DNA from: Auanema rhodensis | Taxonomy: Eukaryota > Animalia > Nematoda | Length of the DNA: 64,000 bases | Assembly (NCBI GenBank): GCA_964057225.1 | Contig: OZ059895.1 | Span: 13,888,001 to 13,952,000, forward strand | Direction of reading: 5' to 3' | Shown: positions 1 through 64,000 of the stretch, one piece after another | How positions within the stretch are numbered: the first letter of the stretch is position 1 | How the letters are laid out: the number at the start of each line of letters is the position of its first letter | Position numbers and translations under genes: made by a program | The notes under the pieces: model-generated | Databases searched by the model: none | Seen by the model: only the letters and a program-made list of their open reading frames with translations | Told to the model about the DNA's origin: nothing

Positions 1-872
1 TGGAAAGGAGCTGACGGACCAGCAAGATATAATTCAAATCCTATACATTATATCAAAAATCATCAGTCATGGACTACTCAACTTACTAGAGTTTACAAAG
101 AGTTTGGCTCCATTCAGGTGTGGCGATAATGTTTTTCTATTAAATATTGTCACTTTAGGGGCTAATAATGACGGGATGGTCACGGTACGATCATCTAGCT
201 TTACTTGCTGAGCTTTTACCAGTAGCATTACCCTCGTTATCAATGTGTATGGAAACGATATTGGTAATGTTTATTACTTTTATATCTTGGTTACCTTTAT
301 TCTATTTGTTTTAGGAAGCTAAACCCATTACTCAATTTCCTCAAACATATGAAAATATGAACTGCAGACCTCCTGTTGAAATGGGTTATGCTAGGGGTTG
401 CCAATTTCCTGGAAAAAATGTATATGAAATAGTCAATGAATATTACCGTTTTCATAATGAATTGAAAAAGTATCAGGAAGATTATGAGCTTAATGGATGG
501 CTTAGTAGAATGGCTGATAATCAGCTTGTTTCCAGTAAATGGTATATTGATGTAAGTTTTATTGTTCAATCCAATCCTCGATCAATTTATTATTTATTTT
601 AGAAAATTGAACCACTGGTTACTGATAAATATGAAAGAATTAAAGATATTGAATCAAGATTAAGATTCGAAATGGGAAAAATCTTTTTCCAGGTTTATAA
701 TTCTTATTAAATCGACATTTTAAAATATTTATTTCAGGATGCCATTGATGAATTTATTTTCACCTACATGGGCAATGATATAGAATGGTTAAAAAAGAAA
801 GTTGATACAATACAAAAAATTTCTGGAGTCAAATCGTTCCCTAAACGCCCTCTGAAATTAAAATCCCTTTAG
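1..872 (+). CDS. hex-3: GH20 hexosaminidase D-like protein (HEXDC family), 3' part; 5' end lies outside the window
   Basis: Spliced translation WKGADGPARY...|GLIMTGWSRYDHLALLAELLPVALPSL...; the TGWxRYDH motif is typical of HEXDC/nematode HEX-2..5. Four short GT-AG introns, TAG at 870-872, AATAAA at 911. The paralog name rests on recalled synteny with tmie-1/oxi-1. Confidence 0.85.
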
Positions 873-1229
873 AACAATATATACCAGCATTAATGGTTTT
901 ATATTCTGGTAATAAACATACGAGTATCTCTTAGGTGCCAAATGCCTCACTTGCTAAATGATAACAAACTTATTGCCCTTTTATGCCCCGTGCCTCATCT
1001 TGTATAATTTGCCTTTTGAATATTTAACCAACGAAATTGCTGCCTCTTATTTTATAATTTGCTCTATCATATGTTTGTTGTTTAGTTATTAAAAACTGTT
1101 TTAAAGTGTTTTTTAAATTTGATTTAAAAGCGTCTTACCGCTTCATATATTCAATTCAGTTTCCTTCAGAATATTGCGATTTGTGCGTTAAAGTATTTTA
1201 ATTTCCTTTCCACTTTACTTAATTAATTT

Positions 1230-1428
1230 CATCTCTGAAGGAACACGAGGCTGCTTCGAGACCCACCAGGGTCCTAATGGTGGCGCATTAATAGGTGGCT
1301 AAACGTTACTTTACAACCAACCTAAGAGCTCCGATGAAAATCATTCGGGCATAACTATTGGTCTTTGCACCAATACCACCTGTTGGCACTTGCCATTTTG
1401 TCTTTTGTCACTGTCGTACTCCTAGATG
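1230..1428. ncRNA. Candidate structured non-coding RNA, family unassigned
   Basis: GC-richer island with five nested or adjacent inverted repeats and no convincing ORF (see finding). Confidence 0.35.
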
Positions 1429-1481
1429 TCCTTTTTCTTAAAGATCTTACATTTTTTATTCAAAACATGTTTCAGAGCATA

Positions 1482-2002
1482 ATGGTTATGGACACAAATA
1501 GCCAATTATCTGCGTTAGATCAGCATGTTGCTCCAGGGTTAAGGCTATGGATGTTAATAGCTCTGGTTTCTGGAGTACTCCTCATTATGGGTTAGCAATA
1601 ATCCAACAAATATATGCAAAAACATATATATTTTTAGTTGTTCTTGTTTGTTGCTTTATGCGTATTCGTATTCCACGAACAAAAAGGCAAATTGATTTGA
1701 TAGCAGCTAAACGCAAAATGAGGAGTAAGAATAACAAGCAGAACACAGGTTTGTCATGTGATTCATATCTCGTTTAAATTCAATTTTTACTGGCAAATCA
1801 ATTTTCCTTTTTTGGTTCTGCCATCGTCACTACAACTCTAATGAAATTTAAAAAATTTAAAGTTTTTTTTATAGCTGATGAAAGAGCTCAAGCTATCGTT
1901 ATGAATTCTATGAGACCGAAAGGAAGTGTTCATCGTGCAGCTCCTGAGAATAGGGAAAAGGAAATCATGCATAAGGGTTCAAAAACCCAAACTGAAGTTT
2001 AA
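1482..2002 (+). CDS. tmie-1: TMIE (transmembrane inner ear protein) homolog, 3 coding exons
   Basis: Spliced: MVMDTNSQLSALDQHVAPGLRLWMLIALVSGVLLIM|VVLVCCFMRIRIPRTKRQIDLIAAKRK...|ADERAQAIVMNSM...TEV*. A single TM helix followed by the CC-x-RIPRTKxxI signature of TMIE. Confidence 0.88.
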
Positions 2003-2388
2003 ATATTTGTTATATATTTATATTGTAAATTAATATTTTTTATTCATAATTTTCTTATCAAATCTGTTAACCAAAGACATAATAGGTGTTTACTATGTTA
2101 TAATTATAATATTGTGCTTTAATTTGTAATTTTTAAATACTATTATGTATATTTTATTTCTTTTCTTGCCTAAAAGTGCTTTAATTCTAGTCAACTTCAC
2201 TCATTCAGCTTTTGTGGTGCCATAATATGAAAGCATAAGCTTTAAGCTTTATCATACTTTAATAAATTTTTTTCTTTTTCGTGTTTTTCCTTTACATATA
2301 TGGTTAACATCCAAATGTTACGTATTCTGCAGCTGGGATATTGTGCCGGGTTGGTTATAGATTTTTTTCGCAGAAATTATGTAGACAA

Positions 2389-5300
2389 ATGAATGAGGAA
2401 TCCGAGAATTCATTATCACTGGAGCTAAGGTTTTATTTTTGATATTTTTAAAATTTTCATATTTTGTTTTACTCAGAAGCAAGATCGAAAGTAAGCTTGC
2501 TGAGTTTGATGACCTCGATCGTTCTGGTAAAACTTTGCTCCTTCCTCAAACCGTCCTGGAATATGGTGATTTCTTAATAAAAAATAATCTTTTAACAGAG
2601 AAAACAGAGGTATGTCACATTTGAAAAATAATTAAATTTTTTGTATATATAGATTCTTTATCAATTTTGTCGCTTGTTGATAATATCATTAGATGGAAGC
2701 AAAGAAACTAACTTCACTACAACTTTTTTGTCTTCTGAAACTATATCACAAGCTAGCCAACTTATAACACATATCTTATCTATTATACCTGACTCTATTC
2801 ATAATGTTGATGTAAGTTTTCCATTAATTAAATATTTACAAAAGCATTTTAGACGTCAAGGGTATCAGAAATTAAAAAATGGCAAATCTTAATTCATTTT
2901 ATGCTAGTTTTTGGCTCTGCAACTACCTGGTCTTATGTAAAAAATGTTGTACAGGTTTTGAAACAATTTCGAAGTTTTTTATTTATATTCTTGTTTATAG
3001 GTTCAAAATATATTGAATGGCATGTGCCAGAAAATGAGTAGCGTCTTATATACAGAATCAAATTATTCGAAACTAGCAGTAAACATTCAGATAATATTCA
3101 TAATTTACAAATATAATTATAGGTTTCCTTATTTATTGCCTGTAATGATTATCGCCCAGTAACAAGTGTTGAAGCGTTAAATGCTTTATTTTCTATTATT
3201 ATGAAACCTTTCCGTGATGGTATCAACGAAGAACTTATCCCTGTTTTTATAAAAAGAGTTCTTATATGCCCAGCTGTAACTTTGTATTTATCTCAACATG
3301 TAAGAATTATATTACATTTGATTGTTATATTTTACTAATTTCAGAATTTAAAATCATTTGCTGATGGAAATCTTTTTGTACGCGCTCTGACGAAAATACG
3401 TCAAGAACCTGAATTATTTGAAAGTGTTGAACCTCAACGAAAAATTAATTTAATGGGCAACATGATTCATCTGGGTTATATAAACCTTTCAACTAAAGTT
3501 CTTATAACTTTTTGGTTCTCAAATGTAATCATAATTCCTTACAGCTTACTCAAGAAACGTTACTTGACTGGACCTGGTTTCTTGGAATTACAATGGCTCA
3601 TTGTATCGAGTTTTCTGTTCGTCCTGGAAGTAAATCAAGCCATAATCACTGGCATCCTATATTTGGAAATTACAAATTACCCATTGATCAGAAGTAAAAT
3701 ATTTGTTCTTCTCTACTTGGTTCTCATTATATGTTGTTCAGAACTGAAGGTGCTTTGAAAAGTGTGATAAAACAGTTACGATTCTTATGGAGTACTCGAG
3801 TTGTCACGGGAATTTTTCAAATTGCATTTGATAGTTCTGACTTAACAAAACCGAAATCTGATTCTTCCCCTCATGATATCAGTACCGCCTTTTCAAGTAT
3901 TACTTTTCCTTTTTTAACATTGATTCTTTATTCTTTTTTAGAATTATTCCGAAGAATTGGTGGAGGAAGCGGATCTAATGTTGAGGCTAATACTATTCAT
4001 GATGAACCTCCAACTCTTCCAGCAGTTGTTTGCTCGGTGTATGTATCCACATTATCATGTATGCCTCACTTAAAAGGAGATATCATATCAGGTAATCTAA
4101 TGTTTGTTGAATATTTTGATGATTTTGATCGATTTTCAGGAATGTGCCATAGTGATCTTCTACTCCAGCAACTTTGGACGTACTTAAAACGTTGGGGAAG
4201 TCCTTATGCTGCTTCTTCTACAGAACCTGTTCCACTTACTGCTGCTCTCAAAGTTCTAAGTCGGGCTAGTAGTCCACATGCTGCACCTTTACACCTTTTT
4301 GCTGAAGCAGCCTCATCTGTCATCTCGTTTGTTTTTTGAAAATTTAATCAGCTTATGATTTCTTATATAGAATTTTGGATGAAGAAGAGATGTATGATAA
4401 AGGAATTCCATTTTCAACTGCTGAACTACTGGGAATAGCCAAGTTTTGTAATTGGTTCTGCTTCAAAGCCATATGGCAAGGCATTATAAGTACGATAACT
4501 TGTTGAAATATTCATTATTAACAAATATTTTCAGATAAAGAAAATGCAGATCGAGGAATATTTGCGGCTGTACATGGATTACTATTAATACTGTATGCTA
4601 GAGATTGCCGTAAATCGTTTTCCTCTGATCCTAAATTTTGGCTTAGTCCGTAAGTTCTTTCTGTATATGTTACTTTATTATAAAATATGTTGTAGCGATA
4701 TTAAAAGTACAGCTCTCATATCTGAATATGAAAAACGAACTCAGCGCGGTATTCTAGTCATGGAGAAGCTCAGTCATTGTATTTTACTACGAGAGCGTAT
4801 GCTTCTCTTTAGAAAATTTATCAGCGAAGAAAAAGTTTTCAACAAACCTTACAATCTTCTTCATTTTATCTTCATTTCAGTGTAACATCGAAGGACCAGC
4901 TTCACTTATTACGGTAACCAGAAATCGGATAGTTGAAGATGGTTATCGACAACTATCGATGTTATCTGATAAAGCCATGAAGAATGTTATACGGGTCAAG
5001 TTTGTAAATCAACAGGTTGATTTCACAGCATTATTTTTCAATAACACTTTAATCTTTCTTCTAGGGTTTGGAAGAAGCTGGTATAGATCAGGATGGCGTT
5101 TTCAAAGAATTTTTAGAAATGACGATAAAGCATGTCTTCAATCCTTCTCTTAATTTGTTTATGGTATGTTCTATAGAACTTAAATGTTATTAGGTGGTTA
5201 CGTTTCTTAGAGTACGTCTTCTGGTGTTCTGTATCCTTCATTGACTTCGTTCGTTCATGAAGATCACATCGATCTTTTTCAATTTATCGGTCGAATGCTA

Positions 5301-6421
5301 GGAAAAGCTGTATTTGAAGGAACTGTAGTCGATGTGCAACTTGCTCCTGTTCTTCTGGCAGCCGTATGATCTGAATCTGAATCTGAAATTGAATTTTGCA
5401 TTGCTTCAGGTACTAGGTGGACGTCGACTATGCGCTTTCGACGAGCTTTACCAGCTTGACCCGGAACTTTATAAGAATCTAACATTTGTAAAACGATATG
5501 AAGGAGATGTTTCTGATCTTGCGTTGACATTTTCAATCAACGAAGATTTACTTGGAAATGTTTGTTATCCTTATTCAAAAATAGCATATGCAGTTTCAAT
5601 TTTAGGTTGTAACAACTGATTTGATACCTGGTGGACGAACAATAACAGTAACAAATGAAAACAAGTAAAATTTATAAATTAATTTGAAAAAACAATTATA
5701 TATTTCAGGATTGATTATATTCATCGGATGGCATACCATAGAGTTTTTGGGCAAACACGTAATCAGTGCAAAGCTTTTGTTAGTGGAATTCAATCAATTC
5801 TTCGAACTCAGTGGTTATCTCTCTTTGCTCCCCATGAAATACAGTATCTGATCAGTGGACAAACATGGTTTTTCTTTTTTTCCTTGAATATCTATTATCA
5901 TTTGCTTATAGTGACATAGATATTGTTGATTTAAAAAAACATGTTCAATACTATGGAGGTTTCCATGGAAGCCACAGACTAATCAAATGGCTATGGGATA
6001 TAGTAGAAAATGAATTCAGTGCGGAGGAACGAAGACTATTCCTTAAGGTACATCATCATCTATATATCTAATACTTTGATCATATTCAGTTTGTAACTAG
6101 TTGCTCGAGACCTCCTTTGCTCGGATTTTCATATTTGGAACCGCCATTTTCTATTCGCTGTGTCGAAGTATCTGATGACCATGATACTGGTGATACATTG
6201 GGAAGTGTCGTTCGAGGCTTTTTAGCTCTTCGAAGAAGTCAATCCATCACAAGACTTCCTACAGGTAATCTGGTAATTCATAAATCAATTGTATATTGAA
6301 CTCATTTACAGCTTCAACTTGTTTCAACTTGTTAAAACTTCCAAATTACAATAAGAAATCAGTACTACTTTCCAAATTAAGATATGCCATTCATGCTGAA
6401 AGCGGTTTTGAATTAAGTTGA
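2389..6421 (+). CDS. oxi-1: UBE3B-type HECT E3 ubiquitin ligase, multi-exon
   Basis: Exons encode [78 protein letters not shown] and [17 protein letters not shown]...GFELS*, the UBE3B-specific HECT tail. All junctions checked are GT-AG. ATG follows a TTTTTTTCGCAG acceptor. Confidence 0.93.
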
Positions 6422-6735
6422 ATATTTAACGAAAGTTTCAGTTTTACTTTGTATTTCTAAAATATTTTCTGTATAATTATCAAAACGGGTTTTTTATTTT
6501 ATATAAATTGCTTACTGTATTCTGTTTATAATCAATTATTATAATGAAAAATGTTTTTAAAATTTTTTTAATGACTGAAAATAGTAAATCATTTAGTCTT
6601 GTTCGATGAAAGTGACACACCTCTTGAGAGAGCCTAGACAAACCCCTTCAAACCACAAAATAAATCGAAAAAATTAATTTATGTTTTGCTATGCTATGGA
6701 GTTTTTCAATACTAATAATATTTTGAGTAAGGATA

Positions 6736-7800
6736 ATGATAGACGCCATGATAAAAGAACCTGAACGATCAATGCATAATGCAGTTGAGGTTTGGAAGGG
6801 AAATCATTTACAGCTGATAGTTAGAGAAGTTTATAAGATTCTGCAGGATAGAATTCCCAAGTTGGGCAGTCACTTCTGGGAACATTGTAGCGAATACAAC
6901 TCGATGATTGAGGCCGAAGCTTATCTTGCATCGGTGCACAATGTGATGGCAGCGCAGGGAATAGCCACTCCCCAAAAGCTGCAAGAGTTTCTAATAAAAG
7001 CGCATAGTAAGTGTAAAGACTTGACATTATGTCTGGAGAATAGCGCAAGAGCGTTAAGAAAAACAGAAAAGGAGCGAGAGTTCGCTAGAAAGGAAGAGGA
7101 ATGGAAGAAATCTTTAAGAGATGGTTGACAGCACGCAGACCTCCATGAGGCAACAGATGAAGCATCAGAGGAAGACCGCTTCCGATTGTCTCAAGCTAAA
7201 AAATGAGAGTGAACCACTCCAGCAGGAGTTAGATAAGCTGTTAAGAAGATCAAGTTCCATGCCACTTGGTGGAGAAAACACCAGGTCGGTTTCGCCCTCG
7301 ACTACAGTAGGGAACAGTACATTGGATAAGATCATACAAATGGAGGTAATATGGAAGGAATTTTTGAAGGGCGAAGCTGAACTGGCTCGCCAACAGCAGC
7401 AGTTCAGCATCAGGAGAGAAACGGCAATTCCCTTGTTTTCGGGAGAAAAACGGTTGATAAATCTGGACCAACATATTAAATTGTTCAGATATAAGTTTTC
7501 GGGGTGTGATTTAGACGACGGAAGTTTAGGTATTCAGTTCCTAGGTACGTTGACACAAAGTCGTTTGTTGAAACGATAGAACCATATTGTAACATCAGTT
7601 CTCCATGTTCGAGGTAAGTGACGAACGAAGACTCACGACCCTGTCCTTCGAAGGATGTCACCAAAACGTAACGGAGTGCGTTAGGCTTTGCCTTGTTCGC
7701 TCAGATTGAATCGTGGGCAGGAGCTGATATGTTGGAGCAATTGCTTCATACAAAAGATTTTTGTAATTTTGAAGATTGTGCAGAGAAACCAATCCGAATT
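6736..7800 (+). mobile_element. Degenerate LTR-retrotransposon gag-like remnant
   Basis: Intronless and more GC-rich than host genes. Two ORFs (6736-7128, 7121-7579) offset by +1 frame; coiled-coil followed by IPLFSGE, resembling the start of a gag capsid region. Further stop-broken fragments run to ~7800. No LTR or pol seen. Confidence 0.55.
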
Positions 7801-9185
7801 CAATGTTCATTCAATTATTGTTATATGTTTCTTATATTTATTTAATATTTATACAGAAGTTAGTAAGATTCACAGACTAGAGAACCTAAAAGGAGTTTTA
7901 ACCTAATATATCAATTTTGAATGAATATCCAGTCTTGATTCGAAAATATCCGTAAATTCCATGAGCTATCCTGATTCGGAAAATAGGTTTTCCGCATAAT
8001 TCGTATAGTCAATCTTCAAAATTATTTATTTTTCTTGAAATATCTCTAATAATCAAAAATTTTCAATGAAAATCTTGTTTTTGAGATGAAGTATACTTTC
8101 ATGTATTTTATTGTGTTTTGTACAAAATTGAATAAGAAAAAAAGATTTTAAGTTTAAAAGTTCGGATGTTTATTGTTATAAATATCCGTTGGAAAATATA
8201 AAATCTCGGAAATTAAGTAAAAGTAGGGAAATATTATAATTGGATTGTTTGGACCATAGGTAGAAGAAGTGAAAAGAGGAATGAATTCTTAATTATAATA
8301 TTTTTAATAAATTATTAATTCATTTCAAATTATGCCATTTGAGTGAACAAGTTGTGGGAAAGGAAAAAAAGTCATTCCTCCTCTTACTTCCTCTCCTCGT
8401 TCATACCATTCATTAGGCTGAGATTGATTGAGAGAGATAGAGAGAAAGATAGAGAGATGGAGAGAGAGATAGAGAGAGATAGAAAAGAGCCGGGAAGAAT
8501 AAATAACATTAATGAGTTCTAAAATCGTAAATTCAATTATAGATGGAATAATTTTTCATTTTTATAATTTTTTAAACTTTTATCATTTATTTATAAAAAT
8601 ATTTTTGTAAATTTCTTTATTAAAATTGAATTAGTACAAGAAGAGTATGATAACAATGTGTAGAGAGGGAGTGAAAGAGAGAGAGAGAGAATTTTAAAAG
8701 TTAATTAAATATTTTATAATCAAAAATATAAATAATTTATATAAATTGAAGATTATAAATTTCTAATTATAAGATAATAAGAAATAAATTTTTTTTATTT
8801 TTTCATAAATTATATAATTTGTACAATGTACATTGTTGATTGAATACATACATAGTTATTCAAATATATTTTTATTTAACTTTATTTTATTTTTTTTAAA
8901 ATTTAAAATTATATTTCTTAATTATAATTAATTTTATAATTAATTTTTCATTTGATTTTAAAATAAACAAATAGTTTTTCATCTCATTCCCTTCATTTAT
9001 TGCCAATCTTCTATCACATTTACGACATTTTATTCATTTCATTTGATTTTTCATGCTTTCGTGAACTTCTTTGGCCCATTTCCTCATTCTCACTCATATT
9101 TACCACATTGTACTGAGAAAATTAGAACTTTTATTGATTTATTTGTAGATATTACTTTAAACATTTCAGTATTCATTTGATACAA

Positions 9186-10444
9186 ATGTCAAGCATAACA
9201 GCTTCTGTATCAGATTCTTCATGCTTAGATACTTCAACAGTAGCATCACGAGCATTTCAAGCTGTATTGTTTCTACACATCATCTGCAGCATCATAGCTC
9301 TAGTGGCAAATGCATTATTTATCAAAAAAGTTTTTTCTAAACTATATTTTCATAATAACATAAAGGTTTTATCATTCTCAATTTCTTTTTTTTTAAATAT
9401 AAGATATTTAAGATTTTAATAATGACAGCTATTATAATGAATTGTATACATTCTTTCATCTATTTATGTCTTCAGGTTTGACCAAAAAAAACTTTTTTTT
9501 TTCAAATAATTTTAATTTCAGTCAACACATTTATATTATTTCTTAACAGTTAATAATGAATGTGATATAATCTTATATCAATCAGTCTGTTTTATGTTTC
9601 GATATCCATCAACAATAGCAATGTTTTCATTTATTGTTTTAAATGGATCAATTGTAATTGAAAGATTATTAGCTACAATTTATATTGAAAAATATACAAA
9701 AAAAAAAGAAATTTATGGTAAAATAATATGTATAATATCTGTAAGTTTTCTTTAAAAATATAAATTATAATATATAATTAAGGTTATAATATCAATAATA
9801 TTACCATTAACATCATTAACATTAACACCATGGACTGAAACAACAACATATTGTAATGCTGTAACTAAATATTCAGCTTCAGCTATATCATTCACATCAT
9901 ATTGTATGTTAGCATTTGATGGTATAGTTCTAATATTATACTATCTAGTTAACTCATTAAATGAAAAATATCGTAAATGGTTTGTTTTTCTTTTAAAATA
10001 TTCAAAGAATACAATCAAATGTATGTTTTAGCACAACATATGATCTGAAAAAAACATATCAAATCAGAGAAAATTGTATTATTTTCCAACTATTAATGCC
10101 ATGGATGATATTTAATTTTCTTATTTTTGCTTTTTTCTATATTTCAAATGCTATTATTCCTTTAATACAAGTTATAACATCAGATAAACTATTACAAAGA
10201 ACTATATTCGCTATTGTTTATGTGAGTTTATTCTAAGTTTATTAGTTTTTCTAAAATATATTTATAGGTTGTACCAGAATATTGTGCTCTTTCTCCATTA
10301 CTTTTATGGAAAATATATTTAAATCAAAAAGTTGAACGATTACGTAATGTTCAAACATTAACCAATCAATGTGTTAATGCTGATGCATATTTTCGTGGAT
10401 ATACATGGACATCAAATACTATTTATACTTTTTTAAAACATTAA
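9186..10444 (+). CDS. Serpentine chemoreceptor, Sra/Srb/Srab superfamily
   Basis: Six exons: ...LYFHNNIK|ILIM..., CFMFRYP, VIERLLAT, YDLKKTYQIREN, LSPLLLW; seven hydrophobic segments. Confidence 0.88.
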
Positions 10445-10846
10445 TTATAATAAAATATAAATATATATTTATATTAAAAAAACTTTTATTCAAAAAAAAA
10501 AAAAAGAATAATTAAACAATTTTCACGTAAAAAGTTGAGCTCGTAATAATCTCATAAATCCTAGCTAAAATTAATGAAGAAAAAAAGAAAAAAAAGTGTA
10601 TTATAAGCTTCTCAAACATAAAAATTACCCGTTTTCTATATATATATATATATTTCTATATATTTTTCTTAATTATTATATTATAAATCATAATTTTGAT
10701 TTAGAAAAATGGAAATAAACCCTGTCGTATGTTTCATTTATGGCAAAAATTCATGGCATTTTGAAGTTTAAGGAGAGAAGAGATCAAATTTTCAAATTAA
10801 ATTTTCCCATAATCTTTATAATTTATCGTCAATCTTAAAGCTTCAA

Positions 10847-13800
10847 TCAACTTGTGTCATCCAAACGTGGTAAGCTTCGTGGTTGATGAGTGACACCTGC
10901 TCGTCGAATAACGTATGACGTCATCTACAATGATGAAGAATAGTATTCTTTAGATTTAAAATAATAATAATATTATATTATATAATAAAATTATTATTTG
11001 AATTATAAATAAATAAAATTTTTACATGATTAGTAGATGTTGATGATGTTCGTCGGATAGTATGTACATTAGATTCAGAAGCGACTTGTTGTTGTTGTAG
11101 ATTGGAGCTCGTTGATATCGACCTGAAATCATTAAAGATATTTAAATAAATTATAATTAATAATATTAATTGTATTATCTTCAATTTTAGAAGATAAATA
11201 TATATATAAAGCGAGCAAAAAAAGCAAAACATATCCCACCACATAATTCATAAATTTAAAAAAAAAGCTGTACTTAGCATTAATATTTAAATTGAAAATT
11301 TAATTATTTTACCCAAAATATTAGTAGAAAAAAGCTATTTTCAAACTTTTAAAGGTAAATTACTTACAGATGCTTCAGAAAAGTTAGAAATTCTGTAATT
11401 CAAAGGCATGACATGCGGAGTTAAAATTTCAAATAAAATGCATAAAACATGCTAAGAAGTTAGTTGTTGTTTGTTGTTGTTTGTTGTTGTTATTTATTAT
11501 TATATTTTAAATTTAAATAAATAGATTATTCAAATATAAATGTTTTAAGGAAAAAACTATTTTACTACATAGAAATATATTGAAATAATCTAATAATACT
11601 AATCATACCTGTTAATAGGTGGATGTTTGACATGAATCTTTGGTGATGCACTTGTAACAGGAATGTAGACCTTGAATCAGAAGAGATGCATAGTTAAATA
11701 TATTATAGTACATGCTAACTATATATATATAAATAGTTTAATATATTTTTAGAAAACAAAAAAAAAATAAAATTTTCTAATAACTAACTAGAAAGAATTT
11801 CAGAAAAAAAAGGTTATTCTACTACTATTATATGTATATTAGAAGATTAAATATCATTCATCTAGTAATTGTTAATCAAGCAAAGTATAAAGATGAACTC
11901 AAATTTATTTAAAATTTTAAAGAAAATAAAAAATAAAAAATGAAATATACCTTTTGGAAATGATGTCGAATTACTTTTTTACGTCCAAATATGGCATAGA
12001 TAGCATTTCGGAATTTTTTGTTTAAAAAACAATAAGTTATAGGATTTGTACATGATGAAATATATGTTAGTAATGTAATAAATGTATTTACATCACTATT
12101 CCATACTGATAATCCTAATTTCTAAAAAAAAAAAAGTTTTATGATGAAAAAATTCTTTTAAAAAACCTCAAATGAATCTCCAGCCATTAGAAGTAACCAC
12201 CAAATATATGATGGTGTCCAACAACAGAAGAATATGACAACAACTACAATGAGCATTCTGAAAGTTTTTTTTGTTGTTTTTGAAATAAAAAAATTTCAAA
12301 TTTACTTGATAACTCGTTGTTTAGCCATTGCTGATTTCTGATTATGTGTTGATCTAAGTGTATTTTCTAACACTGAACTTTCACTTTTTCGATGAGATAA
12401 TGCCGATGGTACTGATCCTATTGAAACTGTTCCTGTGCTTCGAGCAGATCTAAAACTTCTTCTCAAACTTGAGCATATTCTCCAAAACTTATAGCTTACG
12501 TCAACTTATCACGTGTTGGAGTTGCTTTAATTTTTCGTTTTAATTTTGATAACATGCTCATCCTTGTATTTTCCATTGTAACCATATCATCAACGCTATC
12601 TATTATATAAATTATTATATAAATTATCAGATAAAACTTACTTTCATTAGCATCCGAATTTTCTACAGCTGCAATTTCAAGTTTTATTCCCATTTTTAAT
12701 TGACGTATTACAGTACTATATAGAGTTGTCATTACTAATAATGGTACAACACATAAAACAACTGTCATATAAACCTTAAATTATATTAATTATATGTATA
12801 TATAGTTAACTATATATACTTGATAAGCAAAATGATATATTGGTGGATATATTGGTGTACATGTTATACCAGTTCCACTTGGTGTATCATATCCCTAAAA
12901 AAATAATTTTTTTCTTATAAAACATTTATCTTAATACTAACTCTTTCTTCATACATGAATATTAATAGAATATTAGCTATAATAGCAATTGCCCATACAA
13001 CTGTAATCATTGCATAAGCATGTGAACTAGAATTTGAAATATTAAAATCATATATTAAGCATAGTATACCGTGTTTGCCATATTCTTGAATGTAATGGCT
13101 TACATATAGCAAAATATCGTTCAAAAGCTATAACAGCTAATGTATAAGCTGATCCTGATACAACCACAGCTAAATATTATAAGAATTACAAAGAATTTTA
13201 ATTATATGTTTACGTTGTAAATAAGCAAATAATTTGCACATTGTATTGCCAAATAACCAACAGTTCATAACCATTGAAACTAAAAATAGAATAATTTTTA
13301 ATTTATATCATATAAGTTAAGACAATATTTATATAAACTAAACTATATGTATAATTATAATAAGTTATTTGTTGTTACTTGTAAGTTTCTTCATTTAGTG
13401 AGTAGTGGATGACAACAAATACATCAAAAATCTTTTGAATTTTATAAAGAAAATGCTTACCAAGTGTAGGTGGCATACATATAACTGATAACATAAGATC
13501 AGAAAAAGCCAAATTAATCAAATATATGTTTGTAATACTTCGCATTTGTCTTTGCTAAAAAAAGAAAAATAATAATAATAACAACAACAACAACATAATA
13601 AATAAATAAATAATAAATACCTTTAATATAACTAATATGACCATTGAATTACCAATAACAGATAATAAAAATATTATTATAAATACAGTTATGACAATAT
13701 AATTTTCTGTTGTACCTCGAAATTGACACAATGATGTCATGGTCTGTAATTAAATTATTGATTGATTTATAATAATTATAATATTTAAAATATTTAAATT

Positions 13801-14348
13801 AACTAACTAATCGAAAATCTTCGTAATCGTATACCAAATTAGGTATATCAGACCAATTTCTAACAGAAGATAAATCCGATGACGATGGCGATGATGATGT
13901 AACACTGAAATTGAATTTTTATTAAATAATTCATATATCTATATATGTAAATATGTTTTTAATATTATATAAATTTAAATTAAAAATGTTCAAAAAAGGA
14001 AGGAAAGAAGTAAAAATATTTTATTGAAAACGGTAAGAAATAAACAAAAAGTTTTTTTAATATTTCATAAACAGGCTTAAAGCTTAAAAAAATCTTTTTT
14101 TTTCTAAATAAATGATAATATTAATAGTTATTATGTGATTATTTATATAGTTATTACATATATATATATATATATTTTACTTTTTAAAAATGAAAGTTTT
14201 TGATGATACTTGGAAGATTTTAAATGAAATATTTTATAAATAATGCCAGATATTCACAAGAAATGTCTCAAAACTTCAAAATTTTATCGTCTTCTTCCTT
14301 TATCTTTGACGGACCAAGTGATTGAAGTCATTTTGGAGAAACTTTATT

Positions 14349-14386
<38 letters not shown>

Positions 14387-16700
14387 AATACGAAAAAGAA
14401 AAAAGGAAAACGTATGTAATACGAGGGAATTTCAATAGAAATAAGATAGAACAATCAGTTAAAATAGGTTGAATGATGATTGAATTGAAGAGAGGAGATG
14501 AGATGAGAGGACAGATTGTGGAAAATCTGTTTCTTTGTGAATTTTAATAACAACTGTTAATCACATGTATAAGCTCTTAAACAAAAATTTATAGAACTTA
14601 ACATATAATTTTTATGAAAAATTAGTATTTTTCAATAAAAATAAAAGAAAATAAAGTTAAAAATCCTTATTTTTTTGCCTTAAAAATAATAAAAATTTAT
14701 ATAAAATATCTATATGTATATTTGAAATTAATTTAATATTAAGAATAATTAATTTATATATTGTAGGTGGTTAACAAAAAAACTTTCTAACATTATATTG
14801 AATATAAATATATAAATATTTAATAATAATAATAATAATAATAAAAATAAAATATATTTATAGATTATATAATTAAAATTTGAAAATTTTTAGACAAAAT
14901 AATGATGCAGAACGTTCGTCATCAGCATCATCATCATCTTACTATACATATATGGGATTTCAGATTACTTGAAGAGTGCTGAATAAAAACTTCAAAGCTT
15001 TTTCTCATAAATTTCATAGCTTGTCAAGCTTGAGAAAACTTTTCAGCTTCTCATCTCTTTTCTCTTCTCTCGTCCCGTCAAACATCCTCTTCTCTTCCTC
15101 CTCCTACTTTTTTTTTTCTTGGACAAAGTATGAGAAAAGATGTAAAAACTACAATCTTATCACATAAAATATGAAGAAATTTCTTTAAATATTTGTACTT
15201 TTATAAATGAAATATTCAAAAAAAGATTGATATTTAAGATAAAAAGGAAAAAATCAAATATTTTTAAGCAAAAAAATTAGAAAAAATAGTCTTTTTGGAA
15301 CATAACATGAGTGAGTGATAATACAAGAAAAGGGCATCAAATCGCTAAGACGAATGAGAGGACGAACATGGAGGAGGATGAGTAGGGAGAAGCCACTCTA
15401 CATAGGTCGTTGTGATCTAGACGAATTTGGCTCTTCAACATTTTTTTCTTCTCAAGAATTTCCTGGTTGTCATGTCAATCAACTTGTATGTTACCTATGC
15501 TTGTTGGTCGGTCTCCAGAGAGTTAACATCCTCAATCATCCTTATCTCTTTCTTCTTCCTTTCTTTTCTCTCTCTCTCTCTCTTTCTCTATACCTCCCTC
15601 TCTCTCTCTATCTCTCTATCTCTTACTCTCTTTCTTTCTTCTACTCTTCAAAACTTTTTTAAATTTCTTTTCGTTTATCTTATTCTATGTTTTATAAACT
15701 TAATAATAACTCAAAGTACCTGATGATTGAGCATGCAATATGTGCAGCAACTAACTTCTGAACTTTTTAATCACAAAAAGTTGAAAATTTCAAAAATTCA
15801 AAATAATAACAAGTACTTTTCATCTTTTTTTTCTAAAATTTTTTAATTAAAAGAAAAAAAAATATAAAATTGAAAATCATATTTGAATTAAATTAATTAA
15901 TTCAATTAATTTTTAAAAAATATACGAATAGTAATAATGAATATTGATTATACTTTTTGAAGTTTTAATACATCAAACATCATCAATAGTCTCTCTGGAA
16001 ATTTCATCAAAAGAATCTCGTAATCTATCTCTCCTTGTGTATTTCTCTCTATATATCTCTCTCTCTCTCTCTTTTTCCCTCTCTCTCTCTTTGTGTTTTC
16101 TCCGTAAATCCATACTCACATTCTACTCTTCCTTGAATAATCATCAATACTTTATGAATTTAGCAAACAAATCATCGATTACTATATGAATAATTATATA
16201 AATTATATATTTTGGTCTATGTTTCCTTAAGGATTTGAACTATACGAAAAGAAAAAAAACAACTTGAAACTAGGAAAGTTCAATAAAAAATTGAAATTTT
16301 GCTCAAAATGCTGCTGACTGAGGGAGCAGGATGATGAAGTGGCGGAGGGGGTGAAACAGTGAAAAAAATTTTTTGAATTTGATTTAGAACGAAAGACGAG
16401 GAAGAAGAAGAGTAATTCATGAAAGTGATCAGAAACTAGGTGCAACTGGCAAATGGCTAAGATGAAACAATGAGATATTCGTTCTTTCTCTTGCTTGTCT
16501 AGAAGTGAATTGCAATTTTCCATCTAGACTTCTCTCACAATCTACTCGTTTTGGTGGAAAATCTCTTATTCTACTCCAATTGCTCTCATTGCTCCTAACT
16601 ATATATCGAAATAGTTAACTGACTTGTCATCCGTTTGATTGGTGAACAAGCTTCGCCCGATTGTCGGTGAGCTGATGTCGCCGCTGCTGTCGGATGACAT
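10847..16700 (-). CDS. Cholecystokinin/sulfakinin receptor-like neuropeptide GPCR (ckr-1/ckr-2 family)
   Basis: GNSMVILVI, QMRSITNIYLINLAFSDLML, ERYFAICKPLHSRIWQTRSHAY, KQRVIKMLIVVVVIFFCCWTP, SSCTNPITYCFLNKKFR. First coding exon 16700-16624 (MSSDSSG...NQTDD) joins in phase 2 to the exon ending ~13905; the last exon ends LDDTS* at 10847. Confidence 0.9.
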
Positions 16701-17342
16701 GGTCCTGTCACGACGACGATGTCGACAATGACGTGGAGACTGCTAGCACTGCTATGCAATGGCAATCTAAAATAATAATAATAAAAGTAAAAAAGAGAAT
16801 AAAAAAAATTTTTTTTTGCGAAAAAAAAAAGAAAATGGAGGTTGTATGAGACGTTGATTATGACGGAATGACATGAGGTGGATTGACAATAGTATCATAT
16901 ACCCCGAACGAAAAAACGATAACGTTTGATGAAAAAATAAAGAAAAACGAGATTTTAAGTGAAAAATTGAAAGAAATGTTTGAATATACATCGAATACGA
17001 AGTAGTTTGAAGAAAGATCAATCATTCGGCCTTAACTGAATGATAATATCCTCAAATGGATGACGAGCACTTCATTTTTCCTTTTCTTGAAGAGATTTGT
17101 GCAGAAGAAAAAGTGAAATAAGAAGAAAACAACGAAAATATTATTTGAAGAAGAAAAAAAATTAAAAGACCAAATAAGGAAATTAAGAATAAGTTTGAGA
17201 TGTTGGTGTGCGGTCTAAGAATATTCTTCAGAAACAGCCTCAGGCACCACATTTTCCGCCATGAAAGTAGGTATCATCTTTCATGAAAATTGAAAAAGAA
17301 AATGTTATACAGAGATCGTTATATAAGTAAAGAGATGGAGAC

Positions 17343-17386
<44 letters not shown>

Positions 17387-19862
17387 TAAGAGTCAAGAGG
17401 TAAAAGATGTAAAAAATAAAATAAACGAAGAAAGGTAATAGGCCAAGTGAAATAAAAAAATATGTGAAATATATGAAAAAGCAACATATTTACAATACAA
17501 AACATAAAAAAATAAAATCTTTAAATATGAAATATATATAAAAAAAAATTTTGAAATGAAATAAAAATGGTTGATAAATTGATGAAATAACATCCAGAAA
17601 TAGTTTCTTTTTGAACTTTTGATAACAAAGTTTGAATGTATTTAACATCTGATTCTATTATAATGTACAAAGTGTAAGTACAAAGTTTTAAATGTTTCAA
17701 GCTTTAAGTTGTAAAATATAAAATAAGATTTACCTGTATCTGTTTCTATATTTGAATTATTAAAAAAAAGAAAATATTTGAATAAAATGAAATTTATATG
17801 AATATATGTAATATGAAAAAGAATAATATTCGTTTTGTATAAAAATAATTTTTAATAATAAAAATAAAAATAATGAGAAGTTCTCAAAAAACATTTGTAA
17901 ATGGTCAAAGGTTAAAAAGCAGAGGAAATGGAAGAATACACACATATACATAGAGAAGTTTCTTTGAATTGAAAAAGGATAAACGAAAATAGAAACATGA
18001 CAGTCATTTCCGTTCAAAGTAATTGATCTGTTTAATGAAATAAAAAAAGCAAAGTTTGGAAAATGTGAAAAAGAAAGAAGGGAATAGAGAGAGAAAGAGA
18101 GAGAAAGAGGTAGGAATAGGGAGAAACAGAGAGAGAGAGAGGGACAGACAGAGAGAGAGAAAGAGAGAGAGAGAGAGAATGGGAAGTTGAGGGAGGGAGA
18201 TGGAAGTACATAACTGCTGAAAAGCAAAGAAGGAAAACTGAAACAACTGAAATGATGAAAGGTGTGAAGTTTAAAAGCGTTTTAGAAATCAAAAAACTGC
18301 AAAAAGAAAAGAAAAATGAGGAGTTAGAAGATATTTCTTTAAGAAAAACATTTCTTTTACTCAAATTTCCTACCAGATCTTCTTGAAAGTTGAAAAAAGA
18401 AATGACTAACAGAGTTTCAAAAGAATAATGTGAGAGAGTAAGAGAGAGAGTAGAGATTGAGAGAGAATTAAGAAAAAGAGAGAAAATCATGAATGAAGCT
18501 TGAGACGTAATTGAAAATTAAGCCGTAAAACATGAACGGCGATCAAGTGCATCATAAAGATTAAGTTTTAAATATTTTTGAAACTATTGATGTGATAACA
18601 TGAAATATCATTATTAATGTGGAAAAACCTCAGTATTACTGAAGAATGATATGAAAAGAGAGAGAGAGAGAGAGAGATGGATGAAAAGGTTGAGAAGATG
18701 AAGGGATAAAGGGATGAGGTTGATCATCAGATGATAGAGAGGGAATACAATACGGTGCTCGAAGGATTTGAAGACCACAAAGTTTTTGAAGTACGAGAAA
18801 CAACTGACAGCAATATCAAGAAGTAAGCAGGAACGTTTTTCAACTGTTGATTGATCAGAAGCAACCATTCTTCATCAAAATTTTTAAATAGTTAGTAAAT
18901 ATTATATATTATAATATATATATATATATATATAACATAAATATTATAAGAAAATCAATGAGAAATAGCTTGTAAACACAATGAATTTAAGAAAAAAAAA
19001 AGTTTTGAAAGAAAACTTTGAAGTACGAAATACATAGATAAGACAATGAATTCGTTTGTAATGTTAGTTCTGGCATTTCTTCCACTTGTCATATGTCACT
19101 CAATACATTATTTTAGTATTATAAACTAAAAGAATAATAAAAAATATTTGAAGAAATAAAAAAAAAGTTTTTTTTTAATATTATTCTGAAAATTAAAAAG
19201 GTTTTTTTTAACTTTGAAAGGAGATTTGCAAATAAGACGAGAAATTTCATGAAAACGAATGATTGGATCACATTATTGAATCAAAATTAGCAACATCAAG
19301 TTGTCAGGCTTAAGTTCAATGTTTGATGACTTTTCTGAAACTAATTTCAAGTTTTAAACTTTAACTATACAAATTATATTGATTAGAATGTGAAAATATA
19401 CGAGAAAAATATAGAATATCATAATAATTTAAAAAAAAAAAAAGAAAAAAAATTATTTTGTTTTAAAATAAATAAAAATCAATAATAAAGTTTAAAATTA
19501 GTATAATAGTATTATTTTTGCTTTGTTAGAAAATAAATTATACAAATAGTCTACACATCTATTTATAAATATAGTTATTTACGTGAAAACTCACGTGAAA
19601 ACTCGCGTGAAAACTCACGTGAAACATATAAAGAAATTAGAATATTTATATAATCAAGATCTATCTGTCTATCTATAAATACATATAAATATAAATAATA
19701 TTATATTCAAAAATATTTAATTTTTTAAAAATTTAGTTTTAATAAAACCAAAAAATGATTGATTTTTATACATATACATACTAATAATTTTATATAATAA
19801 ATGATAATTTAAATTTTTTTTTATTCGTTCATTTCTTTAAAATAAAAATATATAATTATATT

Positions 19863-19903
<41 letters not shown>

Positions 19904-20544
19904 CTAGTATATTAATAAAATATCTCTTTATGATGTATACTATATGTATAGTATATGTATAGTATACGTATAGTATACGTATACTATACGTATAATATAA
20001 AATCATTTAGATATGTTTATGATTCACTCTTGTCTTTGCTTGGTTACTGAGTACTAAGGAAGTAAATTAAGATTTTTCCTTTAATCAAATTGATTTTGGA
20101 AATTAGAAAAGGCAAAAGAGCTTTGCTTCATGACGTCATCCATACACATATAATGACAAAATTTGAAGACGAACATGCTTGAACAGAAGAAGAAAATTTG
20201 AAAAATAAAAATAAAAATTAGCATGTAAAGTATTTTTATTTATAAATAATATAAATAATATATGATATAGTATAGTATAGTATATATTCTTAAATAGTAA
20301 TAATAAGGATAAGGTTAAGACTTTTATTCTTATAAACTAAAACAAATCAAATCAAAACAAAAGGAAAGAAAAGGAAAGAGAAGTGAAGACAAAGTCTGGC
20401 AAGCAAGCCGAAACAGGATGACTAAGATTCTCTTTTATTATATTTCGTAGATCATGTAGATCCATATTACTATTACTTAAGAATAAATAAAAATATGTTA
20501 CATCTATCTATCTATATTACTATATTATATAAATATAATTATAA

Positions 20545-20579
<35 letters not shown>

Positions 20580-22145
20580 ATATTATATTGATTATTATAA
20601 ATAAAAAGAAGAAATGAATAATACATATATATATACATATGTATACTATATACTATATACTATATATGCTTTACTATGTGTTTATTTGGAAAAAAACAAA
20701 TTCAAAATTCAAGTTAGTATCTCACGATGTTTGAAATGTTTCATTAGAAAAAGAAATAGAAGAAGAAGAATATGATGATGATGATGTTAAAATAAGAAAA
20801 ATGAATTGAAAAAACATATATTTTCAAATATTTATGTATAGATAGATATAGTTATAATAAATGTTAACTATACGTATAATAAAAGTTTTTTTAAAGTAAA
20901 TATGGAATTTGAAAAATATAGGATGAAACTCAATAGATAGATGATCATCATCATGTTGCTGTTTGAAACATTTTTTATACATTTTTGACGAACTTTTTGT
21001 TTATTTCTGTAAAAATTTATTTTTTTATATATAAAATGATCAAAAAACATATAAAAATATAATTATAATATTTAAATTCATTTATTTTAATATAAAAGAG
21101 TCTAATAAGATCATTGCATTGTAACGCTTTTGCACAATTTTTTCTCGAACTCCCTGCATCCGAACCTTTTTAATTCAATTTTTGGAATGAAATTGAGCAA
21201 AAAAGGCCAAAATAACGAAAAAATTCAAATATTTATTGAAAAGAAAACAAATTGAAGTAGTGTTACATGTATTTCATTATTGTTTTAAAAAATAAAAAGA
21301 ACTTTAGTTGAAAAAACAACAACACATAACTAAATTTGAGAAAGATTGTGGAAAAATTAAAAAAAATGAATTAAATTAATGAGAAAATTGGAAAAATTCA
21401 AAGTTGAACTTGAGATTAAACAACGAAGTTGAAGAAAGTTCAAAGTTAGAGGAATAGATGAACAGAGGTGGGTGTTGAAGAGAATACGTCGTTGGGGAAA
21501 GAGGAATTTGTTGGATAAATGGTAAAGCTGGTCCGAAAAATAAAATTATATCGAAGGGTATAGCACTGTAAAAGAATTGAAAAAAAAATTTATTATTTAA
21601 TTATAGTAAACAATAAGTTCGAACAATGAACTTAAGCTAGAATTTTGTGAGAAGTTGTTGGAACATGTTAAAAAGATGAAGAAAGGAGATGAAGCATGGG
21701 AAATTTTCATTGGAAACAATTGAGGTGAGATAGAATTTTTCTTATTGAAAGAAGGGAACATAAAAACAGAAGACAAATACTAATTTTTGATCTTTAATGT
21801 TTTTTTTTCTCAGATGAAAAACGAGAGGATATGAGCATAATAGAGAGAGAGAGATAGAGAGAGGGAGAGAGAGATAGATGGAGAGAGATAGAGCGTAAAG
21901 TGTGAAAGAGGTTAATGAAGGAGAGAGAGAATATGCTGAAAGGTGGTAGATGTAAGAGAGAAGGTTGGTTGTTGATGGAGTTTAGTAAACATAATGAAAA
22001 ATAAGAAATAGGAAGATATAGATAAATTGAAGAAGAATAATATTTATTGGATAATGATGACAGAAATGGGAGGAAGAGAGAATTGGAAAACTACTTGGAT
22101 TCTAATGGTGTAAAAGAGAGAAGAACCTAGAGAGAGAGCGGAAGG

Positions 22146-22181
<36 letters not shown>

Positions 22182-25100
22182 CAGAGATAGAGAGAGAGGG
22201 AGATGGGATACATAGAAGAAGAGAGATAGAGAGAGGGATATATATATATAGCTAGAGGGAGAGATAACAAGTAGAAAAAGAAAGAAAAGGTTAAAAAAAG
22301 GTTGAGTTAGAATAAAAAAACATCATTTTCTCTATAAATAATATCTAATAAAACAAATTGATTTTTAAAAAATATAAAAATAATTTGAAATAAATAAGAA
22401 AAAGAGGAAATATTTATAGAAATTAAAGAGGAAATATATAAAAGTTTAAAATAGAAAATCTTAAAGTACTTGAAGGAACTTAAGAATAAGAAGAGTACGA
22501 AGAAAGATAACTTTAAATGGTCCCGTCAAGAAAAGAAACGAAAAGAAGAAGATCTGTCTCTGAATGTCATAAGTCTACTGGGAAACATTACAGTAATCTT
22601 TTAGCTTTTATAAATAATTTTTACTTAAAATATATTAATTGTACTTATAAAGTAACTAACTATAATATTTATGAATGTAGTTACATAAATATTATCTACA
22701 ATACGATATAATTTAAAGATTAGCAAGTTTAAGTATGTTTGAAAAATGGTCCCAAATGGAAACATAACTTAAAGACGATTGAGTACAATACTTATGTATG
22801 TTCCATATCAAAAGCTTCCGACTTTAATCTCTCATTCTTTATTTGAGTTTAACATCAAACAAAGATTAAAACGATCGATATGTTCCTAAATTGAGCTTTT
22901 TTCTGATATTTTGAGTTCGTTAGTTGTCAGAATTTTCAGATCAAACAGTTGAAACACAAGTTCATTTAGAAAAGATGAAAGAAAATAAATAAAATTTAAT
23001 TTTGAAAAAAAAAGAAGAAAAATGTAAAAAATGACATCATGAAGTAGTTTATTCTATCTTCTTGTTATGGTATAGATCCTTTTCTAATTTTTTTTGTTCT
23101 TCATAATATCTTTTATGAATAAAAGAGATAATCGAGTAATTAAACAAAAAAAGAATAAATAGATTAATATATACTTATAACTAACTAACTATACATATAG
23201 TTAGTTAGATAGAAAGATGGATAGAGATTTTACTATATAAGTATATTTTAATTATATGAGAATATATATCCATATGTATAAGTATAATAGTTAAAATTTA
23301 AAAAAAACGAAGAGAAACTGGAAACTTTCACATAGTTAAATTTATAAAATTGAATAACAGAATGACAAAGATGAATGAAAAATGAGAAGAAAACATTGTG
23401 AAAACGAATGAAATCTTCAGGTTTTCTTGAAAATAAAATATTTTCTTGAAAAGTCTTCTGAAGATCATTGTCGTAACCTTAAGCTCAATACATTAAAAGA
23501 TTCGTGGGTTTCATGAAAAGAGACGAAAAAGAAAAGGAAGAATTTCAAACGGAAGTAAACTTAAAGAGCAATGATGATGTTCTGGCTTAATCATCTATGC
23601 CTTCGTCCGTCAACAATTGAGAGAAGTAACGTGAGTAACAACTACAACCTTTTCTAAGCTTTAGCATGTACATTTATGCTGGCAATAGGCTTCTCCTAAT
23701 TTCTTCACTTGGCTCTTAAGTAGGTATGTAGTAGATCCCTTAGTTGCTGTTGCTGTTGTGTGAGTAGTGTGTGCCGCCCGGTTTTTCGCGATACTCCATC
23801 CAGTCTATCTTTTCGTCAGAAAAAAAGTTGTATCAACTCTGTGCAGCTAAATACAATGGCTCATGTTGGACGGCCACATCTCCGGGGAACGTTCCATCAC
23901 CCATCGGAAACTTGACTGCCGGCGCGAACTTCAACTTTTTTTTATTTTACTGGACAACAGAAAACCGTCACAAATCCATCTGTTCACTAAGACACATTTG
24001 AACAGGCCATGTATGATCGTGTGAAGAACACTAACATAGAGAGAGAGAGAGAGAGAGAGTGAGAGAGAGAGAGAGAGAAAAGTACATTGCGAGTTGTTAT
24101 AAAGATACCGAGAGAGTGTACATGTGAAAGAGACATAGAGAGATAGAGATGTATTGTTACAGTATCATTTGAAATGAAGATGTATGCTTATGTGATTTTT
24201 AAAATAAAATATTTATTTATTTATATTTCTATTATTAATAATAATAAATTATATATTTCAAACTTATGCAAAATTGTTGTCAAAATGATGAAATAGTCCC
24301 TAAGGCGATGTTTGAACCTTGTTTAGAGATAAAAGAAATATTGCAAGGTTTTCGAATTTGTAAATGAATTATCGGTTGAGTAACAGGAAAAGATATTTGA
24401 ATATAAGAACATAGAAATAAAATAAAAAAAAAGAAAAAAGACGAAGAAGAAGAATATTAAAAAGAAATAAAATTATTAGAATATAAAGAAGAAAATGTAT
24501 TTGATAGTATAGAATACAATGAATTAAAATAGAACAAGTATACTATTACATCTTATTAATATATAAAATGAAGAAGAAGAGTTGTTGAATTAAAGAGAGA
24601 ATGAGGGACAGTATGAGAGAGAGGGGGGGGGGACAGTAAGAGAGAGAGAGAGGGAAAAACTTGGAATGGTTAGCTCATCTTGTCAAAATTGTTTGGGAAC
24701 AACATAAAGCTTCTTGTATGAATTTTGGGTAAGAAAAGATGAAGATTTTCTGAAAAAGCAGTCTCTAAGGAAACAAAATAGAGAAAAGAGAAAGTGATGT
24801 GAAATCTTTAAAATTCTAATAAACATGTATAGTTCTCATAAAAACTTATAATCTTATTGATATGATATATGATACATATAGTTAATAATCAATATCTATA
24901 CTATACTAACTATATATCTATATCTATCTATCTATCTATATATAGTATTTTCAATAAAAAATTTGAAATTAAAAATATATATATGATATCCATCATTTTT
25001 GTTGTTTAAAGTACAAGAATGACAGCAAAAAATAAAATGTTTATTGAATTTATTTCATTTTTCTAACTTTTATTTATTTTAAATATTTTTTTTCTTTTTT

Positions 25101-25312
25101 TGATTTTAAAAGAAAAGAAAAAGATTAAATAAGTTTATATACATATATCTTATATCTATATTTATTTATATGTATATAGTTTAAATAAATATAAAAATTA
25201 AAAAAGAAACATAATGATTTTCAAACAAAAATGTTTTAAAAGAAAAAAAAAACATTTGAATAAACAATAAACTTTTTAATTCTTTACATGTAAATTCTAA
25301 AATTTATTAAAT

Positions 25313-25370
<58 letters not shown>

Positions 25371-26923
25371 AATAGTAAATTATTATAATCCATGAGATAT
25401 CGTCATAATCAACCGTATTGTGATATGAAAAGCCAATAAATGAAGAATTTTGACGTGAAAGTCCGAAAACCAACGTGGAACTCCTTCGACGTTTTCTATT
25501 GAAATTTGAAAATGATGGCCCACGCTTTAAATAAGTTTAAATGAAAATATCTATTATATATATATATATATATTTGATTTAAATATTATAAAATATATGA
25601 ATATACTATATATACTATATATAGATATACATATATATATGTTTCTATATCCTTTAAACATAATCTTAAACAACGCTCGATAACATACAACTTGATGACA
25701 CATGGAATGAAATGAAGTTTTTGTGATGACTAAGGTGACAGCAAGAATACGTAACGACGTCAGAATAATTAATTTTATCGTTGTCTTTTTACTAAAAGCT
25801 GTATGTATGTGAATCACACATGCTTGTCTTTCTTATCCATCTTAGCAAAGAGACGACGTAAAAGAGAATTTCAAAGTGTGAACAGGGAATTCCTTTTATT
25901 TGAATAAAAAAGAAGAAAATTTTTCTTTTTGTTGTCTGTCATCCGATTGAAATTTCAATTTTTGACGCCAAAAAGGTTCGTTTTTTATGAAAAAAAAAAT
26001 GAAATAATAAGCTTAATCAGCTGATACTTGTCAAAGTTTTTAAAGACAATGGAAAAAATAAAATGAAATTTCTATTCAATCCCATCGGCAAAAGTGAAGA
26101 TTTTTGGCAAAAGAATGAAAAAGTTCATGTATGCATGTATGAAAAAAAACTTTTTTTTCTTTTGAAAAGAGGTTGTGAATAATTAAAATTTGAAATTATG
26201 GAAAATAAAATGTGACAAGAGTTACAACTCAAAAATTTCTAAATTGAATACTGATATGAGACTGAATTAGTCTATAATCATTCTTGAACCTATTGAAACT
26301 TGATCTGAATTGGAATAACTTCATCCATTGAAGATAATATCTAATCATTTGAAAATTGAAATCTTCTTATAGTTAAATAAAGAAAGAGAGAGAGAGGGGC
26401 AGAGAGAGAGAGAGAGGGAAAGAGAGATATGTGGGAGGAGGATGACTTGAATCTCAGATGTTAAATGAGACGGAAAAAACAAAGTTAGAAGATAGGAAAT
26501 GAAGAAAAGAAAAAGATAGACAAGGTACTGAATTTACTTTTTTTTCATTTTTTTTCTAAAAAATTTCAAAAAATGAATGAAAGAAGAAGAAATATCTTTA
26601 AATATATACGTATGCATGTATGAATGAATGTATATGAAAACGAATTGGTAAAAGATTTTTTAAAAATTTTGAACAAAAGATTTTCAAAGACATAGATGAT
26701 GAAGAGAAAAAGAAGGTTTGATGCATGATTTCCAATAGAAGTTTCAGAAAAGTTGAAAGGAAGAAGTTGAATTGCAACAATCTGAATGAATTTAGAAGTT
26801 CAAGTACTAAACTAGAAGAAAAGAAAGAGGTAAAAGTCGTTAAAAGAAAAGAAAAGAATGAAGGTAAAGAAATAGAGAGAGAGAGAGAGAGAGGGAGGAA
26901 TAGAGAGAGAGAAATAGAGAGAA

Positions 26924-26958
<35 letters not shown>

Positions 26959-28129
26959 GAGAGAAATAGAGAGAGAGAGAGAGAGAATGTCATGGATTTC
27001 ATGATAATAAAAGTTTATATTATTTATTATTTTATATTTTGTTATTTCTTCATTCAATTTACAATGTTCATAACTCAACCCCTCTCCCCATCTCCTATCT
27101 TCCTTTCACATTCTACAGTTGGAAATTCTGAATACTTTGATGAAAAACCAAGAATATCACAAGAGATTCAACTTAACAACTCAACATAGTCAATGATCTA
27201 TGTATGTAGATATAACTACATATAGTTCATATACTATACTTAAAGAGAAGAAAATGTCAGATTTTGTTCCGAAATCATGAACTGGCATTGTACTTCATTC
27301 GAACTTTCATCTTCATTTGTATCTTTAAAGTTTTATACTAACATAGAAAATAGAAATAACCTCTCATAGCATCTCACACCTTACTTCAATAATTTCATTT
27401 TTCTTTCTCTCTCTCTCTCTCTTTCCCTCTTCCTCTCTCTCTCTTTCAAGCTTCGTCAAAATAAAAGTTTCAGAAGTTGCAACGAATATTTGCAAAGAAT
27501 CGTACGGAGGAGATAGGAAAAGAAAGGATGAACGACTACAAGTGCTCCAAAGAAGAGTATGCAGTATGAGTTTCGTTGCTATAAACATACTCCAGTGGAT
27601 TTAAAACTTTTAATAGAATGCAGTTGATGTGTCTTGGGAGAGAGGAAAAGAGAGTAAGAGAGGAAGAGAGAAAGGAAAAAAGATTTGTTCATAAATCATA
27701 TTATAACATTTATAAAAAAAGAAAAACTTAGCTTTGCAAAGATGAAAAAGGTTTTTCAGTAAGCTGTGATTACCAGTTCAAACTAGTTTTTCTCCATAGA
27801 TATTTAAGCTTTTTTGTCGTCTTCATAAGGTTTTCAATCGTTACTTCGCGCCTGAAGCTCGACAAATGAATTGAATCGCCTCAGTTACTCTCGTCGTTTC
27901 CTTTTGATCGTCTTTTCTATCTTTGCGTCTTTCACTTACTCACTTGTAAAGTTAAATCATCTCAGCTTCAAGAAATCAGATCACGAGGTTACAAATGAAG
28001 AAATCATTGATTGATATTACTTCTTGGATTCAATTGTAAAGATGCTTCTTAACGTTAACAAATTCTTTTTCCGTATAAAGCAATCAAGCCCTTCATCAGC
28101 TTTATATCTCCCTTTACTCTTCTAATCTC

Positions 28130-28196
<67 letters not shown>

Positions 28197-29636
28197 ACCA
28201 TATTTCATCTCATACTAAGATGATTCCTATTGGTTTCTTTAATAATTTGTAAATAAAAATAAAACATTTCATTAAATATAATAAAGGCTAAACATATAAC
28301 ACATAATCTCTTTCAAATACTCATCAAATCAATTTATTATAATAAAAAAAAGTAAATAATAATAAGAAAAATAAATATATAAACTACACAGAAAACGAAA
28401 AGGAGGGAGGTAGTAGGAGGGAGGGAGGGAGGGAGGTAGTAGAAGGGAGGGAGGGAGGTAGGGAGTAGGAGGGAGATATAAAGAGATTTCGTTCAATAAA
28501 ATGTTCTTCTTTATTTTATTTGTATTCAGGTAAATTAGGTAAATGTTGTAATGTAATAGATTTACATGAAGATGATGTTGAATAGAAGAAAACATTTCAA
28601 AATTGTTTTTGAAACTTAGAAATAAACATTATATTCTTGAATTGTTTAAGAAAGCAAAAAGTTCAAAATGAAAAAGTATGAGATAAGATGTGTAAAAGAG
28701 AAATAGTAAATCATATAAGTGAAGAAGTTTGAAATAGAGGATAGGAAGTGAGGATGAAAGAGAAAGTTAGATGAAGAGAGAGAGAGAGAGATGAAGATAG
28801 AGAGAGAGAGAGAGAGATAAAGAGAGAAAGATTTAGCGACCTTATACGGTTGCTTAACTTAAGTTTACACTTGTTCAGTAGTAAAGCTCTCTTCCCTTTA
28901 GACAGACAGACAGACAGACAGAGAGACATAATATATAAGCCCTAAGGCAATATTGAATGTTGTATATAATCCACGTGAGATATTCACAAGATCAAAATTG
29001 TCTTCAAATATTAAAAAATATTTTTATTAATCCAATTTTAATTTATGTCATTATTATTATTCTAATCTTCAGACGTCAATCATCAAATCATGATCTTTCA
29101 ACGATTTGTACGAAAAAGTTTTTGGAGCAACTGGACCGTATATGTAATTCAAATTACATATAACTAACTAACAAACTTGCAACTTACACAACATTTTTCT
29201 TTAAAAGTACATATAATATAGAATATATAGTTAATACATATATATATATATAATAAATATTTATAAAGAATATTCGTTAAGTTTTATAATAAAGTTTTAT
29301 AAATGAAAATTAAACTGATCCATTTGAATAGTTTAACGACTAGCTAATGATTCTAATGGGAAAAACCTTAACTATAACTCTTTACTATAATATATAATTC
29401 AGATTATTCATTAGAAAAAAGAAAAAAATTGAAAGAAGTATAGAATAATTAAAATATTTTATTTAATTATTTAAATATTTAAATATTATAATAATAAATA
29501 CTGTTTTTATTATTTTTATAGAAAAATATTTATTTTTAAGAAAAAATTATAATTAATATAAGTTTATAATGAATTTTTCATCAAATATTTAGCATAAATC
29601 AAGTAAAAGAAATAGATGTGAAAACGTCTTAATCAT

Positions 29637-29693
<57 letters not shown>

Positions 29694-30301
29694 TTCTCTC
29701 TCTCTCTCTCTTCTAAATCTAAAACCTCTTTAAATCTTTTATATTAAATAATTTTCATAAGTTTCTTGTCCTATAATATAAAAGTATTTTGAATAATTTA
29801 TTAAAACTTAAGTTTGAAACCAAATAAACTTTTCATTTTTGTTTATTTTAAAATTAAAAATTAGACGATATAAACACATAATATTCATTTTTATTCCAAA
29901 GAATTGATAATAACTCAATGTGAAAAGTAGATTGCTAAACGAATTTTTTTATCTTTTTTATGTCTTCTAAATGATATTTTAATTTATTTTATTTTATATT
30001 TTATGTCATTAATAATGAATTATCTTTTCTTTTTATTATAATTTTCTAATAAAAATATTATCAATATCTATACAAACATACATACATACATACATAGATA
30101 GATAGATCATATAGCTACTGTATATTCTATCTTTAACTATATGTATAGTATATCTATATATAATTGATTATTTGAACATTTGATTCTTTAAATGAATTTC
30201 AAAGTTCATCCTCAACTTTCAACCTTTTTCTTCTTTTCTATTCCCTCTCTCTCTAACTTATTCACACACATATACAATCTCTTCTCTCTCTATCCACTCT
30301 A

Positions 30302-30339
<38 letters not shown>

Positions 30340-30972
30340 TTTCTCTCTCTCTTTCTATGTTATACATATAGAAAAAGATATTGTTTGAATGATTAATGAA
30401 TTTTACAACCATTTATCGCGTCATCAAGCTACAAGCTCATACAGTTCAGTTGTCGATAACAAAGAAAAAATTTAAAAGAAGTCTCATACATCCTTCATTG
30501 TCTTGTAGTTTGAAAGTCATTTGAGCACATCTTTATCAAATAATAATCGTTGCAAATTGCTTGATTAGTAAATATTTCCAGAAATCATGTGTGTAATTAA
30601 TAGAAAACTTTTATATATTTTATAAAATTTTATATAATTATTTATTTATTTATATTTATTTAATTAAAAATAAAATAATTAATTATATTTAATATAAATA
30701 TATATACATATATATACATATATATGTATTATATGGACATTCAGAGCAGTATTGCTCCGTGTAACTAACTAATGGTTGGTTAGATAAGCCCTTTTTGCCT
30801 TTTTACGGACATTCCTCTACTTCTTCTTCTTCTTCTTCTTCTTCTTTTTCTTATTCTTCTTTCGTAACTCTTTTTATTTTATTTTTAAAGCACATAGAGA
30901 GAAAGACAGACAAAGAGAGAGAGAGAGAGAGATAGACAGAGAGTAAGAGAGAGAGAGAGAGAGAGAGAGAGA
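14352..30972. repeat. Dispersed (AG)n/(CT)n and (AT)n microsatellites across the first ckr intron and the intergenic desert
   Basis: Examples at 14352-14382, 17345-17381, 19867-19902, 22149-22179, 25316-25367, 26875-26985, 28133-28187, 29638-29711, 30916-30972. Confidence 0.95.
19578..19625. repeat. 12-bp tandem repeat (ACGTGAAAACTC) x~4 containing TCACGTGA E-boxes
   Basis: tttacgtgaaaactcacgtgaaaactcgcgtgaaaactcacgtgaaac. Confidence 0.85.
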
Positions 30973-31040
30973 TATGGTAAAACAACCATTGTTTATGTTA
31001 TTTCTTTGACTTTTTATTTTCTTTTAAAATATATTTTCAG

Positions 31041-31189
31041 ATGAAAGATCGATCTCCTGATATAACAAATTTAACATACCATCTTAATTGTTCTGATGAT
31101 GATAGATACATTATATTCGATTATGATAGTCGGAAATTTGCGGTGAGACCATTTATTCAAGGTGGTTATTCATATAATATATTCCTAGT

Positions 31190-31220
<31 letters not shown>

Positions 31221-34200
31221 GATATTTTACTAATTATACCATAATCTATACAAATATTTTAAATATATTTAGTTTAAATCTATTTATTTTTTATTTATTT
31301 TTCATAGAAATGTTTTCTTTTAAATTTTATTTTAATAATAGAATTTTTCTAAATTTTAAACATAAATCAAAAAAATATTTTAATTTAGTATAAAGGAAGA
31401 AAGTCAGCAAAATTCAGTAGACAGTAATTCCGGTCAGAACGTTTCAGTTTAATCGGAATCCAGTAGCTTATCATCTAAGCTTATTATGCTATTCCTAACG
31501 CGTTGATCATCTTTTTTATCTTTTTAATATAATAATGAGCTTATAACTAAATTATTTTTATAAAAAAAAAACATAATTAATCAATAAATTATAAAATTAA
31601 AATTAAAAAATAAATAAATATATATATTTATAATAATATAATATAATTATTAGATGATAAATTCATAATATGATGTAATAATTTCATTTTTATTATCTTT
31701 TTTACTAAAAGAAACTGATATCGATTTAGCCACCATCCACCAACCCCCCCCCCCCTTTTTCATAATCATCACCTCAAGCAATATAAAGTATAAAAGATCA
31801 TTACGTAATATAATATTATAAAAATTATTTTAAAGAAAAAAGAAAATAAAAATTATAATTTTCAGCTTGTGGATGAAGTAATACCTATTATGACAATTAT
31901 TTGTTCTATTATAGTAGTTATTATAAATGGTATTTTTATTTATTTGACAGTCAGAGGAATACGTGATCGAAAATTACCATTTAAGGTAATTTATATGATA
32001 TAATTAAAGAAATATTTATATTTATAGGGATATTCATTATTACTTAATCGATCTATAACTGATGTATTAACATCAATATTAACATTAATCTTTGTTTCAT
32101 TACATCGATTTGATCAAGAACCTGATCCTAAAACATATCCAGCGGTACGTTTTATTATATTTAACTAACTTATATCATATAATATATATATATATAGAAT
32201 TCCTTTTATTATTTTTATTAACAACTTTAGCCACTGAAACTAAAAAAAAAAAGAAAAGTGAGTGTCTTTTTGCGTCATTAAACAGGATGCCAGCTCATCT
32301 TCATCAAATTTCGTTGAGCGATTACGCCCAAACAAACTTTGTGATCACATTATACATACATGTATATAGTTTTCAAAATAATATATATATATAAAATAAA
32401 AGAATATTTAACTATATATATATATAATTAATTAATTAATTATACATAACTATATAGGAATATGCTAATATGACATATGTTGATGTTGATTATGTTATAC
32501 CACATGGACGTACTGTATTCACATTACTTCTTACATTAGATTTTTGGGCTGCAGCTGGATGTTATGCTGTATTAGCTTTATTCACATATATAGCTGTACG
32601 TCATCCAATTATATATCGAATACATATAACAAATCGTAGATGTAGTAAGTTATATCTTTATAAATTATATTAATTATATAAATTATAATATTATCTTATT
32701 TTTAGTTTAAACATTAAACAAAAAAAAAAGTATTTTGATTACATCAATATGATACCTTATCTTCTTTTTTTTTTTATAATTTTTAAAGATTTTCGAAAAC
32801 AAAGTTCAAAGCTCTTGATCAAAGATATTTTTCATTTTAAACTTTTGAACTTTCAACTAATTTTATTTATTAAAATCAATAATCTATCTATCTATCTATC
32901 TATCTTTAACATCATCTTATCATTATTCTATATATGAAGGTTGAAAAGTATGTATTATGTCTTTTGTTTAAAAACTTAAATATTTCAAAAAATACAATTT
33001 TTGAACTTTTTCAAAACTTTTTGAAAGTTTTTGAAAAAGAAGAAATATTCTCAGCTATTAGCTTCACATCTGATTATAAAGTTATCGTATGTGGAATGTG
33101 GAAGCAAACGAATTCTTCTAGTCGTTGGCTTCTCTTTTATGGTTTCGATATCCTTGTAGTCAGAGTTCAGCAATCATCCGTCAAGTTGAAGATAGACTAT
33201 TCAGCCTTCAGAGAAATCTGTGAAGCGGATAGACTTTCATCAATCAGACGAGCAATATCAGAAAGATGTTGAGAAATTCTTAGTAAAATTAAGAATCTTT
33301 ATAGCTTTAACCTTATTTTTGAATATAAAAAACGATATATACTTCTCATCCAACATCAATATAATATAATTTATTTATAAAAATATAATTTAATTTATTA
33401 TTTTATATAATTAATTAAAATATTTTATAGTTATTGTTGGTATTGTTGTATGGCTTATGGGTTTAACATATGCTATTATTGTTGTTTGTATATCACCTAA
33501 TAATGCTTTTAATGTTTTTAATAATGATGCATTAATTCAGGTATATTATAACATATAGTTAAGATAATTATTATAATTATTATTTCAGTGGTCTGTTAGT
33601 ACATCAGATTTTGTATTATCCATCTCAAACTTGTTCATAGTACTTCTATCATTCACAATTGTATGTGTTTCCTATATATTCATTATAGCTTATCTATGTC
33701 GTGGTGCTGGATCAGGTTAACCTATATCATATAGTTAATAGTATATTATTAAATATTTAAGGATCTCTTGCATCACAACATTTACTTTCAATAGGACGAA
33801 TTGGTTTAAATGTATTTGCCTTCTCTATATCATGCCTTGTAATGGCAGGCTTTGTATCCATACCTTTATATCTTAAACATCGAATAGATTTTCTAAATGG
33901 AGAAGCATCTGATGTAATTTTTTGTTTATTTATAGTTATTTATGTTTATTTATTTATTTATTATTATAGGCTAATCAATGTCGAATTGTTATTGATACAT
34001 ACTATCTTGGCTACAGTATGGCCTTATGGACTACGGTAGCTATGGCTGGATGGCAAATCAGAATGGTTATTGATCCTGTTGCAAATATTTGTTTAGATCA
34101 AAGGTATATAATTCATATTTTAATTAATATAATTAATATAATTAAGATTTAAACAACTATGGACTGATCTTTGTTGTACTTCATTAGGTGGATTACAACC

Positions 34201-34518
34201 ACGATATGCTTTAAGGTTAGTATCTACTAATACAACTTATTTCAAATTTTTAAGAAAAACCTTCAGATCTGAAGCTGGTGGAGACTTTCTTCGTAAATGC
34301 ATAGCTGAGAATGTTATACCAATATCTGTGATTACAGGAGGTTTTTCACAAATTAATTTTTAAATTTGAAAAAAGAAAAAAAAATATTTTTAGGAGGAAG
34401 ATACTTCAGATTTCGTACAGCTACAAACGTAGATGATATTGAAATAGGAAGACCAAAAAAGAAAAAGAATGTTCGTCGATTTGATGAAATTATGAATATC
34501 GATCGACATGTTCTTTAA
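31041..34518 (+). CDS. Orphan class-A-like nematode GPCR, ~11 exons
   Basis: MKDRSPDITNLT...|LVDEVIPIMTIICSIIVVIINGIFIYL...|GYSLLLNRSITDVL...|...YIAVRHPIIYR...|...RMVIDPVANICLDQR|FK...HVL*. Seven hydrophobic segments, with phases consistent across junctions. Confidence 0.85.
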
Positions 34519-35589
34519 TAATAATTTTAATTTAATTAATTAGGAATGAAAAAAACAACTTAACTATATATATATATAGTTAGATAGATAGATATATAGA
34601 TTTAGATTTAAATATAATTATAATAATCATATTTTAATCATTTTATTTGAAAAAAAAAAAAGAAAAGAAAACATTTATTTTTAAACTTTAGCTATTGTAA
34701 ATGTATTTGTATGATCTCTAGCTTCTCAATATTATTTATTTTTTTAATTTAAAAATGAAATTATTTTCAAATGTTTTTCCAACAAATAGAGCTTCATGAT
34801 AATAATGTTTTTATCTCTTTTAAGGTGCTGTATGTTACAATTTTCTTCTCAAAAATTATAAATTTATGTAATTTCTTATAATATATATTGTATTTCATTA
34901 TAATTAATAAACTATATTATATATATATTTTTAAAAAACTATTCTCATTACTTAGAATATTACTTAAGAAAATGGTTATATGCTTTCAAAACCGTATATC
35001 ATTCGAGTTTTCATTAAGATTGCTGAAAAAGGAATGAAGAAAGATGAGTTGATTGACTACAAATTGTTGAGAATAAGAGAAAAATAAAGAAAAGACTCAT
35101 CTTTGTAAACTACTTCTCAGTTTCTTCTTCAACTTGAGCTTCTTCTGCTTTTTTTGTTATTTCGGCTGGCCTCGGTCATCTTTATTCTTCTTCTTCCAGC
35201 CACTCCCTTCATAGAAGATCTGTCACCCAAAGCAATGTCTGTTGAAAGCTTCTGATCTATCTGTTTGATGGTCTGATCTCTCTTTGTTTATCATGCTCTC
35301 TACTCATTTACCTTGTTTGATCACGCACATCGGTTTGATCTATGTAGATAGATAGATAGTGGATAAACTGTCAGATATCAACAATACGGTGAATCTCATC
35401 TTCTGCTGCTCCACCTTCACTCCCGCCTCTCTTTGCCTGTCAAGTAAAGCCTCCAGACATTCTTTTCCTTCCATCACGAGTCACGTTTTATGCTCGTCAT
35501 TGCTTTCTTGTCTCTCAGTCATTCAGCTTCACACATTTCCTTCAGTTTCACATCTTCTGATTCTTCAAATTTCAGATTCAAGTCAAGCG

Positions 35590-38500
35590 ATGACCCGTGA
35601 GGGTGTATTGCTCTCTTCAACAGTATGGCTAATTTGCCTTCTATTCTTCATTCATATAGAATCTGTAACATCTCAGTATTATATTTGTCATATTAACGAT
35701 CCATGTCAACGATGTAACCATACAATAGCTCCAGGCACCACATGTACTGGTGTTGGCTCATTGCCATATCTCTATTGTGATCATGAAACAAAGTAAATTT
35801 CCTTAACTATACGTATAATCATCTATATTTCTATTTCAGCTTAATAGCTCAATCTGATTCTATGTTTCTTGAATGTCGAATGGGTCAAATTCGTTTAACC
35901 AAGTGTGCCCGAGGCACATATTTCGTGAAAGATAAAGGATGTGTTGATCCAATTCATCAGCCATTTATGCAAGGCTTATCAGTTTCAGGTAATTCATTCA
36001 ACATCTTACAAAGATTTTTATAATTTTCTATTTAGGAAGTGGACGTGTTGGTGATGTTTGTCAATATAATACTGATTGTCTTAGTGTATGTTATCTTCAT
36101 TATATCCAATTATCTCCAAATTATTTCAGGGAATGTATTGTTCAACAGGTATATGTACATGTCTTAGTACATATATATTACGTGAATCATATTGTTATGA
36201 AAGTAAATTTTTATTTATTTTTTAAATAAAATTCTTTAATTTATAGAAATTAATCCAAATCAACCGGGTTGTTCTTATGATGTTCAATGTGAAGCTGTAT
36301 GGCCTGGAGCAAAATGTAGTATGGATAGTAGTACTGGTACATGTCGTTGTCCAGGTAAATAAACAAACAACAACAACAACAAAACAAAATTTTTTAAATT
36401 TTAGAAGAAACACATGTTGCTAGAGAAACACGAGATGGCTGGGTTTGTATCTCGTTGAAAGATCAAGGAACTGGTGGTACAGCACCATTATACTTTGTTT
36501 GTCCTTTACCTGAAGGAGCTGGATTTAAAATTGGTTTGATAGTTATAGTTTATATAATTAATTAATTATTTTAATTTTTAGCTTTAAATGATCCTAATCC
36601 TGAATTTGGAAGTTTTCCTGTTTCGTGTACGGTAGGATCTTCAGCTACGGTCGAGCCAATTGCTGGTTTACATGGTGGAGCAGCGTGTATGTGGCCATCA
36701 GATGGCGAATATCTTGGAGATATCTATGATTGTATTCATACAAGTCCACACGTAAGTTTTATTATAAGTTTTTTATGAAATTAGCATAATATTTACGTGA
36801 ATTTTCACGTAAAAAGAGACATAAGAAGCGCTAATTCATCATAAATTGTTCTTCACCTTATATGTGATAAGTATTGTTTACCAAAGACAATCAAAGAAAT
36901 ATTTTGTCGGAAAAGATCAAAAGAAACTTTACTTCTACTGATTGATTTTGCTTACTTATGTGTATAACAAACAAACAAATATCAATTTCTTGAGTAAACT
37001 TTGTTTAAAAATAAGAAAATAATTTTAATTTATATAACTAAATTATATAAACTATACATATAGTTAATATAATTATAAATTTTTAAAGGTTCATGTTGCT
37101 AATAAGTTTACTCAATCATCATATTCTCAAACAGCTGATGGAGTTTGTTGTCCTAGTCGAGGTATACAATACGCTATAAAACTTGTAACATTCATCTGAT
37201 CTTTAGCTTTGGCTTGTATCCAGCCTCAGGCTACCGGACCTAATCCAACTGAACCCAGATGGTGGTATAACTCTGTAACTGGAACATGTCAGCAGTTCAT
37301 GTGGGATCCAACAGCTACAGAATCCAAGCATCATTCAGCTAATAACTTTAAAACAATCCGACATTGTGAATCATATTGTCGTGATAGTAAGTTAATAATC
37401 TTAACTATACGTATAATTAATATAATTAAGCTTGTCAACGTGGTTCACCTCAATATTCAACTGAAGCTGTTGTTCATAATGAACGTCCATTAACATCATG
37501 TGCTGCAAGTGTTAGCTGTGCTAATGATTTCCAATGTAATACAATTGGAAGTCAACATCTCTGTTGTCCAACTCCAGGTAAAAATTATCAAATTTTCCTA
37601 TAAACTCAAGAAATTCAATTAATTTTTTTAATTTTTTAGCTGTGATTTGTTCAATTCGTGGTGGAAGACCATTTGATTTAAATCCTCGTTCTACACTCTA
37701 TCATCCAGGTTTCTTAGTAACAACTGGAAAAGAAAGTATTCGGTAAGATGAAAAGAAATTAAGTTTTAAGTTTTAATAATTTTCAAATAAAGGTTCTATT
37801 ATGATCCAACAATTGGAAGATGTCATGATTTCATTTATAAAGGATCTGGAGGAAATTTCAATAATTTCTTAACAAAACATGAATGTGAAATGTTTTGTGC
37901 TCGACGTAAAACTTTTTTTATTTTAAAAACTTGATGTAAAACTTGAATTTTCTATATTTAGTTCAATGTGAACGTGGATCTCCATTACGTATTGGTGAAG
38001 ATGCTCAACGTTGTCAATCAAATCAACAATGTCCATCATCATATGAATGTAAAGCTGATCAAGGTGTATGCTGTCCACGTAAACGTCAGTTTTCAAATTA
38101 AAAAAAAAAAGTTTTTTTTCATAAAAAAACAAATATTTCAGAAACAATTTGTGCTCAACCATTACGTGTTGGTGATTGTACAGAAATAGTTAAAAGATAT
38201 TATTATAATGCTAAAACACGTCAATGTCAAATGTTTGAATATACTGGTTGTCAAGGAAATGATAATAATTTTGAATCTATTTTGGATTGTCAAAATTTCT
38301 GTAAAAATGCTATACGTATGATATAATCTTTAATTTATATTATTTATATAAAATATGTTTTAGCTGAACCTAAATGTATTCAAGGACAAGCTTATAAAGA
38401 TCAATTTGGAAACTTTGTTTCATGTTCAAATGGTATGGGTTGTCCAGCTAATTATGAATGTTACTTCGATGGTGCTCAATGGGGATGTTGTCCAGTTAAA

Positions 38501-41500
38501 GGTATTACTTCTTATTTCTCTTTGATATTCGTTTTAAAACCATTTTGCAGCTTTTACTTGTACACTTAATGCTGATAGTGGTGTGCAATGTGGAGCTGGA
38601 TCTACATTCAAATTCTTCTATAATCCATCAACTCAGAATTGTGAAAGCTTCCAATATAATGGATGCGATGGTAATAGCAATAACTTCGCCACACGCGAAG
38701 GTTGTGAAGCCTATTGTTCAGTTGGTGGTTAGTTATATGATATGTTAACTATATGTATATATAATATGATATTAGGATGTCCTAATGGTGGATTACCGTC
38801 ACGTGATCGTGCTGGTATGATGACTGTCTGTGGATCATCTCAATCATGTCCCGATACACATGAATGTGTTCCTGTAATATCAGGACTTAGCACAATTCAT
38901 CGATGTTGCCCAACAAGAGGTATAACGATTCTCTTGTATATCATCCATATTATCGTTTGTTTAAGCTTCAATGTGCTCTTTGCCACCTCAACAAGGAACT
39001 CAATGTGCAGCAAATGTTGTTAAACGATATTATTTCAATCTTGTAACTGGAAAATGTACAGAATTTCAATTTGGAGGATGTGATGGTAATAGTAATAATT
39101 TCCTTACTATACAACAATGTAGAACATTCTGTATGAGTAATTGTAAGTTTTTAATAATTTCAAGTTTTAAGTTTGTTTGTTCTTACAGCTTGTCCTGCTG
39201 GTAATGTGGCATATGTTGATCCAAATACTCAAATGCCAATTCATTGTAATGAAGCATTAAGTAATAGTTGTCCAACAGGTTATACCTGTACATTCAATCC
39301 ATTAATCAATAATCATGTTTGTTGTGGAGCTACTGATTTAGGTAATTAACTATTCATATAGTATAATTTATTAATTATAAATTAAGGAGTATGTCCTGAT
39401 GGAGAAAAAGCTTATATTGATACGTTTGATATGTCAGCTAGAGAATGTGCTATCAATTTTGAAGCTTCATGTCCTTCTAACTATTTGTGTCGATTTAATA
39501 TGCAAAAAAATAAATATTATTGTTGTGCCAGCCATTCTGGAAGTAAGTTCTCAGTTGATAATTCGTTTAAAAAATCTTTTAGAAACATGTCCTGTTGGAA
39601 AATTCCTTCATAAAGATCCTCATAGTGCTCAACCTTCTCGATGTACGATGGGACGTATTGATCAATGTCCTGATGGATATTCATGTCAATCATATCTTCT
39701 TAATGCTTTACAAGGATTCTGTTGTACTACAAGCTGTAATCAACTCATTCAACTTCTTCATGAATCCGATTCTTTCAGCTATTTGTCCGGATGATGCTGA
39801 GTATGTGGTTGATGATCAGTCTATGCAGCCACGGGCTTGTACTATGGGATCGTTTGTTTCATGTCCAGCTGGATTTGCTTGCCGGTACGTCTGAAGACAG
39901 TTCTTCTGAAACTCTGATATCGTTTAGATCACCAATATCATCAACGGAAGGTTTCTGCTGTAGAACTAGCACAATCAACACTGGCAGAATTACAGGTTTG
40001 CTCTCACCAACAAACTTGAAACTTATTTGATTTTTGAAGAACTTGCTGATGGATGTCCTCCTGATAATTATGTTTTTATGAAAGAAGGAAAGATTGCTCA
40101 ATGTGACCCATTCAATCCACCTAATGCTCCATGTCCATCTGGATTCACTTGCCAATGGTCTACTGGAAATCAAAGGTATGTATAATCTATATATCTAAAC
40201 AAATAAAAATTATATGACAAAATATTTCTAGATATCAATGTTGTGGATCTAATCCTGCTCCACCGCCAATGAAAACATGTAAGATCTGCAGCTTTTACAG
40301 TAAAAAAATGAAAAATATCCATTTATAGCAGATGGATGTCCAGCTGGTCAAATTGCATTCCGTGAGAAGGATAGCGTTCGCGTATGTACTGCTGGAGCTG
40401 AGCAGAGTTGTCCTTCAGGGTATTTCTGTCAATTCTCATCATCAAATCATCAATTCCAATGTTGTGGTGTTAGTGGAGGTAAATATAGAATATAGAAAAC
40501 GAATAAATTTTCTTTGAATTAAGGCTGTATGAACAATGCTGTTGCATTCATTGGTGTATCAGGTGAACCGGAACTATGTGTCGTAGGACAGTCCAACTGT
40601 CCTCTAGGCTTTGCCTGTCAACGATCCATCGCCGGACATTACGTTTGTTGTACAGTAGCACAAGGTTTGTTTAATATATTTTTTTTCTTTATTTGAAGAT
40701 ATTTTGTTTGTTTTCATTCAAAAAAAATATAAAATAAATAATATTTGAAGGAAATTGTACGGATGATGAGATTGAATTAGATGGAACATGTCATTCACGT
40801 GTATCTCCAGGAGATAACTGTATTGCAAGTGAACAATGTATGGGAGGAAGTATATGTAAAGATAGAATGTGTGTTTGTCCACCAAAAACATTACTTGCTG
40901 GAGGTTTTTGTCAAAAAGAAATTGGTAATCATATACTAATTATTGAAATTTTATAATATTTTTCATAATTCAGCTTGTGCATCAAATCAAATCTTATATT
41001 CTGGTTTATGTCATAACATGGCACGTGTGGGTGAAGGATGTGTTGTTGGTAAACAATGTCCGGAAGGTATATCTTAATATATATTTTATATATTAGTTAT
41101 AATAATTAATATAATTAAAGGAGCTGGATGTATGGATGGTGTATGTGAATGTAAACGTGGATTAATTGAAAGAAAAGGATCTTGTATAGCTCAATCTACA
41201 CCAGTTACACAATCAAAACGTAAATATTTCAAAAACCTAACTTAAGCATCTCAATTTATATGCTAATTAGAGAATTTATACTCTAATTAGCATATTATTA
41301 ATTTAATTGGATTACGGTAGTATTGACCTTTTACACGTGTCATACTGTAATTAGCATATATATAATGGAATACTGTATACTATTTGAAATTTTTATTTTA
41401 AAAAATGATGCAAATATTACATTTTTTTGATTTTCAGTTAGTACTGCAACATGTTCAAAATCATCTTCTAAACCTTTAAGAGATGAAGATACTGGTCGTG

Positions 41501-42798
41501 TAATATACTGTAGTCCAAGTGGTAAATCATGTCCTATTGGATATCATTGTCAAGTAATAATTATAATAATTAAATATAAATAATATTATTATTATAATTT
41601 AGATTAATTCAAAGAAAACTCAATATATGTGTTGCTCAGATATTGGTGATTCAATTGATCAAACAACAGTTGGAACAATTACAACTAAAACTGGTAATTA
41701 TATGATATAAATTATATTTTTATATCATATCATATATGATTATAGTTTGTCCATTTGGACGTATACCATACTTAGTAAATGGTTCTCCACAGAAATGTAA
41801 TGGAGCTAGATGTCCACAAGGATATGATTGTGTTAATAAGAGTCAGGTATAACATCTTAATTATATTTATAATTTATGTTATTATATGATATAATTAAGA
41901 ATTATTATTGTTGTTCATCATCACCATCAAAATCAACAACTATGACAGCAACAGCAACAACTCGAACAACAAAAAAATTAGAAAATCGTGGAATAATAAA
42001 TTCAAATTTAGGTAAATTATAAATAATAATATAATTTTATATAAAAATAATATTTATTAAGATAATGATTGTTTACGTGGTGCTGTACTTATACATCCAA
42101 GTACACGTACACCAGTCTTATGTAATCCAGGAAGTAAAAGTTGTCCAATTGGGTATGTATCTATCTCATCTGAATATTCAAAATATATTTTTTGTTCTTT
42201 TAAAAATTTCTTTTTGTATGACGTAGTAATGGTCAATCGGAAAATTTTATTTGAAATAGTAAGAAGTCAAAAAGGGAAAATGAGGTTGACAGCTTTAGCC
42301 TGTCAACTAGGTGTACGCATTCGGTATGACGTAAACTGACCAAAACCGAAACTGTCACGTCAACAAAGAGAAAGTCGTGAAAGTATGTTGCAATATTGCA
42401 ATATGAATTAACTATATAGATTATATATATATATATAGATTATATAATAAATAATATTATTATAGTTATGCTTGTAACAAAAGTTTGAAATCATCATCAT
42501 TTGTGTGTTGCTCGTCAAAAAATTCTGATCGCCCATACATATATCAACGATATGCTGGTAAATTTCAAATTAGTTCAAGACGTTTGCATAAAAATTTTCA
42601 TTTAAGCAGTTCCATGTGAAGGATATACTGTATTAGTTTCAAGAATTGTTGATGGTCGAATAGAAAAACGATGTGGTATGTTACAGTATATTCATGTTTT
42701 ATTTTTCATTTTGTTTTGTTTTTTCAGAACGAAGTTGTCCATATCCCCAAGTACCAATAGGTGGAATATGCTTTGAAATGAAGAATTACGATAAATAG
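35590..42798 (+). CDS. Large secreted Cys-rich protein with EB modules, multiple Kunitz/BPTI domains and Lustrin/DC repeats (paralog A)
   Basis: Signal peptide [28 protein letters not shown]; Kunitz motifs such as [26 protein letters not shown] and [13 protein letters not shown]; many CP...C...CP.G..C...CC repeats; ends MKNYDK*. Confidence 0.9.
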
Positions 42799-43442
42799 CC
42801 GTTTATAGTGGATTAAGAATCTTTCTTCACCTCGCATTTTGATATTTTATTTAGAAATCTCTCATTTCTTTAATTGAATTTCCGTATATACACGTTGTTT
42901 GCTATATATGACACTTGCATATTCATTTCTCATCTCTCTCTCTCTCTCCCTCTCTCTTTCTCTCTGTGTCAACGTTTTCCTTTCTCACTAATCTTTGAAT
43001 AATCAGGAAGTATCTGCTGTCAATCGTTGATGGTGTTCCTCATTTATCCGTTTCATAGCTCTCTCTCTCTCTCTCTCTCTCTCTTTGTATCAATGATCAG
43101 CTTCCCACATATCTCTCTCTATCTCTTTCTTCTTCTTTCATCTGTATAAGCTTCACGTTCTCATATCATCCCTACTAGTGACAGTTCATCGAATTAGCTC
43201 CACCCATCTTACTGCCTTAATACCGTCAACTGACGACTGTCCACCCCTTTGGCGGTTAACCCATTTGTGAGCTTCATTCAAGTTGTATACTACTCCTATC
43301 ATCATACATCAACCAAATCACTCGTCATTTGTCTTTTTCCTTAGTACTACTCATTCCTGATATCCAATTACTACTTAGCTATACCATATACACATATTCA
43401 GAATCTAAAATACATCTCTAGTCCTTACAACTAACTTCAAAA

Positions 43443-46400
43443 ATGGTCAAACCAAATGACCAATTAAGCGAAATGCTTAAACTATTCTTCATATTCTTAT
43501 CTTTCAGTATATCTTTCGCAGGTAATTATATTGTTTATATTAAAATATTTCTTATTCCTAATAAGTAATCTTATATCATTTTGAGATTATATATACTGTA
43601 CGTACTATTGTACGATGTTATTACATCAACAACATATTGTGTTTTTATTATTATTATTATTTAAATGTTTAAATAAAAATATATTTTAATTATAATTTAA
43701 TTATTTATAAAAAGAAATATAATTCATAATTTAGATAAAGTTGAAACATATTATCGTCCAGAAAGACAAACTGGTAGTGGTAGAGTAGGAGATGCTTGTA
43801 CTTATAATACTGATTGTCTTACTGTAATTCTCTTCATATCTTTAAATTCTTTTTAAAATTAAAATCTTAGGGAATGTACTGTAATTCGGGTTCATGCTCA
43901 TGCTTAACAACATATATTGCTGCTGAATCATATTGTCATCAAAGTATTTAATTCTAATTATATTTATTATAAACATATATTAATTAAGAGATTGATCCAG
44001 GACAGCCTGGCTGCTCATACAATGAGCAATGCTCATCGGTATGGCCAGATGCTTTCTGTGATTTAACTGCTGGAGCTGGTACATGTCGTTGTGGTGAAAA
44101 TAAGGTTGGTTTATTCAATCAGTATTCTAAAAATTTATAATTTTTCAATTATAGATTGAACGAGCTACTCGAGATGGTCATGTATGTGTTGAAGTATTAG
44201 ATGCTGCTCGTGAAACAACATTAGCTATAACATGTCCTCTTCCAGAAGGTGCTGGGTATGTTATATATAGATGTATAGATGTATATATTATTTATTTATT
44301 TTTAAAGTTTTACATCAACCTTAACTGATCCAAAACATCCAAGACAAAATGGTCATCCAGGTCCAATTCTTTGTAATACAGACAGTATTACTACTTCACA
44401 ATCTCCTTCAGAAGTAAGATGATTTTCAAATAGAAAAAAGTGATTGTCACGTCATTTTCACGTAAAACATTTCAAATTTTGCATTTTATTTTTAAATTTA
44501 TAATGAACTGGTTGTTGTTGTTATTATTATTATTTATGTTATGTTGTTTTATTTATTTTTATTTCTAATTTAGATTGGTGATGGATCAGTTGGTTGTGTT
44601 GTTGCATCAGATGGATCATATATTGCTGATTTATATGATTGTGTTAAATTTGTTTCTCCAATTGATTTAACTGATTCTGGATATAGTGAGAAAGCCAATG
44701 GAATTTGTTGTCCAAATAGAGGTTATTCATTCTTATTTCAATCATTTACAATATAATTTAACATTTAGCTTTTACTTGTGTACAGCCTACTGCTACTGGA
44801 CCTAATCCTACGGAACCAAGATGGTATTATAACTCTGTTACAGGTTAAATTAACTATATGATATAGTATTTCAACATATTGTTAAGGTGTGTGTCAGCAA
44901 TTTCAATGGGATCCTACGGCTGTTGGTCCTGGGGAACATTCTCCAAATAATTTCCGAACAATTCAACATTGTGAAAGTTACTGTAGAGATTGTTAGTGTG
45001 GAAGTTATATTAATTATGTTAATTATTTGATTATCTAGCTTGTACACGAGGTGCTCCTGAATATGATCCACGTTCATCATTTTTGGAACAAACACCTGTA
45101 ACTGGATGTTCACAATCAACTACTTGCTCAAATCATTTTGAATGTAAATCAGCTGGAAGTTCTCAATGGTGTTGTCCAACTGTTGGTATGTTATCAATGC
45201 TCAAGACTCATATTCATATTCGTATTCAGCTTCAATCTGTGGAATTATTGGTGGTCGACCATTAGATCAGTCAATTCATACTCGCGATACCGTATACCAT
45301 CCCGGCTTCACCAAACAGGTTTGTTTGCTCATCAGACAAAGATTTGATACGAAATGTGCGCTTCAGGGAACTCTGACATCTACCCGATACTACTATGATC
45401 CCGGAAGTGGAAAATGCTCGTCATTCAGCTATCGAGGTGCTGGTGGAAATTACAATAATTTCGTTTCACGAATTGATTGTGAACTATTCTGTGCTCGACG
45501 TGAGTTTTGGATGAAAAATCGTCATTTCATTTGAATTTTCATATTTAGTTCAATGTGATCGCGGAAATCCACTTCGTATTGGTGAAGTAACACAACCTTG
45601 TCAAAGTAACAATGATTGTCCATCATCACATGAATGTAAAGTTGATCAAGCTGTATGTTGTCCCAGAATGCGTAAGTTTTCATATTATCATTAACTATAC
45701 TAATTATATATTTCAGAAACAATTTGTACCCAACCTTTACGTCTTGGAAACTGTGATAGATCTGTACGTAGATTCTGGTATTCTGCAGCAACTCGTGAAT
45801 GTCAATCTTTCGAATACACAGGTAATAGCCATTTAAAACTGAATTTTATTTTATTTTTATGAATTATAGGATGCCAAGGAAATGATAATAACTTTGAAAC
45901 ACTTGTTGATTGTCAGACATTCTGCCGTAATGCTGCACGTATGCTTAAACAAGATTATCTGAAATCGTCTATAATTGAATTTTCAGCTGAACCTAGATGT
46001 GCTCAAGGCCAAGCTTACAAAGATACATCTGGAAAGTTTGTAACATGTGTAGCAAACAGACAAACATCATCCTGTCCAGCAAACTATGAATGTTATTTTG
46101 ATGGAAGCATGCATGGCTGTTGTCCAACTAAAGCCTATACTTGTTCTTTAAATTCAAATCCTGGAAAGACATGTGGTCCTGGTGTTTCATATAAATTCTA
46201 TTATAATAGTCATACACAAGTAAAAATAATATAATTTATATGTATAAATATATATATTTATAGGAATGTGAATCATTTGAATATCTTGGCTGTGATGGTA
46301 ATTCAAATAACTTTGCTTCTCGAACTGAATGTGAAAACTATTGTGGTGTTGGAGGTAGCTTAATCCTATTATCAATTCAATCTAATAACATCATGTTATA

Positions 46401-48870
46401 GGTTGTGCTAATGGTGGAACACCTCTCAGAGATAGTTCGGGAAGTTTGAAGCCTTGTACTGAGAGAGATGGTAGATGTGGTTCAACACACGAATGCCAAG
46501 CTGTTGCTCTGAATGCCGACGTTATTTCACATCGTTGTTGTCCTACGAAGAGCTACATCTGCGGTTTAGGACCTCAACCAGGATCTTCGTTATGTTCTGG
46601 TGGACTATCTGTAGTATCAAGGTTTTGATATTAATACATAATTTTAATTATATCATATAATTATAGATATTATTTCAACAAAGTAACAAAAAAATGTTCG
46701 CAATTTGTTTATAATGGATGTGATGGAAATCCAAATAATTTTGCTTCAATCAATCAATGTAATTCCTTCTGTATGGCATCTGGTTAGTTTATACGTAATA
46801 TAGTTAAGTTATATATAATAAAATATAATTATAGCTTGTAAAGCTGGTGATGTTGTCTATCTTAATCCTAATACTCAACTTCCAATCTCATGTAATGATG
46901 AAATGCAGAATAACTGTCCTAAGAATTTCCAAGTAACTCATTCTATAGAAATATTCATACAATATTTCCTTTCAATTCTAGTGTATCTATGATCAATTGA
47001 TTGATAAGAGTGTATGTTGTGGAGCAACTGATATGGGTGTATGTCCTGAAGGAGAAAAGGTATATCTCAAGATTTCTCAAGTTTTCTTACAAGCTTATAA
47101 TCTTTTCAACAGGCTTATATCAATGCTATGGATATGACTGTACGTGAATGTATGATTAATGAACATAACTCATGTCCACGTGATTATCTTTGTCGATTTA
47201 ATCCATCTAAAAATCGTTATTTCTGCTGTGGATCATTAACAAAGAGTATAATATATATAGTTTATTCTTCATTTAACTATATGATATAGATTATTGTCCA
47301 AGTGGTCGAGCACCGTATAAAGATCAAGTCAGTCTTCATCCTTTACGTTGTACTATGAATAAGCATATATCTGGATGTCCTGATGGTTTTGAATGTCAAA
47401 GTGATATCAAAGATGCTTTACAAGGATATTGTTGTTCTATTACTGGTTTGTTATATTTTAATTTATATAGTATAGTATAGTATAGCATAGTATATATTAT
47501 ATTTTTATAGATATATGTCCAAGTCGAGAAGATTATTATGTAGATGAAACATCTGGAATGCCCAGAGCATGTACTGTAAAACATTTCATTTCATGTCCAA
47601 ATGGATTCACTTGTATGTCACATACTGATGGTATCAATGGATATTGCTGTAAAGGATCTCCACCAATATCAGCTGAAGATGGATGTCCACCTAATGAAGT
47701 TGTATATATGGAACGAAATGAGGTAAAGTGACTATATAAAGAGATTTCAATTCAATAATATCGATAGGTTGTCTCTTGTGATCCATTTAATGGCAATCAA
47801 GGCTGTCCTTCATCCTTCTCATGTCAATTCTCAGTCTTGAAACAGCGTTACCAATGTTGCGGAACTGAATCTATTCCAGCTTTGATCGAAAGTAATCATT
47901 TGGCAATCAATAAGCTTTCAATAATTCTAATTGGTTCAGGTGATGGATGTCCATCTCGTCAAGTTGCTTTCGTCGATCCTGATACGAAAAAAGCGAAAAT
48001 CTGTACATCAGCAACACATTCATGTCCAACAGGATATTTCTGTCAATTCAGTAATGATAACAAACAGTTCCAATGTTGTGGTATTCAAAGTGATTGTCCT
48101 ATAAGAATGGTAATTTTATTATTTAATTATATTATATTAACTATAAGTTATAGGTTGCTTTCATTAGTATGACAAGTGAAGCTCAGTTATGTTCAATGCA
48201 GGGAGGACAACCATGTCCTGATGGCTTTTCATGTGTTAAGGGTAGAAGTGGAGGAGAAATCTGTTGTGCTGGTGGAGAAGGTTAGTTAAAGTTAGACAGC
48301 TTGTAACTATCTTCATTCACAGTTTGTGAATCATCTCAAGTTCTTGTGGATGGAGCATGCTTACCACGTCAACCAGTTGGATCTCCATGTCAAGATAACA
48401 TGCAATGTGTTGGTGGTTCTTACTGTTACAAGTCTGTCTGTCGTTGCCCATCTAAAACCAAAGAAGTTGCTCAACAATGTGTCCCAATCGAGCAAATCAC
48501 AGGTTTATTCATGATATAGTTAATATAGTTAATCTAATTATATAATTTATTCAGTTTGTACTGATCGACAAATTCTTGTGAATGATGAATGCCTACCTTT
48601 AGTCTCATTAGGAAGATCTTGTGTTCACACAGCACAATGTCCGTCACATGGTATTTGCATTGAAGGTGTATGCGACTGTTCAAGAGATTTCAAGCGTAAA
48701 GTTTGTGTTTTTTCTTATAATTTAGTTAATTCTCTTGTTTTCTCATCTTATAATCATAAGAAAACATCTATTTTAAGGGAGAAAACTGTGAAAAAGTTAT
48801 TCGAATGTCCAAACAACTTCCACTTGGCCCTATTCCAAATGTTGATATGATCAATAGACCTTTACCAACT

Positions 48871-48903
<33 letters not shown>

Positions 48904-49774
48904 ACTTATGCTCCACCATTAGACAATTCACAATTTGATGGTAAAGCTACAAGTAAAAATAGTTATTAATCATTCATTTAGCTATATGTTCTACGGGACA
49001 ACCACATATGAGTAATGGAATTGCACGCAAATGTGCTTCAGGGCAGACATGTCCATATGGTTATAGATGTTCCTTTAGTAAAACAGTTCAAGATTATTTC
49101 TGTTGTACAACATCTATACAAGATCTACGTAGTACAAGTATAATTTATAATTTATATATCTTAATTAATATTTTATTTTAGTTATGAAAGAAGCATGTCC
49201 TGTTGGTGAAGCTATGGTTTTCCCAAAAACTGGACAGCCTGTTATATGCTCTCGTTTCCATCGATGTCCTGATGGCTATGTTTGTCGACGAAATACACGA
49301 ACACGCCAATTCCATTGCTGTACACATCCAAATCTTCCAAATGCTCAATTAGATATGGAAACATATATAACTGAAGTTTATATTATATATTATACTAATC
49401 TATTATCTTTTATTTTTTTAGATTCGAAAGAAGACAGGTGATCAAAATGGAATTTATCTTACACCTGTTCGAACTCAATTGAAAAAGAAAAAGATAGCAA
49501 AAGGTTCAGCACCTTGTCCATCTCATCTAGTTCTTTTCCAAAGTGAAGTTAATGGGAAAACAGTGAAGATATGTCGTAAGTTCGCTACACACTGACTATG
49601 CTACAGCTTTCATCTCTATGCATACAATCAACAACACACACACACTGTTTTTTGTTTTCAGAGCTCAAGTGTCCGAAAGGTATGACGGCTGTTTCTGGCA
49701 TCTGTAGAACTATGATTGCACGTCGACCAATTTTGAAGCTACCCATAACCGGAATGCGTAGAATTGCTCAATAA
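43443..49774 (+). CDS. Large secreted Kunitz/EB/Lustrin Cys-rich protein (paralog B)
   Basis: Signal peptide ([16 protein letters not shown]); collinear with paralog A (GSGRVGDxCxYNTDCL, CPLPEGAG, [21 protein letters not shown], EPxCxQGQAYKD); ends GMRRIAQ*. Confidence 0.9.
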
Positions 49775-50674
49775 GCCTGTTTAACTATGTCTTTGCTGTT
49801 TAATTATGTTCTAAATACTTAATAGTTTCTTTAAACACATATAGTGAAAACGTCCAAAATTTGATATAAGTTATATACATATAGTATAATATCATTTCTT
49901 TCTCATATGCGTGTAATTTATATTATATCTTTCAATATTAACTATATATTATCGTCTTTCTATTCATATTATTGTATTTTTAACTTTATCAATACCCTCT
50001 ATCATGTATTTTGATTACCTTCTTTTGAGCTTATTACCTTTAATATTACTTTCTCCTCTTCCAAACAAACGCCTGTGAAACTAGGTGATACATATACATT
50101 CATTTTCATTTTTTTTTTGTGATGTTTTATAATATTATTTGAGAAAAAAAATTTGTTATAATTGCTTTTTCAACCATTTCTTCATCGTAAAATATTCGTA
50201 AAACCTTTTCCGCTAGAAGATCTGTATCTTCTTCGTCGTCATTGTGGTCATCTTCTTCTTCTTCATTTTCGCTCTTGCGTTCTGCCCTCTTTCAGTTTGT
50301 TATCATAAGGCTTTCGTCTCATCAACACCGCTTGATGATAATATGAACTTAGGTCGTCTCCTCTTCTATGGTCGGAGTTTTCTATTTACATATTTGAGAT
50401 GCTGTTGCTTCAAATCGTCGTCCGGCCCTTCTTCTAACTACGCGTGTTGTTAAGCTAACCTCTTCAGTAGCAGAACGTCGTTCGATTCGTCCATTCTCCA
50501 GAAGATAGAAGCCATTTAAACAACAGTCGAAGTGCTCCGTCCATTTATCAGATCCTCATCTCAGCTTCCTTCACGAAGTCACCGTTCATCAGGCTGAAAC
50601 CTCATTTCCAGCTGATTGATCAGTCTAATCTACTACAATCAAACTTTGATTTGCTAGTTCTACCCGAATATGTG

Positions 50675-53600
50675 ATGTTTTCCTGTATAACTCCACAAGC
50701 TAGAAGAAGAGGGAGTCCACGCCTTGATGATGCTGAATCTCATCTCTCAAGGTAACTCAATATTATATTTCATAATTTAACTAAACTATAAATATAAAAA
50801 ATATTTTATATTGTATTTAAGCTCAAAAATAAGTTTTTCAACTATCTCTTCATTGATTTTACTCTTACTTAGAAAACGTTGTTGATTTTTCAGATCATAC
50901 TCTGAACGTGGTGTCGTCCGCAATATCAACAGGGCTGTATGTGCTGGCTTAGCTAGACGTCGCACTACTTCATTACGTGGTCAGCTTTTTCTTTATAAAC
51001 CTTATAATATAACTAGTTTAATTATAATTAATCTTTATTAAGATCGTTCTTCACCACAACCACCTCCATTACCTGTTCATCGTCCACAAGCAGAAGAGTT
51101 ACGTTCAATTCTATTGAATACAAATAGATCGTCATCGAACCATTTATCAGCTCCTATTCACGTGCCTATTCCAACACCTATACTACTTCAAAAATCTATT
51201 CCTGACAATAAAATGAAAAAAATGGATCACTGGATGGGTAATGTACAAGCTGAAGGTATGTGAAGCCATTTTCATAAATGATCTGGATAGCTCTCACTAG
51301 ATCTAATTACAAATAGTTCTTCATATTATGAAATTTTATTAAAATTTACATAAAAATTAATATAATTATTATATATTTAAATATTAAACTTTTTATTAAA
51401 TATATAATTATATCAAATATCAATTGAGGAACTATTTCAACTTATTAGTTAGTTGTACTGAAGATAGAGATTAAATGAAACAGAAGGAAATATAAGAGAA
51501 GAGAGAGAGATAGAGAATGATAGGGAGAGAGAGAAATAGATAGGGACAGACTAGAGATGTAGCTTATTGAAAGATGGAATAAAGGGAAAAATCACGAACT
51601 CATCAGCAAAATCCAACTAGTAGTAATGGTCGCGCACTTGTGCAGCGCCCCTAACAGCTGTTCCTATGAAGACTTCTTGCCATTTCGGTGTAAAATAGAG
51701 GCAACAGCGGTTCTCGGTTCATCTCGTGCAAATGCATTGTCTGTATCTGTGTCTCTCTCTCTGAACTCTTTATACTATCTGATTGACTTATCGCAGCTGC
51801 TGCTCTCTTCATCAACTCGTCTCACCCCGTGAACGACTCAAAGTTTCTTCCTCTAATTCCCTCTATATCCGTGTATATTCCTCTTCACACAACTTTATTC
51901 AACTATCCTCCTACTCCTTTGGCTCATTTCAATTCTTTCTTCTAAGATTTTTCTTGTTATCTTACTCTCAGTCAGTTGAGACATTACGTTGACGTGTACT
52001 CTTTCACTTTCATATCTACTCTTCGTTTTTTCTCTATCTCTTTCTCTCAATGTTTCATATCTGCAAAAAATCATCAACTTCCAGCCTTGCAACCTACTCG
52101 TCAACACCTTTTGTATTGAAATCTACAATATCTGATGCCTGGCTTATTCGGTTGGAAAAACCGTATTCTGGGTCGCAAGACTCCAGAACCGGAAAGAGCT
52201 GTTCAAGTTCAAATTACACCGAATGTTATTCAAAATTCCAATGCTAATTCTGCTAATGTTCCACCTGATCAGCAAGCAATTGTACAGAATCAGACTCCTA
52301 AGCGATCAGTTCGTTTCAATGAAATGAGAAATGAATATGAGGATAATACATATGCAGCTGAGCCTGATTGGCAAAATGATTACGGAGAAGCTCGCGTAAT
52401 AGGTTCTGTATCTCCAGCTAACGGTAAGACATTGATTTTAATATCATTTAAATATTCTTTAAATGATATAAAAATGATGTTCTTCTAACATAAATTATAA
52501 ATTATTTGTTTTAACCGCGTTTGTTTTTCTTCTCAAAAGCTTTTCCCATTTCCCTCTCATAACTCCAGATGTTCTACGAGAGTAACAACATTATCATTAT
52601 TAAAACATTGTTGAATCATTCACATAACAAAGCAAAACATTAAGAAAAATGAGAAAAAGATGAAATTTCTAAATGAAATACTTTAGCTCAAATATAATTA
52701 AAACATTTTTTTAGATGTAATAGTATTAGGCATATTACAACTAGTGCAAAAAAAAAAAAGAAAGATTTACAACGACTGTCATTTAAATTTTTAACGAATA
52801 AGCTTTGATTTCAGGACGATCACGTAATGCTCTTGTTGATCAACGTGGGGGATGGCAATATGCTGATGAGGTACAACTTGTTTTGCAATTTTTCAAATCC
52901 TAGACTAATAGACTAATTAGCATAAATATGCATAGGTGCATAATCATTTTTGATAATTATAAAGCTAAAAACGGTTGTATTCAGATATTAATTGTATTTT
53001 TCTGTAAAAAAGGTTTCTTATTTGAGGTTCAAGTACGTGTTGCTCCATTAGCTACAGTTGAAGAAGAAACTGGACGACCTCCACGATCAGTTGTTAGATC
53101 ATCCAAAGCAGGAGCTGTACTTCAAAGTCTACGAGAGCAGGTAGAGTCTCGATTGTTGAGAATGTACATTATGAAGAATTCTATTGATTCTAGGATAATC
53201 CTGATAGAAGACATAATGTACCTGCATCATCAACATTGAATATTCCTCTTTCAAACTTTGGTGGCCGCATCAGTCCCAACAATATTAGTCCATCCTATGC
53301 TGCATCGACAACAACTGAAGGAACATATTCCATTCGAGACTCTTTAAGGTACTTAATATTTTATTTTATAATTATTTAATTTATTATTTCTTAATAGAGA
53401 TCATGAGATACAACCAACAAATACATTCTATCCTATTCAAACTGAATCAACACCATTCCGTAGTCAATTAGATGAAATGAATGTAGTTTTCTTACAATAC
53501 AACGATGAAGTTAAAAGAAGTATTTTACCGCCTCAGATCAATGGATTACCTCAAGTAACATAGATTATCTTTTTTTTTTTTTATTTGTTTTTAATTTCAG

Positions 53601-56325
53601 ATCAAAATGGCTTTTCTAAGAGCATTCCCTAATCTTACAAGAAATTATATAGAACAACCGAATGTCAAAATATATATTCAAGATCAGTCTAAAGCTGGCG
53701 CACAAATTTTTTATGAGCTTGAAGATACAAGGTTTCATTCATCACAATTGAGTATAAATATTATATTTGAATCATTTACAGAGATATCAGAAATAAATCT
53801 GTATTAAAGCTTAAGGAAAAATATCATATCGGATCTCATGGTGGCCTTCAATCTCCTGTTCGTTTTTTGGAACAACCAGATTATCTTTCTGAGACTGAAT
53901 TCGATAATGGTCGTACTAGGTATTTGATTTCTCTATCTTCAACCTCTTTATTTATCTTTTTCATCAGAATGACTCCTACTGTTTGTCGGCCAGCATCTGC
54001 TATGGCTCATGCTGAATTCGGCCCTCCAAAGCCTGTGCGTCAGAAAAGTTATGATCCATACATGGATAGTTATGCAAGCGAAAATAGTTCCGTTATTGAT
54101 TCAAGAGCTTCAGTAACCAGAAGTGGAAGTACAACACCAGTTATTGATAGAGAATCCAGGTGCGCCAAATTATTATTAGTTTTTGTAAATTAGATATACA
54201 AATATTCTCAAAAATAATAATTAAACTTTCTAATTATTTTCTTTCTTTTTCTTTTCTTAAAAACATCTTTTTTTTTTCATTTTCAATATATTCTGATAGC
54301 TGATGTCACAGAGAAAACATTGAAAATTTTTCTAAAATAAAGTGGAGAGGTGGACACACATAACACCACTCTATAAGTTTCTCGACGTACATTCATCTCA
54401 AAGGTCAGAGAATAGACTTTATCTCTTTTCTCTAGAAATCTCGCAATTTACTATCATATTTCTTCTTTTCATTTTTAAAGAAATACAGTTCATATTGAGA
54501 TAATAAGAGTACAGATATAGACTATTCAAGATAATTTTTACTTTTTCACATCAAAATATATTTAAAAAATGAATAGAAAATATAAATTATCCAATAATTT
54601 CAGAGCAAGAATGGAAACCATGGAAAGACAATTAGCGGGACTTTCCAGTCTTGTTCATTCTGCATTGGTCAGCAAAGGTATGAGTGAAACAACTCATAAA
54701 GATATGGCAGATTTACGTAAAGAAGTAAAACATTATCAAAATTACGTTTTGTTGCAAAATTGTGATCATCATAGATTTTGGCATTGCATCCGGAGATACG
54801 AGAATCTTCTGAAGAACCAAGTTCTATTCCTGAAAGCTTAACTTCTCATACACATCATCAGTTGGGTGCTTTGAAGCATAAGATTCAACAAGCGAATTCT
54901 GAAATACATCAACTTCGACGAACAGCTCAGGTATCTTTTAAAAACTTATTTTCTAAACAACCAACACACATATTAAGGCTAATGCTCAAGCTGCTAGAAC
55001 CTATATCAAGGATGCCCAAGAGCAGATTGCTAATTTGATTCATGAAAAGTTAGGAGGAGGGAGTATTTCCAGTAGCACTCGACATTCCGAGACAGATGCA
55101 GAAGATATGGGAAGAGAGGAGCACGCAGAACGATTAGCTAATCTTCTCAACCAATTGACGTAAACTTTAAAGTATATTTTCGTGGTTACCTGTGAGTTAT
55201 AGAGAATTTGAACAAAACGTTGAAACAGTAAGAAGCAGTGTTCTGCAAACGAACAAGAAGCTTCGTATGTCGGAGGTTGAGCAGTTGACTGAAAATCTGA
55301 CTGAGATTGGTCGAACAGCTGCTGCTTTGAAGAGTAATCTTACGAGAAAAGAAAATAACATAACTTTTGCCAATTTAAGCGGAATTCCCACCTATTCAAC
55401 AATCTATTGAAAGACGGTTAAAAGCAGATATGGAGAGAATAGTTCGGGAAGAGAAATTTATTAAGGAGCAAACAGCTGCGGTAGATCAAACTCTACGCAG
55501 GTAATTATAATTTTTGAAATGAATGCAAAGGTTGCTTGGTTCAGATGTAAAGGATTGGCAAATATTATGGTTACAATGAAAAAATTAGCAATGGTTCAAG
55601 ATCCTTCGTTACGATCCAAAAAGGATAAAGATGTCGTTTCAAATGGGTCTGTTCAAACCCTAAATTCGATGCAACTTCAAAACGGTACAGCGGCACCTTC
55701 CCCCCCTGTTCTTATGACACATGCATCAGGTAGTCGTGCTCTATGTGCATCAATTAAAGAATATTTTAACTTTAAGAAGCTCCAAAGGATCGTCCCGCAG
55801 TTTTTACGCCTACTGTAGATGTTAGAGCTCAGCCAAACGTTCCGGAAATTATTCCGCCTGTACCCCCAGCCCCGAAATATTATCAGTCTCCAACATCTAG
55901 TCTCGATGGAATATTGGAAGAAGTAAGAATAAAAATTGAGATACAGAAACTAATATTTTAATAACTAGGTTGGGCAACCGGGACAACCACCTCGCCCCCC
56001 AAGTCGTTTTTCAGTTACTGATGTTCGGAATAAATTTACGAAAGTATGTTAGATACATGAATTCAATAGAGTAAAATAATTATTTTCAGCCCCCAGAATT
56101 GCCAGATCAGTTGAAAAGTTTGATAGAAGACGTTGCTCGCCGAGCATCACCTGCACCGGAGAGGGATATTGTTGCTGAAAGAAGGCAAATCCGTTTCAAG
56201 TAGTCTTCAATTCAAACTTAAATTTCAGGCATGATTTAGAAGAAAGACAAGAAAGGCTTGCTGAGAAACAGAAACAATTAAAGAATCAATTTCAACAGTT
56301 ACAACAACTTACACCATTGCCTTAA
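50675..56325 (+). CDS. AIP3-domain coiled-coil adaptor (SRCIN1/p140Cap - KIAA1217/Sickle tail family), with alternative starts at 50675 and 52135
   Basis: VFLQYNDEVKRSILP...AFLRAFP...KIYIQD...FYELEDTRDIRNKSVLKL (AIP3-type domain) and RARMETMERQLAGLSSLVHSAL (p140Cap-like helix); Pro-rich tail; ends LTPLP*. Confidence 0.85.
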
Positions 56326-56577
56326 CGTTATCAGAGAATTTATGGACTAATATATTTTCATATATTATTCTATTTGTTTTTGTTGACCGAAGATATATAG
56401 AATAAATTTATAAATTATCTAACCGTAGTTACAAGTCAAAAGAAGAACATGAACGAGAAATATAACAAGATAAACATCCTATCCTAAGTCTAATTGGTAT
56501 ATTTTGAGCTAGAAAAAATCAGAGAAAAAAAACGAAAATAAAGAAGAAAACTCAGACTAAATAACAACTGCATGGAA

Positions 56578-56850
56578 TCATAAACTGCGAGGCTGATTTT
56601 TAGCTATTAGGTCTTCAAGATCTTTCAGACTACGTTCAAATTGATCCAGCTCTTTCTGTAATTGCTTCTTTTTGAACACGGAATAATAATTCACACCTGA
56701 AACATTTGGTATAAAGAATTTATGATTAAACTATCAACCATTGAAGGAAAAGTAGATTTTGAAAAACTCAAATCCAGCTCCTGCTGTTACACCCAACGCA
56801 AATAAAGCGTCCAAACGAGAAGCTGCGACAGTAAAAATACTTCTAAGCAT
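56578..56850 (-). CDS. SMIM4/UQCC5 (UPF0640)-like mitochondrial microprotein, ~76 aa, 2 exons; missed by the ORF track
   Basis: MLRSIFTVAASRLDALFALGVTAGAGFEFFKIYFSFNG|VNYYSVFKKKQLQKELDQFERSLKDLEDLIAKNQPRSL*. GAGFEFFKI...YYSVFKKK resembles the SMIM4 GxxMEWxMI...FYxVYRRK motif. One phase-1 GT-AG intron. Confidence 0.72.
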
Positions 56851-56896
56851 ATTCTAAAAATGTAACAAGCTTATCAGTTGAATCATAGAAAGCTAA

Positions 56897-57223
56897 CTAT
56901 TTGAGATTAACGCCAAAGCCTGCTTTATCTGCTTCGATAAGTTCACGTTCTAAGCGCTCTCGCTCTTCCTGTCTAAGTGGCCTTACGTATTTATAGTAAA
57001 TACCGGTGTTCACGATACAATAGGAAGTACTGAATAAAATAAATCCAAGGATTGATCTAACAAAAGCTGAAACAAAATAAAAGTTACGAGGCATCATAAG
57101 ACAACAAGACAAACTCTTGTGAAGTATATCCAAGCGACGATTAGTGAAGATACGACGATATAATGGTCGTCTGTCCTCCCTTCTGCGTGATACCGTTGCC
57201 CAAAAGCTTGGGCTAAGAAACAT
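56897..57223 (-). CDS. COX14-like cytochrome c oxidase assembly microprotein, ~92 aa after removing a 48-nt in-frame intron
   Basis: MFLSPSFWATVSRRRED...RRLDILHK|TFVRSILGFILFSTSYCIVNTGIYYKYVRPLRQEERE. An Arg-rich presequence, then DxxHK, one TM helix and a charged tail, as in COX14. The ATG is preceded by a TTTTGCAG acceptor. Confidence 0.7.
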   Translation of the reverse strand: MFLSPSFWATVSRRREDRRPLYRRIFTNRRLDILHKSLSCCLMMPRNFYFVSAFVRSILGFILFSTSYCIVNTGIYYKYVRPLRQEERERLERELIEADKAGFGVNLK

Positions 57224-57600
57224 TGACCTGCAAAAGCGTTTGCATATTAATCATTTCTGAACAACTTAAAACAACTCAGAAAAGAAAAAAAACATTTAGA
57301 TTCGTAAGCAACTAAATCTTGATTGCTCTTGTTTTTATTAACAGAAAATCTGTAGAAACCGCTAGAAATTATGTAATTAATAGTAAAACAATGTTAGTTT
57401 CTAGTTTGAAATAGCAACATATGTTTCTTGTATATAATTTACCAAATATAAAATAGTTTAATTTTATTCCATGAATTGCTAACATATACATATAAAATAT
57501 CTTAATTAAGAATAAATTAAATTTCCAAAAAATAAAATTTTAAGAATAGACTTTTCACTCATCTAAGAAAAATTGGTCTTGAGAAGATTTAAACAAATAG

Positions 57601-57660
57601 CATTCGGACGGTCGCCGCCCTTTACTGCTCAATAGAGAGAGAACGTTGCTGTAACTGCCA
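57601..57660. promoter_or_regulatory. Probable bidirectional promoter core between the COX14-like gene and rde-4
   Basis: The only GC-rich patch (cggacggtcgccgccc...gagagaga) in an otherwise very AT-rich ~600-nt head-to-head interval. Confidence 0.4.
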
Positions 57661-57825
57661 AGTAGTAATTTAAAAATATTTTATATGTTTGGTCTTATAA
57701 TCAATGATTTTATTCTCTGAAATGATGTTTTTGACCGTATCTGATTACTATTTGCTTAACCGTGCTTCTTTTAGCTGTGTAGTTCACATTTATAGTACGA
57801 AAACGTATCCACTTTTATAGATATT

Positions 57826-59345
57826 ATGCCTCAGGATGTCAAAAGTCTTGATGACCTATTTGAAATTGTTCGGCCTGATGCTCCTGTACATTTAGAATGT
57901 TTAGAGTCTAATGTACCTTCTTCGACTCTTACCGTATGGTATTAACGCTGGTCCCTCTCATTGAATATTTTGTAGAAGACCCCTGTCTCCATTTTGGAGG
58001 AAGGATGTCCTCGGCTTTTTGATTGCTCTCCAAAATTTAGTGTGATATCTGAGCAAGAATATAATGTATGACTATCATCGCCAACTCATTTAGTTATGTT
58101 TTTTGTTTTCGGCTTCTATCTTTATCATGACATGTCGGGTGAATAGTCATCAAACTGAAGGTAAAGGAAAGTCGAAAAAAGTTGCGAAGCAGCTTGCTGC
58201 ATCAAACATGCTTATGCTGTTGTTGGAGCGGAATATCTCTTACGCCGAAAAATTTGGGCTCTCCGTGGAAAGTTTGGAGCAAGCGCGTATTTTTATGTTT
58301 GTTAGCTTTTTCGTTGCACTAGTGGTATATGAGAGCTTTCAGCGAATCTTCGATTCCGGATACTGAACTTCCAGGTACTTGTTCGGATTTCATTCCGGGA
58401 CAAAATTATATTAATCAGCTTACTGAAGTGTGCGTTGAAAATCTTTTTTTGTTGAGATTAGATTCTTTTAAAGGTGTAAGAAAAATAAACTGGACTCCCC
58501 ATTTTTTACTCAATCGGAAGAGGGTGCACCAAATGACAGAATTTATACCACTATCTGTCAGGTATTAGCGTAGCGTAGTTTAATTGAACTTTCGAACGTT
58601 TAGATTGGAGATGTGTCAGCTAAAGGACAAGCTAAACAAAAAAAAATGTCCAAAAGTTGTGCATCTTATGAAATGTTGAAAAAAATAGATGCTGGGTTAG
58701 TTCTCCCAGCTATTGAAGAAGTCGCTGTAGGTATGCTCTACATACGGGTTAACTAGTTCAATGCCACATTTTGTCCTTTAGGCTCCGACGTGAAGTATAA
58801 AAGTATTCCACCGGGAGATGACTTAGGGGCACCCATTTCCACTGACCCACAACTTGATTTAGAAACTTCTCTTCAAAATCTCAATCTTACTGATTTCAAT
58901 AAAGAATTTAAGATGCTAGAATCTAGATCTCTTTATGGTAGGTAGTGTTTTAAGGAATCTGATAAAGATTGATTGCGCTTATGAGAATTTACTTGCCGCT
59001 CTATTACGTGATAATGACCGTTCTCTGGTTCTTCTATCAATTTGGGTCTTCGCATCAATTATTCAGATTATCATTCGCGCAGTCAGTTACTTTCCACACG
59101 TGGCATTTAGCGAGAAAGGTCATTTCTCTAGTTGTCATATATCACAGATTATATCATTTTGATTTGCTGTATATTGGCTGTTAACTACTTCAACATATTT
59201 AGATAATCACCAATGTATGCTCAAGATTAGTTTTAAAAATGGTGACACTAAGACAACCGTTATCTTTCCCGGGATTGGTGATACGGAAGATGATGCTCGC
59301 AAGTGTGCAGCGAAAGAAGCAATTCTTCGTTTTTCTTCGCTTTGA
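57826..59345 (+). CDS. rde-4: RDE-4-like dsRNA-binding Dicer partner (2 dsRBDs plus a degenerate third)
   Basis: KTPVSILEE...GKGKSKKVAKQLAA (dsRBD1); NYINQLTEVCKKNKL...KGQAKQKKMSKSCAS (dsRBD2); HQCMLKISF...VIFPGIGDTEDDARKCAAKEAILRF*, which parallels the recalled RDE-4 C-terminus. The intron 2 acceptor is anomalous. Confidence 0.82.
58956..59180. ncRNA. Candidate structured RNA within the last intron of rde-4
   Basis: A 266-nt intron among ~45-nt introns, with two long enclosing helices and a 12/13-nt cross-pairing (see finding). Confidence 0.4.
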
Positions 59346-59511
59346 ATTAAAACTTCTATACTAATAATTATGTACATTGAGATATTCTATGAATGCATGT
59401 TTTTTTCCGTCTTAATTATTTTCTCATGTCGTATATATCGGAGTTATACATCATGTCTTGCTTGAAAAGTTTTGAATTGGATATTTTTTCCAGGTTTTGG
59501 GTTTCGCTATC

Positions 59512-61204
59512 ATGTCTCTGTCTGCTAATATCCTCAGAAGAACTTCCAGTCTTCTTTCTAAGGTAAGCGATTGGGTATTATGATATGTTGTTAATATGGA
59601 GTCCTTAGGCTTCTGGAGTTCCAGCTTGCTCATCAGTTGGATTCTCCACTGGTGCCGATCAATCAGCCAACTTGAAGGAAGTTTTGGCTAAGAAGATTCC
59701 TGCTCACAATGCCAAGGTTAAGGAGTTCAGAGGAAAGCACGCTAGCACTGTTGTGCAACAAGTTAATGTTGACATGGTATGTAATTATTTTAGCTGAATA
59801 TCATAGATATGAAATATTCCATTTCAGATTTACGGAGGTATGAGATCCATGAAGGGTATGGTCACTGAAACCTCTGTCCTCGACCCCGAGGAGGGTATCC
59901 GTTTCAGAGGATATTCCATCCCTGAATGCCAGAAGCTTCTTCCTAAGGCTGCTGGAGGTGAAGAGCCTATCCCAGAAGGAATCTGGTGGCTCCTCTGTAC
60001 TGGAGATATTCCATCCGAGAAGCAGGTAATAACTTGTTAAGTCTGCTTTCATTCAAATATGTTTTATAGGTTGCTGCTATCACCAAGGAATGGAATGCTC
60101 GTGCTGATCTCCCAGCTCACGTCGCTAGAATGTTAGACAACTTCCCAGATAATCTCCATCCAATGGCTCAATTCGTTGCTGCTATTGCTGCTTTGAACAA
60201 TGAAAGCAAGTTCGCTGCTGCTTACGCACGTGGAGTACCAAAGTCCGCCTACTGGGAGTATGCTTATGAAGATTCCATGGATCTTCTCGCCAAGCTCCCA
60301 ACTGTTGCTGCCATGATCTACCGCAACTTATACCGCGATGGATCCGCTGTAGGAGTTATCGACCCCAAGAAGGATTGGTATGAACTAAAATGAATCTCTT
60401 AGGTTTTACATCTAATTTTAGGTCTGCTAACTTCTGTTCCATGCTCGGATATGATGACCCATTATTCGCTGAGCTCATGCGTTTGTACCTCGTTATCCAC
60501 TCTGACCATGAAGGAGGAAATGTTTCTGCCCACACATCTCACCTTGTAGGATCGGCTCTTTCTGATCCATATCTCTCATTCTCTGCTGCTATGGCAGGTC
60601 TTGCTGGTCCACTCCATGGACTTGCTAATCAAGAAGTAGTAATAGGTTGTATTTCGCCATAACATTAATTTTTCTAGGTCTTGGTATTCTTGAACAAGAT
60701 TGTCTCTGAAGTTGGATTCAACTACTCAGAAGAACAACTCAAGGAATGGGTCTGGAAGCATCTTAAGAGCGGCCAAGTCGTCCCTGGATACGGACACGCC
60801 GTTCTTCGTAAGACTGACCCACGTTACGAATGCCAGCGCGAGTTTGCTCTCAAGCACTTGCCAAAGGATGACTTATTCCGTCTTGTATCCACCCTTTACA
60901 AGGTTACTCCCGATATCCTTCTCGAGCAAGGAAAGGTATGTTCATTTGCTATTTTAATTTTTAATCGCATTATATCTAGGCCAAGAACCCATGGCCAAAT
61001 GTTGATGCTCACTCAGGAGTCCTTCTTCAATACTTCGGAATGACTGAAATGTCCTTCTACACCGTTCTCTTCGGAGTTTCTCGCGCTCTCGGATGTCTTT
61101 CTCAACTCATCTGGGCTCGTGGTATGGGACTTCCTCTTGAACGCCCCAAGTCTCACTCTACCGAAGGATTGATGAAGCTTGCTGCTGCTGCTAGCAAGAA
61201 CTAA
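59512..61204 (+). CDS. cts-1: Citrate synthase, mitochondrial (copy 1, complete)
   Basis: [84 protein letters not shown]; N-terminal presequence; strong codon bias. Confidence 0.98.
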
Positions 61205-62613
61205 ACTCTATGCACTCGTTTTTTTTAGTTTTGATCCCCACATCTTAGAGATCATAGATATATTCTGAGAATGTAGATCATGATTACATTTCCCTTTCAT
61301 ATGTGAATTGCATTGTCATTGGGAATTTCTAATAAATATAATACTTACTAGTAAATATAGTTTCTGTTTATAAGAATTTCAACTGAAGGGTATATCGCAA
61401 CTTAATTGATATTACTTAAAACCAATTATGAAACATACCAATGCCATGGTTTTGGTTACGTAGTTTTTTCTTCGATGATCCAACTTTATTTTCATTGTAC
61501 TGTGTTCACCATTCTAAATTTGTTCGCAAAGAAGAAAACGTTTTACAAATTTCGAACCAATATGATAATAATAGAAGATGAACATGAAAGATTTTGAAGA
61601 TTGTTGAATAAATCCATGTACTAGCAAATTGCAAGAATTTCCAAGATATGATTTAATAAATTAAGTATTTTCCATTTTGCTATATTTGACTTTGAACTTT
61701 CAAAATCAAAGTATTGAAAAAATAAATATTATCGAAATAAAACAAACATGAAAAACGCGATGGTCATGTGTTCCACTTGGTTCTTGCGAATTAATCTCTT
61801 ACATGAAAAAAAAGCATTTTTAATTATCAAAATGGTCATTCATAGATGGGTGTGCTTTGGACTTAGCATTCTCTCCATTCTACAAATTGCCTTTTGATTG
61901 TTTATGTTGTCTTTATACCATAAATAAATAGCAATAATCTAGGAATGTCTTAGATTCAAGACTAAGAACTTAGTTCATGCCGTGTGACCAGCGGCGGTAC
62001 GTGGTCACCTTTTTTGTATTTTCATTTGAAGAGCAAAGGCTACAAATTTCAAAGATGCAACGCTCCAGATTCAAGATCTTCATTGTTAAGAAACTTATAT
62101 ATTGCGCGATGTGCGGAAGGTCAATCTGTAATCAAAGTCATTTTGTCTACGATCGTTTTAAGGGTTTATGCGCTCAGTTGTTCTATTCGTAAGGTTTTGG
62201 TTATATATGTGATAAATGGTTTTTTCAACATAAAATATAATTTTATATTTTTTTTTGTCATAAAATACATTCTTTAGAAGTATGACTTATGATGTGATTA
62301 AAGGTTTTCGCAAAATCATCATTAATAAATGAAGAGTCTTGGTAATTGATTCCTTTAATGATAATTGGGGGACTGGTCTGGAACAAATATTTATGTATTA
62401 CTTTTATCTCAAAATAATGCTTGCTTTGTACCTATTAGTTCAGATACTTATCTAATTTTTATGCTGAGTTACATTATCGTTTTTATGATTTGCTTTTACC
62501 TTTAGTTAACATTATTGTTTTTGTTACGTGTCGTATATATCGGAGTTATACATCATGTCTTGCTTGAAAAGTTTTGAATTGGATATTTTTTCCAGGTTTT
62601 GGGTTTCGCTATC

Positions 62614-64000
62614 ATGTCTCTGTCTGCTAATATCCTCAGAAGAACTTCCAGTCTTCTTTCTAAGGTAAGCGATTGGGTATTATGATATGTTGTTAATATG
62701 GAGTCCTTAGGCTTCTGGAGTTCCAGCTTGCTCATCAGTTGGATTCTCCACTGGTGCCGATCAATCAGCCAACTTGAAAGAAGTTTTGGCTAAGAAGATT
62801 CCTGCTCACAATGCCAAGGTTAAGGAGTTCAGAGGAAAGCACGCTAGCACTGTTGTGCAACAAGTTAATGTTGACATGGTATGTAATTATTTTAGCTGAA
62901 TATCATAGATATGAAATATTCCATTTCAGATTTACGGAGGTATGAGATCCATGAAGGGTATGGTCACTGAAACCTCTGTCCTCGACCCCGAGGAGGGTAT
63001 CCGTTTCAGAGGATATTCCATCCCTGAATGCCAGAAGCTTCTTCCTAAGGCTGCTGGAGGTGAAGAGCCTATCCCAGAAGGAATCTGGTGGCTCCTCTGT
63101 ACTGGAGATATTCCATCCGAGAAGCAGGTAATAACTTGTTAAGTCTGCTTTCATTCAAATATGTTTTATAGGTTGCTGCTATCACCAAGGAATGGAATGC
63201 TCGTGCTGATCTCCCAGCTCACGTCGCTAGAATGTTAGACAACTTCCCAGATAATCTCCATCCAATGGCTCAATTCGTTGCTGCTATTGCTGCTTTGAAC
63301 AATGAAAGCAAGTTCGCTGCTGCTTACGCACGTGGAGTACCAAAGTCCGCCTACTGGGAGTATGCTTATGAAGATTCCATGGATCTTCTCGCCAAGCTCC
63401 CAACTGTTGCTGCCATGATCTACCGCAACTTATACCGCGATGGATCCGCTGTAGGAGTTATCGACCCCAAGAAGGATTGGTATGAACTAAAATGAATCTC
63501 TTAGGTTTTACATCTAATTTTAGGTCTGCTAACTTCTGTTCCATGCTCGGATATGATGACCCATTATTCGCTGAGCTCATGCGTTTGTACCTCGTTATCC
63601 ACTCTGACCATGAAGGAGGAAATGTTTCTGCCCACACATCTCACCTTGTAGGATCGGCTCTTTCTGATCCATATCTCTCATTCTCTGCTGCTATGGCAGG
63701 TCTTGCTGGTCCACTCCATGGACTTGCTAATCAAGAAGTAGTAATAGATTGTATTTCGCCATAACATTAATTTTTCTAGGTCTTGGTATTCTTGAACAAG
63801 ATTGTCTCTGAAGTTGGATTCAACTACTCAGAAGAACAACTCAAGGAATGGGTCTGGAAGCATCTTAAGAGCGGCCAAGTCGTCCCTGGATACGGACACG
63901 CCGTTCTTCGTAAGACTGACCCACGTTACGAATGCCAGCGCGAGTTTGCTCTCAAGCACTTGCCAAAGGATGACTTATTCCGTCTTGTATCCACCCTTTA
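62614..64000 (+). CDS. cts-1: Citrate synthase (copy 2, runs off the window end)
   Basis: Near-identical to copy 1, including introns, at an offset of 3102 nt. Confidence 0.93.

What the first reader, a model, noticed from the sequence alone, without database searches (positions are those of the whole stretch)
56578..57223. Two mitochondrial assembly microproteins joined by an intron that splits the stop codon: candidate spliced dicistronic COX14-SMIM4 mRNA
Seen: on the minus strand the COX14-like ORF ends AAA TAG, and the SMIM4/UQCC5-like ATG begins 46 nt later with no AATAAA between. The G of the stop begins GTTAGC (the same donor as tmie-1 intron 1) and the spacer ends TTTTTAG|AAT ATG. This is a 44-nt GT-AG unit (56897-56854), the usual intron size here. 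Splicing it rebuilds a stop and gives ...AAA TAA AT ATG..., with stop and start 2 nt apart. Established: standard SL2 operons have ~100 nt between the poly(A) site and the trans-splice site; COX14 acts in COX1/complex IV assembly and SMIM4 in early complex III assembly. Inference: one mature mRNA may encode both proteins by termination-reinitiation or leaky scanning, or the acceptor may toggle between cis-splicing and SL trans-splicing, coupling complex III and IV assembly factors.
Basis: partly seen in the sequence, partly recalled or inferred. Interest (0 to 1): 0.8.

Follow-up and report, generated by a model that had tools for sequence, protein, structure and literature searches.

The report
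Spliced two-protein COX14–SMIM4 messenger RNA
In this nematode one mature, SL1-capped mRNA carries two conserved mitochondrial assembly microproteins, brought 2 nt apart by removing a 44-nt intron that starts inside the first stop codon; the same layout occurs in C. elegans and other nematodes, and its sequence suggests ribosomes reach the second protein by skipping the first, weak start codon.

Summary

**RNA evidence.** In four RNA-like public runs (one study), one 669-707 nt contig per run covers 57229 to about 56420 on the minus strand.
- An SL1 leader sits 4 nt before the COX14 AUG.
- Three introns are removed. One is exactly the predicted 56897-56854 unit, which gives AAA-UAA-AU-AUG.

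**The two proteins.**
- Gene A passes Pfam COX14 (37 bits against a cut-off of 25).
- Gene B is a divergent UPF0640/SMIM4-family protein. It scores 24 bits, below the cut-off of 27. However, a profile of its nematode orthologues reaches proteins that do pass.

**Conservation.**
- C. elegans (five RNA contigs) and a strongylid: an intron at the same place, giving an overlapping AUGA.
- Auanema: the same genomic sequence as the window; its splice is inferred.
- Panagrolaimus contigs: a 6-nt spacer with no intron.

**Start-codon signature.**
- In all seven clade IV/V transcripts, B's AUG is the second AUG of the mRNA.
- Every sequenced COX14 start there has T at -3. B's start has a purine at -3.
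- In Thelazia the genes lie 980 nt apart. Its COX14 has six internal ATGs and A at -3.

**Reading.** The best fit is leaky scanning, as in Drosophila sloth1/sloth2. Translation itself is inferred, not shown. The scan has noted two other candidate dicistronic mRNAs in this genome, but not this one.

The parts
57228..57235 (-). SL1 trans-splice acceptor (ttttgcag) of the dicistronic mRNA. The first exon base is 57227, so the 5' UTR after the leader is GUCA.
   Evidence: Loose ends at 57229 in runs X1 and X3 read, as reverse complement, GGTTTAATTACCCAAGTTTG, which is the SL1 sequence. Its last AG coincides with the acceptor AG.
57115..57227 (-). Exon 1: 4-nt leader plus the first COX14 coding part (ATG at 57223-57221, context GTCA-ATG-T, T at -3).
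   Evidence: Contig pieces 57115-57229 in all four runs; sequence.
57067..57114 (-). COX14 intron 1, 48 nt, GT-AG. It is in frame and contains ATGATG, which is removed by splicing.
   Evidence: Joint 57066/57115 in four runs. Pfam COX14 rises from 22.4 to 37.1 bits when it is removed.
56898..57066 (-). Exon 2: the rest of the COX14 coding sequence, ending with TA of the stop codon. The protein is 92 aa and has no internal Met.
   Evidence: Contig pieces; translation; Pfam PF14880 at 37.1 bits against a cut-off of 25.
56854..56897 (-). Intercistronic intron, 44 nt, GTTAGC...TTTTTAG. It begins with the G of the genomic TAG stop. It contains one ATG, which would open a 10-codon uORF if the intron were retained.
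   Evidence: Joint 56853/56898, skipping 44 nt, CT..AC on the plus strand, in four runs at depth 34-205. No AATAAA inside.
56739..56853 (-). Exon 3: A completes the rebuilt UAA stop, AU is the spacer, then comes the gene B start (ATG 56850-56848, A at -3) and the first coding part.
   Evidence: Contig pieces 56737-56853; mature sequence ...AAATAAATATGC....
56697..56738 (-). Gene B intron, 42 nt, GT-AG.
   Evidence: Joint 56694/56737 with the cut shifted by 2, in four runs.
56578..56696 (-). Exon 4, coding part: the rest of gene B (76 aa in all, UPF0640/SMIM4-like), with TGA at 56580-56578.
   Evidence: Orthologues share 26 invariant columns.
56419..56577 (-). 3' UTR as far as the contigs reach. 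Contig ends are not a mapped poly(A) site.
   Evidence: Contigs end at 56419-56423.

Best explanation
The locus makes one mature, SL1-capped mRNA of about 0.7 kb that is truly dicistronic. COX14 (92 aa) is the first cistron and a divergent SMIM4/UPF0640-family microprotein (76 aa) is the second.

Three short introns are removed. The middle one starts at the last base of the genomic TAG stop and ends 3 nt before the second ATG. The mature RNA therefore reads UAA-AU-AUG.

I infer that most 40S subunits scanning from the SL1 cap start at the COX14 AUG. A fixed fraction passes it, because it sits in a poor context (U at -3, U at +4). That fraction scans about 280 nt that hold no other AUG and starts at the gene B AUG, which has A at -3.

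The ratio of the two proteins would then be hard-wired by start-codon context, as shown for Drosophila sloth1/sloth2. One protein acts early in complex IV assembly, the other early in complex III assembly.

- **Shown:** the spliced dicistronic RNA, its SL1 cap, its conservation across species, and purifying selection on both ORFs.
- **Inferred:** that gene B is translated from this RNA, and that the route is leaky scanning.
For: **RNA in the window's species.**
- One contig per run, in four runs, spans 57229-56420 with joints 57115/57066, 56898/56853 and 56737/56694.
- It has an SL1 loose end at 57229.
- The intergenic stretch 57278-57774 has no coverage, so the runs behave as RNA.

**Protein identity.**
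- Pfam COX14 at 37.1 bits against a cut-off of 25; UPF0640 at 23.9 bits, E 3.8e-5.
- All 10 orthologues tested have UPF0640 as their only or best Pfam family.
- The orthologue profile reaches P0055 and P0063, which pass the UPF0640 cut-off. The ESM Atlas top cluster is UPF0640 at 0.92.

**Both ORFs are under selection.** Window against Auanema gives pS 0.73 and pN 0.054 for COX14, and pS 0.77 and pN 0.16 for gene B.

**Conservation of the dicistron.**
- C. elegans: the genome has a 43-nt intron between ...AAAAA and ATGA. Five independent RNA contigs show the spliced AAAAAAUGAUU, so stop and start overlap.
- Strongylid RNA contigs show AUGA.
- Auanema has the same TA|GTAAGT...GAG|AATATG.
- Panagrolaimus has UAA, 6 nt, then AUG, with no intron and no AG acceptor in the spacer.
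- COX14 lies directly upstream of gene B also in Steinernema, Aphelenchoides and Ditylenchus gene models.

**Leaky-scanning signature.**
- There are zero ATGs between the two starts in 7 of 7 clade IV/V transcripts (173-278 nt; mononucleotide-shuffle P 0.003-0.02 each). Their B cistrons hold 2-5 ATGs.
- COX14 has T at -3 and T at +4 in all 5 transcripts with a known start. Gene B has a purine at -3 in 7 of 7.
- Contrast: in Thelazia the genes are 980 nt apart, and COX14 has 6 internal ATGs and A at -3.
- An independent distant contig, L019, has a COX14-like ORF (hhalign 93.6%) upstream of a bona fide UPF0640 gene. There is no ATG in the 364 nt between the two start codons (shuffle P 0.0003) and T at -3.

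**Precedent.** sloth1 (SMIM4) and sloth2 are 5 nt apart. The upstream Kozak sequence is poor, and reporter assays support leaky scanning (PMC9681215).
Against: - No translation data were available: no ribosome profiling, no peptides.
- All RNA evidence for the window comes from assembled contigs of one study. Contigs drop minor isoforms and cannot give ratios or prove full-length single molecules.
- Given the Met-free COX14 protein, the lack of out-of-frame ATGs is only mildly unlikely per species (synonymous resampling P 0.04-0.38). Much of the AUG desert is therefore simply a protein without Met, and the lineages are not independent at the protein level.
- Very tight stop-start spacing (-4, +2, +6 nt) is not required by leaky scanning. 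It is what coupled termination-reinitiation would predict.
- L018 has one internal in-frame ATG.
- The splices in Auanema, L007 and L010 are inferred from sequence, not seen in RNA.
Confidence: 0.6

Rival explanations
1. Termination-reinitiation. Ribosomes translate COX14, terminate at UAA (UGA in C. elegans), and the 40S subunit stays on the RNA and restarts at the AUG 2 nt downstream (or overlapping). This would give obligatory coupling of the two proteins.
For: - Stop-start distances are tiny in every lineage: -4 (AUGA) in C. elegans and a strongylid; +2 in the window, Auanema and L007; +6 in Panagrolaimus and L010.
- In the three genomes where I identified it (the window, C. elegans and Auanema), the intercistronic intron is placed exactly so that splicing produces this closeness.
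Against: - The upstream ORF is about 90 codons. By established knowledge, eukaryotic reinitiation falls steeply after long ORFs unless a tethering element is present.
- No UGGGA (TURBS motif 1) lies within 120 nt upstream in any of the 7 transcripts.
- Reinitiation does not explain the conserved weak COX14 start context or the AUG-free first cistron.
Confidence: 0.2
2. The dicistronic RNA mainly serves COX14. Gene B protein comes chiefly from a minor monocistronic mRNA, made when the same acceptor (TTTTTAG|AAU) takes a spliced leader instead of the COX14 donor.
For: - In Thelazia the acceptor abuts the ATG of gene B 980 nt downstream of COX14, as expected for a trans-splice site. The acceptor may therefore be an old trans-splice site.
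- Contigs drop rare variants, and four contig pieces were not listed.
Against: - Every listed contig covering gene B's start, in the four runs of the window's species and in five C. elegans samples, is cis-spliced to COX14. None begins with SL1 or SL2.
- The Panagrolaimus spacer UUCAAA has no AG acceptor, so gene B there cannot be trans-spliced just upstream.
- There is no AATAAA in the 44 nt for 3'-end formation of a separate COX14 mRNA.
Confidence: 0.15
3. Assembly artefact or non-functional readthrough: the contig joins two separate mRNAs, or gene B is not a real protein.
For: De Bruijn contigs can merge overlapping transcripts. The tool warns that a contig across two genes shows no single transcript.
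Against: - The 56898/56853 joint itself needs RNA molecules that join the end of COX14 to gene B's start region, and it has exact GT-AG ends.
- The same junction is found independently in C. elegans (five samples) and strongylid contigs.
- Gene B is under strong purifying selection and conserved across nematode clades.
Confidence: 0.03

Closest known systems
Drosophila sloth1/sloth2 (human SMIM4 and C12orf73/UQCC6) bicistronic smORF transcript, PMC9681215
   Same: - One mature mRNA encodes two single-pass mitochondrial inner-membrane microproteins of 60-90 aa.
- One of them belongs to the SMIM4/UPF0640 family.
- The cistrons are a few nt apart (5 nt in the fly; -4 to +6 nt here).
- The upstream start context is poor and the downstream one good.
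- Leaky scanning is shown by reporters in the fly.
   Different: - The partner is COX14, a complex IV factor, not C12orf73.
- The SMIM4-like ORF is downstream here and upstream in the fly.
- Here the closeness is made by splicing out an intron that starts in the stop codon.
- The mRNA is SL1 trans-spliced.
- That paper does not mention nematodes.
C. elegans gene models Y70G10A.4 and its upstream COX14 gene (chromosome III, next to rde-4)
   Same: This is the orthologous locus with the same synteny (rde-4 and citrate synthase as neighbours). The deposited annotation already has the two CDSs overlapping by 4 nt after splicing. RNA contigs confirm it.
   Different: - Stop and start overlap (AUGA) instead of being 2 nt apart.
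- The donor lies before the stop rather than inside it.
- The public name 'ATP synthase subunit e' is not supported by sequence.
- I found no paper describing the pair.
Nematode SL2-type and SL1-type operons (my own knowledge of the Blumenthal-laboratory literature)
   Same: Two co-oriented genes are transcribed from one promoter, and the first is SL1 trans-spliced.
   Different: Operon pre-mRNAs are cut into monocistronic mRNAs by 3'-end formation plus SL trans-splicing. Here the intercistronic stretch is removed as a cis intron and the mature mRNA stays dicistronic.
Viral termination-reinitiation (calicivirus or influenza B type AUGA/UAAUG with TURBS)
   Same: Overlapping or near-overlapping stop and start codons.
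   Different: No UGGGA motif is present. This is a cellular mRNA, and its first cistron is AUG-free.

Membership tests
COX14 (Pfam PF14880) | Whole-protein score at or above the curated cut-off (25 bits) | tested here: met
   The spliced 92-aa protein scores 37.1 bits, E 2.7e-9, over profile positions 3-57 of 59.
COX14 (Pfam PF14880) | Acts in early COX1/complex IV assembly in the mitochondrial inner membrane | not testable with these tools
   Function is inferred from family membership only.
UPF0640 / SMIM4 (UQCC5) (Pfam PF15114) | Whole-protein score at or above the curated cut-off (27 bits) | tested here: not met
   The window protein scores 23.9 bits, E 3.8e-5. Ten orthologues score 16.7-22.4 bits, always with UPF0640 as the only or best family.
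UPF0640 / SMIM4 (UQCC5) (Pfam PF15114) | Homology to accepted members by profile search | tested here: met
   The profile of 13 nematode orthologues finds P0055 (E 3e-8) and P0063 (E 2.6e-4) in 1.84 billion proteins. Both pass the cut-off at 33.6 and 34 bits. The ESM Atlas top cluster is UPF0640 at 0.92.
UPF0640 / SMIM4 (UQCC5) (Pfam PF15114) | Binds UQCC1/UQCC2 and supports cytochrome b/complex III assembly | not testable with these tools
   Known for human SMIM4 and fly Sloth1 (PMC9681215). Not tested for nematodes.
Mitochondrial ATP synthase subunit e (the public name of the C. elegans orthologue) | Sequence match to subunit e families or to solved subunit e chains | tested here: not met
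   No ATP-synt_E hit in Pfam for 11 proteins. The profile search of PDB sequences at E up to 10 returns no ATP synthase chain.
SL2-type operon | Roughly 100-nt intercistronic region with a poly(A) signal, and a downstream mRNA capped by SL2 | tested here: not met
   There are 46 nt with no AATAAA. The region is removed as a cis intron, and no leader is seen before gene B in any listed contig.
SL1-type operon | Poly(A) site of the upstream gene abuts the SL1 trans-splice site of the downstream gene, giving monocistronic mRNAs | tested here: inconclusive
   Only cis-spliced contigs are seen. Contigs cannot exclude a minor SL1-capped gene B form.
Bicistronic smORF mRNA translated by leaky scanning (sloth1/2 type) | Both ORFs on one mature mRNA | tested here: met
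   Junction-spanning contigs with a 5' SL1 leader. The same is seen in C. elegans and a strongylid.
Bicistronic smORF mRNA translated by leaky scanning (sloth1/2 type) | Weak upstream and strong downstream start context, with no AUG between them | tested here: met
   T at -3 in 5 of 5 COX14 starts; a purine at -3 in 7 of 7 gene B starts; zero intervening ATGs in 7 of 7 transcripts.
Bicistronic smORF mRNA translated by leaky scanning (sloth1/2 type) | Downstream output rises when the upstream AUG is weakened and falls when it is strengthened | not testable with these tools
   This needs reporters or genome edits.
Termination-reinitiation with TURBS | UGGGA-type 18S-complementary motif upstream of an overlapping stop and start | tested here: not met
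   No TGGGA within 120 nt upstream in 7 transcripts.

The most novel reading that the evidence does not exclude
The COX14-SMIM4 dicistron may be an old, obligate translational unit of nematodes, possibly predating the clade III-V split.
- Under this reading, the intercistronic region and trans-splice acceptor of an ancestral two-gene unit (the state kept in Thelazia) were captured by a donor at the COX14 stop codon and turned into a cis intron.
- Leaky scanning on the resulting mRNA would then fix the ratio between the early assembly factors for COX1 (complex IV) and cytochrome b (complex III).
- Together with two other candidate dicistrons noted in this genome, this would mean that nematodes use true polycistronic translation alongside SL-resolved operons.
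Probability: 0.3. Interest if true: 0.75.

Novelty: new variant of a known kind. Interest (0 to 1): 0.62.

Why it matters
Nematodes are the textbook case of animals that resolve polycistronic transcripts into monocistronic mRNAs by spliced-leader trans-splicing. Here a mature mRNA stays dicistronic, is conserved from Panagrolaimus to C. elegans, and carries the full sequence signature of leaky scanning.

- **Different pairing.** It joins an SMIM4-family complex III factor to COX14, a complex IV factor. In flies, lampreys and choanoflagellates SMIM4 is paired with C12orf73. This suggests repeated selection for fixed-ratio co-translation of respiratory-chain assembly microproteins.
- **Testable.** The locus exists in C. 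elegans, so start-context edits, AUG insertions and intron deletion can test the mechanism directly.
- **Annotation.** It flags a probable misnaming of the C. elegans protein Y70G10A.4 as ATP synthase subunit e.
- **Gene prediction.** Gene predictors mishandle the pair: fused or frame-shifted models occur in Steinernema, Aphelenchoides and Ditylenchus.

Tried and rejected
- **SL2 or SL1 operon reading:** rejected as the main form. The spacer is cis-spliced, has no AATAAA, and no SL-led gene B contig was found.
- **'ATP synthase subunit e' identity for gene B** (the public C. elegans name): no Pfam or PDB sequence support.
- **TURBS-like UGGGA motif for reinitiation:** absent.
- **Synonymous-codon resampling as a strict test of ATG avoidance:** only weakly significant per species (P 0.04-0.38). 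The claim therefore rests on the combined pattern and the Thelazia contrast, not on that test.
- **BLASTP of the L019 upstream ORF against Panagrolaimus COX14:** not significant. Only the profile comparison linked them.
- **Literature searches:** COX14+SMIM4+elegans, Y70G10A.4, A0A1D3PD11, COX14+bicistronic, and Caenorhabditis+bicistronic+smORF+leaky scanning found no description of this pair.
- **Look-ups for Nippostrongylus and Steinernema hermaphroditum orthologues:** no contig on record.
- **Species of the window:** not identified. Its nearest relative in the data is Auanema sp. JU1783 (COX14 93% and gene B 70% amino-acid identity, synonymous sites saturated).

Full report
**Observation.**
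- On the minus strand, an ORF starts at ATG 57223 and ends AAA TAG at 56899-56897.
- The next ATG is at 56850.
- The 44 nt at 56897-56854 run from GTTAGC to TTTTTAG and hold no AATAAA.
- The first ORF contains an in-frame 48-nt GT-AG intron (57114-57067). The second contains a 42-nt one (56738-56697).
- Spliced, the ORFs give proteins of 92 and 76 aa.

**RNA evidence.** One search for public runs returned four runs of one study. They hold 44% of the sampled words of the 1.3-kb stretch, about what its exons alone would give.
- Laid on 56000-58100, each run gives one contig of 669-707 nt covering 57229 down to 56419-56423. It has three joints: 57115/57066, 56898/56853 and 56737/56694. All have GT..AG ends on the minus strand and no mismatches.
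- The loose end beyond 57229 reads, in reverse complement, GGTTTAATTACCCAAGTTTG. This is the SL1 leader, joined at ttttgcag|GUCA-AUG.
- The runs are labelled RNA only as a guess, but they behave as RNA. Introns are absent, a spliced leader is present, and the intergenic 57278-57774 has no coverage.
- The mature RNA is therefore SL1, GUCA, the COX14 ORF, UAA, AU, the gene B ORF, then about 160 nt of 3' UTR.
- Limits: these are assembled contigs from one study. They show presence, not proportions, and minor isoforms could be missed.

**Identity of the proteins.**
- Spliced gene A scores 37.1 bits on Pfam COX14 against a cut-off of 25.
- Gene B scores 23.9 bits (E 3.8e-5) on UPF0640, the SMIM4 family. 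This is below the cut-off of 27.
- Ten nematode orthologues all have UPF0640 as their only or best family, at 17-22 bits.
- A profile of 13 orthologues (A1) was searched against 1.84 billion representatives. It found 53 proteins. Two of them, P0055 and P0063, pass the UPF0640 cut-off. The ESM Atlas top cluster is also UPF0640.
- I therefore file gene B as a divergent UPF0640/SMIM4-family member.
- The C. elegans orthologue is Y70G10A.4 (NP_001380199.1). It is publicly named 'ATP synthase subunit e'. Neither Pfam nor a profile search of all PDB sequences supports that name.
- Both ORFs are under strong purifying selection between the window and Auanema. Synonymous sites are saturated, and pN is 0.054 for COX14 and 0.16 for gene B.

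**Conservation.** The locus is syntenic with C. elegans chromosome III, with rde-4 divergent upstream and citrate synthase nearby.

| Species or contig | Clade | Arrangement | Evidence |
|---|---|---|---|
| C. elegans | V | 43-nt intron between ...UUCAAAAA and AUGAUU; the spliced form has the COX14 UGA overlapping gene B's AUG | Five RNA contigs from five samples; deposited gene models overlap by 4 nt |
| Strongylid (L008, L009) | V | The same AUGA | Two RNA contigs |
| Auanema sp. JU1783 | V | TA\|GTAAGT...GAG\|AATATG, 43 nt; gives the window's UAA-AU-AUG | Splice inferred |
| L007, L010 (panagrolaimid-like) | IV | Donor AA\|GTAAG at the stop, acceptor 3-9 nt before the AUG | Splice inferred |
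| Panagrolaimus (two contigs) | IV | UAA-UUCAAA-AUG with no intron and no AG in the spacer | Contigs, DNA or RNA not known |
| Steinernema glaseri, Aphelenchoides, Ditylenchus dipsaci | IV | COX14 directly upstream of gene B | Fused or frame-shifted gene models |
| Thelazia callipaeda | III | rde-4, COX14 and gene B keep their order, but the genes are 980 nt apart; an AATAAA lies between them and an acceptor abuts gene B's ATG | Genome |

**Mechanism.** Several features point to leaky scanning.
- In all seven clade IV/V transcripts, gene B's AUG is the second AUG of the mRNA.
- There are no ATGs in 173-278 nt (mononucleotide-shuffle P 0.003-0.02 each). The B cistrons of similar length hold 2-5 ATGs.
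- COX14 has no internal Met in these species.
- The COX14 AUG has T at -3 and T at +4 in all five transcripts with a known start. Gene B's AUG has a purine at -3 in seven of seven.
- Thelazia, where the genes are uncoupled, has six internal ATGs in COX14 (four of them Met codons) and A at -3.
- An unidentified distant contig, L019, adds an independent case. Its neprilysin is closest to Romanomermis, at only 32% identity. It carries a COX14-like ORF (hhalign 93.6%, E 2e-7 against the nematode profile) 109 nt upstream of a bona fide UPF0640 gene. No ATG lies in the 364 nt between the two start codons, and the upstream start has T at -3.

This is the signature described and tested by reporters for Drosophila sloth1/sloth2. 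There the SMIM4 orthologue and C12orf73 lie 5 nt apart on one mRNA (PMC9681215).

Three caveats apply.
- Given the Met-free protein, avoidance of out-of-frame ATGs alone is only mildly unlikely (P 0.04-0.38 per species).
- The tiny, conserved stop-start distance fits termination-reinitiation better. However, the first ORF is long for that route and no UGGGA motif is present.
- Nothing here measures translation.

My estimates are:
- about 0.6 for leaky scanning as the main route;
- 0.2 for reinitiation;
- 0.15 for a minor SL-capped monocistronic gene B mRNA being the real template;
- about 0.03 for an assembly artefact.

**Role of the intron (inference).**
- In the window the intron holds an ATG that would open a 10-codon uORF. 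Auanema's intron also holds one. Removal therefore keeps the path to gene B free of AUGs. The C. elegans and L007 introns have no ATG, so this is not general.
- The Thelazia state suggests the acceptor began as a trans-splice site in front of gene B. A donor at the COX14 stop would later have captured it. This is a hypothesis only.

**Comparison with what is known, and novelty.**
- The kind is known: bicistronic smORF mRNAs for mitochondrial assembly microproteins that involve SMIM4.
- The C. elegans gene models already encode the overlap.
- Searches of the paper library found no description of a COX14-SMIM4 dicistron, of Y70G10A.4, or of a nematode case.
- New here are:
  - the partner (COX14, complex IV);
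  - the order of the ORFs;
  - the intron that starts in the stop codon;
  - the occurrence in a phylum thought to resolve polycistrons by trans-splicing;
  - the breadth of conservation.
- I rate it a new variant of a known kind.
- Two unchecked notes of this scan report other candidate dicistronic mRNAs in the same genome. I did not test them.

Noticed in passing
window 59416-64000: Tandem duplication with a 3102-nt period covering the citrate-synthase-like gene. 59801-60998 and 62903-64000 differ at 1 of 1098 bases, and the ORFs are identical but for one residue. This is either a very recent duplication or an assembly artefact.
   Followed up: partly
window 57819-58066 (+ strand): The divergent rde-4-like (dsRNA-binding) gene is also SL1 trans-spliced: the loose end CCAAGTTTG sits before 57819. 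It has a 42-nt intron at 57934-57975. Only about 590 nt separate the two SL1 acceptors, so the two genes probably share a bidirectional promoter region.
   Followed up: partly
window 56389-56423: The contig of the convergent plus-strand gene ends at 56389-56392. The contig of the dicistronic mRNA ends at 56419-56423. The two 3' ends therefore lie only about 30 nt apart.
   Followed up: no
L001 (C. elegans chromosome III, BX284603.4:10219418-10225709), about 60-2370: The large first intron of the C. elegans COX14 gene holds a long inverted repeat. ORFs on opposite strands are identical, for example 839-1045(-) and 1388-1594(+).
   Followed up: no
P0005 = C. elegans Y70G10A.4 (NP_001380199.1, A0A1D3PD11): This protein is publicly named 'ATP synthase subunit e, mitochondrial'. 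Sequence evidence points instead to the UPF0640/SMIM4 family, so it is probably misnamed.
   Followed up: yes
L019:89-683 (Logan SRR29421768 contig): Unidentified AT-rich organism whose neprilysin is closest to Romanomermis at 32% identity. A COX14-like ORF lies 109 nt upstream of a bona fide UPF0640 ORF, with no ATG between the two starts. The pairing may be older than clades III-V.
   Followed up: partly
L018:1600-2264 (Logan SRR22764699 contig): GC-rich nematode-like contig. The COX14 stop is followed by GAAGG|GTAGGC...TTTTCAG|GTGAACG-ATG of gene B. This is a possible intercistronic intron that lies wholly in the spacer. COX14 here keeps one internal in-frame ATG.
   Followed up: no
P0018, P0021, P0023, P0024, P0025, P0043: Deposited gene models in Steinernema glaseri, Aphelenchoides besseyi and A. 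fujianensis, and Ditylenchus dipsaci fuse COX14 (or its +2 frame) to gene B. Gene predictors mishandle this dicistron.
   Followed up: partly
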